In this document: piece after piece, positions 1-64,000 of the stretch
How positions within the stretch are numbered: the first letter of the stretch is position 1
Layout of the letters: the number at the start of each line of letters is the position of its first letter
From: Candidatus Thorarchaeota archaeon
GTDB taxonomy: Archaea; Asgardarchaeota; Thorarchaeia; Thorarchaeales; Thorarchaeaceae
Reading direction: 5' to 3'
NCBI GenBank assembly: GCA_048884785.1
Contig: JBHLQM010000005.1
Span: forward strand, 25,333 to 89,332
Length of the DNA stretch: 64,000 nucleotides
Made by a program: the position numbers and the translations under genes
Notes under the pieces: generated by a model
Database searches by the model: none
The model's input: the letters and a program-made list of their open reading frames with translations, nothing else
What the model was told of the DNA's origin: nothing

Positions 1-468
1 ATGTGCCATAAAAGCCGCAACAACTCCACCCAAGAAAGCACTCTCTTCTACGGCATAGATAGCTGATGCAACATTATCAAGTGCAACATCTGCTCCAATC
101 ATTCCGAACTTTTGGTTGGGAAAGCTAGTTGCAACCGTCTGCACAGCTGGAGCAAGATCGGCTCCAATAGCTAGAATAAGGTCGTATAAACCTGTAGTTG
201 CAAGTGATTCCATTATTGACCGAGCTTCAGGTACACTTGTTGGCAATTGAGGTGGAATATAGTACTGTACAGAAACGTCTCCGGCTAGTTGCTCCATGCC
301 TTCAAGGGCAGTATCGGCTTTGCTCATATCGCCGAAGCCTGGCTCCATGACTACCACGGCAATTCTTGAAGGTTCATATGGATTGGCGATTAAAATCATG
401 GCACCAACACTTCCGAAAACAATAGCAATAATTATGATAGATATTATCATGTGGGACCTTGAGCTCAA
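1..468 (-). CDS. BMP family (basic membrane protein) ABC transporter substrate-binding protein, 5' part only, runs off window start
   Basis: Not in the ORF track. Hand translation from TTG at 468 (GGAGG upstream): hydrophobic N-terminal anchor, then RIAVVVMEPGFGDMSKAD...NVASAIYAVEESAFLGGVVAA, resembling BMP/PnrA motifs. Confidence 0.75.
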   Translation of the reverse strand, partial: MSSRSHMIISIIIIAIVFGSVGAMILIANPYEPSRIAVVVMEPGFGDMSKADTALEGMEQLAGDVSVQYYIPPQLPTSVPEARSIMESLATTGLYDLILAIGADLAPAVQTVATSFPNQKFGMIGADVALDNVASAIYAVEESAFLGGVVAAFMAH

Positions 469-611
469 GATGCTTCCTCCAAGGTAATTGAGCCCTCCTC
501 GAAACGGGTGTGATTTAAACTTGTCGACCTTGGTATCCTATATGGAAAAGCAAAAACCATAGGTCTAATTAGGTGAGAGAGTGACGTATAAATAAGACGA
601 ATGTCATTGGA

Positions 612-1355
612 ATGATAGCTTCGAAGCAGGTTAGGACTATGCCAGGCAGTGTTTTAGCAGAAGTAGCAACCCTCCTAGAGGAGGCTCTAAAGCTCCATAA
701 AGCAATACGAGGTGTGGTTCTCTGCACAAAAGAGGGGGTAGTTGTTGCATCTGTTTCCAAGGATGATGAAATTAACCCAACACTACTATCTACAGTTTCT
801 GCGGCATTGGTATGGGCAGGAAATACAACTCTCAATTTGATAAGTGGATCTAGGCCTTCATATCTCATTCAAACAACACCAGTTATTAGAATTCTAACCT
901 TATTACAGCAGCACTTTCAAATCGTTGTCGTTCTTTCAAGAGCAGATGATTCTGAGCTTATTATTGAGGAGTTGCTTCCAACACTCCAATCATTAGGAAC
1001 TCGTATTGAAATATTGATGAGTTCGAGAAAAGGATTCGAAACAAGTACAATTCTTGGCCGTATTGTTGAAGCAATGCCTGATGTCACACAAGCAATGGTT
1101 TTAACAGCAGAAGGATTGCCCATCGGTTCTGTAGGGTTTCAGAATGACATTGAAATTGCTGCACTTGTTGGATCGATATTTGCCAATGGCATGACATTTT
1201 CTGACCTCACTGATACGATCTTCATCAGTTCGGAGGAAATTAATGTGGTAGTTCAGAAAATAGATGATCAGCGCCTCTTGGCGGTTGTATGTAAAGGAGA
1301 CAGTTCAGAGGGTATAAGTGAAAGAATTAAAGAAATCACTGAAATTGGAACCTAG
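612..1355 (+). CDS. Tandem Roadblock/LC7 domain protein
   Basis: Two ~110-aa units, each with a Roadblock pattern (IRGVVLCTKEGVVVAS; VTQAMVLTAEGLPIGS...IAALVGSI). Confidence 0.75.
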   Translation: MIASKQVRTMPGSVLAEVATLLEEALKLHKAIRGVVLCTKEGVVVASVSKDDEINPTLLSTVSAALVWAGNTTLNLISGSRPSYLIQTTPVIRILTLLQQHFQIVVVLSRADDSELIIEELLPTLQSLGTRIEILMSSRKGFETSTILGRIVEAMPDVTQAMVLTAEGLPIGSVGFQNDIEIAALVGSIFANGMTFSDLTDTIFISSEEINVVVQKIDDQRLLAVVCKGDSSEGISERIKEITEIGT

Positions 1356-1357
1356 TT

Positions 1358-2035
1358 TTACTCATCAAGCATATCGTCCTCTTCTTCAGTAAAATCAAAT
1401 TGCCACTCTCTTAGATTGATTCTGATATAGCAATCCTTTCCTTTTTCTGGACAATCTATACGAATGAGAACTTGTTCAGGAGATGATTCCTTAATCTGCG
1501 GATTTAGGCACCCATCTTCCAACTTCTCCATTAGAAACAAAACGTACGTTTCTGTAATCGTATTTAGAGAACCCTCCATTAGCGCATTTCCTAGATCAGC
1601 AAGATAATGTTTCTTCTTGCGACCCGCCCTCTCAACACGAATCAGGCCAACTTCTTCCATTCTGGATATATGCCATCTCACGGTATCGTGGTGGACGCCT
1701 AAACTCTCAGCCATTTGCTCTTGATAGCATCCGGGATTATTCACTACAAAGGCAAAGACTTTCCTAGCAGTTTCGCTCCGCATGGTCAAGAATGCCATCT
1801 CAGCTTCTCTTGATCTCAGCATTCTAGGATAGTACAGGCGCTTTCCTGCAAATTTGATTGATTTAACGAGCCCCTCTCGTTCAAGAATTCTCAGGTGCCA
1901 AGTGAGGGTGCCTAGTGGACTCTCAAGCAGATCCACGAGCTCGAGCAAGTATGTACCAGGATTCTCGCAGAGGATCTGATAAAGGTCTCTTCTAAACGGA
2001 TGCAGCAGCAATGTCAATCGTTTCTGCTTACCCAT
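1358..2035 (-). CDS. Double winged-HTH transcriptional regulator (ArsR-like, COG3398 type)
   Basis: Two repeats of NPG.Y...L...L.......WH...(L/M)E..GL(I/V). Start moved to ATG at 2035 (MGKQKR) because the longer ORF's N-terminus looks non-coding. Confidence 0.8.
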   Translation of the reverse strand: MGKQKRLTLLLHPFRRDLYQILCENPGTYLLELVDLLESPLGTLTWHLRILEREGLVKSIKFAGKRLYYPRMLRSREAEMAFLTMRSETARKVFAFVVNNPGCYQEQMAESLGVHHDTVRWHISRMEEVGLIRVERAGRKKKHYLADLGNALMEGSLNTITETYVLFLMEKLEDGCLNPQIKESSPEQVLIRIDCPEKGKDCYIRINLREWQFDFTEEEDDMLDE

Positions 2036-2197
2036 TTTGAAATCCTCTCTCTTCCTCATCAAATTATACAAAGCGGTGATAAAAGCACTACGGAAGAGCA
2101 CGAAACATAAGTCTTTTCTAACAATGTCTAGAGACAGAATTCTTATTACCATTGAATTGCGGCAAAAGCGTCAGAGGAAAACTGGTGAGGTGTTTTT

Positions 2198-4030
2198 GTG
2201 TGCGGCATTACCGGAATTGTCAGCGAATCGAGGAGTGACATTGGACGAATATTAGTCGAATGTAGTAGAAAGCTTACATATCGTGGATATGACTCAGTGG
2301 GAATTGCCGCAGTAAATGCAGGGCGAGTTGACTTGAGAAAGGATGTCGGGACGATAGATGTCGTAGATAGAGAACTTGGCCTTTCCATGATGGAGGGCGA
2401 TAGAGGAATTGCCCAGCTTCGTTGGGCAACTTATGGTGCACCGACACGCGTTAATGCGCAGCCGCACTTTGGATGTAAGCCGGTCTTTTATGGCGCACAC
2501 AATGGCAATCTTCACAATTACTATGAATACAGGCAGGAGCTAATCGAAACCGGTCACAATGTAAGATCTGAAAACGATGGTGAACTTTGTGTTCATGCAG
2601 TTGACAAGTACTACGAATCAACTGGAGATATGTTTGAGGCAGTGAGATTTTCAACAAAGGATCTCAAGGGTGCATTTGCTTATGCAGTTGGCCGGGCTGA
2701 TGAAGACAAGATATATGCCGTTAAGATGGGGTCTTCCCTCGTTGCTGGAGTAGCGGAGAGTGATACAATCGTATCGAGCGACCTCCCTTCGATTCTGCCA
2801 TTAACAAACAACGTGATTTACCTGCAAGATGGAGAGATGGCAGTACTTACGCCCGATGATGTAAGAGTCTATAGAGTTGAGGATGGCAAACATCTTCATC
2901 GCGTTCCTGAAATCACCGATGTAGATGCCAGAGCTGCCGAGAAGGGCGGCTATCCACATTTCATGTTGAAAGAGATTCACGAACAGCCGCAAATAGCCAA
3001 GGATGTTATTGGACTATTAAGCAAAGCCAAATCTGAGAAATGGCTGAAAATGATCGAAGATGCGTCCAAGAGATATCTTGTTGCCTGTGGCTCTTCCTAT
3101 AATGCAGGAATTCTAGGAACATACTACTTCAATCGACTTGCAGGTATCCCCTTAATACCAGCAATTGGTGGGCAGTTTGAGCCCATGTATGGACGAACTT
3201 TGGATGAAAACAGTCTGTGCATGCTGATCTCACAGAGTGGAGAAACAAAGGATATCCTTAATGTCCTGAATTTGGTGAGAAACAACAACTTAGGCAAAAC
3301 TCTGGGAATACTGAATGTTATTGGCAGCACATTGATGTTCAATGCTGATTCATACATTCCAATGGCTTGTGGATATGAGGTCAGTGTTCCTGCAACAAAG
3401 ACCTATTTCTCACAAACAATAATTTTCGCATATCTTGCAGCGAAATTGGGAGAGAGGAGCGGGCATCTTGATGAGAGTGAAGCCAAAGGCTTCATTACTC
3501 AACTGCATAATGACCTCCCTTTGCTGATTGACCAGACAATAGGTCGAACAGGGATCCTGGCGAAAGATCTCGCCAAATCTCTTGTAAATGTTCCCGATCT
3601 CTATTGCCTAGGCTATGGGCTAACTGATGGTGTTGCACGTGAAGGCGCCCTTAAAATAAAGGAAATTTGCTACAATCACTGCGAAGGGATGTATAGCTCA
3701 GAGTTCAAACATGGCCCTCTTAGCATTGTAACTAATGGGTACCCTGTTGTTTTCGTAACAACCACGGAAGACTCCTGGATGATTATTAATCATATTAACG
3801 AAGTGATTTGCAGAGGAGGAAGAACAATAATTGTTGGTGAGCATGAGGAGAAGCTTGAGCCCTATGTACAAACCCCCACTGATTACATGGTTGTGCCAAA
3901 ATCCAATCCGCTGCTGAATGCGATGCTAGATGTTATTCCATTGCAGCTACTAAGCTATTATCTTTCCATTAGTAAGGGAATTGATCCGGATTTGCCCCGG
4001 AATCTATCAAAAACACTAACTGTCGACTAG
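2198..4030 (+). CDS. glmS: Glutamine--fructose-6-phosphate aminotransferase (isomerizing)
   Basis: N-terminal CGI, YRGYDS, RWAT, HNG, SQSGET, EFKHGP, PRNLSKTLTVD; 610 aa. Confidence 0.97.
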   Translation: MCGITGIVSESRSDIGRILVECSRKLTYRGYDSVGIAAVNAGRVDLRKDVGTIDVVDRELGLSMMEGDRGIAQLRWATYGAPTRVNAQPHFGCKPVFYGAHNGNLHNYYEYRQELIETGHNVRSENDGELCVHAVDKYYESTGDMFEAVRFSTKDLKGAFAYAVGRADEDKIYAVKMGSSLVAGVAESDTIVSSDLPSILPLTNNVIYLQDGEMAVLTPDDVRVYRVEDGKHLHRVPEITDVDARAAEKGGYPHFMLKEIHEQPQIAKDVIGLLSKAKSEKWLKMIEDASKRYLVACGSSYNAGILGTYYFNRLAGIPLIPAIGGQFEPMYGRTLDENSLCMLISQSGETKDILNVLNLVRNNNLGKTLGILNVIGSTLMFNADSYIPMACGYEVSVPATKTYFSQTIIFAYLAAKLGERSGHLDESEAKGFITQLHNDLPLLIDQTIGRTGILAKDLAKSLVNVPDLYCLGYGLTDGVAREGALKIKEICYNHCEGMYSSEFKHGPLSIVTNGYPVVFVTTTEDSWMIINHINEVICRGGRTIIVGEHEEKLEPYVQTPTDYMVVPKSNPLLNAMLDVIPLQLLSYYLSISKGIDPDLPRNLSKTLTVD

Positions 4031-4033
4031 ATT

Positions 4034-4441
4034 CTATTCAAGTTCTCCACCAGATTCACCAATGCGAATTGCCCTCATGGCTGGATCTGTGACACTCTGA
4101 GCATCATATCCGGATCTAATATCCGTTATTTCCTCATCAGCAACTTCAAACAACCCTAGGAGAATGTTACTTTCATGTAGAGCCCACTGACCATAGATAT
4201 TTGGACGACGAGGTAGCTCGCATTCAAGTAGACCTATGGATCCAGCACCAGACCACCAGCTAATACAAGCTTCTGAATGACCTAATTCGGCAAGCAACTC
4301 AGCCCACTGGCGTTTCAGCTCTGTAGGACCATGCTTTTGTCTAAAAGTAATCAAAACATTTGTTTTGGTCTTTTTTACAAAATCCTTGATGCGTGCAGTT
4401 TCATGTTCAGAGAAAAGAGTCATCGGTTTCAGCAATGGCAT
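4034..4441 (-). CDS. Hypothetical protein
   Basis: 135-aa ORF fills the gap between glmS and the RimK-like gene; no motif recognised. Confidence 0.6.
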   Translation of the reverse strand: MPLLKPMTLFSEHETARIKDFVKKTKTNVLITFRQKHGPTELKRQWAELLAELGHSEACISWWSGAGSIGLLECELPRRPNIYGQWALHESNILLGLFEVADEEITDIRSGYDAQSVTDPAMRAIRIGESGGELE

Positions 4442-4512
4442 TTCTCAGATTCCCATAAAAGGACCTCGTTATGGATAAAAGGTAATCAGATTCTTCTATT
4501 GAATCGATTCTA

Positions 4513-5409
4513 ATGAAACGAGCATCGAGTATAGGCCTGTTCTCATCTGATCCCTGGTCAGCACGAGTTGCAAAGCTCGGACAGGCATTTCGAAAATTCG
4601 AGGTTGATGTCATAAATGTACTTCCATGGAAAGTTGCTCGGGAGGGATCTAGTAAACATCATGTAATCTCCATGGATGGCAAAGACCTTAGTAGACTTGA
4701 TAGACTGATTGTATTAGACCTTGGTGCAAACGATATTGGCGCCTTTTTCAATAGGGTGGGTCTACTATCAGCACTTGCTGAGATGGATGTTGAGATAATT
4801 AATCCAGTCAACTCGATTTTGGTGATGAGGAACAAGGCTGAAACCATGCGAAAGCTGGCTTCAGCCAAAGTTGAGGTTCCAAAAACGCTAATCACTGAAT
4901 CCATTGACGATGCGGCTAACTTTATTCGACAGAATTTCCCATGCATTCTAAAGCCTATTACAGGATTTGGTGGAGAAGGAGTTCAGCTCATAGACAAGCA
5001 ATTTGACATTGATAATGTATATGACTATCTGAAGTTCCATAGTCAAATGTTTGGCAAGGGTGCATATCTCCTTCAGGAATATATCAGGAATCCGGGCTAT
5101 GATATTAGAGCTCTAGTTTTGGAGAGCCAAGTCATTGCCACAATGCAACGAGTTGGTACTCATGGTGTTGTGACCAACCTTCATTCAGGAGGCTTCCCGC
5201 GCAAGAATGATATTGACGTCAATGAGGTCGCATTGAGAGCTGCGGCATCAGTTCGTGGAAGACTAGTGGGTGTTGATTTGATTCCCGATCTTGAAGGTGT
5301 AATATGGGTTCTTGAAGTAAATGCCACTCCAGGATGGACAGGGATACAGAAAGTCACAGATTTTGATATCTCTGAGAGAATCGCTGACGTACTCTCCAGG
5401 AATCGCTGA
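4513..5409 (+). CDS. RimK family ATP-grasp alpha-L-glutamate ligase (RimK/MptN/CofF-like)
   Basis: NKAET, VPKT, ILKPITGFGGEGV, QEYI, DIRALV, TNLHSGG, GVDL, LEVNATPGW. Confidence 0.9.
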   Translation: MKRASSIGLFSSDPWSARVAKLGQAFRKFEVDVINVLPWKVAREGSSKHHVISMDGKDLSRLDRLIVLDLGANDIGAFFNRVGLLSALAEMDVEIINPVNSILVMRNKAETMRKLASAKVEVPKTLITESIDDAANFIRQNFPCILKPITGFGGEGVQLIDKQFDIDNVYDYLKFHSQMFGKGAYLLQEYIRNPGYDIRALVLESQVIATMQRVGTHGVVTNLHSGGFPRKNDIDVNEVALRAAASVRGRLVGVDLIPDLEGVIWVLEVNATPGWTGIQKVTDFDISERIADVLSRNR

Positions 5410-5558
5410 TTTCATGTTGACGAATAAGAATACTTTTAAGACGATTGCGGGCGGAAACAAACTGTATCAACGAGTTGAACTACTTAATGATACAAAATGC
5501 AGATGGAATCCGTCCTGCTCAGCAGGGCTCGTAAAACGAAATTCTGAGGTTTCAGATT

Positions 5559-6533
5559 TTGACAGAAGCGACTGAGACGAGTATAGAGAATATAGAGTTC
5601 CTTAGAGCCAAGCTCCGAGAACTCAAAACCCAGGCAAGAGAAGATTTAGAGGTTCTGAGAAGAAACCGTGACCAGATGAGAGAGTACAAACGAATTAGAG
5701 ACGAACATAACAAAGAAGTTCGAGGACTAATCGAATCGGTTAAGGCAGAACGAGAAGAACGTGATCGGATAAACAAGGAGATCACTGAGGCAAAAGATAG
5801 AAGGTCCGCTCTCCACGCTCAATTAAAGAGTGTGTATGATGAAATTCGTGAGTTAAGAGGACGATTGGTGGGAAGTCCATCAAACGATCAGCGGAGAATG
5901 ATGCGACGGGTTGAGGAGCTTGAATGGCGTCAGCAGACTGAGCAGTTGACTGTTGAAGAAGAGAGAAATCTTGTCGAAGAGATTGCCAAGATTGAAGCAA
6001 AGCTTGTCAAAATAGGACAGGAGAAAGAAAAGCAAGACAGGATAATGGAACTCCGAAGACTCGCACGAAATCTAAAGATGGAAGCAGGAGACGCACATCA
6101 GAAAGTAATTGTCCTTTCAGAGCAGTCTCAAGTTCATCATCAGGAAGTTGTTAGAATCAGACCTCAGTTAGAGGAATACAAGAAGAGCGCAGATACGGCT
6201 CATCAAAACTTCGTCGAGTGGCTGAAGAAGGTTAAGGATGGAGAAACAGTACTAAAGACTATCAGAACTCAGATTGATGAGATTCAGGGCAAGATTAGGA
6301 AGCATGTTTCCACTTCCAAAGAGTCCGAACGTTCCGAGAAGCGTACAAAGCAAAAGGTGCATGAACAAGAAAAAATCGATGATGCTGTTGATAAGCTCAA
6401 AGCTGGAAAGAGGCTAACTTTTGACGAATTCATCCTGGCTCGAAGAGCCGATGATGATAAAGGTCGGAAGACTTCAAAGGAAAGCACGGCTTCACAGGAT
6501 GAAGAATCTGAAGAAGCTCAGACCGATGAGTGA
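5559..6533 (+). CDS. Conserved archaeal long coiled-coil protein (COG1340-like)
   Basis: E/K/R-rich heptads, LEWRQQTEQLTVEEE motif, C-terminal GKRLTFDEF motif. Confidence 0.8.
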   Translation: MTEATETSIENIEFLRAKLRELKTQAREDLEVLRRNRDQMREYKRIRDEHNKEVRGLIESVKAEREERDRINKEITEAKDRRSALHAQLKSVYDEIRELRGRLVGSPSNDQRRMMRRVEELEWRQQTEQLTVEEERNLVEEIAKIEAKLVKIGQEKEKQDRIMELRRLARNLKMEAGDAHQKVIVLSEQSQVHHQEVVRIRPQLEEYKKSADTAHQNFVEWLKKVKDGETVLKTIRTQIDEIQGKIRKHVSTSKESERSEKRTKQKVHEQEKIDDAVDKLKAGKRLTFDEFILARRADDDKGRKTSKESTASQDEESEEAQTDE

Positions 6534-6589
6534 TTTCTATGATGGAGGGGTAGAACACCCTCCTAATCATATCTTTGTGAGGGGGAAGA

Positions 6590-7849
6590 ATGAGCAGCAG
6601 GAATCAACGACCGGTAAGTAAGCGTGCAGCCGCAACCGTCTTCTATATGTTGGCAATAGGTTCAGGCGTACTGAGATCATTTTCGGTTGGCTTCGATATT
6701 GTAGCACTTAACACTGTATTGAGTGATCCCATAGTTTATGGATTCATGTCACAGTGGGTTAGTTTCATTTGTACATTTGCGGCAGTTGCGATACTCAGTA
6801 TTAGAGTGAGAATGGATGGGAAGCGTCAGCCGCTAGGTTTTTCGCTGGACCCAGACTTTGGTAGAATTGGACTGCTTCCAAAAAAGCCTATGACTTACAT
6901 TGTACTGTCAGGGATTTTTGCGGGGATCTCCACTTTCTCGTACTACTTCATTGTAGGTCAAATGGATGCATCAACTGTTTTGCCCTATGGGCAACTGGTC
7001 ATCATCTATTTGCTGATGGGCGATTTGTGGGCTGAAAAGGACACCCCAACAATAGTCGAACTTCAATGCATCATCTCAATTCTGATTGGTGTCTTGCTGG
7101 TTGGTGTCCAGCCTGGCGGTTTTGATGTCATCACTTTGCTGATAGTTTTGGTACCAATGAACATTTCATCAGCATTCATGACATTCTACCAGAGGAAAAC
7201 CAAGAGATATGAAATACGACCAGGCTTGCGGGTTGATTCTCTAAACATGCGCCTATGGACCCTCTTTGTTTTGAATTCTGTCATGAGCCTTCTAATGATT
7301 CCTCTTCTACCACTAAATTTCGTAGATATCATGTATCAGCATTTTAGCCCACTTCTTCTTCTAATGGTAGGGTCCTCTCTAACTGCATTTTTTGGACTGG
7401 TAATGTATATCCGGGCTCTTGGACGAGGATCAATGGCAATCGTAAACTCCCTGGCGTCAGTATCCGTGATTCTAGGGATACCAATGACCCTGATAGGGAA
7501 TATGCTGATTCCTGGGGCATTTGGCACGATTTCTGGAGATGCATTTTTTGCCGTTCTGAAAGTCTTTGGAGTATTACTTGTCCTTGTTGGGGTGGTATCA
7601 CTTCAGGGAACCGAGGTGAGGTCTATTGTTATTATAAAGGTCAAACCTCTTACAGGAGATATACTACCCGAATTATTTGAAATCAAAGGAGTCGAAACTG
7701 CTTCAGGACTTGCCGGTGGATATGATTATCTCCTTACAATAAGAAGTAGAAGCCTCGGCAAAACTAGCACTAACATATTGAAGAAGATTCACGCTATTCC
7801 TGAAATATACTCGGTTGAAACAATGGTCGCATTGAGAGAATATAGGTAA
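6590..7849 (+). CDS. DMT/EamA-like transporter with C-terminal Lrp/AsnC ligand-binding (RAM) domain
   Basis: About 10 hydrophobic segments in two repeats; the last ~77 aa (IKGVETASGLAGGYDYLLTI...IHAIPEIYSVETMV) match the RAM pattern. Confidence 0.8.
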   Translation: MSSRNQRPVSKRAAATVFYMLAIGSGVLRSFSVGFDIVALNTVLSDPIVYGFMSQWVSFICTFAAVAILSIRVRMDGKRQPLGFSLDPDFGRIGLLPKKPMTYIVLSGIFAGISTFSYYFIVGQMDASTVLPYGQLVIIYLLMGDLWAEKDTPTIVELQCIISILIGVLLVGVQPGGFDVITLLIVLVPMNISSAFMTFYQRKTKRYEIRPGLRVDSLNMRLWTLFVLNSVMSLLMIPLLPLNFVDIMYQHFSPLLLLMVGSSLTAFFGLVMYIRALGRGSMAIVNSLASVSVILGIPMTLIGNMLIPGAFGTISGDAFFAVLKVFGVLLVLVGVVSLQGTEVRSIVIIKVKPLTGDILPELFEIKGVETASGLAGGYDYLLTIRSRSLGKTSTNILKKIHAIPEIYSVETMVALREYR

Positions 7850-7864
7850 GGTGAGGAAAAAACT

Positions 7865-8116
7865 ATGTCAAACAAAGTTATGGCGTATATCCTAATGAGG
7901 GTTGAACTAGGTTGGACTGACAAGGTCATTGAGGGACTTCGCAGTATTGATGAAGCTACAAAGGTGTCAGTCACTACAGGTGAGTATGACATTGTTGTGC
8001 TTGTCGAAGTGGAAGACCTCGAAACTCTCTACGAGATAACAGTTAATCGAGTTCATAAGATACCAGGCATTGCTGAAACCACAACTGCGGTAATTGAGAA
8101 GATGATAACTTCATAG
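7865..8116 (+). CDS. Stand-alone Lrp/AsnC ligand-binding (RAM) domain protein
   Basis: AYILMRVE...TTGEYDIVV...IPGIAETTTAV; no HTH; SD-like GGTGAGG upstream. Confidence 0.9.
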   Translation: MSNKVMAYILMRVELGWTDKVIEGLRSIDEATKVSVTTGEYDIVVLVEVEDLETLYEITVNRVHKIPGIAETTTAVIEKMITS

Positions 8117-8208
8117 CTGTTAGTATTTTGGTGCAGAAACAGCGGTCTTTTTAATCGCGTTGCTTCTATACTGCATGTGGGCTTCAAAAAAAGCTCAAAT
8201 TCATTGCT

Positions 8209-9165
8209 TTGAAGGTGCCAATAGTGGATGTATTATTATCACACTTAACAAAGAATTTCGGTGAGCTAATAGCTGTCAATGATGTAGACCTAGAAGTGCC
8301 TGCCGGAACCGTATTTGGTCTTCTTGGACCGAATGGAGCAGGGAAGAGTACTACAACAAGACTTCTCAGTACCCTCTTGAAGCCTACCAGTGGTACTGCC
8401 CAGATTGCAGGCTACGATATCATTGAAGAACCAGTGAAGGTAAGAGAAGTAACTGGAGTTCTTCCAGAGGAATCCAATCATACACTATATGAATTGATGT
8501 CTGCGTATGAAAATCTAGAGTATTTCGCTCGCCTTTATGGCGTTCCGAAAGAGGAAATTGAACCGAGAATCAAAGAGTTACTGGGGTTCATGGACCTGTG
8601 GGATCGGAAGGATGACCTTGCTGGTGAGTTGAGTAGCGGGAATCGCCAACGTCTTGCATTATGTAGAGCTCTTCTTCATAAGCCAACAGTTTTGTTGCTC
8701 GACGAACCCACAAGTACTCTTGACCCAATCGCAGCGAAGAAAGTCCGGGAACTCATTCTTGGACTCTCTGAGAAATTCGGACAGACATTCTTCATTAATT
8801 CCCATAACCTTGCGGAAGTTCAACGGATCTGTAATCGCATTGCCATAATTGATGAGGGCAAAATACTCCTAACTGGAAAAACAGAGGAATTGCGATTAAA
8901 ACTGAGAGCTCAGCAGCGATTCAGACTCCTGATTCATGGAGATATTTCTACAGCTGAAAGCATAGTAAGGAATCTTGATTTTGTAAAAGATGTGAAATCG
9001 GAAATTGATACTCTAGAATGTGAAATTGAGAATCCGATTGATAACAATTCCAAGCTTTTGAGAACACTGCTCGATAAGGGCGTCAACATTATTGAGCTTG
9101 CAGAAGAGGAAGCATCGTTGGAAGACCTCTATCTTGAAGTAATTAAGGGAGGTGGCAAGAAATGA
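8209..9165 (+). CDS. ABC-2 type exporter ATP-binding protein
   Basis: GPNGAGKS, LSSGNRQR, LLLDEPT, SH, SLEDLYL. Confidence 0.95.
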   Translation: MKVPIVDVLLSHLTKNFGELIAVNDVDLEVPAGTVFGLLGPNGAGKSTTTRLLSTLLKPTSGTAQIAGYDIIEEPVKVREVTGVLPEESNHTLYELMSAYENLEYFARLYGVPKEEIEPRIKELLGFMDLWDRKDDLAGELSSGNRQRLALCRALLHKPTVLLLDEPTSTLDPIAAKKVRELILGLSEKFGQTFFINSHNLAEVQRICNRIAIIDEGKILLTGKTEELRLKLRAQQRFRLLIHGDISTAESIVRNLDFVKDVKSEIDTLECEIENPIDNNSKLLRTLLDKGVNIIELAEEEASLEDLYLEVIKGGGKK

Positions 9166-9914
9166 GCAAGGCAATGGTTGTGGCAATCACAGATTTCAGG
9201 AACGCGATTAAACTTCGATTTGTAAAATGGGGTCTCATTCTTGCAGCGGCATTTGGACCCATAATGAATATTTTCTTGGTCTTGGCTTTGGTTTTGGCTT
9301 TGCCGCCAAGTGAATTCAATATGATAGTTGGGTTCATAGGTCCAACTGTAGCAGCTATGCTGGCAATCTTTGCGATTATTCCCACAACAATGATTTCAGC
9401 AAATTCCCTTGTAGGTGAAAAAGAACAGAATACCCTTGAACCACTTCTATGTACTCCACTAACAGACATGGAAATCCTATGGGGCAAGACAATGGCATCT
9501 GCAATTCCAAGTCTCATCATTCTCGTTAGCAGTACTGCGGCAACAATAATAGTGACCAATGTTATTCTTCTTGCATTAGGCTATCCAATGTTGCTGATTC
9601 CTGATCTTGCGGGATTGTATCTCTTGAGTACAGCAACTCCTGTGATGATATTCGCTGTCATTGCTGTGATGATTATAATAAGCGGGAAGGTTAAACGAGT
9701 ATATGAAGCCTACCAGGTAAGTAGTGCAGTGGTACTTGTATTCATCATCCCAATGATTGGACCAATGATAGGCATGGGATCCGGAGGTGTTGCTGCGAGT
9801 CAAGTTTGGTTGATGAACCTCATTACAGTAATAATTGCAATCGCCTTATTCGCAGTAGCATGGGCAATTGCATTGAAAAGATTCGATAGAGACAGACTAG
9901 TATCCATGGTTTGA
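9162..9914 (+). CDS. ABC-2 type exporter permease
   Basis: Six TM segments, GEKEQNTLEPLLCTPL motif, ATGA overlap with the ATPase gene. Confidence 0.92.
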   Translation: MSKAMVVAITDFRNAIKLRFVKWGLILAAAFGPIMNIFLVLALVLALPPSEFNMIVGFIGPTVAAMLAIFAIIPTTMISANSLVGEKEQNTLEPLLCTPLTDMEILWGKTMASAIPSLIILVSSTAATIIVTNVILLALGYPMLLIPDLAGLYLLSTATPVMIFAVIAVMIIISGKVKRVYEAYQVSSAVVLVFIIPMIGPMIGMGSGGVAASQVWLMNLITVIIAIALFAVAWAIALKRFDRDRLVSMV

Positions 9915-9916
9915 AA

Positions 9917-9947
9917 GTGAATTGGGGGCATGTACCCCTATATTCAC
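9917..9947. terminator. Imperfect hairpin between convergent genes
   Basis: GTGAATTGGGGG...CCCCTATATTCAC lies in the 36-bp gap between two convergent stop codons. Confidence 0.4.
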
Positions 9948-9950
9948 CAT

Positions 9951-10475
9951 TTAATAGAGCCTCTTTAGACCAATAGGATATCTTTTTGCTAGACTTCTAT
10001 AGATTCTCTTAAACTCACTCAGTTCTTCTTTGTGATGAGTTTGAGTATCTCCAATAATCTTAGCGGGAACACCAACCACGATAGTCGCATCTGGGACTTC
10101 AAACCTTGCTCTGACAACAGCACCTTCTCCCACGATGGCCCATCTACCTATTGATGCATAATCAGATACAATGGCACCCATGCCTACAACCGCTTCGTCA
10201 AGTATTGTTGCATTGTGAATGATGCAGCCGTGTCCCAAAGTAACATTTCTCCCAATTTCTGTAGATTCATTTGGTCGTGCATGGACGATTACATTATCTT
10301 GAATGCTGGTTCCATCTCCAACTGTTATTTTCCCATAGTCACCTTTTACGACCGCGCCTGGGGCAATATAACATTCCTCTCCTACTGTTACGTCCCCAAT
10401 AACAGATGCCGTTTCGCTGACATATGTAGTCGCACCAATTCTAGGAATTCTTCCTTCAAACTCATAGACACCCAT
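9951..10475 (-). CDS. Gamma carbonic anhydrase family protein (hexapeptide repeat)
   Basis: Left-handed beta-helix repeats, IQDNVIVH, GHGCIIH, GVPAK. Confidence 0.92.
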   Translation of the reverse strand: MGVYEFEGRIPRIGATTYVSETASVIGDVTVGEECYIAPGAVVKGDYGKITVGDGTSIQDNVIVHARPNESTEIGRNVTLGHGCIIHNATILDEAVVGMGAIVSDYASIGRWAIVGEGAVVRARFEVPDATIVVGVPAKIIGDTQTHHKEELSEFKRIYRSLAKRYPIGLKRLY

Positions 10476-19376: not shown

Positions 19377-22300
19377 GGCTTTTTCCCACTCTCCAATCCT
19401 AGCTCTTTTGTGTCTCCGGTATAATTCAGTTAAGCCAATGGCTACAGTGACTATGGATATCGATGCCAAAGTTGCCATCTCGCTGGAGATCTTAAGTCTA
19501 ACTAGAATATTCACTTGGCTGCTTTGAAAAGCCCCCGATGCTGCGAAAACTGCAAGAGTGAGAGTATGTTCACCAAGAAGGAGATGATCTAATCTTGTCG
19601 ATATTATGCCTGACACGTTAAGAGTGCCATATGAAATCTCAGCGCCATCATATGAGATAGTGTACTCTACAGGCTCGTCAATCCAAACCACCCATGTCAC
19701 TTGAGCGAATGATTGATTGGTGTAGATTACTAGGTCCCCTTGATTGCTGATTAGTGGAAAAGTATAATCAGTGCCTGAAATGTGCAGTGGATGCAGATCA
19801 TATGAGTTGGAATCTACTCCAATTGAGTAATTTCCCTCTCCACCGTAGTCATCCCAAAGATTCCCGATACCATCCGAATTATCCCAGGTGTTCCCACTTT
19901 CTCCTCGTACATGCGCATTTTGATTATCATGAAATAGGTTTCCGTATATTGAATTCCCATTGCTGGATTCAATGACCATTCCGGCATCATCGCTGAAAGC
20001 TATTTCATTAAATGCAATTGTGTTATCTTGGGATTCTGAAACATAGATTCCAGTGAACCGCGATGATAGGATATGGTTTCCAATCACGTTTGTACGAATA
20101 GACCGAGAAATATGGATTCCCATATAACATTGAGAAAATGTATTTCCCACAATATCCACGGGGTTTCTGTAGTTGACCTGATAGACGAATATGCCAGCCC
20201 ATCCAGCACTGATTCTATTTCCAGTGATTTCTGCTTCAATATACCAATATAGAGTGATGCCCTCCGTATCAGCGGTTATTTGGTTTTCTGATATCATGAT
20301 AAAACCTGAATCACTGACAAACAGTCCTCTTGCAGCAAGAAATGAGTTTCTGGCAATATGAATATCGGAACTACCCCAAATATTAAGTCCCAAACCGTAG
20401 ATTGAAACAAAATCTGAATTATGGATTGAAACAAAATCCGACGCGATAATATCGATTCCCAAATCGTTGACTTCAAGACTGGAATTATTGATTGACACAG
20501 AATCAGAATATCTAATCCTTATTCCAGAACGTCCGTGATGCATTGTAATTTTGTGTAATGTTACATCGTTGGAATAATCGACAGTCAAGCCATATTCAGT
20601 GAAATAAGAAAGAAAGATGTTGGCAATAGAGATATTGTGGGAGAACGCGATTTGGAAAGGCCTCCCGACACTCGATATGCTCCCCTTCTCGATTATAATG
20701 TCACTGCAGCTGACGAGAATCACTTGCCCATAATTATCAGCCGTAAGTATGCTGCGCTCCATTCCGACCAGAAATGCCAACGGTTTGCCATTCACACTAA
20801 TATTTGAGAATTGATGAATGTATTCCATCAATTGGGATCCCTCTATGGTAATCCCATTTCCTAGAAAATTCGAATCAGCTACTTCAATCTGCTTTGAGAA
20901 AAAAATTCCCAGACCAGACGTAGAGGGCAATGATGATGGTAGAAAAAGTGATTCGATTATAGAAATATTGTTTGAAAAGCCAACACGAAATTCCTCCATT
21001 TGGCATTTCTCAATTTTAAAGTCATTACTCGCACCAACATCAAAGGATTTGACCTTGACATTCTCAATGGATGTTTCGTTACAGTTCGAGGTGGAGAAGG
21101 AGCCATAGATGGTTGAGTTTGCTACTGTAATTTGCTTGGAATCTGATAAGTAGAGATGTTCTGTGAAAATATTTGCAATGGATGTTTCATTACAGTTCGA
21201 GCTGGAGAAGGTATCATAGATAATAGTGTTCGTTATTGTTGTCTTGTTGCAGTTCGAGCTGGAGAAGGAGCCATAGATGGTTGAGTTTGCTACTGTGATT
21301 TGCTTAGAATCTGATAAGTAGAGATATTCTGTGAAAACATTTCTTAGCGATACATTTTCCGACCGGGTAACACTGATCCCGAGTTCAATACTTAATCCGT
21401 GTTCATTGGATATTTCGACATTCCTAATAGATTGAAGCAGTAGAAAGGAGAAATCAGTTGCATTTATTGTCATATCGTGAATATTCCCAAAATAGCCAAT
21501 TGGCTTGTCCTCGATCGTCACGTTAACTAATTCATAGCTTGCGCTTAGGGGATCAAGAACCCCTTTTGGGATGAAAGCATTTCGTACCTCAGAAATAGCC
21601 GTATTCATAATTTTGCCGTTCTTGTTGCCTGAAAAGGCAAATCCTATTTCAGATTCAAGTATTTGGCATCGTTCTATCAGAAAACTTTCTGTATACGAAA
21701 TGCTAATAGCTAGGTATTGTCCTTTGAGAGTTGAATCCACAAGAGAAATGTTTGTGCAACTGTAAACGTAGAGTGCAGTACTCCCATAGTATGCTCCAAT
21801 GTAACCTATGAAAAAGCACTCTGATATGATTAGGTCTCTGGAAGAATCGACATGGATTCCACGACCATAGATTGTGTTTTTGTGTATGATGATGCTTTCT
21901 GAATTCAAAACATCCAAACTAGAAAGAAAGGAATTAGCTATTGTACAATAATTCGAACCATTAATCTGAAATGCTGATTCAGTGGGTATGTTAGTTATAT
22001 TATCAATCATGATATGAGAAGATTTCTCAATAGACACCCCGATGTCTTTCTGCAGGATATTCACTCTTCTGATGATCCCATTCGTTACATTCTCGAGAAG
22101 AATTCCGATTACTAAACCGTATCCAATTGGATATATGATGGTGTTCAAGGATATATTGTCCAGCTCAAAAAACGCATCTGTATTTCTTATGTCTATAGCT
22201 GCCACAGGTTCTCCAACTTCGGAAGAACTGTTTTGGTCGTGGTTGATATTTGCTAGTTTGTATGGATCCTCAGGAGTACCAGATCCCGACCATCCCTGAA

Positions 22301-22532
22301 TCTCAAAATCCTGGTTCCCATTTATGATGATTGGTTGATCAGAAGAAGCAGGATTTCCTTCCAATGAAATTGGATTTGGCTTCAATGATGGGTTGGAGTC
22401 CATTCTAGAACCTTCAGTGGAAAGAGAGATTGATACATTGTAAAGGGAGCATAGTATGATAAGAGAAAGGATAATCGATAGCAATTTCATTCTCAATATA
22501 GTATACTCCAGTGTAGAACAATGTGATACCAT
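19350..22532 (-). CDS. Cell-surface right-handed parallel beta-helix (NosD-like) protein with C-terminal TM anchor
   Basis: Signal peptide, PIIINGN..F...GWSGSGT.EDPY, many parallel beta-helix repeats, GNLWDDY motif, Ig-like domain, TM followed by RRHKR. Confidence 0.88.
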   Translation of the reverse strand: MVSHCSTLEYTILRMKLLSIILSLIILCSLYNVSISLSTEGSRMDSNPSLKPNPISLEGNPASSDQPIIINGNQDFEIQGWSGSGTPEDPYKLANINHDQNSSSEVGEPVAAIDIRNTDAFFELDNISLNTIIYPIGYGLVIGILLENVTNGIIRRVNILQKDIGVSIEKSSHIMIDNITNIPTESAFQINGSNYCTIANSFLSSLDVLNSESIIIHKNTIYGRGIHVDSSRDLIISECFFIGYIGAYYGSTALYVYSCTNISLVDSTLKGQYLAISISYTESFLIERCQILESEIGFAFSGNKNGKIMNTAISEVRNAFIPKGVLDPLSASYELVNVTIEDKPIGYFGNIHDMTINATDFSFLLLQSIRNVEISNEHGLSIELGISVTRSENVSLRNVFTEYLYLSDSKQITVANSTIYGSFSSSNCNKTTITNTIIYDTFSSSNCNETSIANIFTEHLYLSDSKQITVANSTIYGSFSTSNCNETSIENVKVKSFDVGASNDFKIEKCQMEEFRVGFSNNISIIESLFLPSSLPSTSGLGIFFSKQIEVADSNFLGNGITIEGSQLMEYIHQFSNISVNGKPLAFLVGMERSILTADNYGQVILVSCSDIIIEKGSISSVGRPFQIAFSHNISIANIFLSYFTEYGLTVDYSNDVTLHKITMHHGRSGIRIRYSDSVSINNSSLEVNDLGIDIIASDFVSIHNSDFVSIYGLGLNIWGSSDIHIARNSFLAARGLFVSDSGFIMISENQITADTEGITLYWYIEAEITGNRISAGWAGIFVYQVNYRNPVDIVGNTFSQCYMGIHISRSIRTNVIGNHILSSRFTGIYVSESQDNTIAFNEIAFSDDAGMVIESSNGNSIYGNLFHDNQNAHVRGESGNTWDNSDGIGNLWDDYGGEGNYSIGVDSNSYDLHPLHISGTDYTFPLISNQGDLVIYTNQSFAQVTWVVWIDEPVEYTISYDGAEISYGTLNVSGIISTRLDHLLLGEHTLTLAVFAASGAFQSSQVNILVRLKISSEMATLASISIVTVAIGLTELYRRHKRARIGEWEKALEDMPDFH
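21065..21342. repeat. Near-identical in-frame internal duplications in the beta-helix gene
   Basis: AGTTCGAG.TGGAGAAGG at 21083, 21194 and 21251; a ~90-bp block recurs at a 168-bp offset. Confidence 0.9.
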
Positions 22533-22700
22533 AGCTAAAGCGGTTGATTCTTTCCATTTGACAAATCAAAGCAAATTAATTAGCTGGTTACCAAAAGTAT
22601 AGTAACTATACAGATTCTACTGCATGCAATCTACGTAAATATTCAGGAATCTTTATTTCACGGATTAGGGAGTTCTGTCCTCTGACTTGGAGGTTCGAAG

Positions 22701-24107
22701 ATGGACTTCTCTTTCGTAAAGGCACTCGAAGACATTGTAGGTACAGAATATGTATCAACAAGAAAGGATGTTCTTCTGACCTATTCTCAATCTGCCTCGA
22801 CTGGCTATAAGAGAGAAATCCCAGGAGCTGTTGTCAGACCAGCATCAAAGGAAGAGGTTTCCCAGATTCTCAAAGCGGCGAATGAATATAGAATTCCTGT
22901 CACTCCTAGGTCAGGCGGATCCAGCCTTCAGGGAGAAGTCATACCAAAGCCTGATGGGCTTGTGATAGACTTGATGCGACTAGATAGCATCCAGTTGTTT
23001 AAGGACCTGCGGTCTGTTAGAGTCGGTGCTGGAGTCACCTTTGGTATGCTGGATAAATACCTGAATCAACACGATCTCTGGGTACCAATCTATCCGGAGT
23101 CGTCTCTAGTCTGCACCGTCGCAGGAAATGTTTCTGTAAATGGAGCTGGTCCCGGTTCAGGTGTTCAGGGGTGTATTGGCGAATTGGTTCTGGGCCTTGA
23201 AGTAGTTCTCCCAAATGGAGAGGTGATCCAGACGGGCACAGAGGCAAACCCATATGCCCCTGGTCCGTTCCTGCGATATGCTTTCGGTTCTGACCTAACT
23301 GGTCTCTTTATTGGTTCTCTCGGGGCCTTCGGGATTATCACTGCTGTTTCAATCAAGACGTTCAAACGAATGAAACATTATCACTATCAGACATACGGCT
23401 TTGAAAATGCAGAGGATGCCGAACGGTTTCTCAGTGAACTTAGACATAATGATGTTAGTGTTCCAATGGCAGCAATCTATGAGGGAAGAATCCTCGAATT
23501 CTTTCTGGATATGCTAGGGGAAGAATATGGTATACCCAAGACAGATTGGGACCCATTCACGGTATCTGCAACAATCGGAAGAATACGTGAAGACCAGCTG
23601 ACGAGTGATATCAAGATGGCTGAGGAGATCTGCGAAAAGTTAGGAGGTCGTGTCATCGGAGTTTCTGAGCTACCTAGGGGCGAATGGGAAGATAGAATGT
23701 GGACCTTTGTCCGCTCATCATATGTCCATGGCTGGTGGTGGAGAATACTATATCATCATCAGCCTCCTTCTAGCTGGCACAGGTCTGTCAAAGAAATCTG
23801 GGAAGTCATGGATAAATACGGCATCTTAGGTCACACAGCTGGTCTTCTCACAGGCACATCCAGCTATAATTTCTATCCGCACCTCTACTTTGACCCGCAG
23901 GATGCTGAGGAAGAAGAGAAGGTCCGAGCGGCACATAAGGACTTGGCTAAACGTCTTTTCAAAACCGGAGCGGTTCCGTTCAAACTGGCGCCTTACTGGA
24001 TTGATGGAGTCAGTGAGATGGGATCATATCTTGATTTCATTAGAAAGCTCAAGGATTCTATTGATCCCAATGGCATAATGAATCCAGGTGTGCTAGGAGG
24101 GATCTGA
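22701..24107 (+). CDS. FAD-binding oxidoreductase (GlcD/VAO-PCMH family)
   Basis: AVVRP...PRSGGSSLQG, GLEVVLPNGE, GSLGAFGIIT, DPNGIMNPG. Confidence 0.9.
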   Translation: MDFSFVKALEDIVGTEYVSTRKDVLLTYSQSASTGYKREIPGAVVRPASKEEVSQILKAANEYRIPVTPRSGGSSLQGEVIPKPDGLVIDLMRLDSIQLFKDLRSVRVGAGVTFGMLDKYLNQHDLWVPIYPESSLVCTVAGNVSVNGAGPGSGVQGCIGELVLGLEVVLPNGEVIQTGTEANPYAPGPFLRYAFGSDLTGLFIGSLGAFGIITAVSIKTFKRMKHYHYQTYGFENAEDAERFLSELRHNDVSVPMAAIYEGRILEFFLDMLGEEYGIPKTDWDPFTVSATIGRIREDQLTSDIKMAEEICEKLGGRVIGVSELPRGEWEDRMWTFVRSSYVHGWWWRILYHHQPPSSWHRSVKEIWEVMDKYGILGHTAGLLTGTSSYNFYPHLYFDPQDAEEEEKVRAAHKDLAKRLFKTGAVPFKLAPYWIDGVSEMGSYLDFIRKLKDSIDPNGIMNPGVLGGI

Positions 24108-24123
24108 AATTACTATTATTGAC

Positions 24124-25272
24124 TTGGAAGAGCTCAAGGAAGAATTGCTCCAATGCCGAAGATGTGGTGTCTGTAGGAATGCAGTCTATGAAGCAAAGGG
24201 GTTCGATGGCATCTGTCCCGTCTGGAGAAACACAAGTGGTTTTGAAACAAGTTTCATGAGGGGGAAGATCCAGGTTGCCCTCGCTCTGCTAGATGGAGAG
24301 TTGGAAAAAACAGCGGAGATGGGAGAATCACTCTACCAATGCACGCTCTGTGGGAACTGCACTCAGATCTGTGGTGCAGAATTTCATCCTGCTCATGTGA
24401 TGGAAACGGTCAGAACTGTCTTGAGTGATTTACCGAATCAATCTCGAGACCATATAATAGCAAGTCTGCAAGAGACAAGCAATCCTTACGATGAAGATCC
24501 TTCGAAAAAGAGGGAGTGGCTATCTGATCTTGGTTTCGAAGTCTCAACGACAGGAGAAACGCTCTATTTCGTAGGCTGCACTGCTGCATTGAGAGTCCCT
24601 AGGATTGCCAAGCAAACGGCAATGATTCTCAATGCCTCGAAAACAGGATTTGCAGTAATGGAGAATGAACCATGTTGTGGGTCAGTGATGATGAGAATTG
24701 GAAAACTAGATGAAGCAAGAGCAAATGCGGAGCAAGTGGCTACTGCAATAGCGTCTACCGGGGCAAAGCGAGTCGTTGTTACCTGTGCAGGATGCCTAAA
24801 GACTCTTAGAAATGACTATCCTGAGAAGTTTGGTATCGTGCTTCCCGAAGTCCTTCACATAATCGAATACGCAAACCAGCTGATTGGTTCAGAAGACCTC
24901 AGGATTATTCCACTTCAAGAAGATATTACAGTGACATACCACGACCCATGCCATATGGGGAGAGAACTAGAAATCTACGAAGAACCAAGGAATCTTCTGA
25001 GAGCAATACCTGGGATTACTCTAATTGAGATGAACCCCAATAGGAACGCAGCAATCTGCTGTGGGGCAGGAGGAGGGCTTCGTTCCTTTGATCCGGCTCT
25101 CTCAAAGAAGATTGCAGCGGACAGGATACTGAGTGCGGAAGAAACCCATGCCGAGGCAATTGTCACAACCTGTCCATTCTGTGAACACAACCTTCAGTCG
25201 GGTGCAGAGCTTCTGGGAAGTAAGATGCAGGTTCTTGATGTTGTTGACTTGCTAATGAAAGCAATAGAATAA
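24124..25272 (+). CDS. Fe-S oxidoreductase with two CCG domains (GlcF/HdrD-like)
   Basis: CRRCGVC, CTLCGNCTQIC, CCG, YHDPCH, CCGAGGG, CPFC. Confidence 0.92.
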   Translation: MEELKEELLQCRRCGVCRNAVYEAKGFDGICPVWRNTSGFETSFMRGKIQVALALLDGELEKTAEMGESLYQCTLCGNCTQICGAEFHPAHVMETVRTVLSDLPNQSRDHIIASLQETSNPYDEDPSKKREWLSDLGFEVSTTGETLYFVGCTAALRVPRIAKQTAMILNASKTGFAVMENEPCCGSVMMRIGKLDEARANAEQVATAIASTGAKRVVVTCAGCLKTLRNDYPEKFGIVLPEVLHIIEYANQLIGSEDLRIIPLQEDITVTYHDPCHMGRELEIYEEPRNLLRAIPGITLIEMNPNRNAAICCGAGGGLRSFDPALSKKIAADRILSAEETHAEAIVTTCPFCEHNLQSGAELLGSKMQVLDVVDLLMKAIE

Positions 25273-25649
25273 GGTGGGCGCAGGATGACACCCCTCAAAT
25301 GACCCATTTTTAGGCTTGAGGTCCACCCCTTTTTTGATGAACGTAACAGCTCCCTTTTCTTTCGAGCAAAATCGCCCTCTGAACATTACGTGAGGGTGGA
25401 ATCTCCCTGCAGATGGACATTCCAAAGCAATTTATGCCCGAAGACACGTTGACCTGCTTTTTCAGGTAAACGTTTCAGAGCATTATGTCAACCTGACGCC
25501 CAGTTTATAGTATGCTAATTCCCAATTAAGTCTACGCATTGACAATTTTATAGCACATATAGATAGATTCAACTATTATATGGTTGTAAAACTTTAAAAC
25601 GGAAATCGAACCTTAACTCTTCGAATCAGATGCAAATGAGGAATATAAT

Positions 25650-26717
25650 ATGAATGGAATTAAAGTGGCCCTTGTGGGTATTGGCAACTGCGCCAGTGCA
25701 TTGGTTCAGGGTGTTGAGTTTTATAAGAACACCAAGGCAAGCGAGGAGGTCATCGGGATTAATCATCCTGATTTTGCAGGATTCCATATTAGTGACATAA
25801 AATTCGTGGCAGCTTTTGATGTGGTGGAGAGCAAAGTTGGGAAGGATCTTGCAGAGGCAATTTTCGCCGACCCAAATAATGTGATGCACTTTGCAGATGT
25901 ACCAAAGGTAGGAGTTGTTGTTCAGAAAGGAGAGGTCCTTGACGGTGTCGATGATATGCTAAAGGCACTTGTCAAAATTTCCGATAAAAGTACAGCTGAT
26001 GTGGTAAAGATTCTGAAGGAAACAGAAGCTGAGATTGTGGTCAATCTAATTCCAGGTTCTGCGGAAAAGGCGACGAAGTTTTATGCACAAGCTGCTCTTG
26101 ATGCTGGTTGTGCATATATCAACGGAACTCCCATACCCATAGCATCTGATCCCGAATGGAATGCGAAGTTCCAAGAGCACAAGCTTCCTCTCGTTGGTGA
26201 TGATATTCAAGATCAACTTGGATCGACTGTGTTTCACAGAAGCATCCTCCAGCTTCTGGTTGCAAGGGGAGTTAGAGTAGACAAAAGCTATCAATTGGAT
26301 GTGGGAGGAGGAGCTGAATCCCTTGATTCACACTATAGGGGACGAATGAGAAAAAGAGGTGTCAAGAGCTCGGCAATTGCACAAGACCTACCATACAAGG
26401 CCCCTCTTGTAGCAGGTTCCTCTGATTATGTCCCATTCATGGATAATGCTAGAGACTCATACTTCTATATTCACGGTCGCCAATTTGGAGGCGCCCCTAT
26501 TAGAATTGATATTAGAATGGAAGTAACAGATGGTCCAAATGCAGGGCCAATTCTCATTGATGCTATTAGAGGAACAAAACTCGCAAAGAAACGAGGAATA
26601 GGAGGCGCACTTGAGTCCATCTCTGCTTACGGATTTAAGATGCCGCCAGTTCCAACTGATATGTATCGCGCTGAGAGATGGGTTGAGGAGTTTCTATTAG
26701 GCAAAAGAAAACTCTGA
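25650..26717 (+). CDS. ino1: myo-Inositol-1-phosphate synthase
   Basis: GIGNCASALVQG, AFDV..KVGKDL, GDDIQDQLGST, DGPN, AYGFKMPP. Confidence 0.88.
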   Translation: MNGIKVALVGIGNCASALVQGVEFYKNTKASEEVIGINHPDFAGFHISDIKFVAAFDVVESKVGKDLAEAIFADPNNVMHFADVPKVGVVVQKGEVLDGVDDMLKALVKISDKSTADVVKILKETEAEIVVNLIPGSAEKATKFYAQAALDAGCAYINGTPIPIASDPEWNAKFQEHKLPLVGDDIQDQLGSTVFHRSILQLLVARGVRVDKSYQLDVGGGAESLDSHYRGRMRKRGVKSSAIAQDLPYKAPLVAGSSDYVPFMDNARDSYFYIHGRQFGGAPIRIDIRMEVTDGPNAGPILIDAIRGTKLAKKRGIGGALESISAYGFKMPPVPTDMYRAERWVEEFLLGKRKL

Positions 26718-26719
26718 TG

Positions 26720-27124
26720 TCACATATATGTCTTGACATATTCTGTAATGAGCACCTTTAGCTCACTCACGGAGCTTACTACCTTGAACTCCGTTTCTTC
26801 AGCTAAATCAGTGAGGATTTCATTGAACGCGATAATGCTCTGGTAGTCCTTGCGAAGTTCATCTTTTCTTGTTGCGCTCCTGGCTTTCGGATCATACAAA
26901 ACAATCAAATTCTGAGGCTCGAAGTTTATTACAACGCTTCTGTCCAGATACATCACTTTCTTGCATTTAGGGCATTGAACGCGGTTGGGTTTCCCGGCTT
27001 TCAGATTCTTTATCAAGTCCCTATCTTCAGACAAATCGATGTGTTCAATAGCTTCTGCCTCATAGGATTTTTTGCATTTCTCGCAATTGATTTCAATCGT
27101 ACTTGTTCCAGGCATAAAACGCAC
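26720..27124 (-). CDS. CpXC-type zinc-binding protein
   Basis: CEKC...G..N.V.CPKC...V.N.EPQN architecture. Confidence 0.7.
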   Translation of the reverse strand: MRFMPGTSTIEINCEKCKKSYEAEAIEHIDLSEDRDLIKNLKAGKPNRVQCPKCKKVMYLDRSVVINFEPQNLIVLYDPKARSATRKDELRKDYQSIIAFNEILTDLAEETEFKVVSSVSELKVLITEYVKTYM

Positions 27125-27180
27125 CAGAGTGCATGTGACTTCGAAGGTTCACTCTTAAGAGTTGCGAAAAAGGTCTATTC

Positions 27181-27783
27181 CTAGTCACCCATCTCATCCT
27201 CAAGAATGTCTTGCAGAATTTCAGAATCTTCAGCCTCAGTCCTTCGTTTAAAGAGGATGCCAGTTATCAGCGCGGTTAATGCAATCGAGGCGATGATTAT
27301 TGGTACTGATTCGAAGTATCCTCCAACAGCATATCCAATGAATGCACCTGCCAACGTTACTACCGCTTTGCCAATAAAGTAACTCACAACAAGTTTGACG
27401 ACATTGTATTTTGTCAAACCAACATAGACGATTAGCGGATCATCTGGAACAGGAGAAGCAGCAGCAATAAATAGTGCAAGTGCTCCCCATTTCTCAACTC
27501 TTTGCTTTTCCGCATCCAGTCTATCAAGCCGCTCCTTTGACAGCACCGTGCGGGATCCTCTGACTACATAATAATGAATCACTTTTGCGAGAGTTGAGGC
27601 AACTGCTACAATGAGGCCAATGATAACCCAATTCATGGATGGAAGCAGTAATGATGCAACTCCCGCCAAGACCATATTTGAAGGAGATAAAAACGGAAGC
27701 ATGTTAATTGCAAAACAGGCAATGAAAAGACCAGCATAGCCTTGAAGAATAAGATCAGTAATTATCTGAGCTAAATCTTGCAT
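27181..27783 (-). CDS. VTT-domain (DedA/TVP38-like) membrane protein
   Basis: GLFIACFAINMLPFL.P, ALFIAAASPVPDD, YFIGK. Confidence 0.85.
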   Translation of the reverse strand: MQDLAQIITDLILQGYAGLFIACFAINMLPFLSPSNMVLAGVASLLLPSMNWVIIGLIVAVASTLAKVIHYYVVRGSRTVLSKERLDRLDAEKQRVEKWGALALFIAAASPVPDDPLIVYVGLTKYNVVKLVVSYFIGKAVVTLAGAFIGYAVGGYFESVPIIIASIALTALITGILFKRRTEAEDSEILQDILEDEMGD

Positions 27784-27902
27784 TTGATTATCCCTTCAAG
27801 ATTGCGGTGCTTTGCGGCTAGTGCAAATGCAACGTGGTCAACATATATAGTGTGTACATATCGAGAATTTGTGTGATATCTTAGCTCAAATGCTTGAAAT
27901 TA

Positions 27903-28328
27903 CTAAGATACAACATTCTCAACGATTACTTTTTTCACTCCATCCAGTGTTGAGAGTGAGTCCTGTAGCTCATCAACCGTCGTGCTTAGTTGGCTGGGAT
28001 TGAAATAGCATTCATAGAAACATCTCGTTCCCCTAAGACAAACACCTGTTGAGAATAATAGATCGACTAGACCGCACTTCTTGAAAATCTGTGATAACTT
28101 AGTCAAGAAGTCGTTGGTGAGCTTTCCAATCTCAAGGCTAAGGTAGCTTACTTCATCATTCTCCAATGGAAATATTTTGATGAGTCTATCTTTATGAACA
28201 AGAACCATTAGGCCACGATTCGTTCCTATGGCTTCTTTGAATTTCATGGGAAATGCTACTGTTTCGCTATCATCAAAAACCAACACTCGACCGGCGGTTG
28301 CTCCTTCATAATCATCGTTCCCAGACAT
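27903..28328 (-). CDS. Hypothetical protein, possibly AbrB-like N-terminus plus ACT-like C-terminus
   Basis: VAFPMKFKEAIG...IKIFPL, then a beta-alpha-beta-beta-alpha-beta pattern ending LSTLDGVKKV. Confidence 0.55.
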   Translation of the reverse strand: MSGNDDYEGATAGRVLVFDDSETVAFPMKFKEAIGTNRGLMVLVHKDRLIKIFPLENDEVSYLSLEIGKLTNDFLTKLSQIFKKCGLVDLLFSTGVCLRGTRCFYECYFNPSQLSTTVDELQDSLSTLDGVKKVIVENVVS

Positions 28329-28502
28329 TTAATCACCTAGGTTGATACCGAGTGCCTCCCGCGGAAGTCACTTTGTTGTGTGTGATGTGAGTTTGTCGCT
28401 AATAAATAAACCTCTCTTGTTTGTCCTCAGAAAAGATGCCCATTTCCAAAGGAAATGTGCCCTTTTTGAGGTGTATTCAGAACATAATAATGGGAAATTT
28501 CA

Positions 28503-28757
28503 ATGGCAAACCGAGAAGAACTCCCATTGAGTCAATACAGACAAGTATCTGAACTTAGACGACAGTATCAATGTGAGTATAAGATGGAACTCTCTTTGAA
28601 ATACGGCGAAGAGCCTTCTGTTTGGAGTAAACAGGGGGAGCGGCTGCACAATCTGGCTGAGAATGATGCAGAGATATCAAGTGAGGATCACTCCTTTCTG
28701 TTTCTATCATTGCTGATAATCACCATACTTGCAGGAGCCTTCTGGATTCTCTTATGA
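28503..28757 (+). CDS. Cas4-like nuclease N-terminal fragment with C-terminal TM anchor
   Basis: VSELRRQYQCEYK...GERLH matches the Cas4/AddB N-terminal S.L..Y..C...G...H pattern; ends with a ~20-aa hydrophobic helix. Confidence 0.7.
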   Translation: MANREELPLSQYRQVSELRRQYQCEYKMELSLKYGEEPSVWSKQGERLHNLAENDAEISSEDHSFLFLSLLIITILAGAFWILL

Positions 28758-28761
28758 AGAG

Positions 28762-29424
28762 ATGAGTAAAATGCTTAATTCTTTCCTTCTAGTTGTATTC
28801 ATCTTCGGAATTCTTGCACTAATTCTTCTATCCAAGCATGAAATGTTGACTCTTGGGTATAACGCAATTAGTAGAGCAAAACCTGCGCAGCTAGATCTTA
28901 ACTCCTTTGTAAGAAACGGTCCAAATGAAAAGGACTCAAAGAGGAGCTATATCTTTAGTGAAGTGCCTATAGTTTCAATGGCACATAAGTTCAAGGGAAG
29001 ATTCGACCATGCAATCCTTAGTTGGGATACCGGTCCAATCCTCGAGTATATTATCGAAAAGAAGTATCCTGCAAACTATTTGCCTGAAAGAGCTTCGCCT
29101 GAAGATATCTTTCAAGCGTCCCTATATGCACTAGCTCTAAAGGAGAAAGGGGTATCAGTTACATCTACTCAGTTAGTCATTATCTACTGCCTTCAGGATC
29201 TGGCCTCCACTTGCCCTGGAGCTCATCGTATCAGTCAATGTAGTAGATGCAGGGGAGGAAGGGTCTTCAAATCGAGATTCAATGAGAAAGCCACACAGAG
29301 GAAGCTAAAGCAGCTAGATGAAGTGTGGTACAAGCAGAGAAAACCAAGGCCAAATCCATCGCAGGAAAACTGCAGAATTTGCTCATTCGGTAAGAATGGC
29401 ATATGTCCGTTCTCAGCCGTTTAG
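28762..29424 (+). CDS. Cas4-like PD-(D/E)xK nuclease catalytic part with N-terminal TM anchor
   Basis: TM helix, then EVP, GRFD, IEKK, QASLY, and C-terminal PNP...CRIC.....C. Confidence 0.82.
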   Translation: MSKMLNSFLLVVFIFGILALILLSKHEMLTLGYNAISRAKPAQLDLNSFVRNGPNEKDSKRSYIFSEVPIVSMAHKFKGRFDHAILSWDTGPILEYIIEKKYPANYLPERASPEDIFQASLYALALKEKGVSVTSTQLVIIYCLQDLASTCPGAHRISQCSRCRGGRVFKSRFNEKATQRKLKQLDEVWYKQRKPRPNPSQENCRICSFGKNGICPFSAV

Positions 29425-29460
29425 CAAAAGAGTAATCTTGTTTCATGCAATCCTCAAACT

Positions 29461-29871
29461 ATGCACGAACTGCGTGAGTTTGAGGCTGAAGTAAGAATTG
29501 CCAAACGAGAACTGAAAGAAGTCTACTATACAACTCGTGATGAGAGCATCAAGGCAGATGCCAAGGAACTTGTAGCCTACACCATTACCATTCAGAGATC
29601 AATTAAGAAACTTGTTGAGCTTCGAAGACAAACCAGAGCCGCAGGAATTGTGCTAAATGATCAAAAGGCCAAACTCACCCTTGGAAAATGGAAAACTGGA
29701 CTAACAAAGCGTGTGAAAGAATACAAGAAGAAGAATCGGAAGTTGAAACATGAGCATCTATCCAGGTACAAAGATGTGCTTCTTCAATATATTCAATCTA
29801 TTGCAAACGAATTGAATGATTGGATTATTGATATTGATACTATGTCAGAGATACCAAAACCTCCGGAATGA
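29461..29871 (+). CDS. Hypothetical all-helical charged protein
   Basis: 136-aa ORF, amphipathic helices, no motif recognised. Confidence 0.65.
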   Translation: MHELREFEAEVRIAKRELKEVYYTTRDESIKADAKELVAYTITIQRSIKKLVELRRQTRAAGIVLNDQKAKLTLGKWKTGLTKRVKEYKKKNRKLKHEHLSRYKDVLLQYIQSIANELNDWIIDIDTMSEIPKPPE

Positions 29872-29873
29872 AA

Positions 29874-30959
29874 CTAGTACCGAAGGCGTGCGGCTATCCC
29901 GCCGAATGATCTAAGCTGTGCACCTGATTCCGTTTGACTTGAAAATATCATTAGATTCGTCCCAAATGTAGTGATCTCATCATACAGATCTTCGATTAAT
30001 TCATCCTTGTCTTCAACTACCATCAGAGTCTGTACACGTCCTTCTCTGAGTGCATTAAGTACTTCCTTTTCACCATAAGTAACTGTATTCAGACCTTTCA
30101 TAACATCAGATATGAATGAGTCCCATTGCTGTCGCTCAGCGTAAATCTCGGTTTCTTTCAATACACGAGAGGCTTCTTTCATCGCTTGGAAAAGACCTGT
30201 TTCATCAATTATGCCAACTGGAATAATGGTTTCAGCAATCTTCTCCTTTATCCGGTAATCAATATCGCCCTTATCGAGGAACTCCAGACATCTAATGGTA
30301 TTTCCTCCTAGAACAATTGCATCAATATTGGCTAGATTATCAAGAAGGAGTTCTGATAGTTTTCGTCCGACATACTTGAAGAATTCCTGCATTTTTTCTT
30401 CTCTGATTCTAAGGTACCTTTTGGCACTCTGACCTCCAGCTCTGGTTTTCCCTATAATGTAGAAATCCTCATCAAGAACCATTTCCATGTGTTTACCTCG
30501 AAGGTAACCAATTGTCACTTTTCCACCCTCGATTAATACAATAACAATAAGGCTCTTGGGAAGTGTCATACCCTCCAGCTCTTCAGTAATGAATTCCCTT
30601 CCGCAGAGATAGATGAACTGAGAAACCGGTGCAGGTGGGATAACAATCTCCCGAATTTCATTGTAGGTACCTCCTTCCTCCTCGAATCCAAAAAAGAAGG
30701 CAAGACCATTTGGGGGGAGATTATTGATCTTGGTTAGCTCACTTAGAATTGCCGTCAAGTTATCCTGAACGTTCTTTCTGTTTGTCTTACTTTTTATGTT
30801 ATCAGCTCCAGCCAGCTCAGTTCGAACGAAGCTTACGACTTCAGTTAGATTCTTTGTTGGTGGAACATAAAGTGTAGTAAATGAACTATGCCGTCCCTGA
30901 TACGCCTTGAGCTGTTGTACCTTTTTCCGTAATCTTTGACGCTCAGCGGACATATTCAT
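29874..30959 (-). CDS. prf1: Archaeal peptide chain release factor 1 (aRF1/eRF1)
   Basis: NIKS, YLCGREF (YxCxxxF) and GGQS motifs. Confidence 0.92.
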   Translation of the reverse strand: MNMSAERQRLRKKVQQLKAYQGRHSSFTTLYVPPTKNLTEVVSFVRTELAGADNIKSKTNRKNVQDNLTAILSELTKINNLPPNGLAFFFGFEEEGGTYNEIREIVIPPAPVSQFIYLCGREFITEELEGMTLPKSLIVIVLIEGGKVTIGYLRGKHMEMVLDEDFYIIGKTRAGGQSAKRYLRIREEKMQEFFKYVGRKLSELLLDNLANIDAIVLGGNTIRCLEFLDKGDIDYRIKEKIAETIIPVGIIDETGLFQAMKEASRVLKETEIYAERQQWDSFISDVMKGLNTVTYGEKEVLNALREGRVQTLMVVEDKDELIEDLYDEITTFGTNLMIFSSQTESGAQLRSFGGIAARLRY

Positions 30960-31258
30960 ACACCTTTAGTCATGTGGTTTCAATGGATGTCACCAAGAAC
31001 AAGTAGTTGCCCGGCAACTGTACAACCAAACACCAATGCGGATTGTATTTTAACATTGTGTCACGGACATCTTACCCTTTCAATAAATAAAGAGTAACCT
31101 TAAAATGCCAATAAGAAACAGAACAGATTAAGGTGAATTTGGAATGTGGTTATGCCAATTTCGTCACGCCCTCTAAGGGCTTCACTCTTTGATGGATATA
31201 GTCAGAATCATATCAAACATTCCAATCATCATTTTGCAGCAGGAGTTCTGAACAGACA

Positions 31259-32770
31259 ATGACTGAGCAACAGTTGACGTCAGGAGAGAGATTAGTTCTA
31301 ATTGAGCTAATCAAGACCGACACAAAGATTACTGCTACTCATCTTTCCAACATGCTCAACGAAAACACGGAACGTGTGATTTCTATTCTCAATGCATTGG
31401 CGGAAAGGTCTTTAGTTAGGCTTGAAACGATTGAGAATGTATCTCTCCAGCTGACGGAAGAGGGGAAAGACTATGCAATGAATTGGCTTCCTGAAGTTCG
31501 TTTGTTCGGTGCGGTTCAGGAGCTTGGTGGAAAGGCCATACTTGAGGATGCTGTTAAAAAATCGGGTATGGATTCCAAAGCAAAGGGTATAGCAATCATT
31601 TGGGCTCGCAAGAATGGATGGTTGGAAATAACAAAGGACCAAGGAAATACATTACTAGAATCCAAGGTTAATGAAGCAGACTCTCCGGTCATGAGAGTAT
31701 TGAAGAGAATAAGCGATGGAGAAGAAAGGCTTCCTGAGCATCTTGCTGACGCTGTAAAGGTTGCAGTTCAACGTAACTTGATCTCTGAAGCGATAGCAAA
31801 GGAGTTTGAAGCTTCTATTATTCCAGAAGAGAAGGAAAGGGCGAAGCATCTATTATCTGAAGAAAATGTCGGTGTAATTGATTTGACTCCAGAAATGTTG
31901 GTGTCAGGAACGTGGAAGAGTACTACATTCAGATCATTCAATGTTAGTTCTGATCCACCTTATGTCTACTATGGCAGAAAGCATCCATATGCCGAGTTTA
32001 GCGACTGGCTTAAGGAGATTCTAGTTGGGCTTGGATTCACAGAATGGTTTGGCCCCTATGTTGAAACTGAGTTTTGGAATAATGATGCATTATTTGTACC
32101 TCAAGACCATGTTGCAAGAGAAGTACAGGACCAGTTTCAAGTAGTGAAACCATATGACCATGGAGGCATTTTGGATGACAAGTACTTCAACGAGGTAAAG
32201 AGTGTTCATGAGAATGGAGGGACAACAGGTTCAACTGGATGGGAAGCTCCATTCAGCCGAGAGGTTTCTTCAAGACTAGTTCTCAGAGCTCACACTACTC
32301 CTGTATCAATGAGATACCTTGCAGAACATCGTGAACCGCCTCAAAAGATGTTCATCATTGATCGCAACTTCAGATCAGAATCTCTGAGTGCAAGTCATGC
32401 AATGGAGTTTGATCAGTGTGAGGGAATCATCATGGACAAGGGATTAACACTGAGAGACCTCATGGGCTATATTTCAGAGATTGTGAGAGCGGTGGGAATT
32501 ACAAAGATTAAATTCAAACCAGGGCAATTTCCATTCACTGAACCTAGTGTTGAGTGCTTCGCAAAGCATGATTTGTTGGGTTGGATTGAGGTCGCTCCTG
32601 GTGGGATATTCAGGCCAGAGGTTACATATCCACTCGGGATAAAAGACACAGTGCTTGCTTGGGGTATCGGTTCAGGCCGCCTTTACATGGCGTCAATGGG
32701 AATCAACGACATCCGTGAACTACATTCTCGCGATCTAGCGTGGATACGCAGGAAATACTTTGTGAGGTGA
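31259..32770 (+). CDS. pheS: Phenylalanine--tRNA ligase alpha subunit
   Basis: LPEVRL, FWNNDALFVPQDHVARE, HTT, FPFTEPS, FRPEV. Confidence 0.97.
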   Translation: MTEQQLTSGERLVLIELIKTDTKITATHLSNMLNENTERVISILNALAERSLVRLETIENVSLQLTEEGKDYAMNWLPEVRLFGAVQELGGKAILEDAVKKSGMDSKAKGIAIIWARKNGWLEITKDQGNTLLESKVNEADSPVMRVLKRISDGEERLPEHLADAVKVAVQRNLISEAIAKEFEASIIPEEKERAKHLLSEENVGVIDLTPEMLVSGTWKSTTFRSFNVSSDPPYVYYGRKHPYAEFSDWLKEILVGLGFTEWFGPYVETEFWNNDALFVPQDHVAREVQDQFQVVKPYDHGGILDDKYFNEVKSVHENGGTTGSTGWEAPFSREVSSRLVLRAHTTPVSMRYLAEHREPPQKMFIIDRNFRSESLSASHAMEFDQCEGIIMDKGLTLRDLMGYISEIVRAVGITKIKFKPGQFPFTEPSVECFAKHDLLGWIEVAPGGIFRPEVTYPLGIKDTVLAWGIGSGRLYMASMGINDIRELHSRDLAWIRRKYFVR

Positions 32771-32775
32771 GATAA

Positions 32776-34437
32776 TTGATAGTTGAATGTAGAATTGATG
32801 CCTTGATGAGTCTAATCGGGAAGAAACTCACCATAAAACAGCTAGAGGACACACTCTTCCTTCTAAAAGCAGAAGTTGAACGATGTGAAGGAAATGATAT
32901 CCTGATTGAAATAAATCCTGATAGGCAAGACATGCTGTCAGCAGAAGGAATAGCACGAACCGTTAGAGCGTTCATTGGGATAAAGAAAAGTCTTCCAGTA
33001 TTTCCCGTAAGAAAATCAAAGAAGAAGGTGATAGTAGGGAAAGGCCTGGAGAAGATAAGAAAATACATCTCTTGCGGGATTGTCAAGGGTATAGAAATCA
33101 ATGATGATCTCTTGAAGGACTATATGCATCTTCAAGAAGCACTAACTTCTACGCATGGACGCAACCGAAAGAAAGCAAGCATCGGACTATACCTGCTCGA
33201 GGGGCTTCAGTTTCCGGTAAAGTACTATGTTGAGAAGCCAGAGAATATTCGCTTTGTTCCACTTGGATATGAGGACATAATGGATGGCCCTGCAATACTT
33301 CAGAAGCATGAGAAGGGGATAGAATTTGGCGCAATAATCGCAGAGTTCAAGAAATGGCCCCTATTGGTTGACTCAGCAAATCAAGTTCTAAGCTTACCTC
33401 CAATTATTAATAGCAATGATTTGGGCAGGCTAACGGTTGACACCAAAGATGTGTTTGTTGAGGTAACAGGAACACATCAGCCAACAGTAGACCAAGCCCT
33501 TAATATCATGGTCACATCTCTCGCAGAACGAGGGGGCGAATTGGAATCCGTGACCATTGAATATCCGGATGGCACGGTTCAGGAAACTCCAAAGCTGAAG
33601 CCAAAGGTACTCAAGGTACCCAAGAAAGACATTTCGAATCTCACGGGTCTGGAATTGGGAGATTCAGATATCATTGAGAGCCTTGAGAAGATGTGCTATG
33701 GTGCTAGAATTGTTGGCAATTCTGTGGCCGTCGAGATACCACAGTATCGTACTGACATTCTCCATCCAGTGGATATAATTGAGGACATCAGTATTGGCTA
33801 TGGGTTTGATCGAATCGAGCCAACATGGCCAACAACCATGACCATAGGGAAACTCCTTCCACTCACTCGACTCAAGAGAAAAGCTAGGGATTTAATGGTT
33901 GGACTTGGGTATCAGGAAATTCTCAGCTATATCATGTCATCACCTGAGATGTTGAATACGAAAATGCTCCGCAAAGAAGAATTGGTCATGACTGGAAATC
34001 CAAAAAGCAGGGATTATTCAGTTCTCCGAAATTCATTACTGCCGATACTTCTCGATTTCACGTCTCAAAATCAACATGTTGATCTGCCACACAAGGTTTT
34101 CGAAGTGGGCGATGTGGTGGTACCAAATGCAAGCACAGAAACGCGAACAAACCAAGTGGCAAGTGTATGTGGTCTCTGGACAGATGTCAGAGTGAATCTA
34201 ACAAACCTAATTGCTGAGATAGGCTTCCTACTGAGAGGAATGAATCTTGATGGTAGATTCAAGTTTCTGACAGCAACAAATCCAAGTTTCATCACTGGAA
34301 GATGTGCTACCATTTTGGTGGATGACAGTGAGATTGGAGTCTTCGGTGAAATCTCACCAGAGGTCCTATCTGCATTCGAAATAGGCACTCCAGTAGTTGC
34401 ATTTGAATTGAGTCTTCCGATGGAAGGAAAGTGGTAA
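32776..34437 (+). CDS. pheT: Phenylalanine--tRNA ligase beta subunit
   Basis: NPDRQDMLSAEGIAR, RNRKKASIG, SLPPIINS, YRTDILHPVDIIED. Confidence 0.97.
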   Translation: MIVECRIDALMSLIGKKLTIKQLEDTLFLLKAEVERCEGNDILIEINPDRQDMLSAEGIARTVRAFIGIKKSLPVFPVRKSKKKVIVGKGLEKIRKYISCGIVKGIEINDDLLKDYMHLQEALTSTHGRNRKKASIGLYLLEGLQFPVKYYVEKPENIRFVPLGYEDIMDGPAILQKHEKGIEFGAIIAEFKKWPLLVDSANQVLSLPPIINSNDLGRLTVDTKDVFVEVTGTHQPTVDQALNIMVTSLAERGGELESVTIEYPDGTVQETPKLKPKVLKVPKKDISNLTGLELGDSDIIESLEKMCYGARIVGNSVAVEIPQYRTDILHPVDIIEDISIGYGFDRIEPTWPTTMTIGKLLPLTRLKRKARDLMVGLGYQEILSYIMSSPEMLNTKMLRKEELVMTGNPKSRDYSVLRNSLLPILLDFTSQNQHVDLPHKVFEVGDVVVPNASTETRTNQVASVCGLWTDVRVNLTNLIAEIGFLLRGMNLDGRFKFLTATNPSFITGRCATILVDDSEIGVFGEISPEVLSAFEIGTPVVAFELSLPMEGKW

Positions 34438-34577
34438 GAAATAGCAGATAAAAAAGTAAAAACTGTTCTCTTTTGAATCCTGAATGCGGGCTTTCTGTAA
34501 ACGGGTTAGAGCGCAGAAGACATATAAGAAATGGGGGAATTTGAAGCCCCTAGTGCCAAGTTCCATGAGGTATTTGT

Positions 34578-35162
34578 GTGATGAATGAAAGAACTACTGA
34601 TGCCGAGAGCTTTGATGGGTTCAAATTCAGGGTAGTTCTTCTTGGAGAAGCAACAGTTGGAAAAACATCACTCCTCCGACGGTTCACTGAAAATACCTTT
34701 GACGAGGAATACAAGCAGACTATTGGCACAACATTTGCCTCAAAAGATGTCGAAATCACTGACGACGAAGGCACCAAGCGAGTTGTGAGATTAGTTATTT
34801 GGGATATGGGCGGTCAAGCAACATACAAAGAACTCCGACGTCAATACATGAAAGGAGCTGCAGCCGCGATTATTGTATATGATGTAACTCAACCGGAATC
34901 ATTTATGGCTATGAATACATGGTATGAGTCGTTTAGAGAAGTTTGTCCCTCCGCAATGGCGGTCATTTGTGCAAACAAGATAGATCTTACTGAAAAGCGA
35001 ATGGTTCCTGTTGAACCAGGAACGATGCTACGAGACTGGTTCCAAGCAGCATACTATGAGACTTCAGCTAAAACCGGTGACAGTGTATACGAGGTGTTCA
35101 TTAGAGTGGCAGAAGAAGTGTTTAGGAGTCGGATTCCAGATTCTGGTGTGCCACAGATGTAA
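34578..35162 (+). CDS. Rab-like Ras-superfamily small GTPase
   Basis: GEATVGKT, YKQTIG, WDMGGQ, NKID, ETSAK; no C-terminal Cys. Confidence 0.93.
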   Translation: MMNERTTDAESFDGFKFRVVLLGEATVGKTSLLRRFTENTFDEEYKQTIGTTFASKDVEITDDEGTKRVVRLVIWDMGGQATYKELRRQYMKGAAAAIIVYDVTQPESFMAMNTWYESFREVCPSAMAVICANKIDLTEKRMVPVEPGTMLRDWFQAAYYETSAKTGDSVYEVFIRVAEEVFRSRIPDSGVPQM

Positions 35163-35204
35163 TTATGTTCATCTATTACAATTGACATAGGAGAGAATCA
35201 AGAA

Positions 35205-35609
35205 GTGATAGTTAGAGACTTCATGACATCGATGATTGTGACCGCAGAATCAGATGCATTAGTTAGTGAAGCTGCAAAGATTATGGCAGTAGAAAATGTA
35301 GGCAGCTTGATAATTACCAGAAACGAAGTTCTTGCAGGAATAGTAACACGGAGAGAGCTTGTAGCATCCCAACTCCTATCAGATGAGATCTATCATTCGC
35401 TCACACTTGAAGACATTATGATTTCCCCTGTGGTATCAGTCCAACCTGAAGCTGATCTTGGACAGGTTGTTGCACTCATGAATCAATCCGGAAGAATGCA
35501 TTTGCCAGTAATAGAAGGGGATGATATTATTGGGATTGTTTCTGCGTCAGATATAATTCGCGTTCTTGCGACTGTAAAACTAATTGCTGAAGGCTCAAGT
35601 TCGGAATAG
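35205..35609 (+). CDS. CBS-pair domain protein
   Basis: VRDFMT...GIVTRRE...EDIMISPV...LPVI...GIVSASDI. Confidence 0.92.
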   Translation: MIVRDFMTSMIVTAESDALVSEAAKIMAVENVGSLIITRNEVLAGIVTRRELVASQLLSDEIYHSLTLEDIMISPVVSVQPEADLGQVVALMNQSGRMHLPVIEGDDIIGIVSASDIIRVLATVKLIAEGSSSE

Positions 35610-35611
35610 CA

Positions 35612-36334
35612 CTAAGCAGGTCGATATTTCTGGATCTCTTCTTTTAGTTCTTTCTTAAGTTTAAGTATGTCTTTCGCTTGTAGCTCATGTCGTTTTGAAT
35701 ATGTGCTCACAATTCCAGCCCATTTGTCAATCTTCACCATTATTTGGTCAGAAGGTACGATTTTCATAATCTCATCCTTTGACCCTGCCATTACATCAAG
35801 TACGTCCCCTGCTTTGCAGCCCATCTTTAGTGAGTCCAAAATAATGTCCAACTGATCTGCAACTTTCATTGACCGATCAGGAGAGAGTGTAGAACTTGCA
35901 GATACAGCAGGGGCACTATCAGCAACTTGAGTGGCGGCTCCCCTCACAGGCATTTCTGGAGCTACCATACTGATACCCTGCAACTGAGCGTCAAACTCAT
36001 CTTTCAATTCATAGATTGCTCCCAGCAATTGCTCTAGGATACTGCCCAGCTCAGCTTTCATGATATGGGACACGTCATCTGTTGAGAGACCTCCTCCACC
36101 TGATGGCAGATTGCTCATAATATCAACAAGATCCTGCTTTGTTACGCCGATTCCAGCTGCAGAAGGTTGAGGAATGCTCTTTATGGAGTCTAAAAGTTCC
36201 TCTTTCACTATCCTGATGTCGCTCTTTAGCTCGGTCACATTGCCAAGGATAGTAATCATCCGCATTAGTGTTTCACCCAGGCCATCTACCTTCTTTTCTA
36301 GCTTATTTAGACGATTTAGGAACTCTTCTGCCAT
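35612..36334 (-). CDS. Coiled-coil protein with putative Vps28 C-terminal-like four-helix bundle
   Basis: N-terminal heptads, low-complexity linker, then ILDSLKMGCKAGDVL...KIDKW...S..S...EL...I, resembling Vps28-CTD as recalled from memory. Confidence 0.5.
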   Translation of the reverse strand: MAEEFLNRLNKLEKKVDGLGETLMRMITILGNVTELKSDIRIVKEELLDSIKSIPQPSAAGIGVTKQDLVDIMSNLPSGGGGLSTDDVSHIMKAELGSILEQLLGAIYELKDEFDAQLQGISMVAPEMPVRGAATQVADSAPAVSASSTLSPDRSMKVADQLDIILDSLKMGCKAGDVLDVMAGSKDEIMKIVPSDQIMVKIDKWAGIVSTYSKRHELQAKDILKLKKELKEEIQKYRPA

Positions 36335-36534
36335 GTCGGTTACACTCCATATTCACTTGTGAAATGCAATTGGTCCAGAAAAGGGTTTGGCTGATATAAT
36401 CGAATGCGTGCAAGTAAAGTCTAAAACGGGTTTTTTCTCCTCAAACATAATACATGGTAATATACACCTAAGGAATTTCCCATATTCCTTAAATCCAAAA
36501 GATGGTGTTTTACCTATTGCAGAGGGTATCCCAG

Positions 36535-37125
36535 ATGTCTGCTGACTCTATATCTCATATGTTTAAACTGGTGGCTCTGGGTGATGGAGCTGTTGGGAAA
36601 ACCAGTTGTATTAAGAGATATACAGAGGGGAGCTTCAGTGACCGCTATATTATGACAATTGGAACAACCTTTGCACTCAAAACTGTTCATGTTGAAAATC
36701 CGGGATCAGACCCTCTAACAGCAAGAATTGTTCTGTGGGACCTTGCGGGGCAACCAACATACAACGAGCTACGCCGACGGTATATGGCTGGCGCAGCTAT
36801 GGCAATAATTGTCTACGATGTGACTCGTCCTCAAACATTTCTTGATGTTGGAGAGTGGTTTACAAAACTGATCACAGTATGTCCTAATGCTGTAGTAGCT
36901 GTTGTCGCAAATAAGATTGACCGATCTGATAGATTGGTCCCACCTGAAGCTGGCGAGATGATTAAGAAGTGGCTGGATGTAGACCATTACGAAACATCGG
37001 CAAAGACCGGAGAGAACATCGATATCATGTTCGCCACTCTCGTATCAAAGGCAATACAGAAGCAGAAGGAACTGGGGCCAATTGATACAACGGGTTCAGA
37101 TACTCAACCTCACAAAATGATTTGA
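36535..37125 (+). CDS. Rab-like Ras-superfamily small GTPase (paralog of 34578-35162)
   Basis: GDGAVGKT, YIMTIG, WDLAGQ, NKID, ETSAK; GAGGGT upstream of ATG at 36535. Confidence 0.93.
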   Translation: MSADSISHMFKLVALGDGAVGKTSCIKRYTEGSFSDRYIMTIGTTFALKTVHVENPGSDPLTARIVLWDLAGQPTYNELRRRYMAGAAMAIIVYDVTRPQTFLDVGEWFTKLITVCPNAVVAVVANKIDRSDRLVPPEAGEMIKKWLDVDHYETSAKTGENIDIMFATLVSKAIQKQKELGPIDTTGSDTQPHKMI

Positions 37126-37185
37126 GTTGCCCCCAATTGCACAGAATCCTTTTTACGTAGTATATATTGGAAAAGAGGGGATACA

Positions 37186-37725
37186 ATGCCAGAGAAGAGA
37201 AGAATCTTCAGGGGTTTGATTGGACATATTGCTCTGTTAGTTCTTAGCTTTCTTGTATTACTGGGAATAGTAGAGAGCTTTCAAATATTCACCTTCGACC
37301 TTCCCATACTGAACTTGCTTGTTCTCGGCTACATGCTAATTCATACTACACTCCTGCTATCTGTACAGCTTGGCATCCAGATATTGGAGCTAATTCGAAT
37401 GAGAATGCCAACATTACTTATCAGCTATTATTTTCAGCTAGATGATTCTCAAACAATTCCAATTCAATTGCTAGATCCCACGAAGAGCAGACTTGCTGTT
37501 ATGATTCTCTTTCTTGTTGTAACAGGTGGACCAGTGCTCTTCCCTATTTTTGCAGTATATGGATTTCTACTGCTATATTCATTCCTAACAGTAGTTCCTA
37601 TCGATGTGGGAACGTTGCTTTATTATTTTGGCTACTTCTTCCTTAACTGGACACCGCCTATTCTGGCACTTATAGTCGGTATAATTATTCTCTCGATTGT
37701 AATTGTGGAATTCAAGCATCTCTAG
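37186..37725 (+). CDS. Hypothetical polytopic membrane protein
   Basis: 179 aa with four to five hydrophobic segments. Confidence 0.7.
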   Translation: MPEKRRIFRGLIGHIALLVLSFLVLLGIVESFQIFTFDLPILNLLVLGYMLIHTTLLLSVQLGIQILELIRMRMPTLLISYYFQLDDSQTIPIQLLDPTKSRLAVMILFLVVTGGPVLFPIFAVYGFLLLYSFLTVVPIDVGTLLYYFGYFFLNWTPPILALIVGIIILSIVIVEFKHL

Positions 37726-39010
37726 AGGGAAGTAGACTTCCCGGGGCAAAAAGCGTATCTTTCCTATCTGGGCCAAGAGAGAGAATCGATATTCTGCAGT
37801 TTGCTGACTGTTCAATGAAGGCAAGATATTCTCTTAATGCTCCAGGTAAATTATCATATGATTCCTTGGGGTCAAATGAAAAGTTATCCCATCCGGGCAT
37901 CTCTTCATAGATAGGTTTCACTCTTGAGTATTCAGATGCCGAAGCAGGGATACTTCTCATTTCATCTCCATCTAGCTCATATTTGATGCATACCTTCAAT
38001 GTCTCAAAATCATTCAGCACATCTAGTTTTGTTATTGCTATGAAAGCAGCTCCGTTGATTCGCACAGCATACTTCAATGCAACAGCGTCTAGCCAGCCAC
38101 ATCTTCTCGGTCTGCCTGTGACGGTCCCGAATTCTCCCCCCTGATTCCGAATCCTCTCACCTATTGTATCAAACAGCTCTGTCGGAAAAGGGCCAGTTCC
38201 CACTCTTGTCGTGTATGATTTGCATATGCCGAGAACAGACTTAATGTGCAGGGGGGAAATGCCAGTTCCAGTTGCTGCGGCAGCTGACATGCAGTTGGAG
38301 CTAGTGACAAAGGGATAGGTTCCATGGTCAACGTCGAGCAGTGCTCCTTGCGCCCCTTCGAAAAGGACTCTATTTCCTCTGGAAATCGACTCTTCTAGAA
38401 AATCTCCAGAGTCGCCCACATAAGGCTGAAGCTTCATCATGAGATTTCTATAGTAACTGAATTGAACGGGAGTCGCCAATTTAGAACCAGATAGCTGTTC
38501 AATTCTTGAAATGGACGCATCTTGAAGTTGCTGCCATTGCGAAGTATCCCCACTGAAAAAATCACAGACTCGAATCCCTAGACGAGAAGCCTTGTCTGAA
38601 TAGGCGGGTCCGATGCCACGTCCTGTTGTTCCTACCTTTTTGCCGCCTTTTGAAGCCTCTTGGAGGCGGTCCATTTGTATCTGGTACTCTGTAATTACAT
38701 GAGCTCGGTCGCTGATGAGTAGCTTGACTTCAATCCCCGCCGCTCTTAGCCTATTGATTTCATCCAACAGAACAACTGGATCAATAACTACACCATTACC
38801 TATGACCACCTGCTTTCCTCGTATGGACCCAGCTGGCATTATGCGAAATTTGTAGACATCTTCACCAACGACAACTGTATGTCCCGCGTTGCTGCCGCCT
38901 TGAAAGCGCACTATAATGTCGAAAAACTCTGACAAGTAGTCTACAATCTTTCCCTTTCCCTCATCACCCCATTGAAGTCCGACAACAACAAGATTTTGCA
39001 TCCTATTCAC
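37712..39010 (-). CDS. purA: Adenylosuccinate synthetase
   Basis: QWGDEGKGK, GSNAGHT, EGAQG, TRVG.GPFPTE, TGRPRRCGWLD. Confidence 0.98.
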   Translation of the reverse strand: MNRMQNLVVVGLQWGDEGKGKIVDYLSEFFDIIVRFQGGSNAGHTVVVGEDVYKFRIMPAGSIRGKQVVIGNGVVIDPVVLLDEINRLRAAGIEVKLLISDRAHVITEYQIQMDRLQEASKGGKKVGTTGRGIGPAYSDKASRLGIRVCDFFSGDTSQWQQLQDASISRIEQLSGSKLATPVQFSYYRNLMMKLQPYVGDSGDFLEESISRGNRVLFEGAQGALLDVDHGTYPFVTSSNCMSAAAATGTGISPLHIKSVLGICKSYTTRVGTGPFPTELFDTIGERIRNQGGEFGTVTGRPRRCGWLDAVALKYAVRINGAAFIAITKLDVLNDFETLKVCIKYELDGDEMRSIPASASEYSRVKPIYEEMPGWDNFSFDPKESYDNLPGALREYLAFIEQSANCRISILSLGPDRKDTLFAPGSLLPSRDA

Positions 39011-39124
39011 GGCTCGAGGGAAAATTTCCCTCTAGATAATCATTGTGACTACTCGAACTAGGCGATTTGCTAGTGGTGACGCTTGAATTTATAACTAGTT
39101 TAACATCTCATTCAGCGAGTTACC

Positions 39125-40486
39125 TTGAGACGTGCTGATGTAGTTGTAGTTGGAGCAGGTTCTGCGGGATGTGTGACTGCTAGAAGATGTGCCGAATTAG
39201 GACTTAGGACTCTTCTACTTGATAGAAAGGAAAAGGATGTAGTAGGAGAGAAGGTATGCGGTGATGAAGTAAGTAGAACACATTTCGAGGCAACAGGAAT
39301 TGATTTTCCAGAGGGCAAAGAAGTATCTAGTATTGTTGCGGGAGCAGATGTCTACCCTCCCAATATGGAGTATAGACTCGAGGTAAGAGGCTGGAGGGAC
39401 TTCGATGGATGGACTGTTAACAGATTGAATTTTGGTCAGCGACTTCTTGAAGAGGCGATAAGAGCTGGAGTGCTTTTTAGACCTGGCCGCCATGTAACAG
39501 GGCCATTGTTCAAAGGTGATTCAGTATCTGGGGTAAGTTTCAAGGATTTGAAAACAGGCCAAGAAGGATCTGCCCAATCCAAGATTGTTGTTGATGCTAG
39601 TGGGTTTGCATCTGTTATCAGAAAGAAGATAGACAATCCGCTTGTAGAGGATAAAATCGAAAAGAGTGACATTGCCCTGTGCTATAGAGAGATCTTGCAG
39701 TTGAAGATGCCTCTTGCAGAACCCGAAGTTGCTAGAGTATTTCTTGGAGGAAAATACGCACCAAAGGGATATGCTTGGATTTTTCCCAAAGGAGTTCAGC
39801 AGGTAAATGCTGGAGTAGGAGTCACAGGTGGCCAGGGTAGAGGGTCACCCAAGAGCCTGTTTCTGGCATTTAAAGAGGAATATCCCCTTCTATTCAGAAG
39901 CGAAGCGATTTCAGCTGGAGGTGGTGCTGTGCCCGTCCGACGACCAATATGGAGTCTCGTGAGTAATGGAGTTGCATTTGTAGGAGATGCCGCATTAATG
40001 GTAAATCCAATTCATGGTGGCGGCATTGGAGCTGGTATAAGAGCTGGAATCATACTCGGTGAAGTTGCCAAGGAAGCTATCGCCAAAGGTGACGTGAGCG
40101 CAAAGGGTCTCTGGGACTATAATATGCGCTTCTTAACCAACTTTGGCAGGAGGCTTGCTTCATTGGAGATTTTCAAGAGGCTACTGGCTGATGTTTCTGA
40201 TGATGAGATGAATTTTGGATTTGAGAAACAGCTTCTTGAGGCAAGTGATCTTATGGCCGCAAACAGGGGAGACGGTCTTTCACTGAGCTTTATTGATAAA
40301 ATGAAACGAGTAAAAAGGGGAGCTGGTCGACTGGGTCTCTTACTCAGCCTTCAACGAGCTTCATCACTAATGAAGAGAATAGACAAGGAATATGTGAATT
40401 ATCCCACAAGCCCATCAGGTCTTGATAGTTGGAAAATACGAGTACAGGAAATTATTGATGCTGCGGTTTTTCAAAAAGGAAGATAG
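39125..40486 (+). CDS. Geranylgeranyl reductase family protein (DGGR-like)
   Basis: GAGSAG, KVCGD, PKGYAWIFPK, GDAA..VNPIHGGGI. Confidence 0.9.
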   Translation: MRRADVVVVGAGSAGCVTARRCAELGLRTLLLDRKEKDVVGEKVCGDEVSRTHFEATGIDFPEGKEVSSIVAGADVYPPNMEYRLEVRGWRDFDGWTVNRLNFGQRLLEEAIRAGVLFRPGRHVTGPLFKGDSVSGVSFKDLKTGQEGSAQSKIVVDASGFASVIRKKIDNPLVEDKIEKSDIALCYREILQLKMPLAEPEVARVFLGGKYAPKGYAWIFPKGVQQVNAGVGVTGGQGRGSPKSLFLAFKEEYPLLFRSEAISAGGGAVPVRRPIWSLVSNGVAFVGDAALMVNPIHGGGIGAGIRAGIILGEVAKEAIAKGDVSAKGLWDYNMRFLTNFGRRLASLEIFKRLLADVSDDEMNFGFEKQLLEASDLMAANRGDGLSLSFIDKMKRVKRGAGRLGLLLSLQRASSLMKRIDKEYVNYPTSPSGLDSWKIRVQEIIDAAVFQKGR

Positions 40487-40516
40487 TGGTCTCGCGGACC
40501 ACCAATCTTCAATCAT

Positions 40517-41539
40517 CTATACGTCTCTTATTCCTTCCTTCAAAACGGAGAACACTGCTTCACCTTCAGGCAGATTTGGCGAATCCACCAGCCTACATAT
40601 CCTTCGTTCCCCTTTTGACTTGCGAAGGTAACATCTCGTTTGCGGAACATGAGCAAGTACATGACCACCAACTGGTGCAGTAGGATCGCCAAAGAATGCA
40701 TCTGGACGAGACATGACTTGATTCGTGATGTATACAGCCATGTTGTTTATCTCTGCTCCGCGTTGCAGATGATGCAGATGCTTGTTGAGTTTTTGCTGAC
40801 GTGCCGCCAGTGTCCCTCTTCCAGTATATTCTGCTCGAAAATGACTCGTGACGGAATCAACAACTAGCAATTTTGCATTCTTTTCAGCTGCCATCTCCAT
40901 TGCTTGATCACAAAGTAGAATCTGGTGATCGGAGTTATAGGCACGTGCCCAGACAACATTCTTCAATACTTTCGAGCTATCTATTCCCAATGCCTCAGCC
41001 ATGTCAACAAGTCTCTCTGGTCTAAAGGTACCCTCAGTATCAACATAGATGGCAGTTGCATCCAGTCCTCCTTCATCAGACGGTAATTGAATATTCACAG
41101 CGAGTTGATGGGCCATTTGTGTTTTACCAGATCTGAAAGATCCATACATCTCGGTGATGCTCTGAGTTTCTATACCACCACCAAATAATTCATCCAATGC
41201 CTTCGAACCAGTTGTGATTCTGCCAGCTGTTCTTCTGCGTTCAAGAAGAAGATCAGCTGTTTCAAAACCGATATCCAGCATTTCACGAGCTGCTTTGATG
41301 ATTTTTGTAGCAGTAGTTTCGCCAATGGATCCGGCTGCGGCTAGCTCACTAGGTGAAGCAACAGCGATTGCCTCGACACTCTTGTAACCAGCCTCTGCAA
41401 GACGTTTCCCAATTGCTGGACCCACGCCAGGTAAATCAGTGACCTCTATACCGGACTCTCCTTCAACGCCAACATCCGGACTCTCTTCATCTTCTTTTTC
41501 AGGATCATCAAAGTCTTCATAATCGAAATCTTCATCCAT
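40517..41539 (-). CDS. radA: DNA repair and recombination protein RadA
   Basis: N-terminal Hh[50 protein letters not shown]. Confidence 0.97.
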
Positions 41540-41723
41540 TCTATTCGTAGACCTCCCTTGAATGCTTGAGCTAATTTTCTAGCTATCTCAAGACATCCTG
41601 CCAACTTCTAGTTCACTTAGGACAGTATAAAAATAGCACTAGTGGCCGAACCGAGTGACCCAGTTATAGACAAACCAGTATTATCAATTATGAAACGCTT
41701 CAAATGCTGTGATTTGATTCGGT

Positions 41724-42047
41724 TTAGCTCTTGGTCAAGGTAACAAGAATGAATTCTTCTTGTGGAGCGACTCTGATTCCGCCCATATCTGTTTGAATCT
41801 GAATGAATTGGAGCGCCCCGCCTTCCTTCACTTGTCTGATTACCTCTTTGGTCTTCCCGATTAACGCACTAAGAAGAGCTGAGATTTCCTCTGCACGTTC
41901 AAGAGAAACACCCCAAGTGTTGATTGGAAATCCTTCCGGACTGATGAAAAGCGCAGCATATACATCCGGGAACTTGCTAGTTATGTTCTGGATAATTCTT
42001 TCAAATATTTCACGCTTCGGCATCGCTGGCATCAATTGCACATCCAC
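41724..42047 (-). CDS. Roadblock/LC7 domain protein
   Basis: DVYAALFISPEGFPI...ISALLSAL...IQIQTDMGGIRV; true start may be ATG at 42023 or 42032. Confidence 0.85.
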   Translation of the reverse strand: MDVQLMPAMPKREIFERIIQNITSKFPDVYAALFISPEGFPINTWGVSLERAEEISALLSALIGKTKEVIRQVKEGGALQFIQIQTDMGGIRVAPQEEFILVTLTKS

Positions 42048-42164
42048 AGAAGTTTCTCAATGTTCAGTGGCTTCAGAGTTGTTGAAATTACAACATAAGG
42101 GTTTTCGTCACAGACTCCATCCAACGTTGGAAAAGATTCAAGACTCAAATATCAACGCTTTGGC

Positions 42165-42791
42165 TTGATTCAAATGAGATTTGGTGACGAATATCTGGAT
42201 ATTTCCGGCAGAAAAGTGAAATTTGCGAGGATTATTTCCAGATTGCTGCCGGCCCCGCTTTTCAATTTCTATTTGGGCATTATTCTGGCTTTCTATTCAC
42301 CTGTGGGTTTGGGGCCATATCTCAATTCGTGGACATCATTGGCGATTTGCATTGTTTTCATGGTGATTCTCCCTGTGTCCCCTATAATTCTAGAAGCAAA
42401 ACGAGGAAATGTAGATCTTGATGTCTCAGAGCAGGCAAAGAGAAATAGATTCTTTTTAGCCGCAATTGCTTTCTATGTAGCTGCCTTTGACATTTACTAT
42501 GTTGCGGCTTGTGATGTCATGGCCGTCTTCGCTGCCGCATATGCTACTGTCACCACAGGCATAATGATTGCTACCAGATGGTCAAAAGTCTCTGTCCATG
42601 CAGCTGGCGTCGGAGGTCCTGGTACAGCTTTGCTATTCATTTATGGTGCTATGGGATTGCTAGTAGTAGCAATTTGGTTTCTGGTGATCTGGGCAAGGAT
42701 TATTCTTAGACAGCACTCCCTTCAACAGTCACTCCTTGGTCTAGGGCTTGCAATACTGATTACAATTGCCACATATGCGGCGTTGTGGTAG
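42165..42791 (+). CDS. PAP2-like integral membrane protein
   Basis: Six TM segments; KVSVHAAG and RIILRQHS..Q...G resemble PAP2 C2/C3 motifs. Confidence 0.7.
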   Translation: MIQMRFGDEYLDISGRKVKFARIISRLLPAPLFNFYLGIILAFYSPVGLGPYLNSWTSLAICIVFMVILPVSPIILEAKRGNVDLDVSEQAKRNRFFLAAIAFYVAAFDIYYVAACDVMAVFAAAYATVTTGIMIATRWSKVSVHAAGVGGPGTALLFIYGAMGLLVVAIWFLVIWARIILRQHSLQQSLLGLGLAILITIATYAALW

Positions 42792-42895
42792 TAAAATTGG
42801 GGTTCGAGCAGGTTTTATTCATATGCGAACAATATAGGAATTAGATAGGGAATGGTGATACATCAATCATCATTACTACGCAAAAGGTCCCCACA

Positions 42896-44170
42896 ATGAC
42901 AGACTCTATTATTTGCCCCAAGTGCGGAACTAGCATGAGAAAAGGCTCAACATTCTGCCTCAAATGCGGGACTCCTTTAGCTGGAGATTCCAAATCATTT
43001 GTTGACACTTCTGAAGCTGAAGATATGTCGGAGATCGGATCCGAAGATACCTTTGAGAAGGATGAAGGTGATGTCGTACTACCTGAACTTGATGACTGGG
43101 GAACACAAGAAGATGAAACCGACACTCTCAATGAAGAAACTATGGTATCTCTCTCTGAAGCCGCAAGCATGATGAGTGAATCACCATTGGAGGAAGAAGT
43201 GGAAGTTGCTCCATCAGATGAATTGAGCTGGGATGAAGAATCGCTTTTGAGTAGAACTCCAAAAACAGAGTCTGATGATGAAAAGCTGACTGAAACATCG
43301 CCAGATACGAAAGAAAAAATCCCAGTTTCTCCTAATTCATCATGGGAAACTCCCAATGAATATTCACCCGAGATAAAGGTGGGCATGCCATTTCAGGAGG
43401 TCGCCCCGCCCAAAGTTGTGGATAGCGATATGGTTGCACTTCCTGAGAAAGATGTAATGGCGCATCTATTTCCCGATGAACAGGATGCGCCAACACGAGA
43501 GGCTGTTTCGCATCTATTCCCTCATGGCAGAGGAGAAACAACAAAGGACTTTGTCGATATTGTGGTTGGTAAACCAAAACGTATTGGAGCGGATATATCT
43601 CCATCATATCTTGAAACGCCGACATGCACTGAATGTGGGCATACCACCGGTTCAGATTCCTTCGAATATCCACCAGCAGTCTATGAAGTGATGGGAAAGG
43701 CTCGCTTGAATCATGGCTTAGATCTTATGAAGGACAACGAACATGAAAAGGCAATCGAGCAGTTTGAAATTGCGAAGAAATTGTTTGAACACGCAGATCT
43801 AAGCAAATGGGTTGATGAAGCAACTAAGCGTGTTGATGAAGGATATGATGCCATGGCTGAACATCATTACATCCAAGGTGAGAATCATCTCAAAGAAAAG
43901 CAATTTGAATGGGCGGTTGTACAATTCAAGAAAGCCAGAGAACTCTACATGTTTAGTACTGATGCAAAGAAACGCGCAAAGTGTTCTGAGCGAGCGAGAG
44001 ACGCCTACGAAGAATGGGGCAGGATACTTGAAAGCGAGGGAGATCAGCAGGCGAAAGAAGGGAACACACGAGAAGCTTTGGCGACCTATACTGAAGCTGC
44101 GGAAAAATATCGAGAAGCAGATGCACCAAAAAGGATTCAAGGATTGGAAAAGAAAATCAGAAAGGCATAG
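42896..44170 (+). CDS. Zinc-ribbon / acidic linker / TPR-(alpha-SNAP-like) repeat protein
   Basis: CPKCG...CLKCG, long D/E-rich linker, CTEC, then A..QFE.AK.LF / A.VQF.KARELY / A..TY.EAAEKY helical repeats. Confidence 0.7.
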   Translation: MTDSIICPKCGTSMRKGSTFCLKCGTPLAGDSKSFVDTSEAEDMSEIGSEDTFEKDEGDVVLPELDDWGTQEDETDTLNEETMVSLSEAASMMSESPLEEEVEVAPSDELSWDEESLLSRTPKTESDDEKLTETSPDTKEKIPVSPNSSWETPNEYSPEIKVGMPFQEVAPPKVVDSDMVALPEKDVMAHLFPDEQDAPTREAVSHLFPHGRGETTKDFVDIVVGKPKRIGADISPSYLETPTCTECGHTTGSDSFEYPPAVYEVMGKARLNHGLDLMKDNEHEKAIEQFEIAKKLFEHADLSKWVDEATKRVDEGYDAMAEHHYIQGENHLKEKQFEWAVVQFKKARELYMFSTDAKKRAKCSERARDAYEEWGRILESEGDQQAKEGNTREALATYTEAAEKYREADAPKRIQGLEKKIRKA

Positions 44171-44176
44171 TCCAAT

Positions 44177-45109
44177 TTACTTCGGCTTGAATCCAGTTAG
44201 ATTGAGAATATTCTTTCGGAAAACCAGATCTATGTCATCTGATGAGTAACAAAACTGAGGACATATAGCTCGCACCGCATTATATTGCTCTTCGAGGATG
44301 TTGTATCTATATCCTCGTGGAAAGAATGAGGAGTCTGTGCCAAACACTATTCGTGATGGGCCTCCAGCCTTCAATGCCTTTTCGAACACCTTTGTGATTG
44401 AGAGGTCGTACGGAAGGTAGTTCATCCAAGAATTGCTGCCGCTGGAATCCATGTGTATGTTTTCCGTTTGATACATCAGCATAAGCACTTCTCTAAAGAA
44501 TCCCGCCCCAAAGTGCGCAATCATAAAATTAAGATCAGGAAAATCGGAAGCTGGTTTTTGCAAGTCTAATGGATTTCCGTATCTGAGATTCGCCTGAGTT
44601 CCTATCGTTATTCCAAAGTGAGCAATTACGAGGAGTTTCTGTTTTAATGCCTCCTCATATACAGGATAAACACAATGATCATTTGCGTGGAATTCCCAGG
44701 AAGTGGGATATAGTTTGATTCCTTGAAATCCATCTCTTCCTGCTCTTCTAACCAAATCTACTGCATCTTCATCTGCAGGATTAATATTGGCATAACCCAG
44801 AAATCTGCCCGGAAAACGTCTTCTAGTTTCATTGAACTCATCCCACGATTCTTTGCCTATCATCATCCCAATGGCTGAAATTCCATATTTATCGAGCTCA
44901 TTTACCCAGACCTGACCTGTATCCCAGTTCTCATCGGGAAGTCTGAACTCCTTCATATCAGTAAGGGATGATACCCTCTTCTGTATCCTCTTGAACTGAT
45001 CCTCAGCGGATTGTTGACCGGCTCTTTCAAGAATTCCCTTTACGGTGTTATATGTCATGAAATGAGCATGAGCGTCTACTACTTCAATTCCGATTCTTGA
45101 AACTACCAA
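44177..45109 (-). CDS. Amidohydrolase_2 family metal-dependent hydrolase
   Basis: DAHAH, GIKLYP, AHFG, FGTDS. Confidence 0.9.
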   Translation of the reverse strand: MVVSRIGIEVVDAHAHFMTYNTVKGILERAGQQSAEDQFKRIQKRVSSLTDMKEFRLPDENWDTGQVWVNELDKYGISAIGMMIGKESWDEFNETRRRFPGRFLGYANINPADEDAVDLVRRAGRDGFQGIKLYPTSWEFHANDHCVYPVYEEALKQKLLVIAHFGITIGTQANLRYGNPLDLQKPASDFPDLNFMIAHFGAGFFREVLMLMYQTENIHMDSSGSNSWMNYLPYDLSITKVFEKALKAGGPSRIVFGTDSSFFPRGYRYNILEEQYNAVRAICPQFCYSSDDIDLVFRKNILNLTGFKPK

Positions 45110-45235
45110 TTCTAATCCTCCGGTCTATTACAGAAGGCTGATTCACGATAGTTTAATCCATATATGACTGTTACACTAGGTGCCAAACCAGAGCTGGACA
45201 ATGAAGCCGGAGTTTCACATTACAGCAGTCATCTA

Positions 45236-47425
45236 TTATATCCAATCGCCTGTTTCAAGCTTTCTAGGTAGATAGACATCCGTTAGATATTCGAAAGAAT
45301 GGCTTGCAAATGCCTGAATCTCAGCCTTCTCCTTCAACCGTAGCATCAACTGCAGGTCTTCAACCCATTCTTTATTCTTCTGAACAAAAGGTTCCTTCAG
45401 CATCTCTCTCACACGTTTGATGTCCGCAGGCTCCATTGGAATTCGGACACTCTTTGGAATGTCGAATGCATCAAGATCCCGGCTCAAAACACCGAGCAAT
45501 TTCAATTCAGGAGTTGCGATAAATGGAGATTCGTAGCTAAGTCGTTTACTACCTCTAAGAAAGACGGAGTAGATATAGTGTCCATATGGATCGCTGTCGA
45601 CTAGTGCAAATGCCGGAATTTCAAGTTCTTTCACAAGCATCTTTAGAAACGCACGGGTGGCAATATCACCTGACCCCTTTCCAGTGATGACAATGCATGG
45701 TTGGCGATTCCAGTATTTTGCCTCTGATAATCTCATAACTGCAGCATCCTTCTCAGACACTAGGATGAATTCGGCATCACTCTCAAGAATCTCCAATTGG
45801 TCCAAGAACGGTGTTACTGCCCATCCACCCGTTCCCATCTTTGTAAGATCTATGGTATCGCCACCATCTCTTATGACAACCCGTCCCATCGCTGAACCTC
45901 TGGCACTTGCAACAACATGAACACTGTCTCTTGTCGTATTCAGCATCGATGATACGTCTTCAATTATTTTATCGCTATACTTCTGGTCTCTGAAGAGGTT
46001 CACATCGCTGTAGAAGACCTCACGTTTAGAAGCGTGAAGATTGGATCGAAGTAATTGATAGATTATCTCCATAACCCTTGCTGTTCTTGTTGCATCCACC
46101 ACCGAAGCAAGTGAATGGTAAGGTCTCGACACCGTTTTCATACCCAGCAGAAGGAGGTCTCGAAACTCATCCCAGACAATATTGTCACTAGAACGACTTG
46201 GAATTTCAAACGCCGGACGACCGGTCATGAGTGTTTCATTGAGAACATCAGCCGCAGTTGAAACAAGCCGGTCCGTGGTATCTTTGGACTCCAAGTTGAC
46301 CACTTCTACTGTTTCTGGTAGATCAGTTGGTAATTCTCCTGCCTGTTCCATCCTATCAACTTCAGCCCATTGTAGTCTCATCTCTTTGGCGAGTTTCTGC
46401 ACTGCACGGGGAACTGGAAGGCCAGATTCTTTTCGCAATACTTTGGGTTTTTTCCTTACTGGCGTGTGTACCTTCTTGCGTTTGCTCACAACTACTTCCT
46501 CTTGTTTCTTCTTGGTTGTCCGTTTGGGTTTTGTAGATGGCTTCTCGGCTTGTTCTTCAATGGGTTCAACAAGCGCTTCGTCTTCGTCAATGGTCGGTTC
46601 TTCTCCAAGGGGGAGCTTCTTTTCCTTTTCTTTGGATTTTGGAGCTTTGGTTGATTTGACTGAAATTGTTTCGGGCTCCCCTGCAACAGTCCTTAATTCA
46701 TAGGCTTTCATATAATCACGAGCAGCTGCAACGATCCGGGTCGCTTTATCAAGTCCAAGACCTTCTATTCTCGCGGCTATTCCTGAAGGAGATGCTCTTG
46801 AGAGTCGTGCAATTGAGTTGTATCCAGCGGAGTCAAGGGTCATAGCTAGTTTTGATCCCACTCCAGGAATCTCTGTTAGTGCAGGTCTTGTGCTTTCTTC
46901 TTCTTCTCCTCCACTCACCACCTGATCCTCAGGTGCTTGTTCAGAGGGTGGTTTCAGTAGTTTCTTTGCATCCAATACAAGCCTTTCTGCACCACTCTTG
47001 CTGAGTCCTTCCACCTTCTTTGATAGTGAGTCAGCTCGAGCTCGAGAAATCTTCTCCACGGAGCCATATCCTGCAGAGATCAGTCTTTCTGCTAGTTTTG
47101 CCCCAACACCGGGGAGAGTCATTGGACTGGTCCCCTCAGGCTCAGGCGCGGGTGATTCTTTCTTGACTGCCTGTTTCTTCGAAGATGTATCATCCTTCTT
47201 TTTCTTAGTAGAATCTTTGGCTTTCTTCACGGGCTTTTTTGCTAATGGCTCCTTGCCTGTTTTTTTCTTTGAAGACCTCTTCTTGCTAGTGCTCTTTTTA
47301 GTCGGAGCCTTTTGTCCAGTAACTTTTTCTTTCTTGGGAGACGCTTTCTTTTTTGGGGACGATTCGTTCATTACATCGCCTAGAGTTGTTTGAACTGCCT
47401 TATCTGGTAGTTTTTTCTTCGCCAT
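45236..47425 (-). CDS. top6A: DNA topoisomerase VI subunit A with long N-terminal extension
   Basis: KREVFY (catalytic Tyr), FRDQKYSD..IED, SEKDA, DSDPYG, KAEIQA; 729 aa. Confidence 0.92.
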   Translation of the reverse strand: MAKKKLPDKAVQTTLGDVMNESSPKKKASPKKEKVTGQKAPTKKSTSKKRSSKKKTGKEPLAKKPVKKAKDSTKKKKDDTSSKKQAVKKESPAPEPEGTSPMTLPGVGAKLAERLISAGYGSVEKISRARADSLSKKVEGLSKSGAERLVLDAKKLLKPPSEQAPEDQVVSGGEEEESTRPALTEIPGVGSKLAMTLDSAGYNSIARLSRASPSGIAARIEGLGLDKATRIVAAARDYMKAYELRTVAGEPETISVKSTKAPKSKEKEKKLPLGEEPTIDEDEALVEPIEEQAEKPSTKPKRTTKKKQEEVVVSKRKKVHTPVRKKPKVLRKESGLPVPRAVQKLAKEMRLQWAEVDRMEQAGELPTDLPETVEVVNLESKDTTDRLVSTAADVLNETLMTGRPAFEIPSRSSDNIVWDEFRDLLLLGMKTVSRPYHSLASVVDATRTARVMEIIYQLLRSNLHASKREVFYSDVNLFRDQKYSDKIIEDVSSMLNTTRDSVHVVASARGSAMGRVVIRDGGDTIDLTKMGTGGWAVTPFLDQLEILESDAEFILVSEKDAAVMRLSEAKYWNRQPCIVITGKGSGDIATRAFLKMLVKELEIPAFALVDSDPYGHYIYSVFLRGSKRLSYESPFIATPELKLLGVLSRDLDAFDIPKSVRIPMEPADIKRVREMLKEPFVQKNKEWVEDLQLMLRLKEKAEIQAFASHSFEYLTDVYLPRKLETGDWI

Positions 47426-47430
47426 TCTGC

Positions 47431-49419
47431 CTATTCCTCCTCACCCTCTTCCAAGCCTTCTCCCAGTGGCATGTCTGCAATCAAATCTGAGCCTTCAATG
47501 TCGGTTTCCGTTTCTTCTTGATCAGTATCCAATTCGAAGCCTGAGATAGAATCTCTGATCTTGCTGGCAATGGTTTCGGGATCATATTTCGTTTTTCCAC
47601 TTGCATCATTCACAATATTCGACAGACTTGATGCGAATTGATCAGCATACATTGCAAGAATTCCAGCACGTTTTGCTTTTCGCCTGGCAGTTTCTCTCCT
47701 AGTAATGAAGCGTCGGAATTTGCGGCCTGCATCTTCCAGGGCTAATTTTATCTCCTTAAGTAGAACTTCATCTTCAGCCAATGCCTGTTTGCTCTGACCC
47801 TTGAACATGACATGTACATATGCCCCAGCAACATGGATGAAAACCATGATTGGCCCTCTAGGAATACCGTTATCGAATGTTGCTACTTTGTAATTCTTCC
47901 AATTAACAGAGGTTGAAGCTTTCCATGTGGCGCAGTCGCTATTATCTCTAAGTTTTGGAACACGATTCACAAAACGCCACAAAACCATTGGTGCTGATGT
48001 GGCATTCTTGATTTCTCCGCCATAAGCAATGCATACTTCAACTGCAAAAGAGAGACCTTTTCCTGATGTTGGCTTGCGTGTAACTGCAGCAACAAAATCA
48101 GGTTTGTAAGCTTTTAGAATGGTCTCCTCGAATATCTCTTCACCGACAGGGACTACGGTATCCGTAGGTGGAGCAATGTATTCCTCACTGGAAAATGCCT
48201 TGTATAATAATTCAATTTCAGTCTTATCAAGCGTATCAGCTGGAGTTGATGGACTCAAAACATCCAGATGTCTTATACGGAGGTCCTTGTTTGCCTTCTG
48301 AATAATTGTCTTTGCTTTGTTTGTGCTCATACGACAGAATGCTTTTGTAAGAAAATTCCGCAGGTCTGGCTCATGCGACTCTCGCAACAGATCCTGGAAC
48401 TCACCAATTCGAATACTAGCAGGATGTGGCTGAGCGTATTTTGGCTCATCAGGAAATGATTTCACTTTCCGGGGATAGATGTGAACATTTCCATATGGGT
48501 CAATGAATACAATGGTAACATGTGAGTTTAGAAGTGAGGCCATCTCTGAGTAAATGTCAGCATACCCTCTTCGATATTGAATGTTCAAATAGTTCAATCT
48601 GATGAATGTACCTTGCTTGAATGGCAAATCCATTTCAATTGGGCCGCCAACGTATTCTTTGGTATTGGCAGTGGTTGTATAGAAATCTGCAACTGTTGCT
48701 TTATCCGAATTGAATCTCTGTGATATTGTAAAAATCGGTTTACCAGTGGTATTCTGGGCATCACTGAATGCAGAAGGTGCACCAAATCCTTGACTTCCTC
48801 TAGTCTGTCGCAGCTTTTCTGATTTGCTGGATGCCAAATAGATTCCAAATTTCTCCAAGTCTTTTGGAACCATTCCTACACCCGTATCAAAGCAAATGAA
48901 CTCATATACTTTGAATCCTTCTTCATCATCCAGTGGGATTAGATCTGGCATGAATACTTCGGTGAGTTGCATCACAACGAGAGGTTCTCTCTTGTTTATG
49001 AATGATCTAAAGGGAACAACAAACTTCCTAAATTGTGTCAGTCTGTCTTCAAGTGATTCTTTGCGACCAGGTGGTATTTGAACTTCCTTTCCAGCGCGTA
49101 CATCACGTTCGAGCTGCTTGCTCAAGGAAATTGTGTCTACGAGCGTTCCTTCAAGCTTCTGCTTGATTTCATCGATGAGCTCCGGTTCAAGAGCATCATT
49201 CAAACGTGGACGAGAGTCTGTCTTCCACCACCAGCTTTCAACAGCATCTATTGCATTGTCAAGAAACTCAATTGCATATTGAGTGTGCTTATTTAATCCA
49301 GTCTCAAATCCGACCAGCTGGGTTCGCTTTCGCATGAATTTGGCTATTGTCCCCTGCTTTATGTCTCCACCAGTACCTGTGAAGACAGGAGTTGAGGAGT
49401 TCTCTTTCTTCTTGCTCAA
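47431..49419 (-). CDS. top6B: DNA topoisomerase VI subunit B
   Basis: EFLDNAIDA, DTGVG, SSK..RQTRGSQGFG, QPHP, RFVNRVP, SKQALA. Confidence 0.93.
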   Translation of the reverse strand: MSKKKENSSTPVFTGTGGDIKQGTIAKFMRKRTQLVGFETGLNKHTQYAIEFLDNAIDAVESWWWKTDSRPRLNDALEPELIDEIKQKLEGTLVDTISLSKQLERDVRAGKEVQIPPGRKESLEDRLTQFRKFVVPFRSFINKREPLVVMQLTEVFMPDLIPLDDEEGFKVYEFICFDTGVGMVPKDLEKFGIYLASSKSEKLRQTRGSQGFGAPSAFSDAQNTTGKPIFTISQRFNSDKATVADFYTTTANTKEYVGGPIEMDLPFKQGTFIRLNYLNIQYRRGYADIYSEMASLLNSHVTIVFIDPYGNVHIYPRKVKSFPDEPKYAQPHPASIRIGEFQDLLRESHEPDLRNFLTKAFCRMSTNKAKTIIQKANKDLRIRHLDVLSPSTPADTLDKTEIELLYKAFSSEEYIAPPTDTVVPVGEEIFEETILKAYKPDFVAAVTRKPTSGKGLSFAVEVCIAYGGEIKNATSAPMVLWRFVNRVPKLRDNSDCATWKASTSVNWKNYKVATFDNGIPRGPIMVFIHVAGAYVHVMFKGQSKQALAEDEVLLKEIKLALEDAGRKFRRFITRRETARRKAKRAGILAMYADQFASSLSNIVNDASGKTKYDPETIASKIRDSISGFELDTDQEETETDIEGSDLIADMPLGEGLEEGEEE

Positions 49420-49444
49420 CTTATTTCACACCACAAGGTCTACT

Positions 49445-49463
49445 ATTGTCATATTATGACAAT
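49445..49463. promoter_or_regulatory. Perfect 9-1-9 palindrome upstream of top6B (putative operator)
   Basis: ATTGTCATA-T-TATGACAAT, 26 bp from the top6B start. Confidence 0.55.
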
Positions 49464-49660
49464 GCCCACTAGAACACAAATATTGAGTTCTAGAACCATA
49501 TATGCCTCTTTCTAGGACTGTTAGGCACTCTCCCTATTGGCCTATAATGTTTTCCTGTTAATACCCTCCTGTAAAAGCGAAGCAGCCATTTTAGCGCACT
49601 TTGATTGGGATGCATCATCTTTTTCCGATGATTGTGTTTCCCAATATTGAGGAGAAAACC

Positions 49661-50416
49661 ATGGTTTCCATAGGTATCGAGATTATTCCAATTCAAGGGA
49701 TGCCACTTGTCGAAAAAGAAAATGACATTCCACGCCTGATACTCGATGCCATTCAGGTTAATGGTTTAGAGTTGGTAGCGAATGACATCATTGTAGTAGC
49801 ACACACTCTCGTTTCGAAAGCAGAAGGTCGGGTTTTGGACGGAACCAAAGTCAAGGCAAGTAAGAGAGCGATTAGGATTGCCAAAGAAAATGGCTTTGAT
49901 CCTGTCCAGGTCGAGATTGCGATTCAAGAAAGCAAATCTATTCTAAGAGAGAACAGAGCCCTGATAACACAACTCTCCAATGGACACATATGCAATTTCA
50001 GTGGCGTGGATAGGTCAAATGCCCCACTGGGGAGCTATATCTGTCTCCCAATTGATCCTGATGAGAGTGCCAAGAGAATTCAATCAGCACTCGAAAAGGC
50101 GACTGGAGTTACTCTTGCTGTGATTATCTCAGATACTGAGGGAAGACCATGGAGAAAAGGGGCTGTAAACCTCGCAATTGGATGCGCAGGTATCAATGCT
50201 TTCAAGTATAATCAAGGAAAACCTGACCTATACGGAAGAATCCTACAGCACTCTTTGGTATGTCAAATAGATGAGATTGCAGCCGCAGCAGAGTTAGTGA
50301 TGGGGCAAGCCAATGAAGGTATCCCTGTTGTAATTGTAAGGGGATATGAATACGAAAAGGGAACTGAACCAGCCAATGCGGTTCATAGACCGATGAATGA
50401 GAATCTATTCAAGTAG
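49661..50416 (+). CDS. cofE: Coenzyme F420-0:L-glutamate ligase
   Basis: VSKAEGR, GVDRSN, DPDESA, VIISDTEGRPWRKG, DLYGR, DEIAAAAELVMG; GAGGAG upstream of ATG at 49661. Confidence 0.93.
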   Translation: MVSIGIEIIPIQGMPLVEKENDIPRLILDAIQVNGLELVANDIIVVAHTLVSKAEGRVLDGTKVKASKRAIRIAKENGFDPVQVEIAIQESKSILRENRALITQLSNGHICNFSGVDRSNAPLGSYICLPIDPDESAKRIQSALEKATGVTLAVIISDTEGRPWRKGAVNLAIGCAGINAFKYNQGKPDLYGRILQHSLVCQIDEIAAAAELVMGQANEGIPVVIVRGYEYEKGTEPANAVHRPMNENLFK

Positions 50417-50431
50417 TACCAAAATATAGAG

Positions 50432-50461
50432 AAAGGAGTCCCATATCATGGGGACTCTTTC
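50432..50461. terminator. Hairpin between convergent genes
   Basis: AAAGGAGTCCC...GGGACTCTTT inverted repeat in the intergenic gap. Confidence 0.5.
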
Positions 50462-50482
50462 CTTGATTCGCGATTATTCACG

Positions 50483-51199
50483 TCATACTTGATTGCCACA
50501 TTTTCCGCAGAAGCGGTCTCCTGCATCAACAGGATTTCCACAGGTGGTACAAAACCTGCCGCTTCCGCCCTGTTCAGCACCACTTGGAGCTCCTCCTTCT
50601 ATTGGAGCACCACAGTTGGAGCAGCTTGATGCGCGTCCCGCGTTATGACCACAAAATGGACACTTTCCAGCACCCTGAGCTGCAGTGATATTGGCGATTA
50701 TTGAAGGTATGACCTTCTTTTGCTTGAACTTGAACTGCATATTTCCTCCGGATTTCAACTCAACGACGAGTCTGTCTCCGCTTTGAGCAGCTTGACTAAT
50801 AGCAAGTAGAGGGATAGCAATGCTCTCAGTATTCCCATTCTTATCTTTATTATAATAAGAATCACGAGACCATGATGTGATGGCCGCCCCAACCGCCGCA
50901 TAGGTGATTCCTCTACCCACGCCGCGTAGAGCTCTTCCGCCAATTCCACCAACGCTATCGCCAATTGCACCAACTGCCACTCCTGCGGCTATGGCGCCTG
51001 CAACCGCACCAAACTTCTTTGCCGCACCCCACTTTGATGGACTCTTTATCCAGACAAGTCGAATGTCTGTCAGCTCAAATGATCCGTCTTCATTGTCAAA
51101 ATCGACATCTTTCTCACGAACCATCTTCTTCTCGTAGCCAAGTGTGTCTAATCCAGATCCAGAATAAGTAACTGTAAGAAAGGATGGTCTTTCTCCCAT
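50483..51199 (-). CDS. PH/GRAM-like domain with glycine-rich insert plus C-terminal zinc ribbons
   Basis: GSFELTDIRLVW...[G/A-rich segment]...IAIPLLAI...LVVELKSG; CPFCG/CSNCG and CTTCG/CGKCG. Confidence 0.6.
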   Translation of the reverse strand: MGERPSFLTVTYSGSGLDTLGYEKKMVREKDVDFDNEDGSFELTDIRLVWIKSPSKWGAAKKFGAVAGAIAAGVAVGAIGDSVGGIGGRALRGVGRGITYAAVGAAITSWSRDSYYNKDKNGNTESIAIPLLAISQAAQSGDRLVVELKSGGNMQFKFKQKKVIPSIIANITAAQGAGKCPFCGHNAGRASSCSNCGAPIEGGAPSGAEQGGSGRFCTTCGNPVDAGDRFCGKCGNQV

Positions 51200-51293
51200 T
51201 GATTAACACCACTCGTAAGGTATTCTGGATGCGTATTAATATTACTACTCTCTATTAAGGGAAAAAAGGAGAGAGATGGAAGATTAGGAGCTC

Positions 51294-52742
51294 TCACTCC
51301 TCAACTACTACCATCTCGGTCACCTGCGCCTTCTTTTCCAAATTATCCGCAAGTGGTTTTGGATGGCTCAGACCCTTGGCTATCATGGCTACTCCCGCAA
51401 GGGAGATGATGGCACAGAGTATCATTGTCAATGGGAATCCTGCCGCAGGAATGAGCCACCCAAATGTAGCAATCATCGGCATTGCAAATAGAATGCCGAT
51501 GGTTGGAGATAGAGAATACATACTGTTTCTGATCTTATTTGGAATCACGTCGAGTAATTCACGTTGTGTCAATATCTCGGCGAAACCTCCAAAGAAGCCT
51601 GAGGAAATGAATGTGATCGCCATCAGCAGTATTGGAAGAATGCTATTCGCAGGTAGCTGCATGATGGCGATCTGAGTGTACGGAATAGTCAGTATAACCA
51701 TATCAACCCCGACGCTTGCTGGTGGGAAGAAATACATAATGGCTGCAAATGCCATGTAGAAGACAAAGCCAGTTCCCTGAAGAAATCTGAATCTTGGGAT
51801 CCACTTCTTAGGTTCAAACCTTCGCGACCAAACACCACTACGCTCAGTCTGAAAAATCCCTGGTACAAAGAGAATGGTTCTGAAACTTGATACAGCTACA
51901 TCTGTAATTAGGTAGCTGAAGTACATTGGAAATAGGATGAGCTCGCTCCAGACCATGCCAACACTCATCACTAGACAGCCACCCAGTATGATATAGGTGA
52001 CATACTTGTCACTGAAGAGGAAACGGAGACCCTGTTTCAGAATAGCAGTGTATTCGTTCATAGAGGGTTTTTCTTGACGAGTCTCGCGGACTTCAGGAAA
52101 ATCCTTTACCACTCTCAAGACAACAATTGCAATCATCACACACATAACGGCTTGAAACTGAAATACCCAGGAGCGTCCCAAAGCGACAGCAAGTATGCTG
52201 CCAGGAATGAGCACAAGCGTTGCTATAATCTGAAATAACATGCCAACCTTGCCCCAAAACACTCCGTATGCCTTTCGGTCCTTATCACCGGGCATAGCTG
52301 CTCTGTAGTTGTTGTCAAACCAAGCCATGAAGGCGCCGCTCAATTGAGAATTGGCAAACCCCATCATAATGAAGACAATTAGAATATACCAAACGGGGGT
52401 GCTAATACTGATCACCGAAATCATGAAGAATGAAGCAGCGAATGACAAGAAAGATGATGCAATAATATACCGATGTCCGAGATAGTCACCAAGGGCGGCT
52501 GTTGGATAATCAAAGAGGGTTTGAATCGCCATCTGGATAACAATGAGAATACCCATCAAGCTTAGACCTGTAATGAAATCTCCGCCGCCGGCCCACTCTG
52601 CAATGAATATCATGAAGAATGTTGTGCTCAGATTGATTGTTGCAGAGACAATCGGCAGAAGGATTGTGAGAATCTTGCTGAGCTGGAAGATCTTGTCATT
52701 AGCCTCTGCTAGGCCGAAGAACGTCGCAATTCTGCTCATCAT
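51294..52742 (-). CDS. MFS transporter (paralog 1)
   Basis: About 12 TM segments, DYPTAALGDYLGHR (motif A), IPNKIR. Confidence 0.9.
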   Translation of the reverse strand: MMSRIATFFGLAEANDKIFQLSKILTILLPIVSATINLSTTFFMIFIAEWAGGGDFITGLSLMGILIVIQMAIQTLFDYPTAALGDYLGHRYIIASSFLSFAASFFMISVISISTPVWYILIVFIMMGFANSQLSGAFMAWFDNNYRAAMPGDKDRKAYGVFWGKVGMLFQIIATLVLIPGSILAVALGRSWVFQFQAVMCVMIAIVVLRVVKDFPEVRETRQEKPSMNEYTAILKQGLRFLFSDKYVTYIILGGCLVMSVGMVWSELILFPMYFSYLITDVAVSSFRTILFVPGIFQTERSGVWSRRFEPKKWIPRFRFLQGTGFVFYMAFAAIMYFFPPASVGVDMVILTIPYTQIAIMQLPANSILPILLMAITFISSGFFGGFAEILTQRELLDVIPNKIRNSMYSLSPTIGILFAMPMIATFGWLIPAAGFPLTMILCAIISLAGVAMIAKGLSHPKPLADNLEKKAQVTEMVVVEE

Positions 52743-52960
52743 GCCAGTCTCCAGTGATATCTGTACACTTTTACCACAGGATCGTTGCTCTGTGCATAGT
52801 TGATTTCACAAGAGTCTGCTTTGCTGCTGACTTCGGAGTTAGTGTATTTCATTTCATTCGCCTCATTCATACAAAGGCTGGTCACAGTATATGGTAGTAG
52901 TGAGCTTCTGTGACCACTCAGGTGACCAGTAACAATGACAGGCTTCACGACGCGATTCAT
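52739..52960 (-). CDS. 73-aa small protein containing the VSSKA motif, translationally coupled to the MFS gene
   Basis: Starts 5 nt after the 29-aa ORF stop; its TGA overlaps the MFS ATG; NSEVSSKA motif. Confidence 0.5.
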   Translation of the reverse strand: MNRVVKPVIVTGHLSGHRSSLLPYTVTSLCMNEANEMKYTNSEVSSKADSCEINYAQSNDPVVKVYRYHWRLA

Positions 52961-52965
52961 GCTGA

Positions 52966-53055
52966 CTACCTTCTGAAGTAGACTTGGGCAATGGCTTTCG
53001 TAGAAACCAGAGCATTGGATTTCGGGTAAGTCCTTGATAGCTTTGCGAGCGCCAT
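52966..53055 (-). CDS. 29-aa cationic peptide MALAKLSRTYPKSNALVSTKAIAQVYFRR
   Basis: Hand-translated; SD-like GAGGT 8 nt upstream; clearly similar to the adjacent 33-aa ORF. Confidence 0.7.
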   Translation of the reverse strand: MALAKLSRTYPKSNALVSTKAIAQVYFRR

Positions 53056-53061
53056 CTTAGA

Positions 53062-53163
53062 TTACCTCATAACAGTCGCATAGGCGTAGCCTACTGCCTT
53101 GGTCGAAACGACCTGTCTGTTCTTCTTCACGAGTTCAGTTCGGGTATTAGTTGCTAGAGCCAT
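53062..53163 (-). CDS. 33-aa cationic peptide MALATNTRTELVKKNRQVVSTKAVGYAYATVMR
   Basis: Hand-translated; TATA box ~33 nt upstream; paralog of the 29-aa ORF. Confidence 0.7.
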   Translation of the reverse strand: MALATNTRTELVKKNRQVVSTKAVGYAYATVMR

Positions 53164-53195
53164 GATATTTCACAAGAGATTCCCCTCAGATTTGG

Positions 53196-53240
53196 TATAT
53201 ATAGGGGAGCCACATTTTGGGGTCACAGAATAAGGTCACA
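53196..53240 (-). promoter_or_regulatory. TATA box plus three 13-bp-spaced RGYCACA repeats for the peptide-MFS operon
   Basis: TATATATA at 53196-53203; AGCCACA at 53208, GGTCACA at 53221 and 53234. Confidence 0.55.
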
Positions 53241-53288
53241 ATATGTTACTAGCTAGAAGCATATTGCTACCCTATTCTGTCCACCACT

Positions 53289-54761
53289 CTACTCCTGAGC
53301 TGCCTCAATTGAGATTGCTTGGTGCGTTTGAATGGCAGGAATCTCTGCAGCTGCTGTTCGCTCAGATGGCTTTGGCTGTGAGAGGCCCTTCCTTATTATT
53401 TGCACACCAAAGAAGCTGATTATACCTACTACGACAAGTGTTAGTGGGAATCCAGCGATCGGTATGAGCCAACCGAAGAGGGCAATCTGGGGAATGGCAA
53501 ATATCATCGCAATGGTTGGCTGTAATGAATACATGCCATTGCGGATATCATTAGGGATTACATCAAGCATCTCTCGCTGTGTCAGAATCTCAGCGCAAGA
53601 AGCAGCAAGCATTGTAAAGGTGAAGGTCGCCGCAATTAGGACGATAGGTAGCACCGATTGCACAGGTATTGACATGAATACTGTCTCCGTGAATGGAAGG
53701 ACAAGCTCAATGGCCGGAACGGCTGCTGAAGATGGAGGGGGGAAGAAAAACATGATTGCTGCAAATATAATGTAGAATGCAAATCCTCCAGCCTGAAGCA
53801 GTCTGAAACGTGGGATCCACTTTTTGGGTTCGAATTTTCTTGACCAGATACCTGATCGCTCCTGTGTTACGACTCCGGGTATGAAGAGACCGGTTCTATA
53901 CGTAGAAACCGCCACATCAGTTAGTAGGTAGCTGAAATACATCGGGAAGAGCACCAGGTTTCCCCACACCATCACCGTGCTTGCCACAAGCATGCTACCA
54001 ATCACTACATTCTTGACCCAGGGCTCACCCAAGAGATATGATACTCCACCTTTCAAAAGACCGGCATATTCACTTGCTGAAGGTCTCTGATTTCTTGTCT
54101 TTGCCTCTGCCACTTCTGGAAGGTCCCTTACCACACGCAGGACTATGATAGCAATAGCAATACAGAGGATTGCTTGAAGTTGGAACACCCAGGCCCGCCC
54201 TAATATCGCTGCAATAACAGCGCCGGGGATTAGAGAAAGCGTAGCTGCAATCTGAAACATCATTCCAACACGAGCCTGAAATAATCCATATTGTTTCCTG
54301 TCCGCATCTGCAGGAACTGCAACCCTGTAGTTGTTGTCAAACCAGGTTGCCAGTGTTCCGCTCTGTTGAGACTGAGCAAATCCCATCAAAGCATAGATTA
54401 CCACCAAGAGTGAGAGCGGAGATGAGAATGTCACCAGAGAAACGAGGAAGAATGTAATGCCATATGTGATAAATGCTGAAGCTAGAACAAACCTCTGTCC
54501 TACCAAATCAGCCAATGCTCCAGTTGGATAATCTAGTGCAGTTGAAACAATCAATTGTAAAACAACAAGACTTCCAACAATCCCCAGACCTTGTATATAG
54601 CTGCCACCTCCAACAGCTTCTGCAACAAAGATCATGAAGAAAGTGCTACTTATCATCAATGTGAGTGAGAAGATTGGCATGAGAACTGTCATGATTCTTG
54701 CCAAACGCAAGACATTATCATTCGAGTCCGCAAGACCGAAGAATCGTTTTGAGACCTCCAT
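53289..54761 (-). CDS. MFS transporter (paralog 2)
   Basis: DYPTGALADLVGQR; long blocks shared with paralog 1. ATG at 54761 (MEVSKRFFGLA) aligns with the paralog's start. Confidence 0.9.
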   Translation of the reverse strand: MEVSKRFFGLADSNDNVLRLARIMTVLMPIFSLTLMISSTFFMIFVAEAVGGGSYIQGLGIVGSLVVLQLIVSTALDYPTGALADLVGQRFVLASAFITYGITFFLVSLVTFSSPLSLLVVIYALMGFAQSQQSGTLATWFDNNYRVAVPADADRKQYGLFQARVGMMFQIAATLSLIPGAVIAAILGRAWVFQLQAILCIAIAIIVLRVVRDLPEVAEAKTRNQRPSASEYAGLLKGGVSYLLGEPWVKNVVIGSMLVASTVMVWGNLVLFPMYFSYLLTDVAVSTYRTGLFIPGVVTQERSGIWSRKFEPKKWIPRFRLLQAGGFAFYIIFAAIMFFFPPPSSAAVPAIELVLPFTETVFMSIPVQSVLPIVLIAATFTFTMLAASCAEILTQREMLDVIPNDIRNGMYSLQPTIAMIFAIPQIALFGWLIPIAGFPLTLVVVGIISFFGVQIIRKGLSQPKPSERTAAAEIPAIQTHQAISIEAAQE

Positions 54762-54852
54762 AGTTATTGCCTCGACACCACCCACAAGATAGTCTTATGT
54801 ATATAAAGTTTGTGTGACAAACCATTTATTGCTATTATGTTTATTATACAAT

Positions 54853-54869
54853 GGTTTATGATATAAACC
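54853..54869. promoter_or_regulatory. 7-3-7 palindrome in the divergent MFS/hbd promoter region
   Basis: GGTTTAT-GAT-ATAAACC. Confidence 0.4.
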
Positions 54870-54994
54870 TAGTTCGTTACAAACTAATTTAATGCAGTTT
54901 AGCGGTTTCCTGAAGGGTTACACGAATGTCCGTCAAACATATTACGAGGCTAGATGCGACGGTATTCCAGAGATTAACACATTCAGAGGAGAAA

Positions 54995-55879
54995 ATGATG
55001 GAAATCAGAAAGGTAGCGGTACTGGGTGCGGGACTAATGGGCAATGGTATTGCTCAGGTCTGCGCTCAAGCGGGCTATGAGGTGAAAATGAGGGATATTG
55101 ATCAAAAGTTCATTGACAAGGGTCAAGCAACTATCAAGAAGAACATCGAAAGATCGGTTCAGAAGGAACGGATCACTCAAGCCGAGGCGGACTCTATTCT
55201 CGGTAGGATCCATGGTGTACTTGACTTGAAAGACGCTGTAAAAGACGCGGATTTGGTCATTGAAGCGATACCAGAAATCGTCAAGCTGAAACTTGATACT
55301 TGGAAGGATGTTGAAGAAGCATCGCCCAAGCACACAATCTTTGCGTCCAATACATCAAGCATCAGCATCACTCAAATGGCGGCCGCAACAAAGAGGCCAG
55401 AGAAATTCATTGGAATGCATTTCTTTAACCCGGTGCCTGTAATGGGGTTGGTTGAAATCATCAAGGGTCAGGCAACAACTGATGAAACGGTGAAGATAAT
55501 TGAAGATATATCGCACAAAGTTGGAAAGGAAACGGTTCTGGTGAATGAGGCACCAGGTTTTGCCGTTAATCGAGTGCTCTTGCCTGCGATGAATGAAGCC
55601 ATATTTGCAATTCAGGAAGGGATAGCAACAGTAGAAGATATGGATCTGGCAATAAAGCTCGGTCTCAACTGGCCAATGGGTCCACTGACCCTAGCAGATT
55701 TTGTTGGACTCGATACTATGCTCTACATCGCGGATTATTTTGTTGAAGAATTCAAGGATAGCAAATACAGAGCTCCTGCGCTTCTCAGGAAGATGGTTCG
55801 CGCTGGATGGACAGGACGGAAGTCCGGAAAAGGATTCTATGATTATTCAGGAGAGAAACCTATACCAAATCGTTTCTAG
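54995..55879 (+). CDS. hbd: 3-hydroxybutyryl-CoA / 3-hydroxyacyl-CoA dehydrogenase
   Basis: GAGLMGNGIA, IEAIPE, ASNTSS, GMHFFNP, PMGPL, GRKSGKGFY. Confidence 0.93.
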   Translation: MMEIRKVAVLGAGLMGNGIAQVCAQAGYEVKMRDIDQKFIDKGQATIKKNIERSVQKERITQAEADSILGRIHGVLDLKDAVKDADLVIEAIPEIVKLKLDTWKDVEEASPKHTIFASNTSSISITQMAAATKRPEKFIGMHFFNPVPVMGLVEIIKGQATTDETVKIIEDISHKVGKETVLVNEAPGFAVNRVLLPAMNEAIFAIQEGIATVEDMDLAIKLGLNWPMGPLTLADFVGLDTMLYIADYFVEEFKDSKYRAPALLRKMVRAGWTGRKSGKGFYDYSGEKPIPNRF

Positions 55880-55979
55880 TGTGGCATTCTAGGGATGACC
55901 CTGTTCTATCGGGGCACCCCTAGTAAGCAATTACCCAATTATCGAGCGAAGCTTAATAGCGCCAATTCCGAAATGGATA

Positions 55980-56831
55980 ATGATTCAAATGAGATTTGAG
56001 GAGAGCCACTACACTGGTTTCGATGGAACACGGATGCACATGTCAATTTGGCACCCGTCAAATGAAAATCCTCGTGCGATCCTAATTGCCATTCATGGGT
56101 TGGGAAGTCATGGGTACACAATGAAGAACATTGGAGAATATTTTTCCGAGAGGGGGTTTGCTGTTTTTGCTCCGGATATGAGAGGATTCGGACACTATTC
56201 AGAATTGAAAGGGCATGTCATGAGCTTTGATGAGTTCATTGAAGACATGTATAACATTGTCATGCAAGTGAAGGACAGATATCTGAACAAACTGACCTTT
56301 CTCTTGGGCCATTCGCTGGGAGGGCAGCATGTGATTCGTTATCTAGCAACTTATCCAAGAGACGTCGATGGTATTATACTAGCATGCCCTGCGGTTTCTG
56401 AAAATCTTGACATCGGAATTGGCAAATATATTGCTGGTAGAATCCTTTCAATATTCAATGTAAAGAGATACTTCCTAACTGGGATACAACTGGAATATAG
56501 CACTCACGATAAAGATGCGGTCAGAGAACAAGAAAACGACCTCCTCAGACAAGAGGCCGTAACAGCAAGATTTGGGATTGAAGGGTTAAGGGCTGCGAAA
56601 AAAGCATTGAAATGCGCACCAGATATAAAACTTCCAGCACTCGTACTACAAGCGGAAATTGACAAAATGGTAAAAGCAGAGAAGACAAAGGAGTTCTTCG
56701 ATTCCTTGGGCTCTGCTGATAAAACTTGGATATTATACGAGAATTTCTATCATTCGCTCCATTTGGAATTAGAAAAGAATAGAGTCTTTAGAGACATTGA
56801 GAACTGGTTCGAGAAACGTCTTCCGACCTAA
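55980..56831 (+). CDS. Alpha/beta hydrolase (lysophospholipase / monoacylglycerol lipase-like)
   Basis: HGLG, DMRGFGH, GHSLGG, catalytic His in YHSL. Confidence 0.9.
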   Translation: MIQMRFEESHYTGFDGTRMHMSIWHPSNENPRAILIAIHGLGSHGYTMKNIGEYFSERGFAVFAPDMRGFGHYSELKGHVMSFDEFIEDMYNIVMQVKDRYLNKLTFLLGHSLGGQHVIRYLATYPRDVDGIILACPAVSENLDIGIGKYIAGRILSIFNVKRYFLTGIQLEYSTHDKDAVREQENDLLRQEAVTARFGIEGLRAAKKALKCAPDIKLPALVLQAEIDKMVKAEKTKEFFDSLGSADKTWILYENFYHSLHLELEKNRVFRDIENWFEKRLPT

Positions 56832-59656
56832 TCCTCTTGCCTGCCTCTAAAGTACCCGAATATCCTGTGAGGGGGGATGAGCAAGGCCGGTATGCAGGCT
56901 ACAAAGATAATCCCCCAGTCTATCAGATCAAGTGGCACTGTTTCAAACAGCGGCTGCATAAATGGCAAATATATTGTAGCCAATGTTAGTACAACAGATA
57001 GAATCACAGCCACGATCAGATACTTTGACTCTCTAATCGATGTTTTCCACACCGGATTGTATTCATCTCTGCAATTCCAAACAAATAACAATTCAAATAC
57101 AACAACACTCGTAAACACTGTCGTTCTCGCGTGAGTCAGAATGTTACTCCAGAGCAGGCCGCTTGGAGCTACTCCAGTGTTCCATTCCATTTCTGTAAGG
57201 AGAGGTCCAGTTATCCCGGGAATCACTCCTCCACTCAGTTCCCAGAGATTTAACATGAAGACGAATGTTGAGGCGAGAAAGGCAAGAAATCCAGCGATAA
57301 CTATGAATGATACCATTCCTCCATCCATCATCTTTGATCCTGGCTTTCTCGGAGCTCGGTTCATCACATTCTTCTCAGGAGGATCGACACCAAGTGCGAG
57401 AGCTGGAAATCCATCTGTTGCTAAGTTGAGCCAGAGAATTTGGACTGCCGTGATTGGAAGCGGGAGGCCAATCATAACTATTGTAAATACAAGAAACAGT
57501 TCATCAAAATTTGCGGCAAGTAAGAATCGAACGAATTTTCGTATGTTCGAATAGATCTCCCTTCCTTTCTCAACTGCAGAAACAATCGTTGCGAAGTTGT
57601 CATCAGTTAGGATAACATCGGAGGCTTCTTTTGTTACATCAGAACCACGAATTCCCATAGATATCCCAATATCAGCTGATTTGATTGCTGGAGCATCATT
57701 CACTCCGTCACCAGTCATGGCTACTATTTGACCTGACCTCTTTAGCGAGTTCACAATGCGAAGCTTGTGCTCAGGTGCAACTCTAGCAAAGACATTGCAG
57801 GACTGGACGTTCTCTTGGAACTCCATCTCTGTCATAATATCCAGTTCTGCACCCGTCAAGACCTTTCCATCCTTCTCAATCAATCCGACAGCAATGGCTA
57901 TAGCTCTCGCTGTTAACTTGTGGTCCCCTGTAATCATAATAGGTCGAATTCCCGCAGTTTTGCAGAGTTTGATAGCATCCTTGACCTCATCTCGAGGAGG
58001 ATCCAGCATGCCAACGAGTCCCACGAAAATCAGATTCTTCTCTACTTTTTCGGGTTCCCAGTCAGGAATATCACTTTCGAGTGGACGATACGCAAAGGCG
58101 AGCACTCTCAACGCATTTCCGGCCATTTCAGCATTTTTCTGAATAATCATATTTCGCTGATCATCACTGAGAGGTTTGGGTTCGCCGTGCTCCAAGATCG
58201 AACTACAAAGCGGTAGTAGTACTTCAGGAGCTCCTTTGGAAAATGCAAAGTACTGACCAGAACTATCAACATTAATCGCCGTCATTCTCTTTCGTGCTGA
58301 ATCAAAGGAGATTTCTGAAATCTCCCGATATTTTTTCAACGTGTCCGATTTGGGTATTCCGGCTTTCTCCGCTACAACAAGAAGTGCACCTTCTGTTGGA
58401 TCGCCGACAACTGACCAATCTGCACGGCTAGTGGGATCTACTTGAAGAACGGTGTTGCTACACATTTGACCAATCTCAAGAAGCATTGAGGCATTGGGAT
58501 CAAGAACCGGATCGAAAAGAGAACCGCTGTTTGAGAACCCGCCGCTCATATTGTAGCCTACACCACTAACGTGGATTTCTCTCCCGTCTGTATAAAGTAC
58601 CTTTACGGTCATTTCATTCTTCGTTATAGTGCCAGTCTTATCGGAGCATATTACCGTGGTAGAACCAAGCGTTTCGACACTGGGAAGACGTCTCACAATG
58701 GCGCTTTGCTGTACCATTCGCTGAACTCCGATAGCTAATGTTATTGTAACAACTGCAGGCAATCCTTCAGGGATTGCAGACACAGCCAGAGCAATAGCAG
58801 CCAGTAGTTCATCCATTAGGCTTTCAGATAAATTCCGTAAGATTTCAGCAAATAGAACAATGATGCACAAAGCGATGATTAGGACCCCGAGTTTTCTACC
58901 TAGATCATCAAGATCGATTTGGAGAGGAGTCATATCCTTCTTGCTTTCCTGAACCATCCCTGCTATTTTACCAAACTGAGTGCTCATTCCAGTTGACGTA
59001 ATCACTGCTCTACCTTTCCCCGCAGTAATCTTAGTACCCTGAAACACCATGTTCTTCATATCACCAATGACTGGCCTCTCAAGATGAATGGTCTCAGGAA
59101 TTTTTCGAACAACATTCGATTCTCCAGTGAGTATAGATTCATCTGCAGAAAATCCAACGGCATAGATTACTCTGCCATCAGCTGGCACCTTATCCCCGGA
59201 TTCCAGAAAGACAACATCTCCTGGAACAACGTCACGTGAATCAATCTCTTGCCAAAGACCATCTCTAATCACCTTGGCCCGAGGAGCCGCCATATCCTTC
59301 AATGCTTCAAGCGCCTGTTCAGATTTGAACTCTTGAACAAAGCCAAATATAGCGTTGAAGATAACAATCACAGAAATAACGATGGCATCTATCACACCAC
59401 CATCATCATGAGACCCAGGAATCACTGATGTTGCAAGGGATATTACTATCGCAAATAACAGGATTATAACCATTGGATCTGCGAATTGCCTGAGAAACAT
59501 TCGAACTGCACTGAAACCTCCTGCTTCTGTGAGTTCATTGGGGCCATATTTATCCAAACGGTTTTCTGCCTCAATTGCAGAAAGGCCTTGTTCAGAAGTC
59601 AGAAGTTTTGCTAATACAGAATCAGAATCATTTGAATGCCAATAATCATTACCCAT
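56828..59656 (-). CDS. P2A-type cation-transporting (Ca2+) P-type ATPase
   Basis: TGES, IPEGL, DKTGT, KGAPE, TGDGVNDAPA, LWLNLATDG. Confidence 0.95.
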   Translation of the reverse strand: MGNDYWHSNDSDSVLAKLLTSEQGLSAIEAENRLDKYGPNELTEAGGFSAVRMFLRQFADPMVIILLFAIVISLATSVIPGSHDDGGVIDAIVISVIVIFNAIFGFVQEFKSEQALEALKDMAAPRAKVIRDGLWQEIDSRDVVPGDVVFLESGDKVPADGRVIYAVGFSADESILTGESNVVRKIPETIHLERPVIGDMKNMVFQGTKITAGKGRAVITSTGMSTQFGKIAGMVQESKKDMTPLQIDLDDLGRKLGVLIIALCIIVLFAEILRNLSESLMDELLAAIALAVSAIPEGLPAVVTITLAIGVQRMVQQSAIVRRLPSVETLGSTTVICSDKTGTITKNEMTVKVLYTDGREIHVSGVGYNMSGGFSNSGSLFDPVLDPNASMLLEIGQMCSNTVLQVDPTSRADWSVVGDPTEGALLVVAEKAGIPKSDTLKKYREISEISFDSARKRMTAINVDSSGQYFAFSKGAPEVLLPLCSSILEHGEPKPLSDDQRNMIIQKNAEMAGNALRVLAFAYRPLESDIPDWEPEKVEKNLIFVGLVGMLDPPRDEVKDAIKLCKTAGIRPIMITGDHKLTARAIAIAVGLIEKDGKVLTGAELDIMTEMEFQENVQSCNVFARVAPEHKLRIVNSLKRSGQIVAMTGDGVNDAPAIKSADIGISMGIRGSDVTKEASDVILTDDNFATIVSAVEKGREIYSNIRKFVRFLLAANFDELFLVFTIVMIGLPLPITAVQILWLNLATDGFPALALGVDPPEKNVMNRAPRKPGSKMMDGGMVSFIVIAGFLAFLASTFVFMLNLWELSGGVIPGITGPLLTEMEWNTGVAPSGLLWSNILTHARTTVFTSVVVFELLFVWNCRDEYNPVWKTSIRESKYLIVAVILSVVLTLATIYLPFMQPLFETVPLDLIDWGIIFVACIPALLIPPHRIFGYFRGRQED

Positions 59657-59823
59657 TTTGTGGACTCCGATTAAGGAGATGATTTCTTACCTTATCCTGT
59701 ATGCTCGAAAATGCGTGAGCAGAAATACCTTATGATTAGGACAATCCCAAGAATGCGAAAATGTTAAGTGATAGACCCACATCGAGGGGCCTAGATTTGG
59801 TATAAGGGAGAAATGAGGAAGAA

Positions 59824-60555
59824 ATGCCGGACAAGATGAAATACAGCTTCAAATGCCTAGAAAAGGAATGCGCATCTCAGTCGTGCCATTATAGACCGCA
59901 AGTTCGAGTGACTTTTGGCGATATATCTCGATGGACGTCTCAGAATTTGCTGTCAACGGCAATCGGAGGAATAGGTGTAATGAATGACAAAGCTGCGCCA
60001 AATCTTATTACACTAGCCATGTATCCAATTAAATCAAAGGAGAGATCAGAAAACACGGTTTGTATAATGTTCAATGAGAAAGAAAAAACTTGCAAAATAA
60101 ATCAAGCAAAGCCAATCTCATGCAGAACCTATCCATTGGAGTATGATGGCGAGAAGTATTACTTGAGCGATAAGACATGTGATGGGATAGGAAAAGGTGA
60201 GATCACAAAAGATGCTTTGAAGGACGCCAAGGAGTTGGCTGAGCAGGACTACAACGAACGCATGTATGCTCGATATCTCTTGCCAGCCCTATACAATGTA
60301 ATAATGAATACAATTGCACTTCAGCAAGAGGTATTGCTGCAAGGGCTTTCAAAAGAAGACCGGGAACAGCTTGAGATGCTTCTTGCAAAAGGCGAACCAG
60401 ATGACATATTTCCAGAGAAACCAAAAACTGAACACGCGTCCTCTACCACTGAAGCTGAGTCAGAGATCCCTCCTGAAGAAACAAATGAAACATTGAAGGA
60501 ATCTGATTCATCGACCATCAATGACAAAGAAGTCCCTAGGAGTGATGGTGAGTAA
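59824..60555 (+). CDS. YkgJ family cysteine-cluster protein with acidic tail
   Basis: FKC....C....C, C.MFN....CKI...KPISCRTYP, CDGIG. Confidence 0.8.
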   Translation: MPDKMKYSFKCLEKECASQSCHYRPQVRVTFGDISRWTSQNLLSTAIGGIGVMNDKAAPNLITLAMYPIKSKERSENTVCIMFNEKEKTCKINQAKPISCRTYPLEYDGEKYYLSDKTCDGIGKGEITKDALKDAKELAEQDYNERMYARYLLPALYNVIMNTIALQQEVLLQGLSKEDREQLEMLLAKGEPDDIFPEKPKTEHASSTTEAESEIPPEETNETLKESDSSTINDKEVPRSDGE

Positions 60556-61620
60556 TTCGACTCCGGTTTCAGTGATACAAATGAGATCCTCAATGCGTAT
60601 ACCAAATTTGCCATCCAGATAGATTCCTGGCTCAACGCTATGCGTCATGCCGGATTCCAACTCACGGGCATTTCCTCTAACAATATATGGCGGTTCATGA
60701 ACCTCGAGACCAATTCCATGTCCAAGTCTGTGTGTGAATTGATCACCATAGCCAGCCTCTTCTATAATTCTGCGAGCAATACCATCTGCCGTCCCACAGG
60801 CCAGTCCTTTTTTTAGGCGTTCTAGTGCGGTTTCCTCTGCCCTTAGCACAATCGAGTATACCTCTTCCTGCTCATCATTTGGCTCACCAACTACGCCAAC
60901 ACGGGTCATATCTGTATTATATCCGTCAATCGAACACCCACAGTCCATTAAAACCAAATCGCCTTTTCTTAGTTCACGAGGTCCTGCTCTCGCATGGGGA
61001 ACTGCACTATTATCACCAAATTGAATAGCAGAAAAGGTATTTGCGGCTCCAAGTCTACCGACTTCAGTTTGGACGATTTGCATCAGTTCCAACTCTGTCA
61101 TTCCTACTGTTGCAGAATCGAACGCTTTTCTGACGCCCTTGTCAATAATTTCTCCTGCATGCTTCATCTTAGAAATCTCTTCTTTGCCTTTTATTAATCG
61201 CATATCATTTAGGACAGGAGTAAGTGACATAGTCTTTTCAAAGCCACCCAACGCTCTCTCTAAACTCCAATAAATTCCGATAGGCAAATTCTCATCGAAC
61301 ATGGCTTTGAGGCGTTTATCCTTTACCTCTAGTTCGCTTGCAAGCATTACGAAAGGATTCTCTTCCTCACTCCAAGGGAGAAATTCCCTTAACCATGTGC
61401 TCTTCTGGTGATCCGAAAGCTCGAAAGATGGTGTAAGTATTTTGGGTTCTTGATTTGGTTTAATAATTAAGGCAACCAATCTTTCATGCATTTGGTATGA
61501 GGATCCAGAAAGGTATTGAAAATTAGGAGAGGGTGTCAATAATGCGAAGTCAAAGTCATTGCTTTCAATGAAATGCAAGATTTCATCAAATCGCCGCCTG
61601 TATATTTCACTCTCAAGCAT
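60508..61620 (-). CDS. Xaa-Pro aminopeptidase / prolidase (M24B)
   Basis: AVPH, DCG...GYNTDMTR, HRLGHGIGLEVHE, EPGIY, GIRIED. Confidence 0.95.
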   Translation of the reverse strand: MLESEIYRRRFDEILHFIESNDFDFALLTPSPNFQYLSGSSYQMHERLVALIIKPNQEPKILTPSFELSDHQKSTWLREFLPWSEEENPFVMLASELEVKDKRLKAMFDENLPIGIYWSLERALGGFEKTMSLTPVLNDMRLIKGKEEISKMKHAGEIIDKGVRKAFDSATVGMTELELMQIVQTEVGRLGAANTFSAIQFGDNSAVPHARAGPRELRKGDLVLMDCGCSIDGYNTDMTRVGVVGEPNDEQEEVYSIVLRAEETALERLKKGLACGTADGIARRIIEEAGYGDQFTHRLGHGIGLEVHEPPYIVRGNARELESGMTHSVEPGIYLDGKFGIRIEDLICITETGVELLTITPRDFFVIDGR

Positions 61621-61764
61621 GTTTCAGCTCTCACTCTATGAACTCTAAGAGTATTTACTCTTGATAACCTCTACGGTTTCATCATTTCATTGGCTATGCG
61701 TGAGGAACATAGTTAATAGGCATTCATAAAGCCCTGAGGCATCTTTGCAGGAGCAACTGAGTGG

Positions 61765-63144
61765 ATGGAAAAAGTTGAAACAACCTACCCGCAGCGGCTG
61801 CCGGCAAGTGTCTATCTCGTCGGAGCACTAACGCAGTTTGCATTGGGTATGCATGCTCCGTTTCTCAACACTTACATCCTTGATATGGGTGCGAATTACG
61901 CAGAGCTGGGTACATTTAGAAGTGTAGGCAATATTGCACCGACAATTCTTCAGCCAGTCTGGGGGGCAACATCTGATAAAGCAGGTCATGCAAGGACGTT
62001 TGTTGCATTTGGGACGATAACAGGGCTGTTTATGGTCCTACTATTTCTGTGGGCTGAAACCCCAATTCACATGATAGCTATGTATGGAGTTCAATCCATT
62101 CTGTTTAGCATTCAAATTCCAACTTGGCAATCCCTGATTGGGGGACTAATGAGTGAGGGAAACCGAGGACATGAACTAAGCAGGTTGGCCGTGATAACAA
62201 ATATTGCATCGTTATTTGCCACCCTGGTTTCAGGATTTATCGCAGGTTTTCCGATGATTATCCCTAGCCTTCGTGTTGCACTTGGAAATCTCGGTCTCTT
62301 CCTCTTCCCGACGGTGGAAACGTGGCGTGAGGCATACTACCTGCCATTCTATGTAACCGCGATTGTAGGTATAGTTGCATCACTTCTTTCGCTCAAGATT
62401 AGGGAGAATCCAGGGCATTCTCGCAAGAACTCTCGCTTCCCACCGATTCATGAGCTGCTATCAAGACCAGGTGACTTTCGACGATTTTCTTTTGTGTCAG
62501 TGTTTTTTTCATTTGCAATGGCAATGGCTTGGCCATTTTTTATTGTTGTTCAAAGAGAATGGCTGAACAACACATTGTTCGAAATCGCAATTGCATCTGC
62601 ACTGATGACAATAGCAACTGTTGTTTTCACGTTGCCATTTGGAAGACTAAGCGACAAAGTGGGAAGAAAACCGCTAATCCTTCTTGGAAGGGGATTACTA
62701 TTCTTGGTCCCATTGCTATATGCAATGTCAGTCTACCTCTCAGAGACCTTCTCAATTCCAGGGGTTTGGATTATCTACATTGCCAACATCCTGGCAGGAT
62801 TCTGCGTTGCATCTGCTGTTAATGCCATAACAGCCTACATCTATGATATCGCCCCGGAGAATGAAAGAGGATCACATCTTGCGGTCTACAACACATTTAC
62901 TGGCATCATCTACCTTCTGGGATCACTGATTGCAGGTTTTCTTGGGCAGGCTCTGGTTCTGTTCATTGGAGATTTTCTGGCAGTATTCTGGATGATGATG
63001 ATAAGCGCCATATTGCGTTTCGTGGCATCTTTCTTCTATATTTTGATAAGAGAGCCACGAACCTACAGTTCCTCCATTTGGATTGAACTTCGAACGCGCT
63101 TGCAAAGCAGACGACACGATACTGATACTCTACAGAGTCATTGA
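61765..63144 (+). CDS. MFS transporter
   Basis: WGATSDKAG, GRLSDKVGRK, PENERG; 12 TM segments. Confidence 0.92.
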   Translation: MEKVETTYPQRLPASVYLVGALTQFALGMHAPFLNTYILDMGANYAELGTFRSVGNIAPTILQPVWGATSDKAGHARTFVAFGTITGLFMVLLFLWAETPIHMIAMYGVQSILFSIQIPTWQSLIGGLMSEGNRGHELSRLAVITNIASLFATLVSGFIAGFPMIIPSLRVALGNLGLFLFPTVETWREAYYLPFYVTAIVGIVASLLSLKIRENPGHSRKNSRFPPIHELLSRPGDFRRFSFVSVFFSFAMAMAWPFFIVVQREWLNNTLFEIAIASALMTIATVVFTLPFGRLSDKVGRKPLILLGRGLLFLVPLLYAMSVYLSETFSIPGVWIIYIANILAGFCVASAVNAITAYIYDIAPENERGSHLAVYNTFTGIIYLLGSLIAGFLGQALVLFIGDFLAVFWMMMISAILRFVASFFYILIREPRTYSSSIWIELRTRLQSRRHDTDTLQSH

Positions 63145-63180
63145 TAGACAAACTTAAGGATATCAAAACAAGAATCCATA

Positions 63181-63558
63181 TTGCCTATAGAGAGGTTGAA
63201 TTGCTTGAAGAAGGCTCAAAGCTTCGAGGAAGGTTGGAAGATTGAGATGAGACGAGGTCTTCTTCAATATGCAGTTCTTGCAATCGTTAGAAAACACGAG
63301 AATGGGATTCATGGCTATGGCATTGCCAGAGAACTTGATGAAAAGACCGAAGGATTACTAGAAGTCAAGGAAGGCACCCTCTATCCGATACTTCACCGTT
63401 TGAAAAAAGACAGATTGCTTAATGTCCATAATCAGAAGTCGGATGCAGGGCCTCAAAGGAAAGTGTATGTACTAACAGGTGAAGGCGATCGTGTATATCG
63501 CGAACTTTCTTTCATATTAGCTCAGTATCTTGAGCAACTCGAGGGACTAACAGAATGA
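63181..63558 (+). CDS. PadR family transcriptional regulator
   Basis: HGYGI, EGTLYPILHRL, GPQRKVYVLT..G. Confidence 0.93.
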   Translation: MPIERLNCLKKAQSFEEGWKIEMRRGLLQYAVLAIVRKHENGIHGYGIARELDEKTEGLLEVKEGTLYPILHRLKKDRLLNVHNQKSDAGPQRKVYVLTGEGDRVYRELSFILAQYLEQLEGLTE

Positions 63559-64000
63559 GTAACAATGAAGTAAGCAGACTTGTCGAAAACTACCTAAAGA
63601 AAGTGGAGAGAGTGCTCCCAGATTCATTCGAAACAGACGATCTGATTGATGAAATCCGTGCGCACATCATGGAATCACTTCAGAATAGAATCGACAGCAA
63701 TCCCAGCGAAGGTAGACTTGAATTGCTCAAAGAAGTTCTAGATTCCTTGGGCGAACCGGAAGAGATAGCTGCGGAATGGGGCAAAGCGCAATCCCTTGAT
63801 GAAGAGGATGAGGAAAAAGAAAACCGGTTCCTGAGAACTGTTCTCAAGCAGTTCCTTTCGGGTGTAGTGGTGGTTTTTGCTGCATGGTTTGTCTCATCAT
63901 TGCCCAATAGCATTGTTGACTTCTGGACTGCATTGATTGTGCTGATGATTTTCGTTATCGCCGAGTATTTCCTTCGTTCATGGCAGAAGAGTGAATCAAC
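63555..64000 (+). CDS. HAAS-domain (DUF1700-like) membrane protein, runs off window end
   Basis: Hand-translated from the ATGA overlap: ENYLKKVERVLP...IDEIRAHI...LGEPEEIAAEW, then two TM helices. HAAS genes are commonly paired with PadR. Confidence 0.8.
   Translation, partial: MSNNEVSRLVENYLKKVERVLPDSFETDDLIDEIRAHIMESLQNRIDSNPSEGRLELLKEVLDSLGEPEEIAAEWGKAQSLDEEDEEKENRFLRTVLKQFLSGVVVVFAAWFVSSLPNSIVDFWTALIVLMIFVIAEYFLRSWQKSES

What the first reader, a model, noticed from the sequence alone, without database searches (positions are those of the whole stretch)
28503..29424. Split, doubly membrane-anchored Cas4-like nuclease outside any CRISPR locus
Established: Cas4/AddB nucleases bind a 4Fe-4S cluster through one N-terminal and three C-terminal Cys. 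Seen: the N-terminal element (VSELRRQYQC...GERLH) is a separate 84-aa gene ending in a TM helix. The next gene starts 4 nt later in a different frame, begins with a TM helix, and carries the catalytic motifs (GRFD, IEKK, QASLY), the three C-terminal Cys and an extra C-x7-C-x8-CxxC insert. No cas1, cas2 or array is in the window. Inference: a heterodimeric membrane-tethered nuclease whose Fe-S staple is assembled in trans, possibly acting on DNA entering the cell (uptake, recombination or defence).
Basis: partly seen in the sequence, partly recalled or inferred. Interest (0 to 1): 0.8.

Follow-up and report, generated by a model that had tools for sequence, protein, structure and literature searches.

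The report
Split membrane-anchored Exo5/Cas4-like nuclease
Thorarchaeota (Asgard archaea) encode one iron-sulfur DNA nuclease domain as two adjacent genes, each ending or starting with a membrane helix, and this split is conserved across the family, so it is a real and undescribed membrane-tethered two-subunit form of a well-known nuclease.

Summary
Window 28503-28757 (84 aa) and 28762-29424 (220 aa) are two real genes, 4 nt apart and in different frames. They are not an assembly frameshift. In 41 of 42 loci from 42 related genomes both parts lie in separate ORFs and are never fused. The frame offset is +1 in 22 loci, +2 in 17, and an in-frame stop in 2.

A profile of the small protein aligns to the N-terminus (Cys helix and motif-I His) of unsplit 236-280 aa relatives (hhalign 96.8%, E 2.7e-10). 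The large protein aligns to the rest of those relatives (99.7%, E 1.8e-26). These relatives pass Pfam's Exo5 threshold, so the pair is nearer Exo5 than CRISPR Cas4. The fold matches both Cas4 (Z 10.8) and human EXO5 (Z 8.7).

All catalytic residues and eight Cys are invariant. Every ortholog has a strongly hydrophobic helix at the small protein's C-terminus and the large protein's N-terminus. A complex prediction passed its controls (0.81 against 0.55), with helix-helix contacts and contacts around the Cys ligands.

The pair is single-copy and native. It was found in one Asgard family only (65 of 76 genomes). It was not found in viral contigs, and this genome has no Cas1. The biological role is unknown. 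A membrane-restricted ssDNA nuclease is inferred.

The parts
28503..28757 (+). Small subunit gene (84 aa plus stop). It is a tail-anchored protein carrying the N-terminal element of the nuclease domain.
   Evidence: ORF. Orthologs lie directly upstream of the large gene in 41 of 42 loci. hhalign to positions 28-71 of unsplit relatives gives 96.8%, E 2.7e-10. It is the only genome-wide match to that part of the unsplit profile.
28572..28574 (+). Codon of Cys24, the inferred N-terminal Fe-S cluster ligand.
   Evidence: Invariant in 21 orthologs. It aligns with the invariant Cys of the unsplit relatives. It lies within the predicted interface stretch 18-31.
28647..28649 (+). Codon of His49 (G45-x3-H49), the RecB motif I and inferred metal ligand of the active site.
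   Evidence: G45, L48 and H49 are invariant. They align with the invariant G76/H80 of unsplit relatives. The role of the motif-I His in SSO0001 (His62) is described in PMC4176176.
28695..28754 (+). C-terminal transmembrane helix of the small subunit (residues about 65-84), followed by 0-3 residues in most orthologs.
   Evidence: The best 19-residue Kyte-Doolittle mean is 2.19-3.48 in all 21 orthologs. It is predicted to pack against the large subunit's helix.
28762..29424 (+). Large subunit gene (220 aa plus stop): an N-terminal transmembrane helix followed by the PD-(D/E)xK catalytic core and seven invariant Cys.
   Evidence: AF2 model pLDDT is 82.5. Matches Cas4 7mi4_A at Z 10.8 and EXO5 7lwa_A at Z 8.7. 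hhalign to positions 105-254 of unsplit relatives gives 99.7%, E 1.8e-26.
28774..28830 (+). N-terminal transmembrane helix of the large subunit (residues 5-23).
   Evidence: Kyte-Doolittle mean is 1.7-3.1 in 21 orthologs. The tail before it is short (0-10 aa) and acidic, with at most one K/R, and K/R residues follow it.
28996..29127 (+). Catalytic motifs: G79-R-F-D82 (motif II), E99-x-K101 (motif III), Q118-x3-Y122.
   Evidence: G79, D82, E99, K101, Q118 and Y122 are invariant. They are aligned with the same motifs of unsplit relatives. Their roles are given in PMC4176176.
29188..29250 (+). Extra four-Cys insert C143-x7-C151-x8-C160-x2-C163, probably a second metal site (zinc-ribbon-like or a second Fe-S cluster).
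   Evidence: All four Cys are invariant. Cys-rich inserts sit at the same place in the best-scoring unsplit relatives P0102, P0103 and P0137. Which metal it binds is inferred only.
29371..29406 (+). C-terminal Cys triad C204-x2-C207-x7-C215, three ligands of the iron staple.
   Evidence: Invariant. They align with the invariant C253/C256/C262 of unsplit relatives and with the C-terminal Cys region of human EXO5. Residues 203, 207-209 and 214-215 are in the predicted interface with the small subunit.

Best explanation
The two genes form a translationally coupled operon that encodes the two halves of a single Exo5/Cas4-type iron-sulfur PD-(D/E)xK nuclease domain.

- **Small subunit:** a tail-anchored membrane protein. 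Its cytoplasmic part supplies the first Fe-S ligand (Cys24) and the motif-I His49.
- **Large subunit:** an N-out/C-in single-pass membrane protein. Its cytoplasmic part supplies motifs II, III and QxxxY, the other three Fe-S ligands (Cys204, 207, 215) and an extra four-Cys metal site.
- **Assembly:** the two transmembrane helices pair antiparallel, like a hairpin cut at its outer loop. The cytoplasmic parts then assemble into one nuclease domain at the inner face of the membrane, stapled by a cluster shared between the chains.
- **Consequence:** neither chain should be active alone.
- **Most likely activity, by homology:** metal-dependent cleavage of single-stranded DNA ends, confined to DNA that comes to the membrane.

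Shown here: the conserved split, homology of each half to its part of the unsplit relatives, the hydrophobic helices, and residue invariance. Inferred: membrane insertion and topology, the shared cluster, the composite active site, the substrate and the cellular role.
For: **The split is real and selected.**
- 41 of 42 loci have separate ORFs and none is fused. Offsets are +1 in 22, +2 in 17 and an in-frame stop in 2.
- No fused homolog appears among 81 large-subunit homologs of 150-243 aa or among the roughly 20 family clusters in 1.84 billion representatives.
- Searches for longer proteins holding the small protein's sequence found nothing.

**The genes are coupled.** The commonest gap is 4 nt, and an SD-like GGTGA spans the small gene's stop in 22 of 39 loci.

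**The halves complement each other.**
- hhalign places the small subunit on positions 28-71 and the large on 105-254 of the unsplit relatives.
- The unsplit profile hits exactly these two ORFs and nothing else in the genome.

**Family and fold.** The unsplit relatives pass the Exo5 gathering score. The best PDB sequence hit is human EXO5. Cas4 scores Z 10.8 starting at residue 55 of the chain, so the large subunit lacks the N-terminal part, and EXO5 scores Z 8.7.

**Residue invariance.** Catalytic residues and 8 Cys are invariant.

**Membrane helices and charge bias.** Present in all orthologs.

**Complex prediction.** ipSAE 0.81 against a best control of 0.55. That mark was reached by 58 of 80 solved complexes and 2 of 110 mismatched pairs. 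Runs agree in at least 80% of contacts, and partner pLDDT is at least 63. The interface comprises TM with TM, and small residues 9-36 with large residues 71-80, 113-122, 181-217. This pass may partly reflect likeness to solved single-chain Cas4/Exo5 structures.

**The two genes decay together.** The small gene is disrupted by an IS in 2 genomes, and the large gene is deleted where only a remnant of the small gene remains.
Against: - There is no expression, protein or activity data.
- Membrane insertion rests on hydropathy and the positive-inside rule only.
- Cys-Cys distances could not be read from the complex model. His49 is not among the confidently placed interface residues.
- In some Cas4 proteins the cluster is dispensable for cleavage (PMC4176176), so the shared cluster may be structural only.
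- The Thorarchaeota proteins themselves fall below the Pfam and NCBIfam cut-offs for Cas4 and Exo5.
- The pair is missing from some high-quality genomes of the family (genus g12 in 3 of 3, and G020), so it is dispensable.
Confidence: 0.75

Rival explanations
1. This is an assembly frameshift or a recently broken pseudogene of a single-chain Cas4-like gene.
For: The two ORFs abut (4 nt) and together make up one domain.
Against: 42 independent genomes were checked and none is fused. Three different frame relationships occur, including in-frame stops. Both halves keep invariant functional residues at 19-55% identity. Each half has its own start codon, often with an SD-like motif.
Confidence: 0.01
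2. Programmed frameshifting or stop read-through makes one fused protein with an internal transmembrane hairpin.
For: The junction lies between two hydrophobic helices that would form a hairpin if joined. Some Asgard lineages recode stop codons (title of PMC9723677, listed, not read).
Against: The required event would have to be +1 in 22 loci, +2/-1 in 17 and read-through in 2. Gaps range from overlap to 38 nt. No shared slippery site is possible with that variety.
Confidence: 0.03
3. The two subunits do assemble, but the hydrophobic helices are a soluble dimerisation zipper rather than membrane anchors.
For: No experimental localisation exists. The helices are predicted to pack against each other.
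Against: The 19-residue hydropathy means of 2.1-3.5 are typical of membrane spans (one truncated gene call gives 1.7). The large subunit's K/R residues follow its helix, and its short N-tail is acidic. The small subunit's helix ends within 0-3 residues of the C-terminus in most orthologs, as in tail-anchored proteins. The helix sequences are poorly conserved apart from their hydrophobicity.
Confidence: 0.06
4. This is a defence nuclease that cuts viral or other foreign DNA as it enters through the membrane (a SNIPE-like logic). Membrane tethering would keep it off the chromosome.
For: The inferred topology (N-out helix, cytoplasmic nuclease) matches that shown for SNIPE (PMC13190303). The pair evolves faster than its neighbours: 31-55% identity against 59-82% for the eRF1-like gene. 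It has been lost or IS-disrupted in some lineages.
Against: The pair is single-copy, keeps a fixed syntenic position between housekeeping-type genes in 22 of 22 loci and has native GC. It was found in 65 of 76 genomes of one family and forms one well-supported group on the tree. No PADLOC family other than weak Cas4 hits was found. It was not found in viral contigs. Unsplit relatives sit beside DNA-metabolism genes: NurA, RPA-like OB proteins, ribonucleotide reductase.
Confidence: 0.2
5. This is a CRISPR adaptation Cas4 displaced from its locus.
For: Weak Cas4 hits: TIGR00372 E 5.8e-5, PADLOC Cas4 E 1.5e-5. Some JGI records name homologs Cas4.
Against: No Cas1 and no PF01930 match were found in the genome. 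Scores are far below the curated cut-offs (12.3 against 22.7 bits, 23 against 65 bits). The nearest relatives are Exo5-like.
Confidence: 0.02

Closest known systems
Exonuclease V / EXO5 family (Pfam PF09810; human EXO5, PDB 7lw7-7lwa) and its unsplit archaeal relatives of 236-280 aa
   Same: - PD-(D/E)xK core with motifs I, II, III and QxxxY.
- One N-terminal and three C-terminal Cys.
- EXO5 is the best PDB hit by profile; fold match Z 8.7.
- The nearest unsplit relatives pass the PF09810 cut-off and align to both halves.
   Different: - The domain is divided between two polypeptides.
- About 33 residues of the unsplit proteins (profile positions 72-104) are replaced by two transmembrane helices and a linker.
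- The Thorarchaeota proteins themselves score below the PF09810 cut-off.
- They carry an extra invariant four-Cys insert.
Cas4 (PF01930/TIGR00372; SSO0001 4ic1, Pcal_0546 4r5q, Cas4-Cas1 7mi4)
   Same: - Same fold (Z 10.8, rmsd 3.5 over 138 residues).
- Same RecB motifs and the same iron-staple Cys pattern (PMC4176176).
- Also occurs outside CRISPR loci as solo-Cas4 (PMC5704561).
   Different: - Below both curated cut-offs.
- No cas genes in the genome.
- Split and membrane-anchored. The Cas4 phylogenomics paper does not use the word 'split', and its single use of 'membrane' is unrelated.
SNIPE (membrane-bound GIY-YIG defence nuclease of E. coli, PMC13190303)
   Same: - N-terminus outside, one transmembrane helix, and the nuclease facing the cytoplasm.
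- The tether keeps the nuclease off the chromosome.
- It is the closest functional analogue for a membrane-tethered cytoplasmic DNA nuclease.
   Different: - Unrelated fold (GIY-YIG plus DUF4041).
- One chain with no metal cluster.
- Bacterial, and a demonstrated defence gene.
- No evidence here that the Thorarchaeota pair is a defence gene.
AddB / AdnB / Dna2 iron-staple nuclease domains
   Same: - Same Cys arrangement and fold (AdnB 9np6_A Z 8.2, Dna2 5eaw Z 4.8).
- One small-subunit ortholog weakly hits the Dna2 Pfam model.
   Different: Those domains are parts of large soluble helicase-nuclease proteins, and all four ligands lie in one chain.

Membership tests
PD-(D/E)xK nuclease superfamily (RecB-like) | Catalytic motifs II (D), III (ExK) and QhxxY are present and conserved. 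| tested here: met
   D82, E99, K101, Q118 and Y122 are invariant in 21 orthologs. They align to the same motifs of relatives.
PD-(D/E)xK nuclease superfamily (RecB-like) | RecB-like alpha/beta fold. | tested here: met
   AF2 model pLDDT 82.5. Foldseek top hits are Cas4, EXO5 and SSO0001. VIA-align gives Z 10.8, 8.7 and 8.8 to Cas4, EXO5 and MGME1.
Iron-staple nucleases (Cas4/Exo5/AddB/Dna2 type) | Four conserved Cys, one N-terminal and three C-terminal, that bind one Fe-S cluster. | tested here: met
   C24 (small) and C204, C207, C215 (large) are invariant and align to the four invariant Cys of unsplit relatives. However, they lie on two polypeptides. Cluster binding itself cannot be tested here.
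Cas4 (PF01930 / TIGR00372) | Score at or above the curated family cut-off. | tested here: not met
   PF01930 scores 12.3 bits against a cut-off of 22.7. TIGR00372 scores 23 bits against 65. Only 2 of 21 orthologs hit PF01930, at E 0.07 or worse.
Cas4 (PF01930 / TIGR00372) | Association with cas1/cas2 or a CRISPR array (for CRISPR-associated Cas4). | tested here: not met
   No PF01867 or PF01930 match was found in the 91%-complete genome. The neighbourhood contains no cas genes.
Exo5 (PF09810) | Score at or above the curated family cut-off. | tested here: not met
   For the large subunit, 1 of 21 orthologs hits at E 0.23. For the small subunit, 4 of 21 hit with best E 0.013. No hit was found in a genome-wide search. 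Six of the eight unsplit relatives scanned do pass the 25-bit cut-off, at 25.9-45.6 bits.
Exo5 (PF09810) | Profile-level homology of the whole domain to Exo5-family members. | tested here: met
   hhalign gives 96.8% (E 2.7e-10) for the small and 99.7% (E 1.8e-26) for the large subunit against the alignment of unsplit Exo5-positive relatives.
Exo5 (PF09810) | 5'-end-dependent single-strand DNA exonuclease activity. | not testable with these tools
   This needs purified heterodimer and labelled substrates.
Tail-anchored membrane proteins (small subunit) | A single transmembrane helix at the extreme C-terminus, no N-terminal signal sequence, and the functional domain on the N-terminal side. | tested here: met
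   The hydrophobic 19-mer is followed by 0-3 residues in 20 of 21 orthologs (the exception is L014, with a longer tail). The N-terminal 60 residues are polar. Insertion itself was not tested.
SNIPE-type membrane-bound defence nuclease | GIY-YIG nuclease and DUF4041 domains. | tested here: not met
   Pfam shows neither domain, and the fold is PD-(D/E)xK. Only the inferred topology is alike.

The most novel reading that the evidence does not exclude
The pair is an obligate two-chain nuclease that becomes active only where both membrane-anchored halves meet and share an Fe-S cluster. Thorarchaeota would use it for spatial self/non-self discrimination, destroying viral or other incoming DNA at the membrane while the chromosome stays out of reach. 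This would be an Asgard counterpart of the SNIPE logic, built from an Exo5/Cas4 domain, and the first iron-staple cluster bridging two polypeptides.
Probability: 0.2. Interest if true: 0.85.

Novelty: new variant of a known kind. Interest (0 to 1): 0.62.

Why it matters
Iron-staple nucleases (Cas4, Exo5, AddB, Dna2) are textbook single-chain soluble domains. Here the same domain is cut between motif I and the first core strand. Each piece is anchored in the membrane, and this arrangement has been kept by selection across a whole family of Asgard archaea.

If the model holds, three things would be new:
- the first member of this superfamily tethered to a membrane;
- the first in which the Fe-S cluster, and probably the active site, is shared between two chains;
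- a natural case of a tail-anchored subunit pairing with a signal-anchored subunit.

It would give a compact system for asking what the iron staple is for (assembly or catalysis). It would also point to an unknown DNA transaction at the cell membrane in the closest archaeal relatives of eukaryotes, whose own EXO5 is among the closest solved structures.

Tried and rejected
- **Read evidence at the junction.** The ortholog survey replaces it.
- **Fused forms.** Three routes were searched and none found one: the length range of the large-subunit search, the 1.84-billion representative search, and 'longer' searches with the small protein and with its alignment. The tool itself calls the last two weak evidence.
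- **Direct hits of the small protein.** It has no Pfam, NCBIfam, PADLOC or PDB hit of its own. Only its orthologs give weak Exo5, PDDEXK_1 and Dna2 hits.
- **Operon partner.** The downstream 136-aa gene was considered as a functional partner because it is co-oriented in 22 of 22 loci. This was rejected because the gene persists in genomes that lack the pair.
- **Replacement of NurA in end resection.** One unsplit relative overlaps a NurA gene, which suggested this idea. It was rejected because NurA is present elsewhere in this genome.
- **Mobile or viral origin.** No relative was found in IMG/VR, and the GC content equals that of the neighbours.
- **Neighbour functions.** Atlas look-ups of the two neighbours gave no usable function.
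- **Model coordinates.** These are not exposed, so Cys-Cys distances and the geometry of the four-Cys insert could not be measured.
Full report
**What is there.** The window is from a Thorarchaeota (Asgard) genome. Homologs of the large gene are named Candidatus Thorarchaeota in public records. Window 28503-28757 (+) encodes an 84-aa protein. Its stop TGA (28755-28757) is followed after 4 nt by the ATG of a 220-aa protein (28762-29424) in the +1 frame. The small protein has ...VSELRRQYQC24...G45ERLH49 and a hydrophobic C-terminus. The large protein has a hydrophobic N-terminus, G79RFD82, IE99KK101, Q118ASLY122, C143-x7-C151-x8-C160-x2-C163 and C204-x2-C207-x7-C215.

**Is the split real?** I located the large gene in relatives and fetched 42 loci from 42 genomes.
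- HMMs of both proteins were run on stop-to-stop ORFs. In 41 loci both parts were found, always as separate ORFs on the same strand, with the small gene directly upstream.
- The frame offset is +1 in 22 loci, +2 in 17, and zero with an in-frame stop in 2 (L017, L020).
- The commonest gap is 4 nt. In 22 of 39 loci an SD-like GGTGA spans the small gene's stop codon, the usual signature of translational coupling.
- No fused form was seen among 81 homologs of 150-243 aa or among about 20 family clusters in 1.84 billion representatives. Searches for longer proteins carrying the small protein's sequence also found none, which is weak evidence.

An assembly frameshift, a fresh pseudogene and a uniform recoding event are therefore excluded for practical purposes.

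**Do the two halves make one domain?**
- The profile search of 1.84 billion representatives drops from the family itself (E 1e-50 or better) straight to single-chain proteins of 236-280 aa at E 1e-9 to 1e-4. Six of the eight scanned pass Pfam's Exo5 (PF09810) gathering score, with matches at the N-terminal and at the C-terminal end of the model. One is annotated as a Heimdallarchaeota PD-(D/E)xK nuclease.
- An alignment of 24 of these (A3) has as invariant residues one N-terminal Cys, a G-x3-H, G-x2-D, E-x-K, Q-x3-Y and three C-terminal Cys.
- hhalign places the small-protein profile on A3 positions 28-71 (96.8%, E 2.7e-10). Cys24 falls on the invariant Cys, and G45/H49 on the invariant G/H.
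- hhalign places the large-protein profile on positions 105-254 (99.7%, E 1.8e-26).
- As an independent check, the A3 profile run against the whole genome returns exactly two matches: the large gene (positions 106-251, E 8e-18) and the small gene (positions 30-71, E 6.7e-5).
- The AF2 model of the large protein (pLDDT 82.5) matches Cas4 (7mi4_A, Z 10.8, rmsd 3.5, 138 residues, from residue 55 of the chain) and human EXO5 (7lwa_A, Z 8.7). It also matches MGME1, AdnB and SSO0001. So it has the fold but lacks the N-terminal part.
- The best PDB sequence hit is EXO5 (E 0.005).
[quoted passage not shown] In SSO0001 the catalytic metal is bound by His62 (motif I), Asp99 and Glu113.

By homology, then, the small subunit supplies both a cluster ligand and an active-site ligand. 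This last step is inference.

**Membrane anchors.**
- In all 21 aligned orthologs the best 19-residue Kyte-Doolittle window lies at the very C-terminus of the small protein (means 2.19-3.48, with 0-3 residues after it in 20 of 21). In the large protein it lies at the very N-terminus (means 1.7-3.1).
- The large protein's pre-helix tail is 0-10 residues, acidic, with at most one K/R. K/R residues follow the helix in 20 of 21 orthologs.
- Fe-S proteins are loaded in the cytoplasm and there is no twin-arginine signal.
- The most likely topology is therefore both soluble parts in the cytoplasm with the two helices antiparallel, like a hairpin cut at its outer loop.

This topology is inferred, not shown.

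**Do they bind?** One complex job was run with both alignments and a 4Fe-4S cluster riding along.
- It gave ipSAE 0.81 (runs 0.78-0.82) against a best control of 0.55.
- That mark was reached by 58 of 80 solved complexes and 2 of 110 mismatched pairs.
- Runs agree in at least 80% of contacts, and partner pLDDT is at least 63.
- The interface has two parts. The first is large 6-23 with small 67-81, with helix-helix periodicity. The second is small 9-36 with large 71-80, 113-122, 181-189 and 194-217, which includes C207 and C215.
- Because single-chain Cas4/Exo5 structures are solved, the pass may partly come from likeness. The calibration also did not include custom alignments or ligands.

**Distribution and history.**
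- The large-gene profile is found in 65 of 76 genomes of one family. It is essentially not found in 224 other genomes of the phylum (two weak hits to unsplit relatives), and there is one copy per genome.
- Unsplit relatives occur sporadically in other Asgard families (f14 in 4 of 11, f27 in 11 of 11, f9 in 3 of 68). In the window's family every A3 match covers only the large-gene part or the small-gene part, never the full length.
- On a maximum-likelihood tree the split proteins form one group (100/99) on a long branch.
- The pair sits in a fixed neighbourhood. The order is a VTT/DedA-type membrane protein, a 141-aa Thorarchaeota-specific protein (divergent), the small gene, the large gene, a 136-aa helical protein and an eRF1-domain protein (convergent). 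The downstream genes are there in 22 of 22 loci.
- GC content equals that of the neighbours, and no relative was found in IMG/VR.
- In genus g12 (3 of 3 high-quality genomes) and in G020, the 141-aa and 136-aa genes are directly adjacent and the pair is absent.
- In genus g4, two genomes have the 5' part of the small gene replaced by a TnpB/IS605-type ORF. A third keeps only a remnant of the small gene and has lost the large gene.

So the pair is native, vertically inherited, dispensable, and its halves decay together.

**What it most likely does.** Shown: a conserved two-gene split of an Exo5/Cas4-type domain with intact catalytic and Cys residues and a hydrophobic helix at each side of the break. 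Inferred: a membrane-tethered obligate heterodimer with a shared iron staple and composite active site, acting on single-stranded DNA ends as its relatives do.

The cellular role is open. Unsplit relatives sit next to DNA-metabolism genes: a NurA gene overlapping by 4 nt, RPA-like OB-fold proteins, ribonucleotide reductase with NrdR, and an RNase-H-fold exonuclease. That context, together with the housekeeping-type synteny here, favours a repair or processing role at the membrane. I put this at about 35%.

A SNIPE-like defence role (PMC13190303) is possible, at about 20%. It is supported only by topology, a faster evolutionary rate and lineage losses. A role in DNA uptake or export is also possible, at about 15%. 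CRISPR adaptation is very unlikely, because the genome has no Cas1 or Cas4 family match.

**The four-Cys insert.** C143, C151, C160 and C163 are invariant. Cys-rich inserts occur at the same place in the best-scoring unsplit relatives (P0102, P0103, and P0137 with CxxC...CxxC). With Cys24 the total is eight Cys, enough for two four-Cys sites. Whether the second site binds zinc or Fe-S is not known.

**Comparison with known families, and novelty.** By fold, motifs and profile homology the pair belongs to the iron-staple PD-(D/E)xK nucleases and is closest to an archaeal Exo5-like group. It fails the curated sequence cut-offs of both Cas4 and Exo5, so I do not file it as a member of either Pfam family.

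I found no paper in the held library describing a split or membrane-anchored member of this superfamily. The Cas4 phylogenomics paper does not use the word 'split', and its single use of 'membrane' is unrelated. No paper holds both 'Exo5' and 'Asgard'. I rate it a new variant of a known kind.

The same stretch was noted once more by a first-stage reader in an overlapping window. That note added nothing to the evidence.

Noticed in passing
L009:150-640 (G024) and L024:150-660 (G211): In two genomes of genus g4, an ORF with TnpB/IS605-type features (CxxC...CxxC zinc ribbon, '...HADVNAARNI') ends inside the small nuclease gene and has removed its 5' part. The large gene is still intact. A third genome of the genus (L045) keeps only a remnant of the small gene.
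   Followed up: partly
window 29874-30959 (-): A 361-aa protein with eRF1 domains 1-3 also hits the Vms1-like release factor model acVLRF1 (PF18859, E 6e-10). It is convergent with the nuclease operon in 22 of 22 loci. It may be a release-factor or ribosome-rescue paralog rather than canonical aRF1.
   Followed up: no
window 29461-29871 (+): A 136-aa all-helical, Lys-rich protein with no family hit lies 37 nt downstream of the large gene in 22 of 22 loci. It is present in 70 of 76 family genomes and in one genome of a sister family, including genomes that lack the nuclease pair.
   Followed up: partly
window 27903-28328 (-): A 141-aa protein apparently specific to Thorarchaeota is very conserved (62-93% identity) and divergently transcribed from the small gene. 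Its only lead is a weak ACT-domain likeness (atlas score 0.82).
   Followed up: no
L051:2970-4825 (G238, another Asgard family): An unsplit Exo5-like gene (4043-4825) overlaps by 4 nt the end of a NurA-domain gene (2970-4046). This suggests a two-nuclease operon for DNA end processing in that lineage.
   Followed up: partly
window 26720-27783 (-): A CpXC zinc-finger protein (PF14353) and a VTT/DedA-type membrane protein (PF09335) lie upstream. The DedA-type gene is syntenic in 14 of 22 loci.
   Followed up: no
Asgard family f27 (e.g. G235:C52:27600-28475): A related clade of about 318-aa unsplit proteins is present in 11 of 11 genomes of that family. In five of the eleven they match the unsplit profile in two pieces (about 17-152 and 190-250), which suggests a different insert after the core.
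   Followed up: no

Follow-up and report, generated by a model that had tools for sequence, protein, structure and literature searches.

Tandem peptide genes between two MFS paralogs

The window analyzed here is a 64,000-nucleotide stretch of a Candidatus Thorarchaeota archaeon genome in which two paralogous MFS transporter genes, 56% identical and both matching the Pfam MFS_1 profile, lie on the minus strand together with the other genes and promoter elements of this locus. The upstream paralog (53289..54761) is preceded by a GGTTTG-N5-CAAAC motif (operator 2, 54799..54823) that abuts its TATA box. The gap that follows opens with an operator array, P1 (53204..53250), comprising a palindrome GTNAC-N5-GTGAC and then two GTG(A/G)C half-sites with 13-nt spacing; next are a TATA box (53194..53203), whose position is invariant across all P1 copies, and a short conserved leader with a TTGTGAA box (53164..53175) ahead of the first ATG. 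Three ORFs then lead into the second MFS gene: peptide A (53062..53163, 33 aa), peptide B (52966..53055, 29 aa), coupled to A by SD/stop overlap, and ORF C (52739..52960, 73 aa). The MFS gene itself (51294..52742, 482 aa) belongs to an uncharacterised family found mainly in Thorarchaeota, and a zinc-ribbon protein gene (50483..51199) is probably the final gene of the same transcript, with a terminator-like hairpin (50457-50436) after it.

The initial annotation of A, B, and C was reproduced in its coordinates and translations, in the spacers of 6 nt (A to B) and 5 nt (B to C), in the SD-like AGG-stop ends of A and B, in the overlap of the C stop codon with the MFS ATG, in the TATA box at 53203-53194, and in the cationic charges of A (net +5) and B (net +6). 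We note that, through a 28-nt inverted repeat (82%; 53225-53280) not seen in aligned relatives, part of the operator array is duplicated within the terminal part of the upstream MFS gene, and that the leader box (12 nt, 53167-53178) recurs without mismatch inside ORF C at 52803-52814. The transporter has both the MFS_1 profile match and the MFS fold; this fold is generic, matching many MFS proteins at 10-16% identity, and no solved homolog was found by sequence. A predicted complex between the MFS protein and peptide A scored 0.02, which speaks neither for nor against binding.

A and B belong to a family of short basic peptides

By their sequences, A and B are genuine genes, part of an undescribed family of ~30-residue basic peptides, 22-37 aa in length. 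Their proposed paralogy is borne out far beyond chance by a family of 214 distinct genes, and the motif by which they were first grouped, VS[TS]KA, is not that of the family, in which the K position is K in only 17% of members. What the family conserves is a core S-T-x-A-[ILV]-x-x-A-Y and, at the C-terminus, Arg (S 76%, T 94%, A 99%, [ILV] 97%, A 80%, and [YF] 97%), and the T, A, and Y/F residues are kept via all synonymous codons. The final residue is Arg in 206 of the 214 genes, and 40 of these 206 use codons other than the SD-forming AGG. Both ends of the peptides are conserved and the middle is variable; an invariant short C-terminal motif beside a variable basic N-terminal half would be the pattern of a linear binding motif. 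Selection on the peptide, as had been suggested from synonymous codon differences, is supported by a family dN/dS of 0.34 (56 disjoint pairs; the relatives are non-independent and the P value hence overstates significance) against pN/pS values of 0.85-1.31 in other frames.

The peptides have a median net charge of +5, are rich in R, K, and N, and are hydrophilic (median GRAVY -0.59), with a hydrophobic moment of 0.50 that is not above that of shuffled sequences (0.55). They have neither an export signal nor a transmembrane helix, the median of the best 15-residue Kyte-Doolittle mean being 0.24. An AlphaFold model of A is a single low-information helix (pTM 0.28), and the small/large alternation of the core is also compatible with a strand.

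Profile searches found the family in 80 of 86 Thorarchaeota-family genomes and, in a comparison across Asgard genomes, in 69/76 Thorarchaeota-family genomes versus 0/224 others; two of the zero-scoring genomes hold diverged copies. The array is not peculiar to the gap between the MFS genes: the genome from which the window derives holds 16 peptides in eight operons, two of them diverged, with further copies on contigs C1, C9, C18, C19, C20, C26, and C62. Adjacent ORFs of the family are separated by 4-8 nt in 73 of 77 cases, which together with the SD/stop overlap supports the proposed translational coupling.

No significant match to Pfam, NCBIfam, or PDB was found for the peptides, and the ESM Atlas gave no usable hit. 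Among 1.8 billion representatives, 45 hits with lengths of 29-88 aa were obtained, of which twelve were examined and are family members; among seven looked up, six are unnamed and one is a 'hypothetical protein'. Among the papers searched on small proteins and RiPPs of Thorarchaeota or other Asgard archaea, we found none that describes the family. The core motif is absent from all larger proteins of the same genome and so gives no clue to mimicry, and we rejected mimicry of an endogenous motif. Identity with a PIP-box (Q-x-x-hydrophobic-x-x-aromatic-aromatic) was likewise rejected, with 0/209 canonical and 12/209 p12-like peptides (the PIP-like boxes of this genome's own proteins are canonical), as was a proteasome HbYX activator (C-terminal hydrophobic-Tyr-X), which 11/209 peptides fit.

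ORF C overlies a probable internal promoter module

ORF C had been read as a third paralog with the same core. Its VSSKA is missing from all eight orthologous last ORFs, and a profile comparison of these last ORFs with A and B gives a probability of 2%. In close relatives the region of C comprises two ORFs. The first overlies a module, P3 (52880..52931), with GGTCAC repeats, a weak TATA-like CATATAC, and GTGACC, and is read in three frames (20/5/5), so the conservation resides in the DNA. P3 alone heads operons on contig C18 of this genome (G000) and at locus L024, at a distance from the ATG about equal to that of P1, and on these grounds we predict that it is an internal promoter, probably with P1 half-sites. 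The second ORF corresponds to the final 37 codons of C (the D segment, 52739..52852) and is conserved solely in its Y-x-Y-x-W end, which overlaps the SD of the MFS gene. ORF C thus looks like a fusion of the internal promoter module with a weakly conserved last ORF and is no established paralog of A and B, although it may be remotely related to them via the C-terminal tyrosines. In genus g3, an extra small ORF with a Y-Y-D-Y end precedes A at the regulator locus (L262, L263, L268, and L274); similar to the D segment, this ORF may connect D with the peptide family.

Most peptide operons are not linked to a transporter

The predicted conservation ahead of MFS orthologs was found: among the closest 15, A/B lie upstream of 11 and P1 of 14, with 30 of 96 in the whole MFS family, and some orthologs keep P1 without A/B. 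In 13 whole genomes, 13 of 66 peptide operons lead into an MFS gene and 53 have no MFS behind them, whereas 31 end in an acidic peptide with a hairpin and T-tract; none of the 66 has both endings, and 5 of the 13 genomes are without any MFS-linked operon. The idea of a peptide-plus-transporter unit therefore stands for the link itself and fails as a general rule. At another conserved locus, an unrelated DHA3-type MFS is coupled behind the peptides, and the non-MFS neighbors of the operons are unrelated convergent genes. The MFS family of the window's transporter extends to f12 and f14, two Asgard families in which no peptides were found. Given the small share of MFS-linked operons, the terminator-ended operons, and the MFS genes in lineages where no peptide turned up, action in trans is the most likely mode for the peptides, and the MFS is most likely a co-regulated, translation-coupled member, optional rather than an obligatory partner.

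The acidic peptides, class E, are 33-46 aa, mostly neutral to acidic, and end in E-V-L-x-L-E-A-T (examples are L037:7398-7520, L039:7054-7161, L041:8032-8145, and L242 on contig C20 of G000). The last codons and stop of E form the terminator-like hairpin, with compensatory changes, before the T-tract, and the loop residues are kept via synonymous codons. Two database proteins of 69-70 aa (P0014 and P0026) join a B-type peptide and E in one chain, possibly hinting at joint action or reflecting a lost stop codon.

Genome G014 carries five cassettes that are 89-98% identical from operator to terminator (L278, L282, L286, L294, and L296), and the sharp ends of homology at the first operator and the terminator suggest gene conversion; five near-identical copies also suggest that amount is more important than diversity. 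A mobile element was rejected, as these copies share the operator-to-terminator sequence alone and terminal repeats are not evident. Beside peptide operons, genes for a RimJ/RimL-type acetyltransferase and for a zinc-ribbon membrane protein of 200 aa are found repeatedly, in varying arrangements (L037, L039, L090, and L143), and at one conserved locus (L350-L352 and L356) the cassette end adjoins a convergent tRNA-like gene.

Promoters and candidate regulators

The full P1 array is present in 73/76 Thorarchaeota-family genomes versus 0/224 other Asgard genomes (with the pattern reversed as a control, the count was 0), and viral contigs hold no exact match to the promoter pattern. P1 is nearly invariant, with the last half-site 53 nt from the ATG end in 73/82 copies. 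Shorter versions lie ahead of MFS paralogs, a multi-pass membrane protein, and a flavin oxidoreductase; a P1-type site precedes a bactofilin-like gene at 11/12 loci; and in the genome studied here a P1-like promoter also lies before an S9 peptidase. From the kinds of genes in this regulon we infer a stress cue. At L238:1415-3193 (G000, contig C59), an HTH_45 gene is followed by a P1-type site and then the 420-aa bactofilin-like beta-solenoid gene. The HTH_45 protein and the C23 paralog are candidate P1 regulators; HTH_45 is also present in 42/157 genomes that have no peptides.

The S9 peptidase with the P1-like promoter (L239:1929-4001; G000, contig C45) resembles a family peptide in its first 25 residues, with a MAHES start, a basic stretch, and a Y-Y-R segment, as if a peptide gene had been fused to it. 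A tldD/pmbA pair lies twice near the system (L240 and L245; G000, contigs C53 and C44), once divergent from an MFS paralog under P1 and once directly after a paralog of the regulator.

A winged-helix regulator similar to PH1932 (E 1e-5) co-ranges with the peptides, being present in 41/43 family genomes versus 2/157 others. It is mostly single-copy and divergent from a peptide operon at 28/30 loci, and this operon is the most widespread of all. Operator 2 abuts the TATA box of the upstream MFS and that of the peptide operon beside the PH1932-like regulator, and it was found nowhere else in this genome.

Discussion

The best explanation of the locus, as read from the arrangement of its elements, is that it represents a single instance of a modular micro-peptide cassette, which would be the main output of a Thorarchaeota-specific regulon. 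Here a four-half-site array and TATA box are followed by the SD/stop-coupled ORFs A, B, and C leading into the MFS; at most other loci the same cassette stands alone, closing with the acidic peptide and terminator. The peptides are hydrophilic, have no transmembrane stretch, are amplified in copy dosage, and pair an invariant motif with a basic tail, and we therefore favor, at just short of an even chance, that they are soluble, dosage-amplified effectors of a lineage-specific regulon and bind a conserved partner, for which our best guess is the PH1932-like regulator. A DNA-binding activator would turn on the regulon genes jointly, with stress or starvation as the probable cue, and the peptides would be made in bulk, remain soluble inside the cell, and act in trans. 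The C-terminal motif and free terminal Arg would dock on one conserved partner, with the variable basic N-terminal half contributing electrostatic affinity. Were this partner the PH1932-like regulator, whose presumed operator also precedes the upstream MFS, peptide binding would feed back on the expression of the transporter and so close a loop; the regulator link may instead be one-way transcriptional control only, against such a loop.

As the closest model of how the loop could work, we propose the phenol-soluble modulins (PSMs) with PmtR and Pmt, which similarly combine short paralogs encoded in several operons with a transporter and with a repressor that may sense the peptides and regulate the transporter (PMC5080381). 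The likeness rests on the shared operator and co-distribution, and peptide-regulator binding in Thorarchaeota is putative. PSMs are amphipathic peptides that leave by ABC export and PmtR belongs to the GntR type, whereas the system here has an MFS, a PH1932/ArsR-like regulator, and no amphipathic excess, and shows neither the amphipathic helix nor the ABC exporter of PSM systems.

The main rival to soluble effectors, a minority possibility in our estimate, is that the peptides are exported signals or antimicrobials: TldD/E or the S9 peptidase would trim the basic N-terminal half, and the 12-14-residue C-terminal core would leave via the MFS. The two unrelated MFS families found in-operon behind the peptides (13/66), one of a DHA3 exporter type, favor export and count against our preferred reading, and export is also consistent with the P1-like sites in this genome at the MFS divergent from tldD/E and before the S9 peptidase. 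Multi-peptide leaderless bacteriocins are patchy in distribution, ABC-exported, and guarded by a membrane immunity protein. Such bacteriocins (aureocin A70, garvicin KS, and cereucins) resemble the Thorarchaeota system as tandem, leaderless, paralogous, cationic ~30-residue peptides with an adjacent transporter (PMC6131525), and the layout argues for export to that extent, with tandem paralogous cationic peptides of 27-34 aa and no leader found here too. However, aureocin A70 and garvicin KS are hydrophobic (GRAVY +0.40 to +0.71; PMC6131525), a character that the peptides, at -0.59 and with no amphipathic excess, do not share; a membrane-active form of the antimicrobial role suggested in the initial annotation fits poorly with these values. 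No adjacent ABC exporter and immunity gene were found, the neighbors being an MFS or the unrelated convergent genes. The family is moreover near-universal, vertical, spread over many operons, and made up of identical copies rather than patchy pherotypes, and the five genomes devoid of an MFS-linked operon also speak against export.

It is unlikely, in our judgment, that the system is a peptide signaling circuit in which ~5-16 paralogs per genome, expressed from a dedicated promoter, would be cut down to their conserved 12-14-residue core, carried by an MFS of the same regulon, and detected by a PH1932-like regulator, an acidic peptide serving as antagonist. In Rgg/SHP and other RRNPP pairs, a regulator gene and a short peptide gene diverge, and the peptide is basic at its N-terminus and conserved at its C-terminus; all of these features are seen here. 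In contrast to RRNPP proteins, the regulator gave no TPR hit, only wHTH hits and PH1932, and unlike in Rgg/SHP systems the peptides lack a hydrophobic segment for export and, in most copies, a regulator gene beside them.

We consider it rather improbable that these are abundant nucleic-acid-binding or nitrogen-storage peptides for dormancy, similar to SASPs or protamines. Their charge and their R-, K-, and N-rich composition would suit this role, as would multi-locus dosage amplification with concerted evolution and a dedicated promoter. Alpha/beta-type SASPs of spores are folded DNA binders of 60-75 aa. They too form a dispersed multi-copy small-protein family with one dedicated promoter type, but the Thorarchaeota peptides are half the size and match neither a SASP profile nor any Pfam, NCBIfam, or PDB family. 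The near-invariant T, A, Y, and terminal R indicate a specific protein-like site, and we know of no dormant stage of Thorarchaeota, which we also count against storage.

That the peptides are soluble modulators of the MFS transporters themselves seems quite improbable, even with operon linkage and promoters shared with MFS genes. SgrT, AcrZ, and MgtS are small modulators of other transporters, and AcrZ and MgtS are membrane helices. The archaeal precedent is sP36 of Methanosarcina mazei, a small protein acting on the AmtB1 transporter (PMC10714827), and the peptides could likewise act on a transporter in trans. All four modulators are single-copy with one target, whereas the Thorarchaeota family is multi-copy, soluble, and mostly transporter-unlinked, and we found no sequence similarity to sP36-type modulators and no transmembrane segment of the AcrZ/MgtS type; a single-helix form of the modulators initially suggested therefore fits poorly. 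The transporters that are linked fall into two unrelated families, the majority of operons have no transporter link, and in f12 and f14 the MFS family occurs where no peptides were found.

A chain of cis-acting uORFs or arrest peptides governing MFS translation, also raised in the initial annotation, is very improbable. The tight SD/stop coupling and the concentration of conservation beside the stop codon would fit it; however, such a chain would always lie upstream of a co-transcribed regulated gene, and most operons here have no co-oriented large gene and are closed by a terminator, 31/66 of them after E, which does not support it as the general rule. MFS orthologs that retain P1 without A/B also argue against it, as does leader RNA that folds no better than shuffles (z 0.32); we rejected an RNA switch because the leader is not unusually structured.

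A PqqD/RRE-radical SAM-SPASM protein (L303:1393-2814) is single-copy and 72-97% identical in 58/76 Thorarchaeota-family genomes, with no evident precursor adjacent and a conserved 135-aa gene of unknown function divergent from it. Maturation of the peptides in trans as RiPP precursors by this orphan enzyme, to which their invariant Thr and Tyr might lend themselves, is highly doubtful, as the enzyme is present in the peptide-poor genus g5 and was not found in the genome studied here or in several peptide-bearing genomes at least 90% complete (we rejected it as an obligate maturase on this ground), no RiPP maturase lies among the operon neighbors, YcaO occurred in 0/31 genomes, and no P450 was detected in the genome studied here. 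A LanC search carries no weight, having given no signal in any control genome.

This layout is shared by no archaeal system described so far, and each of the families tested falls short in a defining feature; the newness rests on the sequence and organization of the genes. New here are the P1 regulon, the operon census with its MFS statistics, and the dissection of ORF C. We conclude that this is a real, undescribed, lineage-wide micro-peptide regulon fitting no tested family, built around a gene family that annotation has missed, that is among the most amplified in an entire Asgard lineage, and whose promoter is conserved almost base for base. Because the peptides are short enough for synthesis and the operators and candidate regulators are named, regulation or signaling by peptides in Asgard archaea could be tested without a cultured Thorarchaeon. 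If true, a peptide signaling circuit of this kind would be without precedent in archaea.
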